This document shows positions 1 to 36,300 of a stretch of DNA of 36,300 bases, one piece after another. The notes under the pieces were generated by a model. It was given only the letters and a program-made list of their open reading frames with translations, did no database searches and was not told the DNA's origin. The stretch comes from a virus. The translations under genes and the position numbers were made by a program. Where the stretch lies: IMG/VR virus record IMGVR_UViG_3300045988_181135. The stretch is one strand, 5' to 3'. The first letter of the stretch is position 1, and every line of letters begins with the position of its first letter.

Positions 1-99
1 CTTTTTTTGGGTCGGGCGTAGGGCGGACCCTCCCCCGACACGGCACCGGCTGGAACGCCCGGCGGATGGTTAACGGAGCCCGCCGGGACCGGTGCCGCC
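1..99. repeat. Terminal direct repeat copy 1 (identical to 36202..36300); circular-assembly overlap
   Basis: The first 99 nt (ctttttttgggtcgggcgtagggcgg...gaccggtgccgcc) recur base-for-base as the last 99 nt of the window. Confidence 0.95.
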
Positions 100-113
100 T
101 CGGGGAAGGGGCC

Positions 114-263
114 TCAGCCCCGGAGCGAGGCGAGCGCCCACGCCGCGATGAACGGCAGCGCGGCCGAGAAGCACACCCGCGCGAGGCCGTAGGCCCCCTG
201 CGCGATGCAGAGCCATCCCGCGACATTCATCACGACGGCCGAGGCCAGCAGCGCCCGGGTCAT
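114..263 (-). CDS. Small hydrophobic, membrane-like protein (49 aa), absent from the ORF track
   Basis: ATG 263-261 overlaps the TGA of the upstream XRE gene (ATGA) and follows GGAGGAAGAGGG. Translation: MTRALLASAVVMNVAGWLCIAQGAYGLARVCFSAALPFIAAWALASLRG. Third codon positions are G/C-rich. Confidence 0.4.
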   Translation of the reverse strand: MTRALLASAVVMNVAGWLCIAQGAYGLARVCFSAALPFIAAWALASLRG

Positions 264-451
264 CCCTCTTCCTCCAGATCCTCCATGGGCACGCCCAGCG
301 CCCTCGCGAGCCGCTTGGCCGCCCCGTACTTCGCGTCGGCTATCCCCCGGCGCTCCCAGTTCCGTACCGTCGTCTCGGTCACGCCCGCCTTCACCGCGAG
401 CTTGAACTGCGAGAGTCCCGCCTTCTTGCGGAGCCGTCTGATCTCATTCAT
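260..451 (-). CDS. XRE/Cro-C1-type helix-turn-helix regulator (63 aa)
   Basis: IRRLRKKAGLSQFKLAVKAGVTETTVRNWERRG is a canonical XRE HTH. Confidence 0.85.
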   Translation of the reverse strand: MNEIRRLRKKAGLSQFKLAVKAGVTETTVRNWERRGIADAKYGAAKRLARALGVPMEDLEEEG

Positions 452-517
452 CTCCGTGTCCCCACGAACCCGTAAACTCCTTTGCGTTCATCCCTTTACG
501 CGAAAGGAGGTGATTAC

Positions 518-706
518 ATGTCAAAGGCCATCAAGGGCCTCAAGATCGACCGGAAGGCACTCAACCGCGTCGCCGCCAGGGGAATCGAGAAGGCCGCTGC
601 AACCGGCTCCCTCGAGATAACCTGCCAGAACTGCGGCAAGCGCTTCACGCTTCGCGGTCCCCAGACGAGCTGTCCCCGCTGCGGGACGTCGTATCGGACG
701 CGATAA
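518..706 (+). CDS. Small zinc-ribbon protein (62 aa)
   Basis: ATG 518 is preceded by AAAGGAGG (503-510). It has two CxxC pairs (CQNCG, CPRCG). The track start at 482 is an upstream TTG. Confidence 0.55.
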   Translation: MSKAIKGLKIDRKALNRVAARGIEKAAATGSLEITCQNCGKRFTLRGPQTSCPRCGTSYRTR

Positions 707-860
707 GGTCGGCCCCGATCTCCACGCCGTCCGCGAGCGAATCCAGGATCTCGCGGGCGGCGTCGATGTGGCCGGAAGCCACATCGAGCCTCGCCTGCAG
801 CTCGTCCACGCCCTTCAGCTTCACGCCGAGCGTGAGCTCGCCCATCTTCTTGCCTTCCAT
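645..860 (-). CDS. Hypothetical protein (about 71 aa)
   Basis: ATG 860 follows GGAGGAAGAG just after the stop of 878..1108. G/C3 bias is good for the first ~55 codons. The 3' tail overlaps convergent 518..706 by 62 nt, so the end is uncertain. Confidence 0.4.
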   Translation of the reverse strand: MEGKKMGELTLGVKLKGVDELQARLDVASGHIDAAREILDSLADGVEIGADLIASDTTSRSGDSSSGDREA

Positions 861-877
861 CTCTTCCTCCATCCGGC

Positions 878-1108
878 CTACGCGGCCTCGTCCGTGTTCC
901 AGCCCATCAGGTCGTTGGGCGTGCAGCCGAGGGCCAGCCCCAACGCCGCCAGGCTCTCGAGCGAAGGCGTCGAGGCCTTGGCCAGATAGTTGCGGATGCT
1001 GTATACCGACACGCCCGATGCCGCGGAAAGCTCCTCAGCGGTCTTGATGTCGACGTGAGCCATGAAGATGCGCAAGTTATGAGCAAAAGACTCTTTAACG
1101 TCCGTCAT
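878..1108 (-). CDS. XRE-family HTH regulator, Cro-like first gene of the leftward (lytic) unit
   Basis: HTH segment is DIKTAEELSAASGVSVYSIRNYL. AAGGAGG RBS upstream. It is divergent from the repressor-like gene 1254..1643 across an AT-rich spacer. Confidence 0.8.
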   Translation of the reverse strand: MTDVKESFAHNLRIFMAHVDIKTAEELSAASGVSVYSIRNYLAKASTPSLESLAALGLALGCTPNDLMGWNTDEAA

Positions 1109-1253
1109 GTGTACCTCCTTAATCTGAAAAGTACGGATTTCTTATCTCGCTAATTAGATTACTACGTATCTCGCACTTGTCAACAATTAAATACGGATTT
1201 CTTACACGTTTATCTAACTAATTGGTACACTCCTATCTAAGGAGGTACGAAAT
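1109..1253. promoter_or_regulatory. Divergent genetic-switch region with operator-like repeats
   Basis: This is an AT-rich island in a GC-rich genome. TACGGATTTCTTA occurs at 1132-1144 and 1192-1204 (60 bp apart). TATCTCGC/TATCTAAC-CTAATT motifs also recur (1143-1155, 1166-1174, 1211-1223). Confidence 0.6.
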
Positions 1254-1643
1254 ATGAACTTTTCTCTTCGATTGAGGGCCCTTAGAGAAGCCAAGGGTCT
1301 AAAGCAAAACCAGATGCCGGAACTTGTTGGCACGACCGCTCGCATATATGGCTCTTGGGAACGTGGCGAAACGCCGATTCTCCTTGAGGATGCTTTCAGA
1401 TGCGCTCAGGTACTCGGATGCACGCCCAACGACCTATGCGGATGGCCGCCCGGCCTCAACGATGGTGCCGCCGATGAGCTCGACCCCGAGGAGGGCGAGC
1501 TGCTCTACTGCTACCGGCAGAGCACCGAGAAGAGGCGCTCGAAGATCCTGGAGACGGCACGCGACCAGGCCGAGCTGTCCCAAAATCAACCTGCAGCGCC
1601 TGAAATCGAAGGGCTGGAAGCGGATCAAGTAAGGTCCGCGTAG
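1254..1643 (+). CDS. CI-like repressor: XRE HTH N-terminus plus C-terminal extension (129 aa)
   Basis: HTH segment is LRALREAKGLKQNQMPELVGTTARIYGSWERGE. TAAGGAGG RBS upstream. It is transcribed away from the lytic genes and toward the integrase. Confidence 0.8.
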   Translation: MNFSLRLRALREAKGLKQNQMPELVGTTARIYGSWERGETPILLEDAFRCAQVLGCTPNDLCGWPPGLNDGAADELDPEEGELLYCYRQSTEKRRSKILETARDQAELSQNQPAAPEIEGLEADQVRSA

Positions 1644-1668
1644 ACATTCAAAGGAACCACCTGCGAGA

Positions 1669-2226
1669 TTGGCAGATAACATGGGAATGTACGATTCAAT
1701 CGACCGCCTGGTGAACCTGTGCGACGAGGTCATCGAGAGCGACCCGCCCGGTCTCAGGCAGAAGGTGGTGGCACGGTATATGACGGCATTCGGGGAAATC
1801 ATCGAGCGCGAGACCGGGACCAGGGTGAAGGCCGACGTCAGCCCCGGCATGATCGATATCACGTCCATCGAGACAATCCGCGACCTGTTGCTCGCGCACA
1901 GGGACCGCATGGAGTACGACTACATGATGGCCAAGGCGACTGCCGACCAGATCGAGGCGAGGGCGACCGCCACCGTCGAGGCGACCGTCACGGTCGACTT
2001 CAACCAGACGATCAAGCAGATTTCGAGCAGCCAGGGCCTGTCGCCCGAGGACCTCGCCGCCGTGAAGCTCGCCCTCGCCGACCTGCGGTTCGCCGCCGAG
2101 GAGAAGGACGAGGGAGGCTTCGCCGAGAAGGCAAAGGACGCGCTCGACCTCGCATCCAAGGCCGCGGGGCTCGTCCCCAAGGTGGCCAAGGCGATCGGCA
2201 CCCTCGCGGCGCTCCTCGGGGCGTAG
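1669..2226 (+). CDS. Hypothetical protein of the lysogeny arm (185 aa)
   Basis: Strong G/C3 codon bias, immediately downstream of the CI-like gene. No family recognised by eye. Confidence 0.6.
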   Translation: MADNMGMYDSIDRLVNLCDEVIESDPPGLRQKVVARYMTAFGEIIERETGTRVKADVSPGMIDITSIETIRDLLLAHRDRMEYDYMMAKATADQIEARATATVEATVTVDFNQTIKQISSSQGLSPEDLAAVKLALADLRFAAEEKDEGGFAEKAKDALDLASKAAGLVPKVAKAIGTLAALLGA

Positions 2227-2241
2227 GCGCTAGTTAAAAGA

Positions 2242-2269
2242 ATAGGGCGCACCCGTAGGCACGCCCTAT
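2242..2269. terminator. Hairpin between convergent genes (possible bidirectional terminator)
   Basis: ATAGGGCG (2242-2249), a 12-nt loop, then CGCCCTAT (2262-2269). No clear U-tract. Confidence 0.35.
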
Positions 2270-2376
2270 CCGACCTTCCCAACTATCGCCAAGCGAAGAA
2301 CCAAGGGGTACGTATCGATGGGAGGGGACCTTTAATGAACCATTCTAGCTGCCGGCTGGAAGATCGCGAGCTTCCT

Positions 2377-2667
2377 CTAGACGCCCATGTACCCGATGAG
2401 GACCCATTGCCCGGTCTGCGGGCACCTCACGGCGCGCACGTCGTACTCGGACGCCAGGGAGTACGCGCACGGCCTGAGCGTCGCAAACGGGACGGGGCCC
2501 GCGGTGTCGTCCTTCACGCCCAGGGCGACGACCCTCACGGTGTCCCCGCGCTCCTGCGACACGAGTTCGTACCCCAAGCTCAACGGGATGCCCGTGAGCC
2601 CGTCGTAGATCATCGTGTCGGGGAAATCGTCCTCGTACGTGTATGCGCCTACGCTATAGCGAGCCAT
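2377..2667 (-). CDS. Hypothetical protein (96 aa), opposite-strand gene inside the lysogeny arm
   Basis: ATG 2667 is preceded by CCTGGAGGTACC (GGAGG RBS). Coding bias is good. No recognisable domain. Confidence 0.6.
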   Translation of the reverse strand: MARYSVGAYTYEDDFPDTMIYDGLTGIPLSLGYELVSQERGDTVRVVALGVKDDTAGPVPFATLRPCAYSLASEYDVRAVRCPQTGQWVLIGYMGV

Positions 2668-2723
2668 GGGTACCTCCAGGAGCGTGAATGGTGTTCATCA
2701 CGATTATGACCCGCGACGCGGCT

Positions 2724-2762
2724 AGGTTTTTCAGGTTTTTCCGGAAAAACCAAAGCGGGCGC
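2724..2762. repeat. Element R1: AGGTTTTTC x2 plus an 18-bp perfect palindrome GGTTTTTCCGGAAAAACC (2734-2751)
   Basis: It is near-identical to 4028-4065: 25 nt identical, then 1 mismatch and 1 indel, then GCGGGCGC. It lies 69 nt upstream of the DUF3644-like start. Confidence 0.85.
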
Positions 2763-2789
2763 AGGCACGCACCAAAACGCCAGTTGTTT

Positions 2790-2817
2790 CCCATTTTCGT
2801 AACGTCACGAAAATGGG
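2790..2817. promoter_or_regulatory. 11-bp perfect inverted repeat just upstream of the DUF3644-like RBS
   Basis: CCCATTTTCGT (2790-2800), loop aacgtc, then ACGAAAATGGG (2807-2817). Confidence 0.5.
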
Positions 2818-2830
2818 TGAAGGGAGAGTA

Positions 2831-3874
2831 ATGGAAGGCAATTGCGAGCAGACGTACAACCGGCTGCTGGATAAATCCAGCGAGGCCTTCGTCCTCGCCA
2901 TCGAGCTTTACAACAGACCGAGCATCAAATACAGGGTCGAGGGCTTCTCGTTCTTTATCTGCAACGCGTGGGAGCTCATGCTCAAAGCGAAGCTGATAGC
3001 GGACAGGGGCATATCGGCCGTCTACTATAGGGACAACACCGACAGGACGATCACGCTAGAGCGCTGCATCTCCCAGGTCTTCACGAACGACAAGGACCCG
3101 TTGAGGCGCAACCTCGAGGACATCATCCGCCTGCGCAACACGAGCACGCATTTCATCGTCCAGGAATACGAGCAGATCTACGTTGGCCTGTTCCAGTCGT
3201 GCGTGACGAACTTCGACGAGAAGATGTACGAGTTCCACGGGAGAAGGATGTCGGATATCATCCCCCAGCATTTCCTGATGCTGTCGATGAATGCCAACCC
3301 TGCCACGCCGGAGGTAATACGCGCCAAGTACCCAGTCGAGATAGCCTCGAAGTTCCTTTTCGATGAGTCGGAGATCGAACAGGAGCAGCAGCTCCAGGAG
3401 AACCAAAGGTACTCGTGCGTCTTCCTGACCGAGATGGCAATTACGAAAAACCCCAAAAATGCGGACTTCACCGTCGCCATCGACAACTCGTCTGACAGGA
3501 CGATCCGCACCGCGAAGGTGTTCCAGGACCCCAAGAACACGCACCCGCTGTCGATGAAGAAAGTGCTCGAGCATGTCAACTCAAGGCTCGGCAGGCTCGG
3601 GATCGTACTCATGGCAAATGGCGAGCCGAAACTGTTCACCGCCAATGACTGGAAGCTGTTCCTGAACTTCTACGACATCAAGTCGAACAAGGAACTCGCC
3701 TACAAGCACGAGGTCGGAAGGAACGGCTCGTACACATACTCGATGAAAACCGTTGATTTCATTGTGGAAAGGGTTCGCGAGAACCCGTCGGACGTAATCG
3801 ACTCCCTGAAGCAGGCGCTCGCTAAAAAGCAAAACGAGACGACCCCAGGGGCAAAGGATTCTAAGCGGAAATAA
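2831..3874 (+). CDS. DUF3644-like protein (347 aa), low-GC moron
   Basis: The N-terminus KSSEAFVLAIELYNRPSIKYRVEGFSFFICNAWELMLKAKL...LRNTSTHF matches my recollection of the DUF3644 (PF12358) signature. ATG 2831 follows AAGGGAGAG; the track start 2813 is less likely. The gene is visibly AT-richer than its flanks. Confidence 0.6.
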   Translation: MEGNCEQTYNRLLDKSSEAFVLAIELYNRPSIKYRVEGFSFFICNAWELMLKAKLIADRGISAVYYRDNTDRTITLERCISQVFTNDKDPLRRNLEDIIRLRNTSTHFIVQEYEQIYVGLFQSCVTNFDEKMYEFHGRRMSDIIPQHFLMLSMNANPATPEVIRAKYPVEIASKFLFDESEIEQEQQLQENQRYSCVFLTEMAITKNPKNADFTVAIDNSSDRTIRTAKVFQDPKNTHPLSMKKVLEHVNSRLGRLGIVLMANGEPKLFTANDWKLFLNFYDIKSNKELAYKHEVGRNGSYTYSMKTVDFIVERVRENPSDVIDSLKQALAKKQNETTPGAKDSKRK

Positions 3875-4027
3875 CCGCCTACTCCCATTCGGGAACCCAG
3901 CCGTATTCCTTCGCGGGTACGTCTCGTTACCGTGATTATCGTACTAATTGGCGTTGTTGTAAATCGAGCGGTTATGGAGATTGGAGACTGCAACGGCATT
4001 CAACGCGATTGGGATCAACGGCTCGGC

Positions 4028-4065
4028 AGGTTTTTCAGGTTTTTCCGGAAAATCCAAGCGGGCGC
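4028..4065. repeat. Element R2, second copy of R1
   Basis: Sequence is AGGTTTTTCAGGTTTTTCCGGAAAATCCAAGCGGGCGC. The palindrome arm has one mismatch. It lies 138 nt upstream of the int1 start. Confidence 0.85.
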
Positions 4066-4070
4066 CCAAG

Positions 4071-4091
4071 CTGTCAAAGAATCTTTGACAG
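4071..4091. promoter_or_regulatory. 21-bp perfect palindrome CTGTCAAAGA-A-TCTTTGACAG
   Basis: Read directly from the sequence. It sits between R2 and the int1 start. Confidence 0.6.
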
Positions 4092-4108
4092 CTCCAGACA
4101 TAAAGAAA

Positions 4109-4145
4109 CCCCACCGCGCACGGCTGGAACCTTGGCGCGGTGGGG
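4109..4145 (-). terminator. 11-bp GC stem hairpin, terminator-like in minus orientation
   Basis: CCCCACCGCGC (4109-4119), a 15-nt loop, then GCGCGGTGGGG (4135-4145). The minus strand continues TTTCTTTAT. There is no T-tract on the + strand. Confidence 0.35.
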
Positions 4146-4203
4146 TGATAGCAAGGATGCCGGAGTAACACGGAGATAGCTCCGGGCAACCTGGAGACAT
4201 TAT

Positions 4204-5364
4204 ATGACACGCAAGCAGAGGCGCCGCGCGTGGGGCTCAATCACCGAGGCCAAGCGTGGCAAGAAATACATCCTCCGATGGCAGGAGAACACGCCGTGCG
4301 GACGCAAACGTAAAACCAAGACGGTATACGGTACCTACCGCGAGGCGTGCACCGAACTCGACCGCATCCACGTAGAGCGCGCCGATGACAAGCCGGTGCC
4401 GACCATCGCCCAGGCATACGGTACATGGCTCGAGCCGACCATGGCGGCACAGGTGGCCGCCGGCACGCTCGCGCCGAACACCCGTAACCTCGTCACAAGG
4501 TCGTGGGCGAACTACGTCGGCCCCACATGGGGCTCAATGCCGGTCGACCAGTTGCGCCCCGTGCACCTGCAGGAATGGCTCCTGACTCTCCCCGCAGCGA
4601 CGGCGGACACTGCCCTACTCACCCTGCGCAAGATCTACGGCACTGTGTCGGGCTTTGTCGTGCTGCCCATCGACCCGTTTGCCGCCACCGTGAAGTACAC
4701 CATGCCCACGCGCAAGACACGCGAGCGCTCCAAGCGCCTGTACACGCTTGCCGAATCCAAGGACATCCTGGAGCGCCTGCACGGGACCTCGCTCGAGGCG
4801 CCGTTCATCATGGCATGCTTTGGCTCATGCCGGTCGGGTGAGTCGCTGGGCATCCGCACCGATGAGGTCATGCCATTCGCGACAGGATCAACAACGCTCG
4901 CAACGGTCGACCTCGTGCGCCAGATGGAGCAAGCGGGCATCGAGCCCACGGCGGACGGCGTACTCAAGACGCGAAAGTCCATACGCACAGTCGTGGTGCT
5001 GCCGGATGCCGCCGGGCGCCTGCTCGAAATTGCAGACGAACGCCGCGCGGCAGGCTCCGAGTGGCTAGCAGATCGCGGGGACGGACTGCCCATGAACCGA
5101 GGGATGTGCAATCATAGATGGAAGAAGTGGTGCGAGGCCGAGGGCATCGAGCACATCCCATGGTCGAACCTCCGCAACTCGTGGCGAACGATCTGCGAGA
5201 TGGAGTTGCACATGCCCTGGGACCTCATGGAGATGCTCATGGGTCACTCCCTGCCGGGCGTGTCGGGCCGACATTATATTCGTCCCTCTCGTGAGCAGGT
5301 GGCTCGTTCCGTTTGCGACGCACTTGGGATAAATTGGGATATTTCCCAACAAACCAGCAGGTAA
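4204..5364 (+). CDS. int: Tyrosine integrase Int1 (386 aa)
   Basis: Catalytic signature pieces are present: GSCRSGESLG (box I Arg), LKTRKS (Lys), LRNSWRT, LMGHS and RHYIRP (Tyr). There is an arm-binding-like basic N-terminus. GGAGA RBS upstream. Confidence 0.9.
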   Translation: MTRKQRRRAWGSITEAKRGKKYILRWQENTPCGRKRKTKTVYGTYREACTELDRIHVERADDKPVPTIAQAYGTWLEPTMAAQVAAGTLAPNTRNLVTRSWANYVGPTWGSMPVDQLRPVHLQEWLLTLPAATADTALLTLRKIYGTVSGFVVLPIDPFAATVKYTMPTRKTRERSKRLYTLAESKDILERLHGTSLEAPFIMACFGSCRSGESLGIRTDEVMPFATGSTTLATVDLVRQMEQAGIEPTADGVLKTRKSIRTVVVLPDAAGRLLEIADERRAAGSEWLADRGDGLPMNRGMCNHRWKKWCEAEGIEHIPWSNLRNSWRTICEMELHMPWDLMEMLMGHSLPGVSGRHYIRPSREQVARSVCDALGINWDISQQTSR

Positions 5365-5507
5365 AACGGGCGCTGTTAATAGTGGCAGTACTGACCTGTA
5401 GGAACGACAAAAACGAACACACCGTTTACCTGCTGGTTCAAGTACGACAACAACGGCAGAAGCGCATAAAACGGGTTAGCACGCGCACTTGGGATAATTT
5501 GGGGATA
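5319..5507. promoter_or_regulatory. attP-candidate repeat cluster overlapping the int1 3' end
   Basis: Direct repeat: CGCACTTGGGATAA(A/T)TT(G)GGGATA at 5319-5341 and 5484-5507. Inverted repeat: AACCAGCAGGTAAAACGG (5352-5369) and CCGTTTACCTGCTGGTT (5422-5438). TAAAACGGG occurs twice (5363-5371 and 5467-5475). Confidence 0.45.
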
Positions 5508-5550
5508 CGCTAGGGTCACCGTCGAGCTGACGAATCGTCTTGTTTAATTC

Positions 5551-5595
5551 AAAAAAAGCTCCCTCCCTGGACAACCAGGGAGGGAGCTTTTTCGT
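5551..5595. terminator. Bidirectional intrinsic terminator between int1 and the endolysin
   Basis: A7, then AGCTCCCTCCCTGG (5557-5570), loop ACAA, then CCAGGGAGGGAGCT (5575-5588), then TTTTCGTTTGTT. Confidence 0.9.
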
Positions 5596-5619
5596 TTGTT
5601 GCCAATCAATAATCGAGGG

Positions 5620-6597
5620 TCATCGGTACAACCCACGGACCAGCGCCTTGCCGATCGCGACGTTGGTGTCACGGCCGTGGTATCCATCGGCGCCTGACGA
5701 GCCGCACGAGATGCCATGTGCGATAAGCCAACGCTGGTGCTGTTTGATGGTTCCGCTGTTCATCTGGCGAGCCTGGACACCGCAGGACTCAGGGTAGATC
5801 TTGCAACCCACTTTGCGCTGAAGCGCCAGGACCATATCAGAGCCGCAACCTTTTCCGGCCTTCGCCCACTCGACGCAGCCCGCATCGACGGCCCAGAAAT
5901 AAGACTTGTTAGTGAGCCACTGACCCGAGATGACCCCGTCGGCGGAGGTCCCAAGCTGGCGCTGAAGCTCACTAATCATCTTGGGACCGAGGTAGCGCGT
6001 GTCACCGAGGCTCGAGACGGTGTTGTCCCTGACCTCGGTGTTTGTGCCGCTGAGCGTCTTGCCGTCGCCGAGCCAGTACAAGGTGCCGTCCCACGGATAG
6101 CTGTAGTACGGCTTGATGTTGCTCTCGCGCCCCGTCTGATCGCCCTCTGCACCGGTGACGGTGCCTTTTTCCGAGATGGAAAACTGTGCCAGCATGTCGC
6201 CGCGTATGGAGCCGTAGGGCGAGATGCACACGGCGGTGTGATGCCTCTCGTTGAGATAGATGTCGCCGCGCCGCGCCGACTTTACGCCCATCTTTCGCCA
6301 TCCGAAAAGCCCGGTCTTGAGCAACTGCGTGCGCATGTTGCCGGTATAGGTGGCGCCGAACGTGTTCACGCCAACGGCGCGCAGGGCGGTTATCACCGCC
6401 GAGCTACAGTCACGGTCGCCGCCCGCGACGGTCACAGTCGTGCCATCGGAAAGAGTGATGACCTCCGTGGTGCCGTCGCCCATGCGGTTTATCTGGGAAT
6501 AGCCGTGTCCCGTTCCCCCGTCATGCGAGACGAGGTGCTCAATTACCTGCGCGAAGGCCTCACGCTGAGTGATCGCCACTAGCGTCGCCTCCTCCAT
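5620..6597 (-). CDS. Endolysin: Cys-His peptidoglycan hydrolase (Amidase_5/CHAP-like) with C-terminal wall-binding-like repeats
   Basis: Motifs GDRDCSS and ERHHTAV (Cys/His) and EGDQTGRE are present. C-terminal repeats resemble LQRQLGTSADGVISGQ and LQRKVG. It lies directly downstream of the holin. Confidence 0.75.
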   Translation of the reverse strand: MEEATLVAITQREAFAQVIEHLVSHDGGTGHGYSQINRMGDGTTEVITLSDGTTVTVAGGDRDCSSAVITALRAVGVNTFGATYTGNMRTQLLKTGLFGWRKMGVKSARRGDIYLNERHHTAVCISPYGSIRGDMLAQFSISEKGTVTGAEGDQTGRESNIKPYYSYPWDGTLYWLGDGKTLSGTNTEVRDNTVSSLGDTRYLGPKMISELQRQLGTSADGVISGQWLTNKSYFWAVDAGCVEWAKAGKGCGSDMVLALQRKVGCKIYPESCGVQARQMNSGTIKQHQRWLIAHGISCGSSGADGYHGRDTNVAIGKALVRGLYR

Positions 6598-6955
6598 CGT
6601 GCTTGAAGATGCGCATGAGCGGGGTGTCGCGCAGCTCGGGATAGCCTGAGCAGACGTTCTCCATGCAGCTCGCGACCTCCATGACGGCGATGTAGGTGCA
6701 AACGACCGTGACGGTCACGCCGCCCAGGCCAAGGCCCACGACGTGCTGCGTGCCCGCCTCGATGATGATGGAAAGCAGGATAACGCAGAGGAGCTGCGCC
6801 TTGTGGCCGAGCCCCTCGCGCATCTTGGAGCTCGAAACGGTACCGTTGATGACGGCGCTGATGAAGCCGGTGACGATGTCCATGAGCATTAGTGCGCATG
6901 CAAGGCTAATGGTCCAGACCTGAGGCTCGGTCAGCTGGACGAAGAAGATTGACAT
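6560..6955 (-). CDS. Holin (phage_holin_4_1 / LL-H-like)
   Basis: 131 aa with 3-4 hydrophobic helices and the motif MDIVTGFISAVINGTVSSSKMREGLGHK. It overlaps the endolysin start by 38 nt. Confidence 0.8.
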   Translation of the reverse strand: MSIFFVQLTEPQVWTISLACALMLMDIVTGFISAVINGTVSSSKMREGLGHKAQLLCVILLSIIIEAGTQHVVGLGLGGVTVTVVCTYIAVMEVASCMENVCSGYPELRDTPLMRIFKHDGGGDASGDHSA

Positions 6956-6966
6956 GCGATCCTCCC

Positions 6967-7539
6967 CTAGCCGTTGCTCACGATGCTCCAGGCGCCGTCA
7001 GACCCGACGACGCCGGGCTCGAGCGTGTTGCCGTCAATCAGCGACTCGTAGACGGTGCCGTACTTGGTAACCCGGTCGCCCTTGGCGTACGACTTTCCTC
7101 CGATCCACTCGGGAACGTCGGCGCCGCCGGCCGTGGACGCTACGACCTTCGCCCAGTGCTGGGGATCGGATACGGGGTCCGCAGCGGTCGCCGTGTGGCC
7201 GGAGATGGCCTTGTAGAGCGTGCCCTGCCAGAGCACGCGGTCTCCCTGCGCATAGACGTGACCGCATGCATAGAGCGGATAGAGCGCCGGAACATTCAAC
7301 GCATCATGGTCGGAGAGGGTGGCCGCCTGGATCTGGGCGAGCACGAGGGCAGCGTCCTGAGGCGTTCCGGCATCGGGAACGAGAGTCCACACCTGCCAGA
7401 TGGCGCCGTCATGCTGCTCATAGGCGAGCACCGTGTGGTAACCGGCGTCGGGGTTGGGTTCCGCCGCCTCGCGAATCGGCAGGCCGGAGCCGTCCGTAGT
7501 CAGGTAGACAGACCCAGATACAAATTGTCCGTAAAACAT
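6967..7539 (-). CDS. Protein with two CBM5/12-like carbohydrate-binding repeats (190 aa)
   Basis: The repeats are YAQGDRVLWQGTLYKAISGH...PQHWAKV and YAKGDRVTKYGTVYESLIDG...GAWSIV. The N-terminus is paralogous to 7548..7955. Confidence 0.6.
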   Translation of the reverse strand: MFYGQFVSGSVYLTTDGSGLPIREAAEPNPDAGYHTVLAYEQHDGAIWQVWTLVPDAGTPQDAALVLAQIQAATLSDHDALNVPALYPLYACGHVYAQGDRVLWQGTLYKAISGHTATAADPVSDPQHWAKVVASTAGGADVPEWIGGKSYAKGDRVTKYGTVYESLIDGNTLEPGVVGSDGAWSIVSNG

Positions 7540-7547
7540 TTTTCTCC

Positions 7548-7955
7548 TTAATGGTTGATTCTATCCCAAAGCTCCGGAGCCGTATCGGGCTCAGATCCGA
7601 TACGGGGTGCATGCGTCTGCAGGCACTTGTACAGGTCGCCTCCATATGCCACACGCGCGCCAGCGGCATACGAGGCCTCACCCACATACCACGGCCGGAT
7701 GAGCTGGGGTACCTTCAGCGCATCCACATCACCGAGAGTCTCGGCGGACATGGCAGCAAGCCGCACCGCGTCATCGCGCACCCCGTCTGGCACGACACTC
7801 CATACTTGGTAGATGGAACCGCCCCGCTGCTCATACGCCATGTCCGCCTTGAAACCCTCGGGGACCTCAGGCTCATCAGACGCGAGAATCGGGAGACCCC
7901 TCCCGTCTGTCGCCAGGCGCACTGCGGGCCCGACAAGGGTCCCGATCAATGCCAT
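7548..7955 (-). CDS. Paralog of 6967..7539 with one CBM5/12-like repeat (135 aa)
   Basis: The two share TDG-GLPI...EP...AYEQ..G.I.QVW..VPD...DAL.VP. The single repeat reads YAAGARVAYGGDLYKCLQTH...PELWDRI. Confidence 0.6.
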   Translation of the reverse strand: MALIGTLVGPAVRLATDGRGLPILASDEPEVPEGFKADMAYEQRGGSIYQVWSVVPDGVRDDAVRLAAMSAETLGDVDALKVPQLIRPWYVGEASYAAGARVAYGGDLYKCLQTHAPRIGSEPDTAPELWDRINH

Positions 7956-8051
7956 TTAGACTCCTTTCTCTCGACCTCTCGTGGCAGAAATCCCACGCGC
8001 GTATCCTCTCCTTGAGAGCCCACGCGTCTGGGATTTACGGGATTGGAGACA

Positions 8052-8924
8052 ATGATGAAAGTTGCAGAGGCCGCCTCGAGGTACATGGACGATAAGCGCG
8101 GCAGGCTGCGCGCCTGCACCCTGGCCGGATACGAGAGCGCGCTAGCGCTGCACGTCCTACCTCGCTGGGGCGAGCTGGAACTCGAGGCGATAACGCCCGA
8201 GGGCGTACAGGGCTGGATTGATTCGTTTGATCTGCCGGGGGCCGCCGAAAAGGCATACAAGACCCTGCGGCAGGTTATCCGCTGGGCCATCCGCCGTCTC
8301 GGTGTGCGGATGTACGACCCAACCGCCGCCGGTGTCGAGCTACCGCACAAGCCGGCGCACTGCCCACGCACGATGGAGGCGAGCCAGGTCCGTGCCTACC
8401 TCCGCGCGCTGTGGGGACACGAGTGCGAGGCGGTCGCAATCTGCTCGGTAACCCTCGGGCTGCGGCGCGGCGAGGCGTGCGGCCTCAAGTGGTCGGACAT
8501 CGACCTGCGCACCGGTGAGGTCCGCATCCGCCGTTCGAGGCAAGTCGTGCGCGGCAATGAGGTCGTCGAGGCGCCGAAGACCGAGCGCTCCGCGCGGTCC
8601 TGCTGGCTCCCCCGCTTCGCCGTCAACCGCCTGCGCGCGCTGCGAAAAGGCCGCTCGGGCTGGCTGTGCGAACTGTCGCCCGACGCCATTGCGCGGCACA
8701 TCAAATCCGCATGTCGCCAAGCCGGAGCCGCCTGGACCTCGATGACGGAATGCCGTCACACGTGGGCGACGCTCGCCGTGGAGGCAGGCGTGGGTATTGA
8801 GACCGTGGCCATGATGCTGGGACACACCGATATCGGCACGGCATACGAGCACTACATCGTGCCGAGGCCGCGCATCTGCAAGGACGCACAAAGGGTGGTG
8901 GAGCGGTTGATACTCGGCGGGTAG
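8052..8924 (+). CDS. Short tyrosine recombinase (Xer/Rci-like, about 290 aa), candidate shufflon invertase
   Basis: Signature pieces: LRRGEACGLKWSDID (Arg), PKTERSARS (Lys), CRHTWATL, MLGHTD and YEHY (Tyr). It is the only + strand gene within the minus-strand structural arm. Its TAG (8922-8924) is 2 nt from the first 12-mer site. The track start 8043 is a TTG; ATG 8052/8055 follow GGAG. Confidence 0.85.
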   Translation: MMKVAEAASRYMDDKRGRLRACTLAGYESALALHVLPRWGELELEAITPEGVQGWIDSFDLPGAAEKAYKTLRQVIRWAIRRLGVRMYDPTAAGVELPHKPAHCPRTMEASQVRAYLRALWGHECEAVAICSVTLGLRRGEACGLKWSDIDLRTGEVRIRRSRQVVRGNEVVEAPKTERSARSCWLPRFAVNRLRALRKGRSGWLCELSPDAIARHIKSACRQAGAAWTSMTECRHTWATLAVEAGVGIETVAMMLGHTDIGTAYEHYIVPRPRICKDAQRVVERLILGG

Positions 8925-8926
8925 GA

Positions 8927-8938
8927 ATTCTGTATCCC
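8927..8938 (+). repeat. Recombination-site candidate 1 (ATTCTGTATCCC)
   Basis: Perfect 12-mer. It opens cassette 1 in frame (AAT TCT GTA TCC). Confidence 0.85.
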
Positions 8939-9240
8939 CGGTTTCCGTTGATTGCGGCATTACCAATCTGCCGACTACTGTCCGCATGGTTGGAAATATT
9001 GTTGTGGTCACGGTGTCCGGCACGCTAAAGAGTGCTGTAGGGGCCTGGGGAATGCTGACATTAAGTAACGCAGTGCCAATGACAAGAGATAGGCATAACT
9101 CGCTCCTCATTTCGCAAGACACAACCGACCCCCGCATCTTGCTGTCGGTAACAGGGACCCATCTATTCATAGAGTCCAAAGGGGCCTCGATACCCCAGGG
9201 CTCCTGGATATTCGGCCAGCTTGTATATCTCTGCGTGTAG
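8929..9240 (+). other. Silent tail-fibre C-terminal cassette 1 (SVS + 100 aa, TAG)
   Basis: The frame is open from the site: SVSPVSVDCGITNLPTTVRMVGNIVVV...SWIFGQLVYLCV*. There is no RBS or start at the site. It contains track ORF 8986..9240. Confidence 0.7.
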
Positions 9241-9241
9241 C

Positions 9242-9253
9242 ATTCTGTATCCC
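9242..9253 (+). repeat. Recombination-site candidate 2 (ATTCTGTATCCC)
   Basis: Perfect 12-mer, 1 nt after the TAG of cassette 1 (9238-9240). Confidence 0.85.
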
Positions 9254-9483
9254 ATGTCGTGCGCAGCGTGACTTTTTCTGCTAATAAGCAGTACGGCCCG
9301 TTTTATTACGACGAGTTCGATACGGAAATCAAGGCCAGAAATTTCGTGCTCGCCTTTCCACTGTCCGGCGTGCGATTTATTCGCCAGGCGGCGGTCTCGT
9401 CGGCGGGGAAACAGCGTTGGATGATAGTTCAGACTTATAAGGGCGATGCCGAGACTATCCCGGTGATGTTTTGCTGTTTCTAG
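9244..9483 (+). other. Silent tail-fibre C-terminal cassette 2 (SVS + 76 aa, TAG)
   Basis: Translation is SVSHVVRSVTFSANKQYGPFYYDEF...ETIPVMFCCF*. It contains track ORF 9259..9483. Confidence 0.7.
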
Positions 9484-9484
9484 C

Positions 9485-9496
9485 ATTCTGTATCCC
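9485..9496 (+). repeat. Recombination-site candidate 3 (ATTCTGTATCCC, extended CGAG shared with site 4)
   Basis: Perfect 12-mer, 1 nt after the TAG of cassette 2 (9481-9483). Confidence 0.85.
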
Positions 9497-10026
9497 CGAG
9501 GTTCGTGGCACAGACAAGCACTGGAAAGCTGTATCAGCCTTTCCGGTGCGACCTCCCCTCGGGCAGGATGGCGGCGCTTGTCTGTATCTACAACAACGGT
9601 CGCCCGCTGGCATCGACCGTATTCCCCATATCCATCTTCGCGCGGTACTGCACCGGCTCGGGGATCTGCGCCGACTGCTATTACAGCCCGGGCGGCTTCG
9701 GTGTCCATGCCTACTATACGGGCAGCATGCTCTACCTTATGGCTGACGCCGACGTATACAGAGCGGACTTCGTCGTGTTCTTGGAGGGCGCGGACGGGCT
9801 ATATGGCCAGGGGGATGCAGCAGGCGCAGTTCTCAAATCCATATCCGTATATTTCCGAGCGAGTCGAGAAATAGAGTTTTACGGCGCCGGACGGCTCGAC
9901 CACCGCGCCTACCGACTTGCCAAAGCGCTCCGACGTGAACGCCATGGTCGGGATATTCGACTTCGGCCTCAGGCGCTCGGGGAGCACGAGTGCAGCGCCC
10001 GAGGAGAGCTCGCACGCGTCAGATGA
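9487..10026 (+). other. Silent tail-fibre C-terminal cassette 3 (SVS + up to 176 aa; true end uncertain)
   Basis: Translation is SVSPRFVAQTSTGKLYQPFRCDLPSGRMAALVCIYNNG.... There is no stop until TGA 10024-10026, so its last ~75 codons run antisense to cassette 4. Confidence 0.55.
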
Positions 10027-10155
10027 CGACATCGACCCCGAGACATAGCTGAACCTGACGATGAGGATGCATGTTGCGACGATCCAGCAGTCCGCCTTTA
10101 CGGTGCAGCGAAGAAGACCGACGTTGCCACCGCCGAGATAGCTCGGGGATACAGA
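9799..10155 (-). other. Silent tail-fibre C-terminal cassette 4 (SVS + 115 aa, TAG), same orientation as the expressed gene
   Basis: Translation is SVSPSYLGGGNVGLLRCTVKADCWIV...EIYGYGFENCACCIPLAI*. It contains track ORF 9799..10032 and is convergent with cassette 3. Confidence 0.65.
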
Positions 10156-10157
10156 AT
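10146..10157 (-). repeat. Recombination-site candidate 4 (inverted copy)
   Basis: GGGATACAGAAT on the + strand. On the minus strand it starts 1 nt after the tail-fibre TAG (10161-10159). Confidence 0.85.
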
Positions 10158-10158
10158 C

Positions 10159-10989
10159 CTAATTGGCAATCCAGATGCAGTGTCCAATGTTGTGCCCTTG
10201 GCTAACAGCTGCCGCGCTAATAAAGACAACTTTGCCAGATTTCTGAACCTCGACTTCTGCAGTGCTGTTGTTGACGATGCCGCTTGAAGATGTACGCACA
10301 GCCGGCGCAAGGAATGATTGAGTCGGACGGAATTCAACGGGCAACGTCCCTGCATTCCATAACTGTGATGATTCCTGAATGAAATTCCAAGACATCTCTA
10401 CCAGGAAGCCTATTTTACGGTAAGCCACATAGGGACCCGAGAAGTCTTTCCCATATAAGAACTGATAGCCAACCTCGCGGGATACAGAATCCCCGAGGTC
10501 TGCCAGGGGAGTCAGTTTGGGGATGAGAAGCTTAGGCTGACCCGTCGTCAGTCCGTCGAATGTCACCGAGCAGATCGGGACCGTCACGTCAGCGTCACCG
10601 TCCAGGATAGAGCCTTTCGGCACCGACGGCGCGGCGGCGCCCGAGCCGGGGGTTCCCTGGAGAACCTTCCACTCGACCGTCTCGACAAGGGTCGGGCTGG
10701 ACCCGCTCACATCGCGGGTGTAATGGACACAAATGTAGTCCATGCGCTTCTTGCCTTGCGAGCCGCTCGCCACCTTGACGTCCTCGGGCGAGGTGACGCC
10801 GATATGGCGACCCTGCACGATCATGTCGCCGGTCGCGATACGGACGGTGTTCGCGTCGACGAGAGATGGGGCCAGTTTGCCGCCCGTCTGCAGCACATAG
10901 CTGCCAGTGCCGACTTCGCCCGCAATGCGGCGCCCGTCGTCGGCCGAGCTGACGTGTGGCACGCCCGCTTTACCGGTCACTATCTCCAT
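10159..10989 (-). CDS. Tail fibre / receptor-binding protein: constant N-terminus (aa 1-166), currently expressed variable C-terminus (aa 171-276)
   Basis: It is the last gene of the tail module. The N-terminus MEIVTGKAGVPHVSSADDGRR...QGRH...VHYTRD resembles a recurrent prophage tail-fibre N-domain. Recombination site 5 is embedded at codons 167-170. Confidence 0.75.
   Translation of the reverse strand: MEIVTGKAGVPHVSSADDGRRIAGEVGTGSYVLQTGGKLAPSLVDANTVRIATGDMIVQGRHIGVTSPEDVKVASGSQGKKRMDYICVHYTRDVSGSSPTLVETVEWKVLQGTPGSGAAAPSVPKGSILDGDADVTVPICSVTFDGLTTGQPKLLIPKLTPLADLGDSVSREVGYQFLYGKDFSGPYVAYRKIGFLVEMSWNFIQESSQLWNAGTLPVEFRPTQSFLAPAVRTSSSGIVNNSTAEVEVQKSGKVVFISAAAVSQGHNIGHCIWIAN
10479..10490 (-). 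repeat. Recombination-site candidate 5 (inverted copy inside the tail-fibre gene)
   Basis: GGGATACAGAAT on the + strand. It covers tail-fibre codons D167-S170 (GAT TCT GTA TCC). Confidence 0.85.
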
Positions 10990-11202
10990 TTAAGCCGTCC
11001 TTTCCCATATAAAGCCGTTCTGGCTGTCCCGCATGACCCACGTTCCCCCATAGGTGGCACCTGGGTTTTTGCCCTTGCTTTCCATATAGAGGGAGCCCAC
11101 AGGGTGTGCAGCGAGGAACGTCTGGGCGGTCGAGGCTGCAGGACCCTGTGGCCCCGTCTCCCCGGCAGGCCCCTTTATGTTGCCCAACTTGATCCAGGCC
11201 AT
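10990..11202 (-). CDS. Short collagen-like / tail-collar-like fibre protein (70 aa)
   Basis: MAWIKLGNIKGPAGETGPQGP (Gly-X-Y) is followed by HPVGSLYMES...GGTWV, a tail-collar-like motif. Confidence 0.65.
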   Translation of the reverse strand: MAWIKLGNIKGPAGETGPQGPAASTAQTFLAAHPVGSLYMESKGKNPGATYGGTWVMRDSQNGFIWERTA

Positions 11203-11216
11203 TTCGCCGTCACCCG

Positions 11217-11450
11217 CTAGGCCTTGTAGGTGTACAGGTTGCCCGTGCTCGCGTCGATGTAGACCGAACCGACCACGGCAGTACCTGTCGGTGCGCCGGT
11301 CCCAGCGGTCACTGAGGTGCCGTCGGCGCCCTTGGGCCCGATCGGGCCGGTCTCCCCTCGCGGCCCCTGGGCCCCTTGCGCTCCCCTGGCGCCGGTATCG
11401 CCCTTTTCGCCTTTGGGACCCTTCAGCGATCCGATGTTAGTCCACGCCAT
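11217..11450 (-). CDS. Collagen-like repeat fibre protein (77 aa)
   Basis: Sequence begins MAWTNIGSLKGPKGEKGDTGARGAQGAQGPRGETGPIGPKGADG. GGGGGAG RBS upstream. Confidence 0.75.
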   Translation of the reverse strand: MAWTNIGSLKGPKGEKGDTGARGAQGAQGPRGETGPIGPKGADGTSVTAGTGAPTGTAVVGSVYIDASTGNLYTYKA

Positions 11451-11465
11451 ATCGCTCCCCCTTCA

Positions 11466-12143
11466 CTAGGCACTCGTACCGTACTGGTAGACCTTAAAGC
11501 CGTCTGCCGTATCAATGTAGACGGCTCCCTCCTGCGACGCTGCCGTAGGAGCCCCTTGGCCGAACGTAATGCCTGGGCCAGCCGGCCCCTGTGCGCCCTT
11601 GGGGCCGGTGTCGCCCCTGTCACCCTTTTCGCCCGTGGCCCCCTTGTCGCCCTTGGGCCCCTTCATTTCGCCGAGGTCCGTCCACTGCGCATCACCGGTC
11701 GCGGCGGTTTTCACCCACATGTGGCCGTTGTCGCTCGTGACGTAGGTGTCGCCGATGGCGGCATCGGACGGCAGCGCGGACGCGCTGCTCACCGCGCCCT
11801 TGACCGTTATGGACGTGCCGTCGGCACCTTTGGGGCCAGTGTCGCCCGTTTCGCCTTTGGGCCCCTTGAGGCTCACGCCGTTGATGGCGGAACCGACTCG
11901 GGCGGTAGACCTGCCCGGATCCACCGCCGAAATGGGATAGACACTTCCCTTGGCGTCGAGCACGAGGTCGCCGACCTGCACGCCGTCAGACGGGGAAAGC
12001 GCCGAGAATGCGACTTCGCCTTCCGACGGGATATTGACGCTCGCCACGCGGACGCTGCCGCCCTTGGGGCCGGCGTTGCCGGTCGCGCCCTTGTCGCCTT
12101 TGGGGCCCTTGAGCGTTCCAACTTGGTTCCATGCGTTAGCCAT
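11466..12143 (-). CDS. Collagen-like repeat tail fibre protein (225 aa)
   Basis: ATG 12143 (MANAWNQVGTLKGPKGDKGATG...) follows GGAGA. There are three Gly-X-Y blocks. The track start 12218 lies inside the upstream gene. Confidence 0.75.
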   Translation of the reverse strand: MANAWNQVGTLKGPKGDKGATGNAGPKGGSVRVASVNIPSEGEVAFSALSPSDGVQVGDLVLDAKGSVYPISAVDPGRSTARVGSAINGVSLKGPKGETGDTGPKGADGTSITVKGAVSSASALPSDAAIGDTYVTSDNGHMWVKTAATGDAQWTDLGEMKGPKGDKGATGEKGDRGDTGPKGAQGPAGPGITFGQGAPTAASQEGAVYIDTADGFKVYQYGTSA

Positions 12144-12609
12144 TTGTATCTCCAATCTCGCCGTAGCGATAATAGGTGCCCGTCTCACTGTCGAGATAGA
12201 GGTCCCCGACGCGACCACCTATGGCGGGGGTGCCGCCCCCGACATACCACTTCGTGCCGGGCTCGCCTACGGCCCTCAGCTGCTCTCGCACCCAATCTTC
12301 GACATCAGCCCAGGTCTTGACCTCGTCATCGGTGTAGATGTAGCCGTCCGGCTTGGCCCTCGGGCGCACCTTGAGCACGGCGCGCGCGTGCGTGTCGCGC
12401 CCATCGCTCGCCCAAACGGCCATGTCGACGCCCGCAGTAAGCAGAAGCGAGGGCACCACGGCCTCTCCGCCCACGACCGGGACGACCAATGCGCGTTCCG
12501 ATCCGGCGACGGCGAAATGTGCCTCCGTCACCCCCTGCAACGCGATGTGAACGCGCCGACCCGTATCCCATTGGTAAAGGGGCGGGCCGATGAGTTCTAT
12601 CTGCTTCAT
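12136..12609 (-). CDS. Tail/baseplate-associated hypothetical protein (157 aa)
   Basis: Assigned by position between the Gp37-like protein and the collagen-like fibres. The C-terminal GDLYLDSETGTYYRY motif is shared with the fibres. Confidence 0.6.
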   Translation of the reverse strand: MKQIELIGPPLYQWDTGRRVHIALQGVTEAHFAVAGSERALVVPVVGGEAVVPSLLLTAGVDMAVWASDGRDTHARAVLKVRPRAKPDGYIYTDDEVKTWADVEDWVREQLRAVGEPGTKWYVGGGTPAIGGRVGDLYLDSETGTYYRYGEIGDTNG

Positions 12610-12618
12610 AGCAGTCTC

Positions 12619-13605
12619 CTATCTCCCCACCGCACCAGGCGATGCGCCATACGTGGCGCTGTAGCCCGACCCCGCGGCCTTTACGATCTTGCTGCTGATC
12701 TCGACCGAGACCGTCACGTTTGGCGAATAGTGCCTGGCCTCGACGATATCGCCGAGGCCGAACTCGACGCCCTCGTTGACCGTCACGGTCACGCTGCCCT
12801 CGGACTGTTTGTCCTTGAGTCGGCTGAGTGCCTGATCGCGGAGATCGTCGCCCTCGGTGTTGTTGGCGTCGTAGTACTCCTCGAGCTCGAAGACGCCGGC
12901 CATCGCCTTCACGGTGCCTACGCCGCCTTCCCGGTCGGCGTAGACGTCCACGACATCTCTGGCCGCAAGTTCGCCCTTGCCGGCCGCCTTGAGGTGATTG
13001 GTGACGAGCAGGTCGCTCTTGAGGTCGAAGTTAACGAGATCGGAGTCGACCCTGCCGCGCCAGTCTGTCACCTTCACCGCCTGGAGCCTGCACGATCCGC
13101 CCACCCACCTCGCATCGAGGCGAAGGCCTGCGGAGCGCATCGCCAGCCTAAGGTTGGTCCAAGCGTCGGGTGCGTCCCTGTTGCATCGGTAGCTTACGCT
13201 CACCCCGGCGTCGGCATCGGGAACCGTGAAGAGGGAGCCGATGTCGAGCCGTTTAACCGCGGAGCGCAGCACGGCGTTTGCGTCCCCAGAGAGGACAAGG
13301 TAGTCCTGGCCCGGATCGGGCCACAGAAGGCGCTTCTCGAGCACTCCAGTCCAGGTCGACCCGGTCCAGTGCAGCTCGGACGAAGTGCGGCCAGTCTTGA
13401 GCTCAAAGCCCTCGACGCGCCCGCCGATCTCCAGGCCGTCGGCGAAAACACGCCAAGCGGCCTCCGGCAACGGTACGGACGAGTCGCGCACCACGAGATC
13501 GAACGAGTTGTCGACGCCGTCGCCCCAGCCCGAGTCCATATCCAGCTCGAAGTTCGAAATCGGGAAAAGCGTCCTGCCGGCGCTGTCGGAGACTATGAGC
13601 TCCAA
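12619..13605 (-). CDS. Tail protein, siphovirus Gp37-like (ReqiPepy6 Gp37 family) candidate (328 aa)
   Basis: TTG start after GAGGAGGGGGAG. MELIVSDSAGRTLFPISNFELDMDSGWG... resembles Sipho_Gp37 N-termini. It follows Dit. Confidence 0.55.
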   Translation of the reverse strand: MELIVSDSAGRTLFPISNFELDMDSGWGDGVDNSFDLVVRDSSVPLPEAAWRVFADGLEIGGRVEGFELKTGRTSSELHWTGSTWTGVLEKRLLWPDPGQDYLVLSGDANAVLRSAVKRLDIGSLFTVPDADAGVSVSYRCNRDAPDAWTNLRLAMRSAGLRLDARWVGGSCRLQAVKVTDWRGRVDSDLVNFDLKSDLLVTNHLKAAGKGELAARDVVDVYADREGGVGTVKAMAGVFELEEYYDANNTEGDDLRDQALSRLKDKQSEGSVTVTVNEGVEFGLGDIVEARHYSPNVTVSVEISSKIVKAAGSGYSATYGASPGAVGR

Positions 13606-14432
13606 GGCGGCTCCCCCTCCTCAAGATAATGGGTCATGGTGAAGCCGAACGAGCCGTCCCACGAGACAGAGGACGTGCCCGGCCGCAGCTGCTCGAAGCA
13701 GTAGGAGCCGCTTCCCGCGCCCTCTCCGCGCATGCCGTCGGCGAATCGGTCCTCGGTCTCACCGTACATGCCGACGAGCTTGATCGTCTTGGGGAAGCTC
13801 GAGCCGTCGATGATAAGCCTGGAGCCGCCAGGCACTTCAACGTCCGCGGAGTAGACGTTGATGAAGTCCCCCTGCGTCACGGTGATGCGCGGTGACGACG
13901 CGGGACCGAAGATCGTGAGCTTAAGGTCGGCAGGCACCAGCCCATCGACGGTGACCGACCGGCTCGCGACCGATCCGCCGTAGTCGAACTCGAAGTCATG
14001 GGGGAAGTCCAGGCCGGTCTGGTCCTCGTCCTCCCGGGCGTAGAACTCCTGGGCGACCTCGCGCCGCCAGGATCCGTCGAGCAGCAGCACGGTAAGCGTA
14101 GCGGCGATGCCCCGCCTGCCATAAATCTGCGAGGTCTCGGACTTAGCGATATAGGCGCGCTGGTACCAAACACCGTCGACAACGAGGCGACCGGGCTCGC
14201 CGACGGAGATATCCCTGTCCGCGAGCCGCCTGAGCCTGTCGGCAGCCGCCGAGGACGCCACGGCATCGACCGTCGCCTCCCTCGCGTCTCGCGAGATGCC
14301 GTAGGCGCCGCGCCACGAGAGGTCGTAGCTCCACTCGCGCGAGCGCACGCCCGCAGCGGTGCCGACGAAGACGCCGTTGCCATCGAGGTCGACGCTCTCG
14401 CCCGATGACGACACGTAGTGCATTCTATGCAT
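13593..14432 (-). CDS. Distal tail protein (Dit) / phage tail family protein (about 279 aa)
   Basis: It lies immediately downstream of the tape measure. ATG 14432 overlaps the TMP TAG. The track ORF extends upstream into the TMP gene. Confidence 0.65.
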   Translation of the reverse strand: MHRMHYVSSSGESVDLDGNGVFVGTAAGVRSREWSYDLSWRGAYGISRDAREATVDAVASSAAADRLRRLADRDISVGEPGRLVVDGVWYQRAYIAKSETSQIYGRRGIAATLTVLLLDGSWRREVAQEFYAREDEDQTGLDFPHDFEFDYGGSVASRSVTVDGLVPADLKLTIFGPASSPRITVTQGDFINVYSADVEVPGGSRLIIDGSSFPKTIKLVGMYGETEDRFADGMRGEGAGSGSYCFEQLRPGTSSVSWDGSFGFTMTHYLEEGEPPWSS

Positions 14433-17400
14433 GTGCCACCGCCCTGATGTGTCTGTCGAGGTCGCGCTCGAGCGTGACCGGCGTGTACTCCCGGATGATT
14501 GTCGGAAGGTTTCGGTCGAGCCACGCGATGACCGCAGCGCCGTCCGAGCCGCCGCCGACATCCATCGTCTGGGCGACCCCCCTGCCGATCCCGCCCAGCA
14601 CCTTAGGGCTCAGCGGGATGGCCGCCTCGTCGTATCGCCGGTTGTCGCCGATTCCGATGACGCGCGGGCTGTTCGGTCCGAAGACCGCGCCGCCGGCGTA
14701 CCAGTTAACGTTGACCGACGGGACCGAACCCGTCTGTGCGTCGAACTTGCCGCTCATCGAGAAGTGCGGCAGCGGTCCCACGTTGATGCGCGGAAGCGTG
14801 AGCCGCATCGATCCGACCTCGGCCGACATCTGCCGGCAGGCCCCCATGATCGCAGAGCGGGCGGCACTTGCCGCATCCCTGGCGGAAGCCGAGAAGCGGT
14901 TGAAGGACGCGCCCGAGCGGACGCCGAACGAGACTGCGGACGCCGACGCCGACGCCATGCTCGCCGCGACCATGGAGGCCACTGCTGCCACGGAGACGGA
15001 AAGCAGCAGGGCCGACGCCGAGGCCGCCCCGCAGGAGGCGGAGAAAGATGCCAGAGACGGCGGCGCGGCGGCAAGGGCGGGAGCGGCGGCCGCCGCCGCA
15101 GCGGCAAGCGCACCAAGGCCGGCTGCGGCACCGGGGGCGCCGGAGGATATCTTGGGAATCGCCTTCCCCATGGTTCCGAGCCCGTCAGCCGAGGTCGAAA
15201 TGGAAGCGGCTGCGCCCGCCATGGCGACGTCGAGCGCAGCCATTCCAAGAGCGAGGGCGGCGGTCGCAAGTGATGCAGCCGTGGCGCCGACGGCGAGCAC
15301 CGCCAGACCCGCGCCCGCGGCGAGAGAGCCCACGCCGAGCACGATGAGGCCGGCGCCGCCGACCATGGCGGCGGCGCCCAGGGCCGTGGCGGCGACCGCG
15401 AGCGGCATGGCGAGCGCGGAGCAGGTCGACAGGCCAGCGCCCGCCAAGAGACCGCCAGCTCCCATGACAATAAGGCCGACGCCCGCGACGATGGCGGCCA
15501 TGCCGAGGGCCGCGGAGGCGACCGCACATGCCGCTGCCCCGGCGGCGAGCGCCAGCAGCCCTCCCGACGCCGTGAGGGCACCGGGGGCCAGCACGAACAG
15601 GGAGGCTCCGAGCGCGGCCATGCCGACGGCGGCCTCGGGGCCGCAGGCGGCGATGGTCGGCAGCGCGAGTGACATAATCGCGAGGCCGGTGGCTGCGAGC
15701 AGGATGCCCACGCCGGCGAGCGCGACGGCGGCGCCGAAGGCGACCATGCCGACGGAGCCGGCAGTCAGGGCGGGCCCGAGCGCGGCGGCGCCAAGCGCCA
15801 GCCCGGCGATGACCGCCACCATTGCTGCCATGCCGATTGCGGCCTGAGGCCCCGCCTCGCCGAGCTTTATCGCGGAGAGGGCGAGAAGGCCGATGCCGCC
15901 GCACGCCAGCAGAACGCCGGCTCCAACCATGAGGACGGCCGCGCCGAACGATGTCATCTTACCGGCCGCCGCGCCCGCGGCTGTGCCGGCGGCGGTCTCG
16001 CCCGCAGCCGTGGTGGCAAGACCTGCACCGGCGGCGGGTGCCGATGCCCCGAGGGACAGCAGGGCGCCGCCGATGACCTTCAGGAGCGAGCCCACAGGGC
16101 CGCCGGCGACTTTCATGACGAGGAAGGCGCCGCCGACGGCCTTGACGACCGGGGCAACCTCCTCGGAATGCTCGGAGACCCATTGGAATGCGTCGCCCAC
16201 CGAGCGGATGACCGGCTCGGCGGCCTCGAAGGCGTCGTCAAGGGCGTTTGCGGCATCTGCCGCGCCCTCGGCGGGACTCGACCACCCGGTGATCTGCGAT
16301 ACGGTCGACCATATGGCGTCGCCCGTGGAGGACGCCGTGTAACCGAGCGCGTCAAGTGTTCCCGCGAAAGATGAAGCCGCCTCGTTGTTGAGCAGCGTCT
16401 CGCAGAAAGCGGAGGTCATCTCCACTGCGCCGGCGAACGCGTCCCCGACCACCGAGACCCCGCCCGCGACAACGCCGGAGAACACGGCGGCGAACGACGA
16501 CGCCGCGTCCCGGATGCTCGGGTCGGCCATCGCGTCGGTGACGGCTCCGAACGCGCCGTTCACCGTGCCCTTCACGCCGTCGATAACGCCGACGATGTTG
16601 GACGAGCCGATGGCGCCGATAATCTTGGCGACGCCCTTTGGGAAGGCGTTGCACATGTTGGAAAACGACGTCTTGATGCCGCCCGTCGCGGCCTTTGCCT
16701 GCTCGGAGAAGCTCGTGATGCCGTCCGCGCCGTTCTTGTCGAGGTCGACCACTGCGTCGGCGAAATCCGAGACCGTGACCCTGCCGTCCTTCATGGCCTG
16801 GTAGAGGTCGGATGCCGATGCGCTCTGCCCGAGCATGGACTTCGCCACCTGGTCGAGCTGGCCAGGCATCGCCTGCTGGATGCTCATCCAGGTGTCCATC
16901 TCCATCTTGTTGGTGGAGACGGCCTTGGTGAGCTGCGTCATGGCGTTGGACTGGATGTCCTCGGACGCACCGCCGGCGAGAACGGCATCGTTGAATGCGA
17001 GGTAGCGGTCGGTCGCCTGGTCGATCGACTTGGACGACGGCGCGAGCTGCTGCACGCCCGTCGCGGCCGCGTCGAGCCTCGTGGGAAGCTCCGACAGCCT
17101 GTCAGACAGGGTGTCGACGCTCCTCTGCGACTCGTCCGCCCCGTAGCCGAGCGACTGGAGGACCTTGGGGAAGTTGTTGAGCGTGTCGACGCGCGCGACC
17201 GCGGCGTCCACGCTCGAGGACACCGTCGAGACGACCCTCTGCACCACGCCGGCAACGGCGCCGGTGATGACCGCCGCCTTGGCCGAGAAGCCCGAGGCGA
17301 CCTTGCTCGCCATGTTCCCGCCCGCCGTGGTTCCGGTCGAGCCGAACACGGAGTTGACGGAGGAGAGCCCGTCCCCGACGGCGCACAGCAGGCCGCCGGA

Positions 17401-17673
17401 AAAGGCGGCGGCCTTCCCAAGCACGCCACCAGAAAAAGCAGCGCCCGAGGCCCTGCCCGAGCGCGAGAACGCCCCGGTGGCCCCCGATAGGGACCCGGTC
17501 AGTTTCGCCACGAACCCCGAGCCGGCGGTTTTACCCGCCGCGCCGCAAAACGCCTTGCCGAACTTAGAGCCCGTCGATGCGCCGGATCCGGACAGCGAGC
17601 TGTCGACCTTCGAGGCGAAGCCGTCCATGGACGGCATTACCTTTACGGATACGGATCCGACGTCTGTGGACAT
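14425..17673 (-). CDS. Tape measure protein (1082 aa)
   Basis: It is the largest gene and sits downstream of the G/GT chaperones. AAGGAGG RBS upstream. It has a long Ala/Gly-rich hydrophobic repeat core. Confidence 0.9.
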   Translation of the reverse strand: MSTDVGSVSVKVMPSMDGFASKVDSSLSGSGASTGSKFGKAFCGAAGKTAGSGFVAKLTGSLSGATGAFSRSGRASGAAFSGGVLGKAAAFSGGLLCAVGDGLSSVNSVFGSTGTTAGGNMASKVASGFSAKAAVITGAVAGVVQRVVSTVSSSVDAAVARVDTLNNFPKVLQSLGYGADESQRSVDTLSDRLSELPTRLDAAATGVQQLAPSSKSIDQATDRYLAFNDAVLAGGASEDIQSNAMTQLTKAVSTNKMEMDTWMSIQQAMPGQLDQVAKSMLGQSASASDLYQAMKDGRVTVSDFADAVVDLDKNGADGITSFSEQAKAATGGIKTSFSNMCNAFPKGVAKIIGAIGSSNIVGVIDGVKGTVNGAFGAVTDAMADPSIRDAASSFAAVFSGVVAGGVSVVGDAFAGAVEMTSAFCETLLNNEAASSFAGTLDALGYTASSTGDAIWSTVSQITGWSSPAEGAADAANALDDAFEAAEPVIRSVGDAFQWVSEHSEEVAPVVKAVGGAFLVMKVAGGPVGSLLKVIGGALLSLGASAPAAGAGLATTAAGETAAGTAAGAAAGKMTSFGAAVLMVGAGVLLACGGIGLLALSAIKLGEAGPQAAIGMAAMVAVIAGLALGAAALGPALTAGSVGMVAFGAAVALAGVGILLAATGLAIMSLALPTIAACGPEAAVGMAALGASLFVLAPGALTASGGLLALAAGAAACAVASAALGMAAIVAGVGLIVMGAGGLLAGAGLSTCSALAMPLAVAATALGAAAMVGGAGLIVLGVGSLAAGAGLAVLAVGATAASLATAALALGMAALDVAMAGAAASISTSADGLGTMGKAIPKISSGAPGAAAGLGALAAAAAAAAPALAAAPPSLASFSASCGAASASALLLSVSVAAVASMVAASMASASASAVSFGVRSGASFNRFSASARDAASAARSAIMGACRQMSAEVGSMRLTLPRINVGPLPHFSMSGKFDAQTGSVPSVNVNWYAGGAVFGPNSPRVIGIGDNRRYDEAAIPLSPKVLGGIGRGVAQTMDVGGGSDGAAVIAWLDRNLPTIIREYTPVTLERDLDRHIRAVAHA

Positions 17674-17682
17674 GGCGCCTCC

Positions 17683-18090
17683 TTATACATCGATTCCAAA
17701 CGACGAAGATATCTCGTACTTCGCCGCCAGCGCCGAGTCCCTGCGGCGCTCGTTCCTGGCTCGCTCGCCCGGCGATAAGATCCGCTGCGGGGCGTTGACG
17801 CGCTTTTTGGCATCCTCGGTGAACCCGTAGTGGAAGCACCTGAGCTCGTGCTCGATCATGTCGAGCAGGCGCGTCTTGTCGTCCCACAGGTTGTCGGGCT
17901 CAAGGCGAACGGAGACCCGCGAGCGCGCCGGCAGCTGGGAGTAGAGGACCTGCCAGCGGCAAAGGTCCTCGTCCGTCGCCCCGTCGAACCCGCCGCCGAG
18001 GGGAAGGTCGATGCCGTACGTCTGACGGAAGTCGGCGACGACCTCTCCCCTCATGCAGGTCCAGGCGGCGGCGAAGCTGGCTAGTTTTTT
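17683..18090 (-). CDS. Tail assembly chaperone GT extension (-1 frame), expressed by a programmed frameshift from 18081..18359
   Basis: It is in the -1 frame relative to the G-like ORF. The reading continues KKLASFAAAWTCMRGEVVADF... from the slippery site. Confidence 0.75.
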   Translation of the reverse strand, partial: KKLASFAAAWTCMRGEVVADFRQTYGIDLPLGGGFDGATDEDLCRWQVLYSQLPARSRVSVRLEPDNLWDDKTRLLDMIEHELRCFHYGFTEDAKKRVNAPQRILSPGERARNERRRDSALAAKYEISSSFGIDV

Positions 18091-18359
18091 GCCGCGGCCT
18101 CCATGGCGGCCTGGAAGAACGCGCCCCAGCGCTCCGCCGAGCAGTCCTGCCCGTCTTCGCCGAGCTCGTCCATGTACTCGACGGTCTTGCCGTCGAAGAT
18201 CTCGTCCATCGCGTCCCACACCTCGTGCATCTTCTCGGGGATGCCGTCGTAGGCCATGGCGCGCTGCACCTTCATGGACTGGATGGCCTTCTTGTTGATC
18301 TGATACTTCTTGCCGTCGAACTCGAACTCGAGCGCGCCCTCGGGGCGCTTGGCCGCCAT
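18081..18359 (-). CDS. Tail assembly chaperone G-like (92 aa)
   Basis: ATG 18359 overlaps the TAA of the major tail gene (TAATG). It is acidic and sits before the TMP. Confidence 0.8.
   Translation of the reverse strand: MAAKRPEGALEFEFDGKKYQINKKAIQSMKVQRAMAYDGIPEKMHEVWDAMDEIFDGKTVEYMDELGEDGQDCSAERWGAFFQAAMEAAAKN
18084..18090 (-). promoter_or_regulatory. -1 programmed ribosomal frameshift slippery heptamer A_AAA_AAC
   Basis: The minus strand reads GCA AAA AAC TAG at the end of the G-like ORF, and the -1 frame is open for 135 more codons. Confidence 0.8.
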
Positions 18360-18946
18360 TAGGCCGCCGCCGTCTCGGTCGACTCGATGTAGTCGTAGCA
18401 GGTGTTGCCGTTCTCGTCGGTGAGGTACTTCATCGTCAGGGCGCGCTGGCAGAGCTCGGAGCTGGAGATGGTGAGGTCGTCGAGCTCGGAGGACTGGCCG
18501 CGCGGCACGACCTTGGTCCACTTGCGGCCGTTCTTCAGGAGGAGGAGCAGCACGTAGGCGAAGGTCGGGTGGGAGTCGGAGTTGTGCTTGACGGTGATCA
18601 GGCCGCCCGCGTCGGTGACGTTGTCCTCGCCGTACTGGCGCTTGAGCGTCTCCGCCTTGATCTCGGCGAGCGTGAGCTGTGCGGACTCCACTCGGTTGGA
18701 ATTGCTGGAGTCCATGAGGTCGCCGTTCATGTCGACCGTGTCGTTGGAGTCCTCGGAGACGGACTCGACGTAGCCGTCCTCGGAGACAAAGCCGAGGCAC
18801 TTGAATGCGGGATCGAGCTCGCTCTTGTTCTTGATGACCTTGCCCGGCAGGGTGGTGCCGGTGGGGGCCGAGAAGATGTAGCCGCCCTTCACGCCCTTTC
18901 CGGCGCTGACGTTGTTGGAGTCGTTCGCATTGCTGACTTTGGCCAT
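18359..18946 (-). CDS. Major tail protein (195 aa)
   Basis: Assigned by position and size. MAKVSNANDSNNVSAGKGVKGGYIFSAPTGT is typical of phi13-type major tail proteins. Confidence 0.8.
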   Translation of the reverse strand: MAKVSNANDSNNVSAGKGVKGGYIFSAPTGTTLPGKVIKNKSELDPAFKCLGFVSEDGYVESVSEDSNDTVDMNGDLMDSSNSNRVESAQLTLAEIKAETLKRQYGEDNVTDAGGLITVKHNSDSHPTFAYVLLLLLKNGRKWTKVVPRGQSSELDDLTISSSELCQRALTMKYLTDENGNTCYDYIESTETAAA

Positions 18947-18963
18947 TCGCGCGTTCCTTTCTA

Positions 18964-19317
18964 CTACTCGCAGATCCAGAGCTGGACCTGCACCACGTAC
19001 CTCGCCCTGCGCGTGTCAGGGTCGGGCATCTTGTATTGGTTCGTGACCTCCGGGTGGAAGACGTTGGGAAGCTCGTCCTCCAGGGACGGGACGGCCGCCT
19101 TCACCTTCTCGGCGAGGGCTTTCGCCGGCTTCCTGCCGCCCTTGCCCTCGGTCCCCCAGCAGTCGATATCGAACTGAACCGGCTCCAGGAAGCCGCCGCC
19201 CCCTCCGACCTGCTCGACGGTGACGTACGGCTCCGGGTGCCCGGCGACCGGCTCGAGCGTCGCGTCGGCGCCGGCAAGTTCGCACAGGCACCTCGCGACA
19301 TCGGCCTCTATATCCAT
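18964..19317 (-). CDS. Tail terminator / tail completion protein (DUF3168-like, 117 aa)
   Basis: ATG 19317 follows GGAGG with a 6-nt spacer. It lies directly upstream of the major tail gene. Confidence 0.6.
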   Translation of the reverse strand: MDIEADVARCLCELAGADATLEPVAGHPEPYVTVEQVGGGGGFLEPVQFDIDCWGTEGKGGRKPAKALAEKVKAAVPSLEDELPNVFHPEVTNQYKMPDPDTRRARYVVQVQLWICE

Positions 19318-19319
19318 GA

Positions 19320-19613
19320 TCAACCTCCGGACGAGAGCGCCGCCCTCGTCAGTATCTTGTGTTTCGCCTGGGCGTGTTTGGCATGCTCCGAGCATGCGCT
19401 GACCCGAAAGCCCTTGGCGAGCGTGCCCTGGCAGCGGCTAACCCTGAAGGCCGGGACGTCGTGGCCGTCCGGCGCGAGCATCGACGTCGCGCGGGCGGCG
19501 ATGCCCTCGGCCTTGCCCCTGAGCATCCCCTGGAGCGCGGCGTTGCCGTCCATCGCCTCGGCGTACCCGAGGCGGCTCCATTTGAACTTCCCCCAGCTGT
19601 ACTCCTTAGCCAT
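19320..19613 (-). CDS. Head-tail connector/neck protein (HK97 gp10-like position, 97 aa)
   Basis: Assigned by gene order within the connector cluster. Confidence 0.5.
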   Translation of the reverse strand: MAKEYSWGKFKWSRLGYAEAMDGNAALQGMLRGKAEGIAARATSMLAPDGHDVPAFRVSRCQGTLAKGFRVSACSEHAKHAQAKHKILTRAALSSGG

Positions 19614-19953
19614 CGGCCGCCTCCAGCTCGATCGGGTAGCACCAGCGTCCCGGGCACGCCTCGGGGGCGTAGGGCCTCGGGTCGCCCACGACGCGCAGCT
19701 CCTCGCCGCGCACGCGGACCGAGCAGCCCTTGAGGCGGATGCCGGCCATGTCCCTCGGGAGATGCACCGTGTATGCCACGGTGGCGCCCTCCGGCCGCGA
19801 GGCGTCGAGGTCCGCGGTGGCGCCGGGCGCCACGACGGCGTCGACGTCGCGCTCGGCGACCGCCTCGGAGACGGGCTCGTGGAGGTCGTCGTACACCGTC
19901 TTGCGGGAGATGACCGTGACCGTCTCGGTCGGTACCCCCGTCATCGGCATCAC
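19606..19953 (-). CDS. Head closure / head-tail adaptor (SPP1 gp16-like, 115 aa)
   Basis: Assigned by gene order. The C-terminal ELRVVGDPRPY pattern is typical of Phage_H_T_join proteins. Confidence 0.6.
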   Translation of the reverse strand: MMPMTGVPTETVTVISRKTVYDDLHEPVSEAVAERDVDAVVAPGATADLDASRPEGATVAYTVHLPRDMAGIRLKGCSVRVRGEELRVVGDPRPYAPEACPGRWCYPIELEAADG

Positions 19954-20354
19954 GCCTCCTCCCAGCGGTCAGCGGCGGTCATGGGCTGGATACTGCGCAC
20001 GCGGCACCCGGCCAGGCCGAGCCGCTTGAGGTCGGAGCGCCCCAGGTAGAGGTCTCCGGTCGGGTTGGCGAACGTGACGCTCGACGAGTACGGGCCGGTC
20101 GTCTGCGACTGCTGGGTGATGCCGGCCATGGCGCCGGGCGCGTTGACCGCCCGGGCGACCATGGCCACGCAGACGGACTTCACGTTCTCATCGAACGTGG
20201 GGTTCGAGCCGGCGAGGTACTGGACACCCATACGGCGCCGATATGCCCCGCGCAGGTACGCCGAGGCATCCTCGAGCAGCGCGGCAACCCTGGCCTCGTC
20301 CTCGGCGGCACCGCAGCGCGCCTCGTAGTCGGCAACTGTGGCGAAGGCGCCCAC
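19950..20354 (-). CDS. Head-tail connector protein (gp6-like, 134 aa)
   Basis: MGAFATVADYEARCG...ALLEDASAYL matches the Phage_connect_1 style N-terminus. Confidence 0.65.
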   Translation of the reverse strand: MGAFATVADYEARCGAAEDEARVAALLEDASAYLRGAYRRRMGVQYLAGSNPTFDENVKSVCVAMVARAVNAPGAMAGITQQSQTTGPYSSSVTFANPTGDLYLGRSDLKRLGLAGCRVRSIQPMTAADRWEEA

Positions 20355-20710
20355 TAGAGCGTCTCCAGGATGGCGATGAGCTCCGCCTTGGTCGCCTTGC
20401 GCGGGGCGAAGCCGTTGGCGGTCTCGATGGCATCGCGCAGCTGTTGCACGGTCATCTCGGGTGAAGGCTTCTCGTGCGCGGGCGGCTCGGGTTCGTTGTC
20501 CACGACGTCCTCGTCCTCGGCGCCATCGTCCTCGGCGCCATCGTCCTCGGCGGGCTCCGCAGCGGCCTCCGTCTCGGCGGGCGGGAGGTCGACGTAGCCG
20601 CCGGCGGACAGCTCCGCGAAGCGCTCGTCGGTCAGCTCGACCTCCTCCCCCACGAGATGCACCGCGAGGGTCTCGCGGTCACGGTACGGGTAGGTGACCA
20701 AAGCGATCAT
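20354..20710 (-). CDS. Head-associated protein with an acidic linker and a C-terminal HeH/Rho-N-like motif (118 aa)
   Basis: C-terminal MTVQQLRDAIETANGFAPRKATKAELIAILE. It lies downstream of the capsid gene. Confidence 0.55.
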   Translation of the reverse strand: MIALVTYPYRDRETLAVHLVGEEVELTDERFAELSAGGYVDLPPAETEAAAEPAEDDGAEDDGAEDEDVVDNEPEPPAHEKPSPEMTVQQLRDAIETANGFAPRKATKAELIAILETL

Positions 20711-20728
20711 GGATGCTCCTTAGGTTTC

Positions 20729-21574
20729 CTAGGCGGTCGGGGCGATGGTGCCCTTGACCACGAAGTCGATGTACTCGGCGAAGAACACGAGGCCGACGTA
20801 GGCCACGGTGTCGTAGGTCAGGCTCTTGAGCTCGGGCGAGTGGGACACGGCGATGTAGCCGCTCTCGTCGGAGTAGAAGCCGAACAGGTCGTCGCCGTCG
20901 GTCGGTGCGACGTAGACCTTGATGTTGTCCTTGACGGTGGCGTAGATCGTGCCGGCGGTCACGGAGCCGGTGGACACGAGCGTGCCCAGGCCCGCCCAGT
21001 TCTCGATGTAGGAGATGCCGAAGGCGCTGAAGACCTCGGACTCGCCGATCTGCTTGGCGAAGTCGACCGGGTTGGCGAAGTAGACGGTCTCGCCGCTGCC
21101 GAAGCCGTACTCCTCGGTGAGGTTGGACAGGGCGGCCCAGGCGTTCGCGGCGGTGGCCACGAGGCTCTTGCCGGTCGCGGCCGTGGTGCCCTCGGCGCCG
21201 AGCGCGGCGACGAAGTCCTTCTTGATGTTGCGCTGCATGTCGGAGATCATCGCGGCGTCGGTCTTGTCGACGGCGCCGTCGTAGCCGCGCTTCTTGACCT
21301 CCTGGAGCGTAGTCTGCTTGCGGTAGGGTTTGAGCGTCACCTCGAAGGTCGTGACGTCCTCGTAGGTGTAGCTGGAAAGCGGGATGTCCTGGCCGGCGGT
21401 GTACGCGACCTCGGAGAGCTTGCCGGTGATCTTCTTCTGGTGCAGGGTCTCGCCGACGGCAGCGTGGATGGGCGCGCAGGTGGACAGCATCGCCGTGAGC
21501 TTCTCCAGCGACTTGGTGAAGGTGTTCACGAGGTCGACGTTGCGCGCGGCTGCGAGGGTCTTGATATCGGGCAT
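20729..21574 (-). CDS. Major capsid protein (HK97-fold, 281 aa)
   Basis: It follows the scaffold gene, and its size and composition are typical. Confidence 0.85.
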   Translation of the reverse strand: MPDIKTLAAARNVDLVNTFTKSLEKLTAMLSTCAPIHAAVGETLHQKKITGKLSEVAYTAGQDIPLSSYTYEDVTTFEVTLKPYRKQTTLQEVKKRGYDGAVDKTDAAMISDMQRNIKKDFVAALGAEGTTAATGKSLVATAANAWAALSNLTEEYGFGSGETVYFANPVDFAKQIGESEVFSAFGISYIENWAGLGTLVSTGSVTAGTIYATVKDNIKVYVAPTDGDDLFGFYSDESGYIAVSHSPELKSLTYDTVAYVGLVFFAEYIDFVVKGTIAPTA

Positions 21575-21592
21575 TGGGGCCCCTTTCTCCCC

Positions 21593-22114
21593 TTACTTGA
21601 AGAGGTCGATGTTGGCGGCGATGGCCGCCATGCGTTCCTTCTTGTCCTCGATTCCGAGGATGTCCTTCTTGGAGGGCTTGCCCGGCTTGGGCTTGCCGCC
21701 GGCCTCGGGCGCCTTCGGCGCGCCGCCGGCCGGTTTCGTGATGGCCGCCACGGCATTGGCCTGCTCGGTGAGGGCGTCCTCGTCCTCGCCGTTGAGCGTC
21801 GCCACGATGGAGCGGTCGAGTCCGGTGGCCTTGGCCACGGAGTCGACGAGCGCGGAGCGGGCGGCGCTCGCCTTGAGGGCGGCGTTCTCGCTCTCGAGCG
21901 AGCTCAGGCGCTCCTCCACAGTCGGATCCGTCTTGGGCGTTGCGGCCTTGAGCTCGTCGAGCTCCTTAAGGTTCGCCTTCGAGCGGCTCTCCCACTTGCG
22001 CGACTCCTTCAGCGCGTTCTCGTAGAGCGCCTTGTAGTCGGGCGCCGGATCGGTCTCTCCGCCCTGTGCAGGGTCAATCGGATCGGTCTCGGCGGGCGTG
22101 GTCTCCTTGGCCAT
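21593..22114 (-). CDS. Scaffolding protein (173 aa)
   Basis: ATG 22114 follows GGAGGGAGC. It is coiled-coil and charged (ENALKESRKWESRSKANLKELDELK) and lies upstream of the capsid gene. Confidence 0.8.
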   Translation of the reverse strand: MAKETTPAETDPIDPAQGGETDPAPDYKALYENALKESRKWESRSKANLKELDELKAATPKTDPTVEERLSSLESENAALKASAARSALVDSVAKATGLDRSIVATLNGEDEDALTEQANAVAAITKPAGGAPKAPEAGGKPKPGKPSKKDILGIEDKKERMAAIAANIDLFK

Positions 22115-22178
22115 GCTCCCTCCATTTCCGCCCCGTGCGGGGCATCGTCTTGCCCCGTGCGGGGCGCTTTTCGGCATG

Positions 22179-22204
22179 AAAAAGGCCACCCGTGCGGATG
22201 GCCT
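22179..22204 (-). terminator. Intrinsic terminator downstream of the tRNA pair
   Basis: The minus strand reads AGGCCA-tccgcacggg-TGGCCT followed by TTTTT. Confidence 0.7.
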
Positions 22205-22216
22205 GGTTCAACGTTT

Positions 22217-22301
22217 TGGTCGGGGCGGCGGGACTCGAACCCGCACGGGCGATGCCCACGTGCTCCTGAGGCACGCGCGTCTGCCGTTCCGCCACGCCCC
22301 G
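22217..22301 (-). tRNA. tRNA-Leu (anticodon CAG), type II with long variable arm, CCA encoded
   Basis: Hand-folded. Acceptor CGGGGCG/CGCCCCG. Anticodon stem CGTGC/GCACG with loop CTCAGGA. Variable stem GGGC/GCCC. T-arm GCGGG-TTCGAGT-CCCGC. Ends A-CCA. Confidence 0.85.
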
Positions 22302-22302
22302 A

Positions 22303-22376
22303 TGGCACCTGGCCGAGGAATCGAACCCCGGTAAGCGGTTTTGGAGACCGCCGCACTGCCATTGTGCTAGCCAGGT
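22303..22376 (-). tRNA. tRNA-Trp (anticodon CCA), CCA encoded
   Basis: Hand-folded. Acceptor ACCTGGC/GCCAGGT. D-arm GCAC-AATGGCA-GTGC. Anticodon stem GCGGT/ACCGC with loop CTCCAAA. T-loop TTCGATT. It is 1 nt from tRNA-Leu. Confidence 0.85.
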
Positions 22377-22429
22377 GTGTATAATCTGATTTGAAAAGCC
22401 CTGGGCGTGCTGGATAGCTAACCTGGGGC

Positions 22430-23602
22430 TTATTTCTTTATGTCGTCTATGGCCCCGCCCTTGGTCAACAAGATAACGTGGTCGATGTCATGCCTCGACA
22501 TCTCAAGCCGCACGCGCTTCAGCGCGTCCTCTCTTGTCACAGGGACCTCCTCGCAGTTAAGCACGACGATAGAGGGCTTTACCGGCCCACCTTCCGCCTT
22601 TTCGAACTGCCGCACTGCCTTTCTTATATTGCGCTCGATGAACCTAAGCCCGTTGACGCCAGACGCATCGCTTGTCGGGCTCTTCAGCTCGCATAGCTTG
22701 CCGTCGAGCAGCAGGTCGATATTGGAAAAGCCCTCCGGCGCGTCCTCCTTGCGGACGACGACCTCGTGACCGGCCGCCCGAAGCGCCTCGTGCGCCGCGA
22801 GATCGTAGGAGCCGCCGCGCTCGTGCGCGAAGGTCTCTTTCGGCTTCTTGTACACGATTGGAGGCCCAGGCGAACCGAGCACCGCACGCTTCGCCGCGTC
22901 CTTGTCGGCGCTCGTCAGACTTTCGTCCTCATCGATGTTCTTGAACTGTGCCCACTGCTCGCGAAGCTCCTCGGGGCGCACGCCCTCCACGAGCTCCGCG
23001 TCCGGGTCGTCCTCGAAGCCGGGGACGACCTTGCAGTCGCAGTGCCGGTGGAAGTGTTTGAACTCGCCGGCGGATTTGCGCGTGTGGTAGACCGCGCCGC
23101 GACTCGCGAGCATGATGCAGAAGGTGCAGGTCTCGAAACCCGTCGGCACGCGCGCGAAGCGCACGCCCCTGTCCTTGTCGCGGCCCACGTTGGAGATGAT
23201 CGTCTCGTTCAGGCTGCGGAACGCGTCGTTCCTGGCGTACTCGCCGCACGCCCTGGCGAACGCCCCGTCGCCGCCCTTCACGAGCTTCTTCGCCTGGTAG
23301 CGCGCGACCTCGTCTACGGACTTCGGCCTGTAGGTCGTCACGGTGACGGCCTGCTGCAGCCTGGCGCCCTCGCGCTCGGCGAGGGCGTCGTACCACTGCG
23401 CCGCGAACTCCGCCGCCACGTCGTCGTAGCCCTGGACGAAGCCCTCCATGATGAGCTTCGCGGCCTCGCGTTTCTCGGCGACGGTCGCGCCCACGTGGGA
23501 GCGGCACCAGGCGAGCACGGCGGCCTCCACGTCGGATGCCGCCCTGTCTCCTATCTTCGCCACGGCCCGGTTGTAGGCCGCGAACTCAGGCGCGCTAATC
23601 AT
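22430..23602 (-). CDS. Minor head / head morphogenesis protein (SPP1 gp7 / MuF-like) fused to a PD-(D/E)xK-like toxin-type C-terminal domain
   Basis: It follows the portal. The Zn/His-Cys motif CTFC...HFHRHCDCKVVP is typical of gp7/MuF-type proteins. The C-terminal ~150 aa (about 22430-22880) is AT-richer and carries NIDLLLDGKLCELK (D...ExK). Confidence 0.7.
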   Translation of the reverse strand: MISAPEFAAYNRAVAKIGDRAASDVEAAVLAWCRSHVGATVAEKREAAKLIMEGFVQGYDDVAAEFAAQWYDALAEREGARLQQAVTVTTYRPKSVDEVARYQAKKLVKGGDGAFARACGEYARNDAFRSLNETIISNVGRDKDRGVRFARVPTGFETCTFCIMLASRGAVYHTRKSAGEFKHFHRHCDCKVVPGFEDDPDAELVEGVRPEELREQWAQFKNIDEDESLTSADKDAAKRAVLGSPGPPIVYKKPKETFAHERGGSYDLAAHEALRAAGHEVVVRKEDAPEGFSNIDLLLDGKLCELKSPTSDASGVNGLRFIERNIRKAVRQFEKAEGGPVKPSIVVLNCEEVPVTREDALKRVRLEMSRHDIDHVILLTKGGAIDDIKK

Positions 23603-25013
23603 CGGCGGGCTGCGCGGGCTCCGCCGCCTGGGTGACGCCCGCCATCAGGTCGAGCGCCGCCGAGCGCGTCACGTTGCGTCTGATCTCGGACGAGACGTTG
23701 CGCACCTCGTCGTCGTCGAGGCCGTTGAGCCGCCAGAAGGTCGGCGTGCCGGCGAAACCCTCGACCGCCGAAGCGAGCTTGATGGAGCTGTCAGTCTGCT
23801 GGGCCAGCGTCGGCATGGCGGGGTTCAGGAAGTGGACGGACACGCCGCAGGCGTCCTCGGCCTCCTCGTAGGAGCACCCAAGTTCCGTGGCAATCGCTGC
23901 GGTCGCGGCATTCGCCAGCGCCGCCTTGGCCTCGCGGATGAAGCTCTTGCACTTGAGGATGAGCGGCTCGTTCTCGGCGTAGATCGCCTCGGCGGAGCTG
24001 GGGTTGTCGCTCATGATGCCGAACTGCCCCACGTGGATGCCGGTCGCTGCGCTCATGCGCTTGCACAGGTTGCCGAAGTGCTCGGTCATGGGCTGCATGC
24101 TCGGCTGAGTGAGCTGGCCGAACTGCGGAATCGTGCCGTCCTCGGTCTTGGTGACCTCGAAGATGGAGCCGATGAAGGCGCTCCATTTGGTCTTGTCGGC
24201 GAACGCGTCTCCGTCGGTGCCCAGCAGGTACTTCTGCGTGGACGCGGCGAACGCGGCGGCGATCTCCTCGTTGACGTTGGCGCGCATGGCGCAGTCGATG
24301 TTCCAGCGCACCTCGGAGTTGATCCTGGACACGCCGAACGGTCGGTCGTCGTCGGGGTTGTGCGGCATGACGAACATGGGCACGGCGCCCAGGCCGTGCT
24401 CCACGTACTCCGCCGCCCACTCGTTGCGGCGAACCTCGCGGATGCGCACCATGCGGTCCGGCAGCATCACGTTGACCCAGTCCGGGCGGTCCGTGGGCCG
24501 CCCGCGGTCCTTGGCGAAGGAGACGACGAACATGCCGGAGGACAGGCACTCGTGGACGTCGTCCCAGATGCCCGTGCACAGGGTCGGCGGGTACGCCGAG
24601 ATGCGGGCGTGCCCGTCCTCGTCCGCCGTCACCACGAGCATGGAGAAGCAGTACTTGAGTGCGGAGTTGACGGCCTTGCCGACGCGCGTGGCCATCTTGT
24701 TGCGCTTGGCCACGGAGGTGAGCAGGCCGTCGAAGTCCTCATCGTCGGGGCACGTGAACCCGTCGAAGGCGATGTGGTCGCGCATGACCTCCACGCACTT
24801 GTATCCCCAGCCGCACGCGACCTCCAGGTCGCGCAGCGAGTCGGGCACGGCGATGCCGAGGTCCTTGAGCATGTTGCGCGCCTCGTAGTAGTCCGAGCGC
24901 AGGAGGTTGCCCTTGTAGTGGGTCTGCCAGCTGTTGAGCAGGCAGCGCACCGTCTCGCGGTCCTCCTCGAGCAGGCCGTCGGCGGACGCCACGGCGTAAG
25001 GTATCGAGATCAA
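23595..25013 (-). CDS. Portal protein (SPP1 Gp6-like, 472 aa)
   Basis: It lies immediately downstream of TerL and has typical size and sequence style. The TTG start overlaps the TerL TGA. Confidence 0.85.
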   Translation of the reverse strand: MISIPYAVASADGLLEEDRETVRCLLNSWQTHYKGNLLRSDYYEARNMLKDLGIAVPDSLRDLEVACGWGYKCVEVMRDHIAFDGFTCPDDEDFDGLLTSVAKRNKMATRVGKAVNSALKYCFSMLVVTADEDGHARISAYPPTLCTGIWDDVHECLSSGMFVVSFAKDRGRPTDRPDWVNVMLPDRMVRIREVRRNEWAAEYVEHGLGAVPMFVMPHNPDDDRPFGVSRINSEVRWNIDCAMRANVNEEIAAAFAASTQKYLLGTDGDAFADKTKWSAFIGSIFEVTKTEDGTIPQFGQLTQPSMQPMTEHFGNLCKRMSAATGIHVGQFGIMSDNPSSAEAIYAENEPLILKCKSFIREAKAALANAATAAIATELGCSYEEAEDACGVSVHFLNPAMPTLAQQTDSSIKLASAVEGFAGTPTFWRLNGLDDDEVRNVSSEIRRNVTRSAALDLMAGVTQAAEPAQPADD

Positions 25014-26503
25014 GTGACCCTCGCCTTCATTCCGGGTTTTCTCTTCGATGTGTTAAGCGCGAGCAGCGCCAGCCCCGCGGCCTCGATGGGCGCGGCGTTG
25101 TCGCCGCCGAAGCCCCAGCCGCCGCCGGAGCCGATCTTGCGCTTGGGGGATGTCTCGGCGGAAAGGTCGAGCGCAGGGCACGCAATGTGCGTGACCGAGC
25201 CCGCCTTCGCGCCGGACGAGATGAGACTTGCGGCGGTCACGGCCTGGTCGGTGCTCGGGCGCAGGATGTAGTCCTTGGGCATGCCCATGCCCTCGAGCTT
25301 GTCGCACAGGGCGCCGGCGCCTGCCTTGCCGTCGATGGCGACGCAGGCGTACCTGCCCGCCCTCGCGGCGATCCAGTAGGCCAGCCAATCCGTGCTGGGC
25401 TCCGGGTCCTTGCAGAAGGGAAGCTCAACATGCACGGTCGGCGAGCCGGGCGGCCGCACGGCGCACGCCACGGCGACGGTCGAGCCGTCGGCGCTGAATC
25501 TCACGCCGGCGCAGATCCTGCAGTCGGCGTTCAGCTCGGGGCCGCTCTCCACGAGGCACTCGCCCCATGCGTCGGAGCCGATGATGGGCTTCTCCACCTG
25601 GTTCTGTGGGGGCAGCCAGTAGCCCAGGTACTCCTGGGCGGCGCCAAGCTCGTCCATGTCCTTCATGCCGGTTCGGATGGCGCGGATGTCGGCGTGGTAG
25701 CCGAGCGAGGGCATGACCTCCGGCCAGCGGCTCTCGTCCCAGATGTCGCCGACCTCCTCGACGCCGTACTCCAGCCAGAGCAGATCGGACGCCTTCTCGC
25801 CGCCCTCCCATGCCTGCCGCCGGAGGTTCTTGAACACCTCGGCGGGGTTGCCGGCGCGGGTCGGCGTTCCGGCGTACACGATCATCAGGTTGTGCTTGGC
25901 GCCGGACGTCGTCGTCGGGTTGATGACCTGGGTGTGGATGCCCGTGAGCTCCTGGGCCTCGTCGTATATGACGATGTCGAAGGAGAAGCCCAGGCGCGAG
26001 GACTTGGTTCTCGTCGAGAACTGGATGACGCCGCCGGAGCTGAACCGCATCCATTCCTGGCCGGTCTGGGAGCAGACCTCGACCAGGAGCTTGCGCCAGC
26101 GCGGGATTCCCTCGGACGTGTCGCCGACACGGCGGCCGAAGATCTTGCGGAAGCGGTCGACCATCTCCATGGTCGTCGAGTAGTTGTGCTCGGTCCAGAG
26201 CACCTTGTAGCCGGCCAGCGCCGCCATGACCGCGACCCACACGATGATGTCGACGGACTTGCCTTGCTGTCGCGGGATGGAGATGCCGACACGCGGGTGG
26301 ACCCACTTGCCGCTCGCGTCCACGGCGCCGATGTCGTGGGCGAGCTGCTCCTGCCACGGCACGAGCTTGTATCCCATCGTCGGGGCGAGCTCGACCGCGA
26401 GGGAGCCGATGGACCTCTCGTAGGGCTGGACGAGGCGAAGCCTCGGCTTAGCCGAGGACGTCGCGCAGGACCGAGACGGCGTTGATGATGACATCGTCGC
26501 CAC
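25010..26503 (-). CDS. terL: Terminase large subunit
   Basis: Walker-A-like IPRQQGKS and an ATPase/nuclease layout, sitting after TerS. Start is uncertain: 26503 overlaps TerS by 56 nt, and the alternative is ATG 26377. Confidence 0.85.
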   Translation of the reverse strand: MATMSSSTPSRSCATSSAKPRLRLVQPYERSIGSLAVELAPTMGYKLVPWQEQLAHDIGAVDASGKWVHPRVGISIPRQQGKSVDIIVWVAVMAALAGYKVLWTEHNYSTTMEMVDRFRKIFGRRVGDTSEGIPRWRKLLVEVCSQTGQEWMRFSSGGVIQFSTRTKSSRLGFSFDIVIYDEAQELTGIHTQVINPTTTSGAKHNLMIVYAGTPTRAGNPAEVFKNLRRQAWEGGEKASDLLWLEYGVEEVGDIWDESRWPEVMPSLGYHADIRAIRTGMKDMDELGAAQEYLGYWLPPQNQVEKPIIGSDAWGECLVESGPELNADCRICAGVRFSADGSTVAVACAVRPPGSPTVHVELPFCKDPEPSTDWLAYWIAARAGRYACVAIDGKAGAGALCDKLEGMGMPKDYILRPSTDQAVTAASLISSGAKAGSVTHIACPALDLSAETSPKRKIGSGGGWGFGGDNAAPIEAAGLALLALNTSKRKPGMKARVT

Positions 26504-26897
26504 CGTCCTCCCCAGCCCCCTCTATTCGTTCAATCTGCTCGAGCGTCTCGCGGTACTCCTTGGCGAGCCGGGCCGCCTGGCTGGGCTCGGCGTCGTATAG
26601 CTGTCGCTCGATGACCTGCCGCACCCACCGGAGCCTCCCGAGCGTGTCCTGGCGGCCGTCCGGGCCGTCCGCGGGGGGCGCCGAGACGCCCGCGCCCACG
26701 GACTCCCCCGTGGACTCGCCGGTCGCGATCTCGCCGCTCTCCTTCATTCTCTTGATGAGGGCGCACACGCCCGAGCGCGACCGCTTGAGCTTCTTCGCGA
26801 TAGCCGCAGGTCCGAGCGCCGGGTACGCGTTTCTGACGAACTCCCGCTCGTCTGCGGTCCAGGGCTTGCCCCTCGGCTTCGTGGACTTCGTGGACAT
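26448..26897 (-). CDS. terS: Terminase small subunit (HTH N-terminus, 149 aa)
   Basis: ATG 26897 lies 8 nt after GGGAGG. WTADEREFVRNAYPALGPAAIAKKLKRSRSGVCALIKR is an HTH, followed by a coiled C-terminus. Confidence 0.75.
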   Translation of the reverse strand: MSTKSTKPRGKPWTADEREFVRNAYPALGPAAIAKKLKRSRSGVCALIKRMKESGEIATGESTGESVGAGVSAPPADGPDGRQDTLGRLRWVRQVIERQLYDAEPSQAARLAKEYRETLEQIERIEGAGEDGGDDVIINAVSVLRDVLG

Positions 26898-27005
26898 TCC
26901 ATGCACCTCCCGGTATGGACTCGGTTTCGGGGCCTGCGCAAAAAAGGCGCAATGCCGTGGGGCGAGCCTTCGGCCCCGGGGAGGGGGCCATCCCCCAGGG
27001 TCGGG

Positions 27006-27320
27006 TCACCATGGCAGCGAGGTCGAGCAGCCGACGTCGCGGGGGCGCGGCGATATCGAGCCGTTGAGCGCGGCGAGGCTCTTGTTGCCGCGCCGCTCGT
27101 TGCAGATCCGGTGGGCCGGCGCGACGTTCGCGCGGTCGATGGGCGAGCCGCCCTTGGACACGGGCACGATCTCGTCCACCTCGAAGCTCATCGGGTCGCC
27201 CGCGGGCAGGTCGTAGTCGATGGCCATGCCGCAGATGTGGCATGGCAGCCCCTGCGCCTTGAGCCAGGCGCGCACCTGCCGGCGGGCGTGGCCATTGGCG
27301 TAGCGGGTCTTGGTGGCCAC
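27006..27320 (-). CDS. HNH endonuclease (104 aa)
   Basis: GTG 27320 follows GGAG. CHICG...EVDEIVPVSKGG...APAHRICNERRGNK is an HNH motif. The track ORF 27006..27596 over-extends. Confidence 0.85.
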   Translation of the reverse strand: MATKTRYANGHARRQVRAWLKAQGLPCHICGMAIDYDLPAGDPMSFEVDEIVPVSKGGSPIDRANVAPAHRICNERRGNKSLAALNGSISPRPRDVGCSTSLPW

Positions 27321-27322
27321 GC

Positions 27323-27523
27323 CTAGCGCTCCACGGGAGAGCGACCCCGGTTGGCCATGCACTCCTCGAGCCCCGCGTAGCGCAGACGCTCGACGGCTTT
27401 GCCGGCCCCCTTGCACTTGCGCCCGCCCGCGCGGCGGGCGATGCCCAGGGCGCGGCGGAATGCCCACGCCATCACGGTGCCGTACCTGTTGGCGGCACGG
27501 ACGATAGCCTCGCGTGTGACCAC
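27323..27523 (-). CDS. Small basic hypothetical protein (66 aa)
   Basis: GAGGTGG RBS upstream and high G/C3. Its TAG lies 2 nt before the HNH GTG. Confidence 0.5.
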   Translation of the reverse strand: MVTREAIVRAANRYGTVMAWAFRRALGIARRAGGRKCKGAGKAVERLRYAGLEECMANRGRSPVER

Positions 27524-27683
27524 GGACCCACCTCATTACGTTGTCGTTCCATAGAAAGGCCGGGGTCCCTGAACTGCTGAAGGGAACCCCGGCCACTCAT
27601 CTGTGCTTCCACGCACATCCGACCCGCACACCGCGCGGGCGGCGCTGCGAATCGACACCCTAGTTATATCCCAATCGCAACGC

Positions 27684-27788
27684 GCAACGGCACGCAATCG
27701 CGCGCAATTGTCGGCAATCGTATGCAATCACGCGCAATTGTCGGCAATCACATGCAATAGTTGGCAATCACACGTAATGACATGCAAT
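27684..27788. repeat. Helically phased decamer array (GCAAT every 10 bp, 11 registers; 30-bp higher-order repeat)
   Basis: G(C/T)AA(T/C) starts at 27684, 27694, 27704, 27714, 27724, 27734, 27744, 27754, 27764, 27774 and 27784. CGCGCAATTGTCGGCAATC is duplicated at 27701-27719 and 27731-27749. Confidence 0.9.
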
Positions 27789-27797
27789 AGCGAACCA

Positions 27798-27832
27798 AGA
27801 GAAAGGCCCCGACCGCACATGGCGATCGGGGC
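27798..27832 (-). terminator. Intrinsic terminator after hicB
   Basis: The minus strand reads GGCCCCGA-tcgccatgtgcgg-TCGGGGCC followed by TTTCTCT. Confidence 0.7.
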
Positions 27833-27861
27833 CGACATGCTGACGCGAACCAGCACTTGTA

Positions 27862-28314
27862 TTATACGGCGACGGGAGCCTCTTTCGGGCGCCCAGCCTT
27901 GGGTGAATCGGCGAGTCTGGCCTCGACGGAGGCCTTGGACACCATGCGCTTTGTGCCGTCCCTCCACGAGTCGAGCAACCCCGCGCCTATCAGCTGCGAC
28001 ACCCTCGCCGAGCTGACGCCGAGCATGCGGGCGGCATCTGCGGCAGTGACGGCGGGAATGTCACCGAGCTCGCGGCTGACGGCGATGGCGATGATCTTGC
28101 CCCCGTTCAGTGGCTCATGGCCAAAGTCGGGCGCGGGAAGGTCGACCCCGCCCATGAGGTGATCGTCGACCATGCAGGCGAGGTAGTCGGCCGCGCTCGC
28201 GACGGCATCGTTCAAGTCGGACCCGAACGTGCCGCCTCCTCCGAGCGAACCGCACGGCACGGCATCGACCATGCCTCCAGAATCAAAGAATTCGAATTCC
28301 CATACGTAAACCAT
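27862..28314 (-). CDS. hicB: HicB-family antitoxin with C-terminal HTH (150 aa)
   Basis: The N-terminus MVYVWEFEFFDSGGMVDAVPCG has the HicB-like fold signature. The C-terminal HTH is TAADAARMLGVSSARVSQLIGAG. It lies directly downstream of hicA with an AAAGGAGA RBS. Confidence 0.7.
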   Translation of the reverse strand: MVYVWEFEFFDSGGMVDAVPCGSLGGGGTFGSDLNDAVASAADYLACMVDDHLMGGVDLPAPDFGHEPLNGGKIIAIAVSRELGDIPAVTAADAARMLGVSSARVSQLIGAGLLDSWRDGTKRMVSKASVEARLADSPKAGRPKEAPVAV

Positions 28315-28365
28315 TCACGTCTCCTTTACGTGGGCGATGCAAGACGTAGCCCCAAAGGGGCGGGG

Positions 28366-28536
28366 CTAACGAAGCCCCGCCTGTCTCAGAATCCTCTTGG
28401 CTATCTGGTCCTCGATCTCCCTGTGGCGCTTCACCAGCACGAGTTTGTCGCCCTTGACGAACTTCTCGTGGTTGGTGCCGCCTTTGGAGATAAAGCCGGC
28501 TTCCTCGAGGATGCGGACCAGTTCGCGTCTCTGCAT
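28366..28536 (-). CDS. hicA: HicA-family mRNA interferase toxin (56 aa), absent from the ORF track
   Basis: Translation is MQRRELVRILEEAGFISKGGTNHEKFVKGDKLVLVKRHREIEDQIAKRILRQAGLR. GAAGGTGA RBS upstream, and the start codon reads CAT at 28534-28536 on the + strand. Confidence 0.75.
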   Translation of the reverse strand: MQRRELVRILEEAGFISKGGTNHEKFVKGDKLVLVKRHREIEDQIAKRILRQAGLR

Positions 28537-28614
28537 GTCACCTTCTTTCTATCGACAACTATATATTAGCATATCCTAATAGTTATTACTATATAAATCT
28601 TAGCTATTATTAAG
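28537..28614 (-). promoter_or_regulatory. AT-rich promoter/operator region of the hicAB cassette
   Basis: It is the most AT-rich 78 bp of the window (ctatatattagcatatcctaatagttattactatataaatcttagctattattaag). Confidence 0.5.
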
Positions 28615-29067
28615 TTATATCTCGGCAGCTCCTCGCCCTTGTCGCGCACGGGCGAGGCCGGTGAGGTCCACCCAGTCAACAGCCGCAGACAGGTCTGCCT
28701 GTATGGACCTCACCGACACCCCGAGCGCCCCCGCGATCTCCTGCAGCGTGCGGTCCTCGCAGTAGCGCAGCTCCAGCACGTCGCCCCAGCGCTTGCCGGG
28801 GTTGGCGGAGCGCACGCCCGCGCAGAGCTCGCGTCCGCGCTCCACTTCGCGTCGAAGCTCGGACAGCTCGGCGCCACTGCGGCGCTCGTAGTCGATCCGG
28901 TCGTCGGTGGACCTCATGAAGTCCGTGCCGTGCGCGCCCTTGCCCACGGCGTCGTAGCGCTGGGCGCGCACCTGCTCGCGCGCCTGCATCGACTCGATGA
29001 CCGCCAGGCGGCGGTCGATGCTGCGCTGAGCGGCCCGTACAGTCTCCAAATATTCACGTGCATCCAT
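28615..29067 (-). CDS. Sigma-70 region-4-like HTH protein, candidate late-gene activator (150 aa)
   Basis: WGDVLELRYCEDRTLQEIAGALGVSVRSIQADL is an ECF/r4-type HTH. It lies between the early genes and the packaging module. Confidence 0.65.
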   Translation of the reverse strand: MDAREYLETVRAAQRSIDRRLAVIESMQAREQVRAQRYDAVGKGAHGTDFMRSTDDRIDYERRSGAELSELRREVERGRELCAGVRSANPGKRWGDVLELRYCEDRTLQEIAGALGVSVRSIQADLSAAVDWVDLTGLARARQGRGAAEI

Positions 29068-29132
29068 GTGACCTCCCGCGTGGTACCATGCTCTACGCCA
29101 TGTAGAAGATGCCGGGAGGCGTCTTTGCCAAA

Positions 29133-29160
29133 GGCCGCCGGCGCTCCAACGCCAGCGGCC
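29133..29160. terminator. GC hairpin between the early small-gene cluster and the sigma-like gene
   Basis: The + strand reads GGCCGCCGGCG-ctccaa-CGCC-a-GCGGCC. The minus strand continues TTTGGC, and the + strand continues TTAATTATATAT. Confidence 0.45.
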
Positions 29161-29186
29161 TTAATTATATATCTACCTGCTGTAAC

Positions 29187-29435
29187 TCAATATCTCATCG
29201 CGACCTCACGCCGCATGGCCATGATCTCGTCGTGCGCCGGGCCCGTAGGCGCCAGGTAGCGGTCGACCTTGTCGCGCTTCGGCTTGGTACCCTTGCGGCG
29301 GGCCTCCTTCGCGCGGTCCTGCTCGTGCCTGCGCCGGCAGCCCTCCGAGCAGTACTTGGCCTTCGGCGCCTGCGGGATGAAGGTCCTCCCGCAGACCGCA
29401 CAGCTCCTCTCCTGCACGTCCCACATAACGGTCAT
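29187..29435 (-). CDS. Zinc-ribbon protein (82 aa)
   Basis: ATG 29435 follows AGGAGG. It has CAVCG...YCSEGCRRRH followed by a basic tail. Confidence 0.6.
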   Translation of the reverse strand: MTVMWDVQERSCAVCGRTFIPQAPKAKYCSEGCRRRHEQDRAKEARRKGTKPKRDKVDRYLAPTGPAHDEIMAMRREVAMRY

Positions 29436-29536
29436 CTCATCGACCTCCTGAGCCTGCGGGCGCGGCGCGCCTCGATGCTCTTGCGCACGCGGCAGTTCTC
29501 GGCGAGCATCCGCCACAGTCTCTCAAACAACCTCAT
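29432..29536 (-). CDS. Small basic ORF (34 aa), translationally coupled at both ends
   Basis: Translation is MRLFERLWRMLAENCRVRKSIEARRARRLRRSMR. There are ATGA overlaps with both the upstream stop and the downstream start. Confidence 0.3.
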   Translation of the reverse strand: MRLFERLWRMLAENCRVRKSIEARRARRLRRSMR

Positions 29537-29745
29537 CGCTTAGCCTTCCTCGACATCTTGAGCGCGCGGGCCCGGTCGCGTTCCAGCGCACGCGCCCTCC
29601 GCTCCGTCTCACCGATCTGCGCCGACGTCACCCGCGGCGCGTCGGCCCGTCCATGCACGAGCGCCCGGCGCGCGGGGCCCGAAACCAGATCGGGCACCAT
29701 GCGCCAGGCGGTTGCGCGGAACAAGTCGGTCGCCGAGCGGATCAC
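29533..29745 (-). CDS. Hypothetical protein (70 aa)
   Basis: GTG 29745 overlaps the TGA of the Lar-like gene (GTGA). The track ORF 29533..29847 over-extends into that gene. Confidence 0.4.
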   Translation of the reverse strand: MIRSATDLFRATAWRMVPDLVSGPARRALVHGRADAPRVTSAQIGETERRARALERDRARALKMSRKAKR

Positions 29746-29957
29746 CGGCTGTTCCAGCTGTCCGCGAGCATGGCGACGGCCTCTTTTTGCGAAGTCGCCA
29801 TCATGTGCCCCCACGCGATACTGTTGGACATCCCGCAGGAGGGACACGTCACGCTCATCACATTGGGCCGGTCCAGGGAACGCTCACGCACGTCCTCTAC
29901 CTTAGGCTCGGCCCCGCACCTGGGGCACGCCTTGAACTCGGCATCGTTAAAGGTCAC
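29742..29957 (-). CDS. Lar-family restriction-alleviation-like zinc-ribbon protein (71 aa)
   Basis: CPRCG...VTCPSCG...SQKEAVAMLADSWNSR matches the Lar family pattern (CxxC...CxxC...EA...WN.R). The GTG start follows GGGAGAG. Confidence 0.55.
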   Translation of the reverse strand: MTFNDAEFKACPRCGAEPKVEDVRERSLDRPNVMSVTCPSCGMSNSIAWGHMMATSQKEAVAMLADSWNSR

Positions 29958-30192
29958 AGCTCTCTCCCATCTCTCTGAACTCGGCCTCATAGCACCTCGG
30001 GCAGACGGCGTAGCCGAACCCGAGGTCGTTGTGGATCAGCCGCGAGGTGTAGCTCTCGCCGAACGCGAGCTCGCACCCGCACTCCGCGCAGACCAGTTCC
30101 GGACGTCTCGGTCGGGCGTAGAGTGGATGGAGGCGATGCGAGATCCACCGCAGAAATAGCAGCTCATCAAAAACTACCCCCGTCCCAGCCAT
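29947..30192 (-). CDS. Zinc-ribbon protein (81 aa)
   Basis: Sequence is MAGTGVVFDELLFLRW...CAECG...CPRCYEAEF. The start is uncertain and overlaps the upstream gene by 26 nt. Confidence 0.45.
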   Translation of the reverse strand: MAGTGVVFDELLFLRWISHRLHPLYARPRRPELVCAECGCELAFGESYTSRLIHNDLGFGYAVCPRCYEAEFREMGESCDL

Positions 30193-30532
30193 CAGGCATG
30201 TCCTCCATGCGGCGGCGCGTCCTATACGTGCGCACGGTGGTAATTTCGACCTCGAATGCGCGCCCACATGCCGGGCACTCGATTTCATCCTCGGCCTCCT
30301 CGTACTCCCACGGATCACTGATGGAAATCTCGCAGTAGGGGCAGATCAGGCGTTCCTCAGCGAACTGCTCGTTCTCCCACTTGTACGAGATTTGGGCCTT
30401 CCTGAAGCACTCATCGCATGTCGAGGACCCCTGTTCGCCTAAAATCGCCGCCACCGAAGGCGACCACTCGTGATAGTTCGGCGTCGGCTTCCCGCACACA
30501 GAGCAGGTGTACACCTTTGCCTCCTCACTCAT
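30167..30532 (-). CDS. Multi-zinc-ribbon protein (121 aa, four CxxC pairs)
   Basis: The four pairs are CSVCG, CDEC, CPYC and CPACG. Confidence 0.65.
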   Translation of the reverse strand: MSEEAKVYTCSVCGKPTPNYHEWSPSVAAILGEQGSSTCDECFRKAQISYKWENEQFAEERLICPYCEISISDPWEYEEAEDEIECPACGRAFEVEITTVRTYRTRRRMEDMPDGWDGGSF

Positions 30533-31026
30533 TTCTCGCCCCTATCCTTCTCGACAGTACCGACACATAGCTGCTCGATGCGGTCCCTGATATCGTTGAC
30601 CATCCAACTCGCACCGTACCCCGCGCAGTGAGAACGCCTGCACACATCGTCCTCGGGTATACGTCCACAGCACAGGCCCACGGCGAGGTTGTAGCCGCAC
30701 TCCAGATGTCCGCCGCGCGCGTCCTGTTGCAAAGCCTTACCGAGGTCCTTCAGCAGCCTCTCGAAGCTGTCGGGCCTGCGGAGATAGCAGTCGTCGGCGT
30801 ACGCGTCCCTGCCGGAGCCAAGGTGCACGACCCACCGCTGAGACCAGGTCGAGAACTCGTACGACTCAACTTTAAGGAACCTCCCCTCCGCGTCGAACAG
30901 CCTTACGGTGTCCAGCGGAATACGGCCGCCCTCCGCGTCGACTGGGCCCAGCGGCCCCAGCGTCGGCAGCTGAACCACCTCCCCGTCCGCCGTCATAAGG
31001 CTGTCGACCGCAAGTCGCTCACTCAT
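30529..31026 (-). CDS. Hypothetical protein (165 aa)
   Basis: ATG 31026 makes an ATGA overlap with the upstream stop. Coding bias is good. Confidence 0.6.
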   Translation of the reverse strand: MSERLAVDSLMTADGEVVQLPTLGPLGPVDAEGGRIPLDTVRLFDAEGRFLKVESYEFSTWSQRWVVHLGSGRDAYADDCYLRRPDSFERLLKDLGKALQQDARGGHLECGYNLAVGLCCGRIPEDDVCRRSHCAGYGASWMVNDIRDRIEQLCVGTVEKDRGEK

Positions 31027-31229
31027 TTCCCGCTCCACTCCTTCTCGATCTCCTTCTCCTCCGCGACCATGATCAGCGCCTTGTTGAGGCATCGCCTCGC
31101 CTGGCGCAGCTCATCGCAGATGTCGCACCCCTGTCGCAGCCCGTCGCACTCCCTGAGCGACCTCTTGGCGTCCTCGAGCCTGCCAATGGCGAGGTCGATC
31201 CAGTCGGCGGGTCCGCACGCGTAGCTCAC
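31023..31229 (-). CDS. Hypothetical protein (68 aa)
   Basis: Tightly packed in the early operon, Cys-rich and helical. Confidence 0.55.
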   Translation of the reverse strand: MSYACGPADWIDLAIGRLEDAKRSLRECDGLRQGCDICDELRQARRCLNKALIMVAEEKEIEKEWSGK

Positions 31230-31561
31230 CGCGACTCACCCCTCACGCCGAAGATGTCGGCCAGGATGTCGCCCGGCGACGCCACGAACGGCTCGGGGCT
31301 GATCGGGTCGTAGGTCACCTCGAGGTAGCCCGGGTAGCCGATCGTCACGCCCGTGGGCTCGCGCCCCGGAAGAAGCTGGTAGCCCCAGGCCACGCTCACC
31401 CTGTGCTCGTCCAGGATGGTCTCGGTGCGCTCCACGCGAAACCTGTAGCCGCCCACCCGCTCCGTGTCGTACGTGTCATCGGCCCAGGGAATCCGGTGCC
31501 TGTCGAGGGCGTCGCGGTAGGCCCTCATCACCGCTGAGATCTCGGTCAAAACCTCTCTCAC
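31226..31561 (-). CDS. Hypothetical protein (111 aa)
   Basis: Coding bias is good, with a 4-nt overlap onto the next gene. Confidence 0.6.
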   Translation of the reverse strand: MREVLTEISAVMRAYRDALDRHRIPWADDTYDTERVGGYRFRVERTETILDEHRVSVAWGYQLLPGREPTGVTIGYPGYLEVTYDPISPEPFVASPGDILADIFGVRGESR

Positions 31562-31579
31562 TCTCCTATCTCAAAAGAA

Positions 31580-31915
31580 TTAGGTGTTCTTTGCCGCGTG
31601 GGCTTCCCCGCCGGCGCCGTTTCCACTGCCTAGCGGCGGGAACCCCATCGCCTGCTGGCCCAGCTGCCCCGCCGCCGTTGGCACATTTTTGGCATACCTC
31701 CAGCTCGGCTTCTCGCCCCTTGCGATGGCGGCGATGTCCATCCGCAGGTCCTCCTTGGCGCGCTTGCGGGCGCGGTACTCGTCGAGCTTCTGCTTCTTGG
31801 CCAGGCGCGCGCCCTCGTCGGCGCTGATGACGTTGGCCATGTAGATCCGCGTCACGTCGAGCGGCCGGCCGGCTGCGGGGTCGAAGCCGTCGAGCATCTC
31901 CCTGAGGGTGATCAT
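31580..31915 (-). CDS. Hypothetical protein (111 aa)
   Basis: Coding bias is good, with a 4-nt overlap onto the upstream gene. Confidence 0.6.
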   Translation of the reverse strand: MITLREMLDGFDPAAGRPLDVTRIYMANVISADEGARLAKKQKLDEYRARKRAKEDLRMDIAAIARGEKPSWRYAKNVPTAAGQLGQQAMGFPPLGSGNGAGGEAHAAKNT

Positions 31916-32637
31916 GCCGACTCACCCAGCTCCCGCTCGAGGGCGGCGATGACGTCGTCCTCGGTCTCGGCGGGCTTCCACACCGCCGCGCGCTCGACCT
32001 CCTGGGAGGTCTGCCCGCCGCGGGCCTTGCGCTCGGCGTCGTAGCCGCGCTCGCGGTCAGACCAGATGCGGGCGACCGGCTCCCACTTCGCGATGGGGAA
32101 GCCCTGCCTGGTCCAGCCGTTGGACTCGTAGTAGTCGAAAAACTTGCTGGCGCTGCCGCGCAGGCAGTTGGCGGCGAAGTACGCCTCGACCTCCTCGAGG
32201 GTCGGCGGGACGAACTCGGCGCCCCCTCCCCCTTCGTTTTCACAATCTGAGGGGTTAATCCAGACTCCTAACTCCTCTTCCCCTTCCTCTTCCTCTTCGC
32301 TTGCGCGTTTGCTTTCCGTTTTGCTTGCGCTTTTGCTTTCCGTTTTGCTTGCGCTTTTGCTTTCCGTTTTGCTTGCGCGTTTGCTTTCTGGTTTGCTTGC
32401 GGCTCCGCTTGCTGCGCTGCCACGGCTCAGCCCGCCCTTCCTTCCGGCCTCCGCCCTGGCGCGGCTGTTCTCGAGGACCGGCATGATCAGCGTGATGGCC
32501 ATCCTCTGGGCGTCGGTGCGCGGCTCGGGCACCTCGCCGGTCACGAGGTAGCGAACCATCATGCCGAGCAGCTCGTTGCTCTCGCGCCTGTTGCCGAGGC
32601 ACAGCGCGCCCTCGACGAGGGAATCAAGTATCGTCAT
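31912..32637 (-). CDS. DUF6291-like / replication-organiser-like protein with an internal SKTESK(S/R)A repeat (241 aa)
   Basis: ATG 32637 lies 8 nt after GGAGG. The N-terminal LVRYLVTGEVPE...NSRARAEAGRKGG and the C-terminal EVEAYF...FFDYYESNGW...WR are reminiscent of phage DUF6291-type proteins; this is from memory. Confidence 0.5.
   Translation of the reverse strand: MTILDSLVEGALCLGNRRESNELLGMMVRYLVTGEVPEPRTDAQRMAITLIMPVLENSRARAEAGRKGGLSRGSAASGAASKPESKRASKTESKSASKTESKSASKTESKRASEEEEEGEEELGVWINPSDCENEGGGGAEFVPPTLEEVEAYFAANCLRGSASKFFDYYESNGWTRQGFPIAKWEPVARIWSDRERGYDAERKARGGQTSQEVERAAVWKPAETEDDVIAALERELGESA
32299..32402. repeat. 24-bp tandem repeat, 4.3 copies, in frame inside 31912..32637
   Basis: GCTTGCGC(G/T)TTTGCTTTCCGTTTT units start at 32299, 32323, 32347 and 32371, with a partial copy at 32395. 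Confidence 0.9.
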
Positions 32638-33823
32638 ACGTATCACCTCCGCAGATCGAATCGGTAAAGGCCGCGGCGGCGGCCTGGTCGCGGCCCGGCA
32701 TGACCGAGCCGTAGATGTCGAGCGTCGTCTTGACGCTCGCGTGCCCCAGGCGCTCCTGGATGGTCCTCATGTCGAACCCGTTCATGAGCAGCCACGAGGC
32801 GTGCGTGTGCCTCAGGGAATGGAACACCGTCTCCTCCGGCAGCCCCAGGTCCCTCACGAGCGACTTGAAGCGGCTCGTCACGGTGGACGGGCGCGCGATG
32901 GCTCCGGCGGGCCCGAAGGTCACCACCAGCGCCGCCGGGCCCTTGCGCGAGAGCCACGTGTCCTGCCACTCCAGGTGGCGCTGCAGCCGCGCCTCCACCG
33001 CCGGGGCGAGCGCCACGTTGCGCACGCGCCTGCCCTTGGTGTAGGCCTGCCGGTGCAGCTCGGGGCGCTCGACCGCCTGCCCCACCACGTGCAGGTCGTG
33101 CAGGGAGCGGCGCCAGTCTCGGCGCTGCAGCCCGCAGATCTCCCCGCAGCGCAGGCCCGTGTTGAGGGCGAGGTAGACCGCCATGGCCTCGGTGCGCCGC
33201 GAGATGTTGGCGGCAGAGGCAGATCGCGAGGACATGGCGGAGGCCAGCGCCCGGGAGAGCTCGTCGGTGTCGAGCTCGGACAGCGCGAACGGCTCCACGG
33301 GGTCGGGCGAGGGCGCGGGGACGTCGAGCATGATGTCGCGGCCCAGCGCCGGCCGCCACGAGCGGTAGGCGCCCTTCAGCAGCGCGTGCATCTTGAGCAG
33401 CGTCTTGGGCGACAGCCCCTTGCCGCTCCTGGGGGCGAGCAGCATGCGGTACGCCGCCGACACGTCCCAGGGCTCAAGCTGGTCGTAGGGAAGCCGCCCG
33501 ATGGTCGGCTCCACCATCGTCCTTACCACGCTGCGGTACGTGGCCACCGAGTTGTCGGACAGGCCGTTGACGGGGTCCGAGATGTACGTCTCGAGCATCG
33601 AGGACAGGCGCTTGGAGCTGTCGCGCGCGGAGGAAGGGTCGAACGTGGCCGCCCACCTGTCGCACTCGGCCTGTGCCTGCTCGCGCGACAGTCCCGCGTC
33701 CCACGACCTGTACGGCCTGATCCGCCTGCCGGTCACGCGGTCGGTGCCCATGTAGGGGCGCGCGAACCAGCGCCCGTCCGCCCCGCGCTGCACGACCGCC
33801 CGGCGCTCGCTAGATGTCGGCAT
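32624..33823 (-). CDS. Second full-length tyrosine integrase (Int3, about 399 aa) embedded in the early operon
   Basis: It has the arm-binding-like N-terminus GRWFARPYMGTDRVTGRRIRPYRSW. Catalytic pieces are GLRCGEICGL (Arg), YTKGRRVR (Lys), HSLRHTHAS (HxxR), LGHAS and DIYGSV (Tyr). Confidence 0.85.
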   Translation of the reverse strand: MPTSSERRAVVQRGADGRWFARPYMGTDRVTGRRIRPYRSWDAGLSREQAQAECDRWAATFDPSSARDSSKRLSSMLETYISDPVNGLSDNSVATYRSVVRTMVEPTIGRLPYDQLEPWDVSAAYRMLLAPRSGKGLSPKTLLKMHALLKGAYRSWRPALGRDIMLDVPAPSPDPVEPFALSELDTDELSRALASAMSSRSASAANISRRTEAMAVYLALNTGLRCGEICGLQRRDWRRSLHDLHVVGQAVERPELHRQAYTKGRRVRNVALAPAVEARLQRHLEWQDTWLSRKGPAALVVTFGPAGAIARPSTVTSRFKSLVRDLGLPEETVFHSLRHTHASWLLMNGFDMRTIQERLGHASVKTTLDIYGSVMPGRDQAAAAAFTDSICGGDTYDDT

Positions 33824-34169
33824 CGACACCGAGGTCCTCGGCAATGCGGGCGATCTCGTCGCGCGCACCGAAGTCGACGCAGTACGCCTCCTCGGCGCCC
33901 GCGGCGATGTCGTCCTCGAGCGCAGGAAGGAGGATGAACCCCTTCGCGGTATTGGGGTCGACCCCCAACTTGGCGGCGAGCTTCAGGACCATCGCCACCG
34001 CGCCGTGGGCGAGGTTCGCGAGGTCCCGGACACCAAAGGAGCCGGACAGCACACCGTCTTCAGACGAGTCATCGAGCGTCACCACGACCATGGCGGACTT
34101 TGCCTCCAGCTCGCACCCGCACCCCTTGTACTCGACCGTTATCTTGGTCATCTGGTCGTCCCTACTCAT
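33810..34169 (-). CDS. Hypothetical protein, tandem paralog B (119 aa)
   Basis: ATG 34169 sits inside the duplicated junction AAGGAGGAGAAGGATGAGTAG. It is similar to 34162..34518 (TV..KG....L....A.VVVT...GDL/RDL...A.GAV). Confidence 0.6.
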   Translation of the reverse strand: MSRDDQMTKITVEYKGCGCELEAKSAMVVVTLDDSSEDGVLSGSFGVRDLANLAHGAVAMVLKLAAKLGVDPNTAKGFILLPALEDDIAAGAEEAYCVDFGARDEIARIAEDLGVDADI

Positions 34170-34518
34170 CCTTCTCCTCCTTGGCAGATTCGTCCGCATC
34201 GATGTCGAGGTTGTATCTGATCGCGTCCCGCTCTTCCTCCTCCGTGTATCCGCAGCTTGTCGCTGCGTGGACGAGTTCGATGCGCATGCGGTCCTCGGGA
34301 ACGCCGGCCCCGATACCGAACGAGAGCAGCTCGGAGACGGCTCCGTCGGCGAGGACCGGGAGCGCGTCGCGGTCGAGGTCGCCGATATGGCACGCGGGGC
34401 CGGGAATGTTGTCCGCCCCAGCCGTCACCACCACGGCGGTGCGGCAGTAGAGCGAGTGCTCGCGCCCCCTGGCCTTCACTGTCACCGTGACGTAGTTCTC
34501 GTCCTCTTCGCTACTCAT
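34162..34518 (-). CDS. Hypothetical protein, tandem paralog A (118 aa)
   Basis: ATG 34518 sits inside the same 22-nt junction. It ends KEEKDE*, as the ParB-like protein does. Confidence 0.6.
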   Translation of the reverse strand: MSSEEDENYVTVTVKARGREHSLYCRTAVVVTAGADNIPGPACHIGDLDRDALPVLADGAVSELLSFGIGAGVPEDRMRIELVHAATSCGYTEEEERDAIRYNLDIDADESAKEEKDE

Positions 34519-35740
34519 CCTTCTCCTCCTTGAAACTCTCCTGAACCCTCGCCCTGAGCCACTCGTCTTCATCGTTCGGCGTAAAGCCTGCGGCGCGGAA
34601 CACGTTCCAGTGCTCGATCCACCCCTCCGCGTCGTCGCCGCAGTAGCTGGAGTTGAGCTGGGCCATGTTCTTGGCTATGCGCATGAGGCTGCAGCCGGCC
34701 TCGTACTTACCGGGATCCGTCGCTCCGAGACGTGCCATGAACCTGTCTCGCGCCTGCTGGAGGCGCTCTTCGCCCATCGTGTCAGACAATCCAACCGGAA
34801 CTATGCGGTTCTCGAGCACATGCCGCGCAATGCCATCGCACACAACGAAGGCTCCGTCCGCGGTGAAGTCGACCATGCGCCCGTACATGTCCTCGAGCGC
34901 GGCTTCCTCGCGCTCGGCCTCCTGCTCGGCTCGGATCTCCTCCTCGGTCTTCTCGGGCTCGGCGTCCTCGCCGCCCTTCGGAGCGAAGAATTCCCAGTAG
35001 TAGTCATTCCACACGGCAACGGTGCCGGCGGCAAACTCCTTCGCCTCGAGCTTCGCGGCAACGAGGCCGGGGTGGGCCCAGTCCTTGTAGACGAACCCCT
35101 CAGGCTTTTCCTTCGCGACCGGGATGCCCGCATCGCCGAACGCGTCGTAATCCTCGGCCTTGGCCTCCTCGCGCTCGATGCGGCGGCGGATCCGGTCGGC
35201 CTTGTCCGCCCAGCCCTCGCCGGCCGCCAGCACGGCCTCAACGTCCTTCTCGTCGTCGAAGGCGCTCGCGGCCTCAAGCTGCTCCAACGTCACCTGCCGG
35301 CCCTCGATACTCCCGCGCAGCTTGCGCGCGGCGCGGATCTGCCCGGCGGTGGCGCGGCTCGCGCGCTCGATGCGCTGCTCGTCGATGCCTAGCACGAGCA
35401 TCTGCTGCACGCCGCGGGCGCGCTCCGCCTCGGTCAGCTGTCGCTTGTCGTCGGTGGCGAGCATGGCCACGAGCTCATTGGCCTCGTCCATGCTCTCCGC
35501 CACCAGCGCGGACACCTCGCGGTCCTCCCCGTAGAGCGACGACAACGCGCGGTAGCGGCGCTCGCCGTCCACGATGCGGTAGACGTTGCCGTCCGCCACG
35601 ACCACGGGCGGGTTCAGCGGCTCGCCGCCGGTCGCCTCGATGCTGCGGGCCAGGGCGCCGATGTCGCCGAAGTCCTCGCGCGGATTCTGCTCGCTGGGGC
35701 GGATATCGCCCAGGCGCACGGCCCTCTTCTCAAACTGCAT
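34511..35740 (-). CDS. ParB-like N-terminal (ParBc) domain protein (409 aa)
   Basis: ATG 35740 follows AGGAGGAATGAC. IRPSEQNPREDFGDIGALARSIEATG...IVDGERRYRAL is the ParB/Sulfiredoxin-type motif. Confidence 0.8.
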   Translation of the reverse strand: MQFEKRAVRLGDIRPSEQNPREDFGDIGALARSIEATGGEPLNPPVVVADGNVYRIVDGERRYRALSSLYGEDREVSALVAESMDEANELVAMLATDDKRQLTEAERARGVQQMLVLGIDEQRIERASRATAGQIRAARKLRGSIEGRQVTLEQLEAASAFDDEKDVEAVLAAGEGWADKADRIRRRIEREEAKAEDYDAFGDAGIPVAKEKPEGFVYKDWAHPGLVAAKLEAKEFAAGTVAVWNDYYWEFFAPKGGEDAEPEKTEEEIRAEQEAEREEAALEDMYGRMVDFTADGAFVVCDGIARHVLENRIVPVGLSDTMGEERLQQARDRFMARLGATDPGKYEAGCSLMRIAKNMAQLNSSYCGDDAEGWIEHWNVFRAAGFTPNDEDEWLRARVQESFKEEKDE

Positions 35741-35750
35741 GTCATTCCTC

Positions 35751-35909
35751 CTAGTAGTACATCCCGCTCGGGGTGGTCCCCTCGATGGCGCCGGCGATGG
35801 CAAAGAGCGCAAGCATCACGAGGGCGCACACAACGCTCTGCGTCCGCTCGGACAACGTTCCCCACCAGGCCGACACCCGGTCGCTAAGCAGCAAAAGAAT
35901 CTCGCTCAT
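35751..35909 (-). CDS. Small membrane protein (52 aa)
   Basis: ATG 35909 follows GAGGAGGGAACCC. It has a hydrophobic helix VVCALVMLALFAIAGAI. Confidence 0.4.
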   Translation of the reverse strand: MSEILLLLSDRVSAWWGTLSERTQSVVCALVMLALFAIAGAIEGTTPSGMYY

Positions 35910-36144
35910 GGGTTCCCTCCTCGATCCACTCGTCGACCCACTCGGGGCGCACCAGGTAGCCGCGGCAGCGGCCATCGGGCAGGCAGTAGGTGAGCCTGCG
36001 CGCAGTGCATTCGTCTCGAAGGGTGTTGTAGGGCACCCCCAGCACGCGCGACACCTCGTCGAGCGTGTACAGCAGCTTGCGCGGCAACTTGAGCTCGGCC
36101 GCAAGTGCTCTAAACGTCTGGGGCTTCTTGCTGGTATCATCCAT
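35884..36144 (-). CDS. Excisionase-family / MerR-like HTH DNA-binding protein (86 aa), first gene of the early operon
   Basis: YTLDEVSRVLGVPYNTLRDECTARRLTYCLPDGRCRGYLVRPEWVDEWI matches the Xis/AlpA-type HTH pattern. AAAGGAGG RBS upstream. Confidence 0.7.
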   Translation of the reverse strand: MDDTSKKPQTFRALAAELKLPRKLLYTLDEVSRVLGVPYNTLRDECTARRLTYCLPDGRCRGYLVRPEWVDEWIEEGTHERDSFAA

Positions 36145-36165
36145 GGATGACCTCCTTTCAGGTCG

Positions 36166-36209
36166 GCCTCCCGCGTACGGTCCTAAACGCTGCGGGAGGC
36201 TCTTTTTTT
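36166..36209 (+). terminator. Canonical intrinsic-terminator structure in + orientation
   Basis: GCCTCCCGC (36166-36174), a 17-nt loop, then GCGGGAGGC (36192-36200), followed by TCTTTTTTT. Confidence 0.55.
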
Positions 36210-36300
36210 GGGTCGGGCGTAGGGCGGACCCTCCCCCGACACGGCACCGGCTGGAACGCCCGGCGGATGGTTAACGGAGCCCGCCGGGACCGGTGCCGCC
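36202..36300. repeat. Terminal direct repeat copy 2 (identical to 1..99)
   Basis: Exact 99-nt match to the window start. Unique genome length is therefore 36,201 bp. Confidence 0.95.

Follow-up and report, generated by a model that had tools for sequence, protein, structure and literature searches.

A probable Rin-type shufflon of receptor-binding tail tips in a Collinsella prophage

A locus at positions 8,052 to 10,989 of a viral DNA stretch of 36,300 nucleotides (the whole stretch is hereafter referred to as the window) is very probably (probability about 0.9) a working Rin-type tail-tip shufflon in a Collinsella prophage. The first-pass annotation, made from the sequence alone, had proposed that a tyrosine recombinase gives a tail protein one of five alternative C-terminal tips by exchange of cassettes, and this proposal is supported by 19 arrangements among 22 isomeric loci, by five gene fusions and by the predicted fold of the expressed tip. 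In the proposed mechanism, the recombinase Rin (8055-8924) would recombine oppositely oriented pairs of crossover sites (rix) with the core A-TTCTGTA-TCCC, of which one sits within the gene of the receptor-binding protein (RBP), after codon 166, and the others each head a cassette devoid of promoter and start codon. If the in-gene site and a forward site underwent inversion, another cassette would come to lie in frame behind the 166-residue constant part (Rc); the RBP would then have a different head domain, 80-120 residues long, and would presumably bind a different receptor on the host surface. Strand exchange would probably take place within the 7-bp TTCTGTA overlap, and exchange of the tip is likely to change the host range.

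Five exact copies of the 12-mer ATTCTGTATCCC are present in the window, three forward and two inverted. They are exclusive to this locus, as claimed earlier, the only other match with up to two mismatches (at 996) being inexact and unrelated. Site 1 (8927-8938, plus strand) lies 2 nt past the rin stop codon (8922-8924); site 2 (9242-9253) and site 3 (9485-9496), both exact and on the plus strand, head cassettes B and C; site 4 (10146-10157, minus strand) begins 1 nt past the RBP stop codon; and site 5 (10479-10490, minus strand) falls within the RBP gene, where GAT TCT GTA TCC encodes D167-S170. All of these positions, strands and spacings agree with the first-pass annotation. The five-copy count was reached in none of 100 shuffles, and a count over about 60 related loci gave 196 copies in the interval from the recombinase to the RBP gene as against 0 in 455 kb of flanks. 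A chance repeat was rejected on the shuffles and on the restriction of the copies to the shufflons, and a common host repeat on their absence from the flanks. Each copy stands at the start of a cassette and encodes xSVS in frame, as had been noted; the frames thus opened measure 104, 80, 180, 119 and 110 codons, including the four shared codons. The cassette region was also correctly described as AT-rich, its GC content being 0.49-0.55 over 8850-10500 as against 0.62-0.72 in the flanks. The left arm of Rc, CCTCGGGGA, and the right arm of cassette C, TCCCCGAGG, are perfect inverted repeats around TTCTGTA, and judged by these arms rix would be a 9-7-9 core site. Site 4 is pseudo-palindromic, its left arm aGGAT mirroring its right arm ATCCc.

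The RBP gene is the open reading frame at 10159-10989 on the minus strand, located between the collagen-like tail-fibre genes and the lysis genes. Its constant N-terminus (Rc; 10492-10989, minus strand, 166 codons) is conserved in database proteins, which are 91-99% identical to the RBP over its first 62-68% and divergent thereafter, and the PHROG families 9994, 13141 and 25635 match residues 1 to about 169 only. Two AlphaFold2 models of the constant part (N-terminal 170 residues) both stayed below a pLDDT of 50 and were uninformative on the shoulder and the neck. The expressed tip E (10159-10491, minus strand; RBP codons 167-276 and the stop codon) was modelled with pLDDT values of 81-96 over residues 172-276, and Foldseek retrieved the RBP heads of TP901-1 and p2 with a probability of 1.00 (4ios, TM 0.64); the predicted fold thus matches an RBP head like that of the lactococcal phage TP901-1.

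The four further tips are silent cassettes. Tip A (8926-9240, plus strand, 104 codons beginning with NSVS, TAG at 9238-9240) belongs to a family homologous to that of E (hhalign probability 96.6%), and both A and tip B (9241-9483, plus strand, 80 codons, TAG at 9481-9483) end in a TAG 1 nt ahead of the next site. Tip C (9484-9783, plus strand, 99 codons) carries a mutated stop codon and is convergent with tip D (9799-10158, minus strand, 119 codons), the two being invertible together as one segment bounded by sites 3 and 4. The codon at 9781-9783 is TTG in the window as against TAG in the three near-identical relatives checked, and the frame runs open to 10026. The silent frame of up to 176 codons annotated initially does exist as an open frame, but it is not the true cassette length: related C cassettes have 98-100 codons in 15 of 15 cases, and the 180-codon frame is an artefact of the loss of the stop codon in the window. 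If expressed, this cassette would carry an 81-residue extension. The cassettes are mutually dissimilar (12-23% pairwise protein identity) and vary in size from 80 to 119 aa. Pfam searches gave no match for the four silent cassettes and only a weak, meaningless JmjC match for the full RBP; hhalign gave no signal between the C and E families, and a model of the Rc-C fusion, with moderate confidence in the tip, gave no structural match at an E-value below 0.08. Similarity to known RBP heads is partial for D and not detectable for B (by Pfam) and C. The loci retrieved contain 43 cassette families.

Evidence for recombination was obtained from the comparison of the window with 21 other complete loci from different genomes and metagenomes, with rin DNA 96-100% identical. 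The same five cassettes occur in 19 distinct orders or orientations among these 22 loci, ten of which encode an identical Rin protein, and every breakpoint lies within the 12-mer. Five left flanks (the ends of rin, A, B and E, and Rc) are re-assorted with five right flanks (the starts of A to E), always joined in the 12-mer. These joins show that exchange occurs exactly at the 12-mer sites in natural variants. Fusions of Rc with each of A, B, C, D and E are called genes in public assemblies, switching at DSVS: Rc-A is a 270-aa gene (P0205, tail 98% identical; loci L036, L109 and L114), Rc-B is represented by 246-aa genes (P0154 and P0155, tail 100% identical; loci L034, L040, L110, L112, L113, L116 and L118), Rc-C by a 265-aa gene (P0187, tail 100% identical over 99 aa) and Rc-D by a 285-aa gene (P0196, 97%; loci L037, L041, L111 and L117). 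The C/D segment is flipped as a unit in four loci (L039, L112, L113 and L118). The first-pass annotation had expected inversion between any forward and any inverted site to replace the tip; D, however, has the same orientation as the expressed tip and therefore needs two inversions to reach Rc, not one. Inversions that use the site past the RBP stop codon would re-order the silent cassettes, and D would reach Rc in this way. Cassettes are missing in four variants (L035, L037, L116 and L118), so deletions must also occur and the control of orientation is not absolute; loss of the C/D segment may be due to the pseudo-palindromic site 4 allowing excision. Of 41 contigs, 14 break off in the 700 bp downstream of rin and 0 upstream of it, a signature of structural heterogeneity within samples, and switching presumably takes place within a single lysogen population.

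The same comparison bears on the best surviving alternative, which nevertheless appears improbable, namely that the array is a fossil, left over from a formerly active shufflon or from RBP tails that were duplicated, with no recombination at this locus and the tip fixed as E. The stop-loss mutation in cassette C is in keeping with such decay, which is evident in some relatives, one having an internal deletion in rin and a mutated Rc site (L066) and three a truncated rin (L026, L027 and L070). However, the window has an intact rin and five perfect 12-mers, and 19 arrangements at 96-100% identity of rin DNA imply very recent activity.

It is still less probable that the rearrangements arose by general (RecA-type) or inter-phage homologous recombination at the DSVS motif, independently of the adjacent recombinase. 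The repeat does encode a conserved peptide, and exchange between phages clearly occurs since the cassette sets vary among them (43 families). But 12 bp is too short for efficient RecA recombination, and the 12-mer copies show no nucleotide differences though the cassette proteins are just 12-23% identical. The sites are moreover strictly oriented and found nowhere but next to a dedicated recombinase, with site 1 at 2 nt from its stop codon, and sequencing reads of the homologous Bifidobacterium system show inversions at rix (PMC6109161). The two alleles of the site, with T (ATTCTGTATCCC, 107 copies) or C (ATTCCGTATCCC, 104 copies) at position 5, also speak against homologous recombination, as they were never found together in one locus. 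Either allele is used by Rin proteins that are up to 99.7% identical, and the T allele is confined to the Collinsella clade among the loci retrieved. From the lack of mixing and the use of both alleles by near-identical Rins it follows that position 5 must match between partner sites and is not read by the protein, a behaviour that would be expected of a position in the overlap region.

The least probable of the alternatives weighed is that the recombinase lies next to the repeats by coincidence, its function being that of the prophage integrase or of a Xer-like resolvase. Its homologues are named integrase or tyrosine-type recombinase in the databases, and its closest solved relatives are XerA, XerC-like and XerD proteins. 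However, Rin scores far under the curated cut-offs for XerC, XerD and XerA, a second, longer integrase-like gene is present at 4204-5364, and rin adjoins site 1 in all of about 70 loci and also in the Bifidobacterium phage PMBT6. The rin gene (8055-8924, plus strand) starts at ATG 8052 or 8055, its database homologues beginning at 8055, and encodes 289 or 290 aa. Only SAM-like core-binding and catalytic domains (Phage_int_SAM_3 and Phage_integrase, PF00589, 4e-15) were detected by Pfam, and the want of an arm-binding domain in that search also argues against an integrase. Searches against NCBIfam gave sub-threshold matches to Xer, integron-integrase and Fim-type invertase models for rin, and nothing for the RBP and the second recombinase. 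Of the R/K/H-R/H/Y signature reported initially, R138, K176, R235, H258 and Y268 are present and invariant in the alignment, but Thr232 stands where the HxxR box would have its first His. A simple scan of 7400-11300 revealed no promoter-like site, including for rin, and no meaningful terminators. Rin is probably the enzyme that catalyses cassette exchange in Collinsella. A serine invertase was rejected on the Pfam family of the recombinase, and a diversity-generating retroelement (DGR) because cassette exchange at the 12-mer accounts in full for the variation observed.

A more speculative and rather doubtful extension of the Rin shufflon reading is that the two site alleles, with overlaps TTCTGTA and TTCCGTA, act as incompatibility groups against scrambling between co-resident or co-infecting Rin phages, and that site 4 gives a programmed OFF state and perhaps also allows excision of C/D. 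A tip-less RBP of 198 aa is on record (P0192) and is a candidate for that state. If true, the locus would combine an ON/OFF switch with a multi-allele switch that draws on a common stock of at least 43 cassette families.

The host is Collinsella and the element is a prophage. Collinsella is a common and much-studied genus of the human gut; to our knowledge, very little is known of its phages. The prophage is widespread: 420 blocks of public assemblies index the exact Rin protein. Literature searches for Collinsella with shufflon or prophage invertase yielded no paper in the library searched, a 2023 survey of programmed inversions in NAR does not mention the system, and megablast of 7900-11100 against the INPHARED phages gave no match. 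Switching of the tip implies that predictions of host range from a single assembly can err, the expressed tip being one of five or more, and assemblies tend to break at the shufflon locus. Together, the isomer series and the two site alleles define the crossover site of this recombinase family in a clean and testable way.

Among the known switching systems, the R64/IncI plasmid shufflon, in which the Rci recombinase acts at sfx sites to exchange pilV tips, i.e. the C-terminus of the type IV pilus adhesin PilV, was likened to the locus in the first-pass annotation. Like R64, the locus probably uses a tyrosine recombinase and multiple inversions to exchange the C-terminus of a single adhesin-like protein, and both systems have asymmetric sites with a conserved overlap, one conserved arm and one degenerate arm. 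However, the target in R64 is a pilus adhesin of a conjugative plasmid rather than a prophage tail RBP, and no Rci-type family match was found for the window recombinase in the libraries searched (NCBIfam); the likeness is thus good as a mechanistic analogy and does not extend to family membership. Min of p15B, Gin of Mu and Cin of P1 are likewise phage-encoded systems of site-specific inversion that switch the C-terminus of a tail fibre and the host range, Min also being a multi-segment shufflon, but they are serine invertases with an enhancer and Fis, and the distinction from them drawn earlier is borne out by the tyrosine recombinase found here.

The closest systems are the Rin shufflons, a kind already known, of which the window locus is on sequence grounds a homologous member. 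A Rin shufflon was described in the dnaJ2-integrated prophages Bb423phi1, Bl157phi1 and Bl30698phi1 of B. breve and B. longum (Mavrich et al. 2018, PMC6109161), where sequencing reads show inversions at rix and one tip is without similarity to the TP901-1 RBP head. The two architectures correspond in every point. As in the window, a tyrosine invertase without an arm-binding domain lies at one end and Rc at the other, the cassettes between them are each preceded by a short asymmetric repeat, and one repeat lies in the RBP gene and one directly past its stop codon in the same orientation. Rc has 168 aa and the variable tips (Rv) 95-100 aa, as compared with 166 aa and 80-119 aa in the window, and the Rv tips share only weak similarity with one another and look like the head of the TP901-1 RBP. 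The systems differ in their hosts (Collinsella belongs to the Coriobacteriia), in the cassette sequences, in rix (TTCCCTAACCC as against ATTCTGTATCCC) and in the support for inversion, which comes from reads in Bifidobacterium and from comparison between genomes in Collinsella. Homology was established through PMBT6, whose neighbouring genes are 43% (rin) and 35% (Rc) identical to those of the window, with the site at aligned codons (DSVT as against DSVS); its locus has three direct copies of TTCCGTAACCC, a 1-nt variant of the published rix, and one partial inverted copy beside the recombinase. A Rin shufflon with an 8-bp rix, ttccgtat, was also reported in Eggerthella lenta clade 1 prophages (2022, PMC8778435), which share with the window the class Coriobacteriia and the layout of rin, Rv cassettes and Rc. 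This rix falls inside ATTCCGTATCCC, the allele of half the related loci, and is one base apart from ttctgtat of the window; the E. lenta Rv proteins were reported to carry H-type lectin domains (PMC8778435), unlike the window cassettes, which have no Pfam match. An Enteroscipio relative (L067), of the family Eggerthellaceae, encodes a Rin 59% identical to that of the window. The mechanism has been in the literature since 2018 and the gain is in the range of hosts and in detail rather than in concept, the small additions over the known system being the unmixed site alleles, the stop loss in cassette C and the pseudo-palindromic site.

Exactly five copies of the 12-mer ATTCTGTATCCC, the crossover site rix, occur in the window, three on the + strand at 8927, 9242 and 9485 (sites 1, 2 and 3) and two on the - strand at 10146 and 10479 (sites 4 and 5), a count reached in 0 of 100 dinucleotide-preserving shuffles; allowing up to two mismatches adds a single match, at position 996, which is unrelated. 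The open reading frame (ORF) of the tyrosine recombinase gene rin ends at 8924 and site 1 begins 2 nt further on. Every forward site heads a frame that begins one base upstream (xSVS...) and lacks a start codon, and the silent tip cassettes A and B, of 104 and 80 codons, each close with a TAG placed 1 nt ahead of the following site. Site 4 starts 1 nt past the stop codon of the receptor-binding protein (RBP) ORF 10159..10989 (-), and site 5 lies inside this ORF at D167-S170, between the constant N-terminal 166 codons (Rc, 10492..10989) and the expressed tip E (10159..10491). GC content across the cassettes falls to 0.49-0.55 as against 0.62-0.72 in the flanks. The five perfect copies, three forward and two inverted, the arrangement of sites, recombinase, cassettes and RBP gene, and the AT-richer cassette region had all been described in the first-pass annotation and were recovered at the same positions.

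The recombinase was used to scan viral and genome collections, yielding about 70 related loci (L numbers), mostly from Collinsella aerofaciens and uncultured Collinsella, with more distant ones from Olsenella and Enteroscipio; the exact Rin protein is present in 420 blocks of public assemblies, the look-up of which gave ten further loci. The 12-mer is found 196 times within the rin-Rc interval of the related loci and 0 times in 455 kb of flanking DNA, which disposes of the alternative that it is a common host repeat.

When the window segments (A, B, C/D, E, Rc) were placed by BLAST on loci with rin DNA 96-100% identical, natural isomers emerged: among 22 loci a shared set of cassettes (95-100% identical) takes 19 distinct arrangements, differing in order and orientation. 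The window reads rin>A>B>CD<E<Rc; L039 is the same with C/D inverted, L041 reads rin>E->A>B>CD<Rc, L112 rin>D-C-<E<A-<B-<Rc and L036 rin>B>E<A-<Rc. Cassettes C and D are convergent and travel as a single invertible segment. The five left and five right site flanks are re-assorted among the loci and join within the 12-mer every time. All five fusions of Rc to a cassette exist as called genes in the protein database, with the switch point at DSVS throughout: Rc-A (protein P0205, 270 aa, tail 98% identical to the window cassette), Rc-B (P0154 and P0155, 246 aa, 100%), Rc-C (P0187, 265 aa, 100% over 99 aa), Rc-D (P0196, 285 aa, 97%) and Rc-E (P0121, 276 aa, 96%). Contigs end less than 700 bp downstream of rin in 14 of 41 cases (ten within about 120 bp) and equally close upstream in 0 of 41, which is what assemblers do where a locus is heterogeneous within the sample. 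The shufflon is real as an observation, and comparative evidence gives good support to the proposal that the recombinase shuffles the C-terminal RBP tip.

Many metagenomic and MAG contigs end within about 120 bp past the rin stop, at the first rix, among them L001, L032, L038, L042, L044, L049, L055-L058 and others; L038 and L042 were binned, probably wrongly, into Bacteroidota MAGs (Sodaliphilus, Bacteroidaceae).

Two site alleles are present across the about 70 loci, ATTCTGTATCCC (T type, 107 copies) and ATTCCGTATCCC (C type, 104 copies), which differ at position 5 and are never mixed within one locus. The distant relatives retrieved are of the C type only and the T type is confined to the Collinsella clade among the retrieved loci; within Collinsella the two are interspersed, and Rin proteins with as much as 99.7% identity to one another go with T-type as well as with C-type arrays. 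Position 5 therefore has to agree in the two recombining sites but is not read by the protein, which is how one would expect the overlap region of a tyrosine-recombinase core site to behave. CCTCGGGGA, the left arm at the Rc site, and TCCCCGAGG, the right arm at cassette C, form a perfect inverted repeat on either side of TTCTGTA, suggesting a 9-7-9 core site. The left arms of the silent sites are degenerate because they hold the TAG of the preceding cassette, an asymmetry that recalls the R64 sfx sites.

Site 4 is pseudo-palindromic (aGGAT-TCTGT-ATCCc, window 10146-10165 compared with the pseudo-site variants). In variants without C/D, an 11-of-12 pseudo-site, ATTCTGTATCCT, puts the tail of E head-to-head against the end of A or of B (L034:7206, L036:7119, L040:7206, L050:6989, L066:4185, L069:7449 and L116), and is likely to have arisen when C/D was excised by recombination of site 3 with site 4 read in reverse. 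The frame opened by the pseudo-site is a 32-codon dead-end cassette, and Rc fused to it exists as a 198 aa protein (P0192, 11 member sequences).

The 203 complete cassettes in the loci are mostly 80-120 aa long, 79 of them with the stop codon exactly 1 nt ahead of the next site, and group into 43 families (single linkage, E below 1e-5). The five window cassettes belong to five different families with 12-23% mutual identity. Families A and E are homologous by hhalign (96.6%, E = 5e-10), and D and A have an LPxxxRP region in common (73%); no similarity was detected between C and E, the Rc-C model gave no significant structural match, a Pfam search with B gave no match, and B has no diverged relatives among the loci from which a profile could be built. 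The long frame noted earlier for cassette C is indeed open in the window (180 codons), but only as a result of a TAG-to-TTG change at 9781-9783, by which it extends 81 extra codons, to 10026, antisense to D; three near-identical relatives that were compared, L035, L037 and L041, keep the TAG, and all 15 related C cassettes stop at 98-100 codons.

The RBP ORF is flanked by collagen-like tail-fibre genes and by two CBM_5_12 proteins, a holin and an endolysin. Three PHROG families match RBP residues 1 to about 169 only, which is precisely the stretch that precedes the site. The AlphaFold2 model is confident for residues 172-276 only (pLDDT 81-96), and these match the RBP head of the lactococcal phages TP901-1 and p2 (Foldseek probability 1.00; TM 0.64 to 4ios). 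The two small carbohydrate-binding-module (CBM_5_12) proteins between rin and the holin (6967-7955, -) are kept in all close relatives; encoded downstream of the shufflon, they may add to host binding or assist in lysis. Directly upstream of Rc are three short collagen-like (Gly-X-Y) tail-fibre ORFs (10990-12218, -), a segment merely 74-99% identical among otherwise near-identical prophages and therefore a second variable region.

Rin (8055-8924) consists of a SAM-like core-binding and a Phage_integrase catalytic domain, with no others; its closest solved relatives are XerA, XerC-like and XerD proteins, and in an NCBIfam search its scores lay far below all curated cut-offs. The R/K/H-R/H/Y signature assigned to it holds for R138, K176, R235, H258 and Y268, invariant in relatives down to 41% identity, but the HxxR box begins with Thr232 in place of its His. 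In L066 (2894-3624) an internal deletion in rin accompanies a mutated Rc site, ATTCTGTATACC, and only the first half of rin is retained in L026, L027 and L070; these four look like locked or decaying shufflons. A second, longer and weakly integrase-like ORF (4204-5364, 386 aa) means that the shufflon enzyme is not the sole candidate integrase. Left of the endolysin are also an HTH protein (1254-1643) and a restriction-endonuclease-like protein with DUF3644 and EC042_2821 (2813-3874). In most loci with identical Rin (L109-L114, L116, L118) the lysis genes are instead followed directly by host genes, thiC and a thiD-like set; the window (1254-5364) therefore differs from them in its prophage end or insertion context.

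The architecture of the locus is that of the Rin shufflon of Mavrich et al. 2018 (PMC6109161), in which the tyrosine invertase lacks an arm-binding domain, an 11-bp rix, TTCCCTAACCC, precedes each variable (Rv) cassette and also occurs inside the RBP gene and immediately behind it, the constant N-terminus has 168 aa, the tips are TP901-1-like and inversions at rix are visible in reads. Rin shufflons are also known in Eggerthella lenta clade 1 prophages (PMC8778435, 2022), whose rix 8-mer, ttccgtat, is contained in the C-type 12-mer of the related loci. The concept was already published in 2018 and 2022; the literature searched yielded no description of a Rin shufflon for Collinsella, and a modest novelty lies in this host and the commonness of the prophage, the rich natural isomer series, the two mutually exclusive overlap alleles, and the pseudo-palindromic site together with the deletion and dead-end products attributed to it. 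The system differs, as first proposed, from Gin, Cin and Min, which are serine invertases. The Rci/sfx shufflon of IncI plasmids, from which the architecture was said to be copied, is an analogue in function rather than a demonstrated relative. In Bifidobacterium phage PMBT6 a recombinase 43% and an Rc homologue 35% identical to those of the window are neighbouring genes, the sites are TTCCGTAACCC, and the site within the gene reads DSVT where the window has DSVS in the alignment. With rin, Rc and site position all homologous, the locus is therefore a member of the Rin shufflon family in a new host genus.

Follow-up and report, generated by a model that had tools for sequence, protein, structure and literature searches.

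What is the function of a strictly periodic array of short direct repeats in the non-coding gap upstream of the packaging genes of a prophage? To address this question, we analysed the window, a whole stretch of 36,300 nucleotides (IMG/VR virus record IMGVR_UViG_3300045988_181135), together with related loci collected via the large terminase (TerL). This stretch is a prophage of Collinsella (Coriobacteriia), of which sequence-identical copies are found in one 2.2-Mb genome and in one viral contig, and a blastn search against isolated phages returned nothing related at the DNA level. A sequence-only reading had proposed three candidate roles for the array, namely a recognition site for the small terminase (TerS) of the pac/cos accessory type, a late-promoter activator array and a replication-origin iteron set. 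We consider it highly probable that the array is the operator of a single late promoter, bound by a late activator resembling those of the Ltr super-family. This second role is supported by the co-variation of the repeat core with the recognition helix of the regulator, by the phasing of the array with a -10-like box and by an Ltr-like arrangement of the locus.

All genes of the region lie on the minus strand, and the order of transcription is regulator, hicA and hicB-like genes, terminator T1, array, TATAAC box, leader, 66-aa gene, HNH, TerS and TerL. The features are as follows.

28615..29067, minus strand: putative late regulator, 150 aa, with an N-terminal helical hairpin and a C-terminal sigma-70 region-4-like helix-turn-helix (HTH)
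28536..28366, minus strand: hicA (Pfam HicA_toxin)
28314..27862, minus strand: hicB-like HTH_17 gene (Pfam HTH_17)
27797..27833, minus strand: terminator T1, GGCCCCGATCGCCATGTGCGGTCGGGGCC and TTTCTCTTGG, called by the terminator scan (27833..27805)
27684..27788, minus strand: array of eleven 10-bp units arranged head to tail, each reading nnATTGCnnn on the coding strand; proposed sites of the regulator
27671..27683, minus strand: spacer with a last unit that is degenerate or out of phase, GCGTTGCGATTGG, which varies with array flavour among relatives
27656..27670, minus strand: conserved box GATATAACTAGGGTG, containing the -10-like hexamer TATAAC (27668..27663)
27524..27655, minus strand: structured leader with hairpins H1 (27655..27619), H2 (27617..27602) and T2 (27594..27558), the last followed by UUUCU (27557..27553)
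27323..27523, minus strand: first late gene, 66 aa, pI 11.5 (phrog_34586, unknown function)
27006..27329, minus strand: HNH endonuclease, packaging accessory (Pfam HNH; phrog_338, E = 9e-27)
26907..27005, minus strand: HNH-TerS intergenic element, GGGGGATGGCCCCCTCCCC ... GGCATTGCGCCTTTTTTGCG, conserved in relatives, candidate cos region
26448..26906, minus strand: TerS-like protein with an N-terminal HTH, assigned by position and weak HTH matches
25010..26503, minus strand: large terminase TerL (phrog_9, E = 7e-41)

On the plus strand, G[CT]AA[TC] occurs in 11 consecutive registers that begin at 27684, 27694 and so on to 27784, exactly 10 bp apart; given the minus-strand orientation of every gene in the region, the motif is functionally read as ATTGC. 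The first register is GCAAC (27684), followed by eight copies of GCAAT (27694-27764), GTAAT at 27774 and a further GCAAT at 27784, giving nine GCAAT, one GCAAC and one GTAAT. Within the 10-bp register the columns G5, A7 and A8 are invariant (11/11), C6 and T9 are each kept in 10 of the 11 units, and one extra GCAAC lies out of phase at 27677. With a plus-strand motif density of 0.0017 per bp, about 1e-26 runs of 11 would be expected by chance, and not one of 20,000 local shuffles contained a run of more than 2. The spaced pair RTTGC-N5-RTTGC was found 8 times in the window, each time within the array, compared with 0.19 expected, and the array is the sole run of this kind in the window. Three periods (10, 20 and 30) were reported by Tandem Repeats Finder, with 2.2 copies and 91% matches at 30 bp, and the 19-mer CGCGCAATTGTCGGCAATC is present twice, at 27701 and 27731. 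The array has a G+C content of 49.5%, the intergenic region one of 57.7%.

Thus the recount, the density estimate and the shuffles bear out the sequence-only reading in its claim of 11 registers at exact 10-bp spacing, and both the 30-bp higher-order repeat and the location of the array between the hicB terminator and the block of small gene, HNH, TerS and TerL hold as well. Its further claim that the spacing equals exactly one helical turn does not, as the spacing is 10.0 bp and the repeat of relaxed B-DNA is about 10.5 bp. Because of this shortfall successive sites would drift around the helix by about 17 degrees, which amounts to about half a turn across the whole array, and a protein coat occupying all sites would need either to follow a shallow helix or to overwind and wrap the DNA. 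The spacing of exactly 10 bp is kept in all lineages tabulated for promoter geometry, a constancy that points to a spacing constraint set by protein-protein contacts, and it is reasonable to suppose that binding would be cooperative along one face of the DNA.

The suggestion that related phages be searched for the same phased motif proved fruitful, as more than 50 related Collinsella prophage loci carry an array of 5-13 units at the equivalent position. Among related loci the array has a constant end on the side of the late genes, and its length varies by single units. The prophages of the window flavour (L005-L113), whose TerL proteins are 95-100% identical, have 8-13 units about 1.2 kb upstream of TerL; this spread at near-identical TerL indicates frequent slippage or unequal exchange, by which 10-bp units would be gained and lost fast. 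Three unit flavours occur within the clade (ATTGC[G/C], ATTGCAC and ATTGCAG), and the arrays of more distant relatives also have a 10-bp period, with 2-14 units and cores that are quite dissimilar. Altogether, analogous arrays were found in at least 13 lineages, and they begin at the stop codon of the regulator gene where no insert is present. The approximately 40 bp located 3' of the array, including the box, are almost invariant among 46 distinct leader sequences from 55 related loci.

In every lineage a -10-like hexamer (TATAAC, TATAAA, TATACC, TACAAC and similar) follows the array on its 3' side. The distance from the start of the last core to this hexamer is 18-20 bp in 10 of the 13 lineages, and in two further lineages the last core lies one helical turn farther away, at 27 and 30 bp. 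The promoter scan did not find a canonical sigma-70 pair of -35 and -10 elements. The conserved box is unique in the window, as is the array, and one array with one box is what would be expected for a single late promoter. A point against the promoter reading is that the hexamer of the window, TATAAC, is without the final T of the usual consensus. From the position of the box we predict a transcription start near 27657-27655, which would place the array at about -31 to -131. Upstream of the array, the strong terminator T1 is conserved in relatives both with and without hicAB and would end the early or hicAB transcript just ahead of the array.

The regulator matches the Pfam families Sigma70_r4_2 (27.7 bits, cut-off 25.7) and Sigma70_r4 (26.2 bits, cut-off 24.1) as well as phrog_36 'transcriptional regulator', and its predicted recognition helix is SVRSIQADLSAAV. 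The AF2 model (mean pLDDT 88) agrees with this assignment and has helices at residues 3-41, 50-88, 94-103, 108-115 and 119-136, of which the first two form a long N-terminal helical hairpin, followed by a C-terminal three-helix domain. Foldseek aligned the C-terminal domain only; its matches were the -35-binding domains of ECF sigma factors, and the whole-chain E-values were not significant. Foldseek and a sequence search of solved structures thus gave only weak matches, all to sigma region 4, and none for the N-terminal hairpin. Region 2 is missing, so that the protein does not constitute a full sigma factor. With a pI of 6.6 it is not basic, unlike the staphylococcal Ltr proteins; the homologs in L038 and L035 have values of 5.7 and 6.4. 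Models of RinA, ArpU and DUF1492 gave no detectable match to it. The non-basic pI and the absent RinA, ArpU and DUF1492 matches count against an Ltr-type reading. Because a protein of 150 aa with a pI of 6.6 falls outside the small, basic (pI > 8) type, the regulator would be a variant that works like the Ltr system rather than a plain member of it.

To relate the regulator to the array, we compared predicted recognition helices with repeat cores. Within the clade the helix allele matches the core flavour one-to-one in 54 out of 54 loci, as listed below.

Helix SVRSIQAD: core ATTGC[G/C], 16/16 loci
Helix SVRSVNSD: core ATTGCAC, 16/16 loci
Helix SVRSVHSD: core ATTGCAG, 22/22 loci

In addition, 12 further helix/core pairs were found. 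Distant homologs of the regulator range from 26 to 70% identity, and those at 45-70% were traced to their contigs (L174-L180).

L038 and L046: core TTTTGKC, 6 units
L044: core TGASGCG, 6 units
L040: core TGCCGGG, 5 units
L110: core ATGRCCCG, 4 units
L035: core TGAGCAC, 2 units
L174: core ATTGCCGATG, 10 units, helix SVRSVTAD
L175: core TTCGCA, 14 units, helix SVRQAQDD
L176: core TTGCGCG, 6 units, helix SERTVCGD
L177: core CTTCCCG, 7 units, helix TDRQAKAD
L178: core YTGCAGG, 7 units, helix SERQAHAD
L179: core TAGTACGGAA, 4 units, helix SESYAKLC
L180: core AAGTACG, 3 units, helix SESYAKTC

Every helix that begins with SVRS pairs with ATTGC, and both SESYAK helices share GTACG. Physical linkage partly explains why a gene and its adjacent site co-vary. 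In the window, L178, L040 and L110, inserted genes part the regulator from the array and the pairing holds nonetheless, which argues against linkage alone.

We therefore propose that the array serves a late activator, in the following manner. The 150-aa regulator would be produced at the end of the early operon, and its sigma-region-4-like HTH would recognize the ATTGC core in each 10-bp unit. The N-terminal hairpins of neighbouring regulators would touch one another, giving a cooperative coat on about 100 bp of DNA, on roughly one face. The promoter-nearest unit, about 20 bp upstream of TATAAC, would come to lie near -30, where a normal -35 element is absent, and we infer that the array-bound regulator recruits or positions host RNA polymerase at the -10-like box and so activates the promoter. 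Transcription would then cross the structured leader and continue through the small gene, HNH, TerS and TerL as well as the virion genes.

The leader itself bears on how this switch might operate. The 136 nt that begin at the predicted start and reach the first codons of the small gene fold into three hairpins with an MFE of -68.5 kcal/mol (z = -4.1), and out of 200 shuffles none was as stable. The T2 hairpin is located about 30 nt upstream of the start codon of the small gene, and a comparable hairpin with a U-run is present in L038, L044, L040, L110, L035, L041 and L174-176; most lineages have such a hairpin ahead of the first late gene. Searched against Rfam, the leader matched no family. 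We also observed that the leader (27524-27655 of the window) is conserved across the clade, and more so than the flanking genes. Plain activation leaves a terminator-like hairpin between the promoter and the first late gene unexplained, and this counts against it; T2 may be a structure for mRNA stabilisation or processing, or may point to antitermination of the Q type.

In the latter case the array would load a Q-like antiterminator: the regulator would join the polymerase at the TATAAC box and carry it past T2, at which transcripts would stop when the regulator is absent. The order of promoter-like box, hairpin with U-run and first late gene recurs in many lineages unrelated in sequence, and in lineages without T1 no terminator other than T2 separates the regulator gene from the late genes. 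Furthermore, the rinA-terS region of 80alpha likewise has its repeats upstream of a terminator hairpin, the mechanism of RinA must exceed direct contact according to the authors of that work (PMC3152322), and the regulator weakly matches phrog_79 'anti-termination protein Q-like'. However, the phrog_79 match is confined to the HTH, the U-tract of T2 is weak and T2 was not called by the terminator scan, and in L178-L180 the array and box are present with no clear terminator-like hairpin in the leader. On balance we hold antitermination to be an unlikely explanation; if it were true, the array copy number (8-13 in the window flavour) would tune when, or how strongly, the late switch operates.

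Repeated sites near packaging genes that organise an oligomeric DNA-binding protein also include the lambda cosB R sites and SPP1 pacL/pacR. In a TerS recognition site (a cosB or pac accessory), the HTHs of a TerS ring would each bind one unit and the DNA would wrap the ring, positioning TerL and HNH for cutting. The array does lie upstream of the packaging genes, and 11 units of 10 bp would be close to the circumference of a 9-11-mer TerS ring, as judged from published ring structures. Such sites must, however, match the DNA-binding domain of TerS, and mosaic relatives contradict this candidate role of the sequence-only reading. The regulators of L038 and L046 are 99% identical and their arrays are identical, with TerS proteins of only 36% identity. 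Conversely, L046 and L044 have TerS proteins that are 99% identical and regulators that are 73% identical, and their arrays are different; likewise, in L038 and L035 TerS is 97% identical, the regulator 26% identical, and the arrays differ. Across all three array flavours of the clade TerS is 97-100% identical. Moreover, the TerS helix RSRSGVC.L is common to the window, L038, L035 and L040, the cores of which are ATTGC, TTTTGKC, TGAGCAC and TGCCGGG, respectively, and in L178-L180 the arrays precede a different late module. As far as the compared sequences tell, the core changes with the recognition helix of the regulator and not with TerS or the small protein, and the mosaic test thus marks the array as a probable cis element of the regulator rather than a TerS site. 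In this respect the array differs from the lambda and SPP1 sites, as it is independent of TerS and follows a transcription regulator.

The 99-bp gap between HNH and TerS (26907-27005) is a better cos candidate than the array. It contains a G/C-rich stretch and the element GGCATTGCGCCTTTTTTGCG, and an HNH-TerS 20-mer is kept in 37 viral contigs, including relatives with just 63-68% TerL identity. Contig ends gave no cos signal, as 0 of the 37 viral-contig loci with the element end at the site. The TerL family is common in actinophages and includes that of Rhodococcus phage Sleepyhead, whose linear complete-genome record has the small gene and HNH last and TerS and TerL first; no array comparable to that of the window was found upstream of the small gene/HNH pair in Sleepyhead. 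Most likely, the cos site would fall within this HNH-TerS gap, which is situated downstream of the array at a distance of about 700 bp. We reject the TerS/cos reading of the array on the mosaic comparison together with this better cos candidate, and regard it as very improbable.

Other candidate binders encoded nearby were considered as well. The 66-aa basic protein was rejected, as its versions in L046 and L044, the arrays of which differ, share about 90% identity (hand count), and it is missing from L178-L180, in which the arrays are still there. HicB was rejected since many relatives without hicAB have arrays. The ribbon-helix-helix-like protein of L040 and L110 is unlikely to be the binder, as the two share a KQVAVRFYP stretch and have different cores.

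The remaining proposal of the sequence-only reading, an iteron set at a replication origin, or alternatively a curved-DNA element that acts independently of protein, is hardly credible and finds no support: iterons are often tandem and helix-phased, and TT/AA steps every 10 bp are able to curve DNA, but no initiator gene lies beside the array (it is flanked by the late regulator, hicAB and the packaging genes), the array has 49.5% G+C without an AT-rich unwinding stretch, it occurs once and travels with the regulator and the late genes, always between them and phased with the -10-like box, and the GC-rich cores of other lineages (TGCCGGG, TTCCCG, TGCGCG) without A-tracts show that curvature is not the shared property.

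The preferred reading, a late-promoter operator bound by the regulator, resembles a known kind of phage switch that has been defined by experiment. The Ltr super-family comprises RinA, ArpU, LtrA (Sigma70_r4), LtrB (DUF1492) and LtrC, which are encoded just upstream of terS; specific activation requires the direct repeats that lie immediately distal to the gene of the activator, and these repeats also suffice for it (PMC3753634). Different Ltr/repeat modules precede otherwise identical packaging regions, and the C-terminus of RinA co-varies with the RinA repeats (PMC3753634). The window shares with these systems a small regulator encoded at the end of the early genes, a sigma-region-4-like fold at the C-terminus of that protein, direct repeats distal to the gene, the swapping of repeats and regulator as a module and the co-variation of C-terminal residues with the repeats. 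Known Ltr members are basic (pI > 8) proteins of about 130 aa with 2-4 repeats of about 7 nt, and the RinA site is located >155 bp from the mapped start (PMC3753634, PMC3152322). In contrast, the regulator of the window is near-neutral (pI 6.6), 150 aa long and has a long N-terminal helical hairpin, and its repeats form a strict 10-bp tandem array abutting the -10-like box. In the 80alpha rinA-terS sequence we found a pair of TGGCAGT boxes, spaced 11 bp apart, that directly follows rinA, and a terminator hairpin that precedes terS by about 45 bp.

The closest parallel in layout is S. aureus phage Phi13, in which four direct repeats (-107..-42) lie at the 3' end of ltr or immediately beyond it, followed by a TATA box, the start, a small gene of unknown function, an endonuclease (HNH), terS and terL; both repeats and TATA box are required, and one Ltr-dependent promoter (P23) drives the late genes (PMC13123087). 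The order of the elements is the same as in the window. The two differ in that Phi13 has four repeats and the window 11 contiguous 10-bp units (2-14 in relatives), and in that their hosts belong to different phyla and the regulators are without detectable sequence similarity. Alt of the lactococcal phage TP901-1 is reported to bind a series of direct repeats from -76 to -32 of the late promoter, upstream of terS (cited in PMC3152322 and PMC13123087). Its nearest site extends to the -35 region, which is also what we propose for the array of the window; its four repeats are imperfect and the protein belongs to an unrelated family of narrow distribution. The window differs from the known systems in the unusually large and variable number of strict head-to-tail 10-bp units, the non-basic regulator and the host phylum.

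Our reading would extend the Ltr-type late switch, so far studied in phages of Firmicutes, to prophages of Coriobacteriia, common Actinomycetota of the human gut, and it gives a conspicuous non-coding array a proposed role. Furthermore, the approximately 15 natural pairs of recognition helix and 5-7-bp core, with their common 10-bp spacing and the same distance to the -10-like box, could serve as a specificity table for a sigma-region-4-type domain and could supply mutually orthogonal activator/promoter pairs for use in gut Actinomycetota. In addition, as copy number changes rapidly (5-14 units), the effect of site number on late-promoter output can be tested directly.

The interval between the regulator and the array looks like a recurrent insertion slot, occupied by hicAB in the window and L178 and by other genes in L040 and L110. 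In the window, hicAB (27862..28536) is an inserted accessory cassette that separates the regulator gene from the terminator and array and does not belong to the switch; in relatives of flavours B and C without hicAB, the regulator is followed directly by the same terminator and array. A hicA/hicB(HTH_17) pair is also present in L178 (3541-4213) in the same regulator-array slot, next to a regulator of only 55% identity. L040 (3590-3775) and L110 (2501-2890) encode directly upstream of the array a small, possibly ribbon-helix-helix-like protein (..KQVAVRFYPAEADIWEWL..), for which no Pfam match was found. Downstream of the array, two tRNA-Ser genes (GCU and CGA anticodons) lie between the promoter hairpin and the small gene in L035 (3708-3892), and also in L036 and L105. 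In L110 (2962-3804), a 280-aa gene without a Pfam match lies between the array, box and hairpin and the small gene, and from this position it would be expressed from the late promoter. Elsewhere in the window, a 24-bp tandem repeat with 4.3 copies and 94% matches is located at 32299-32401.
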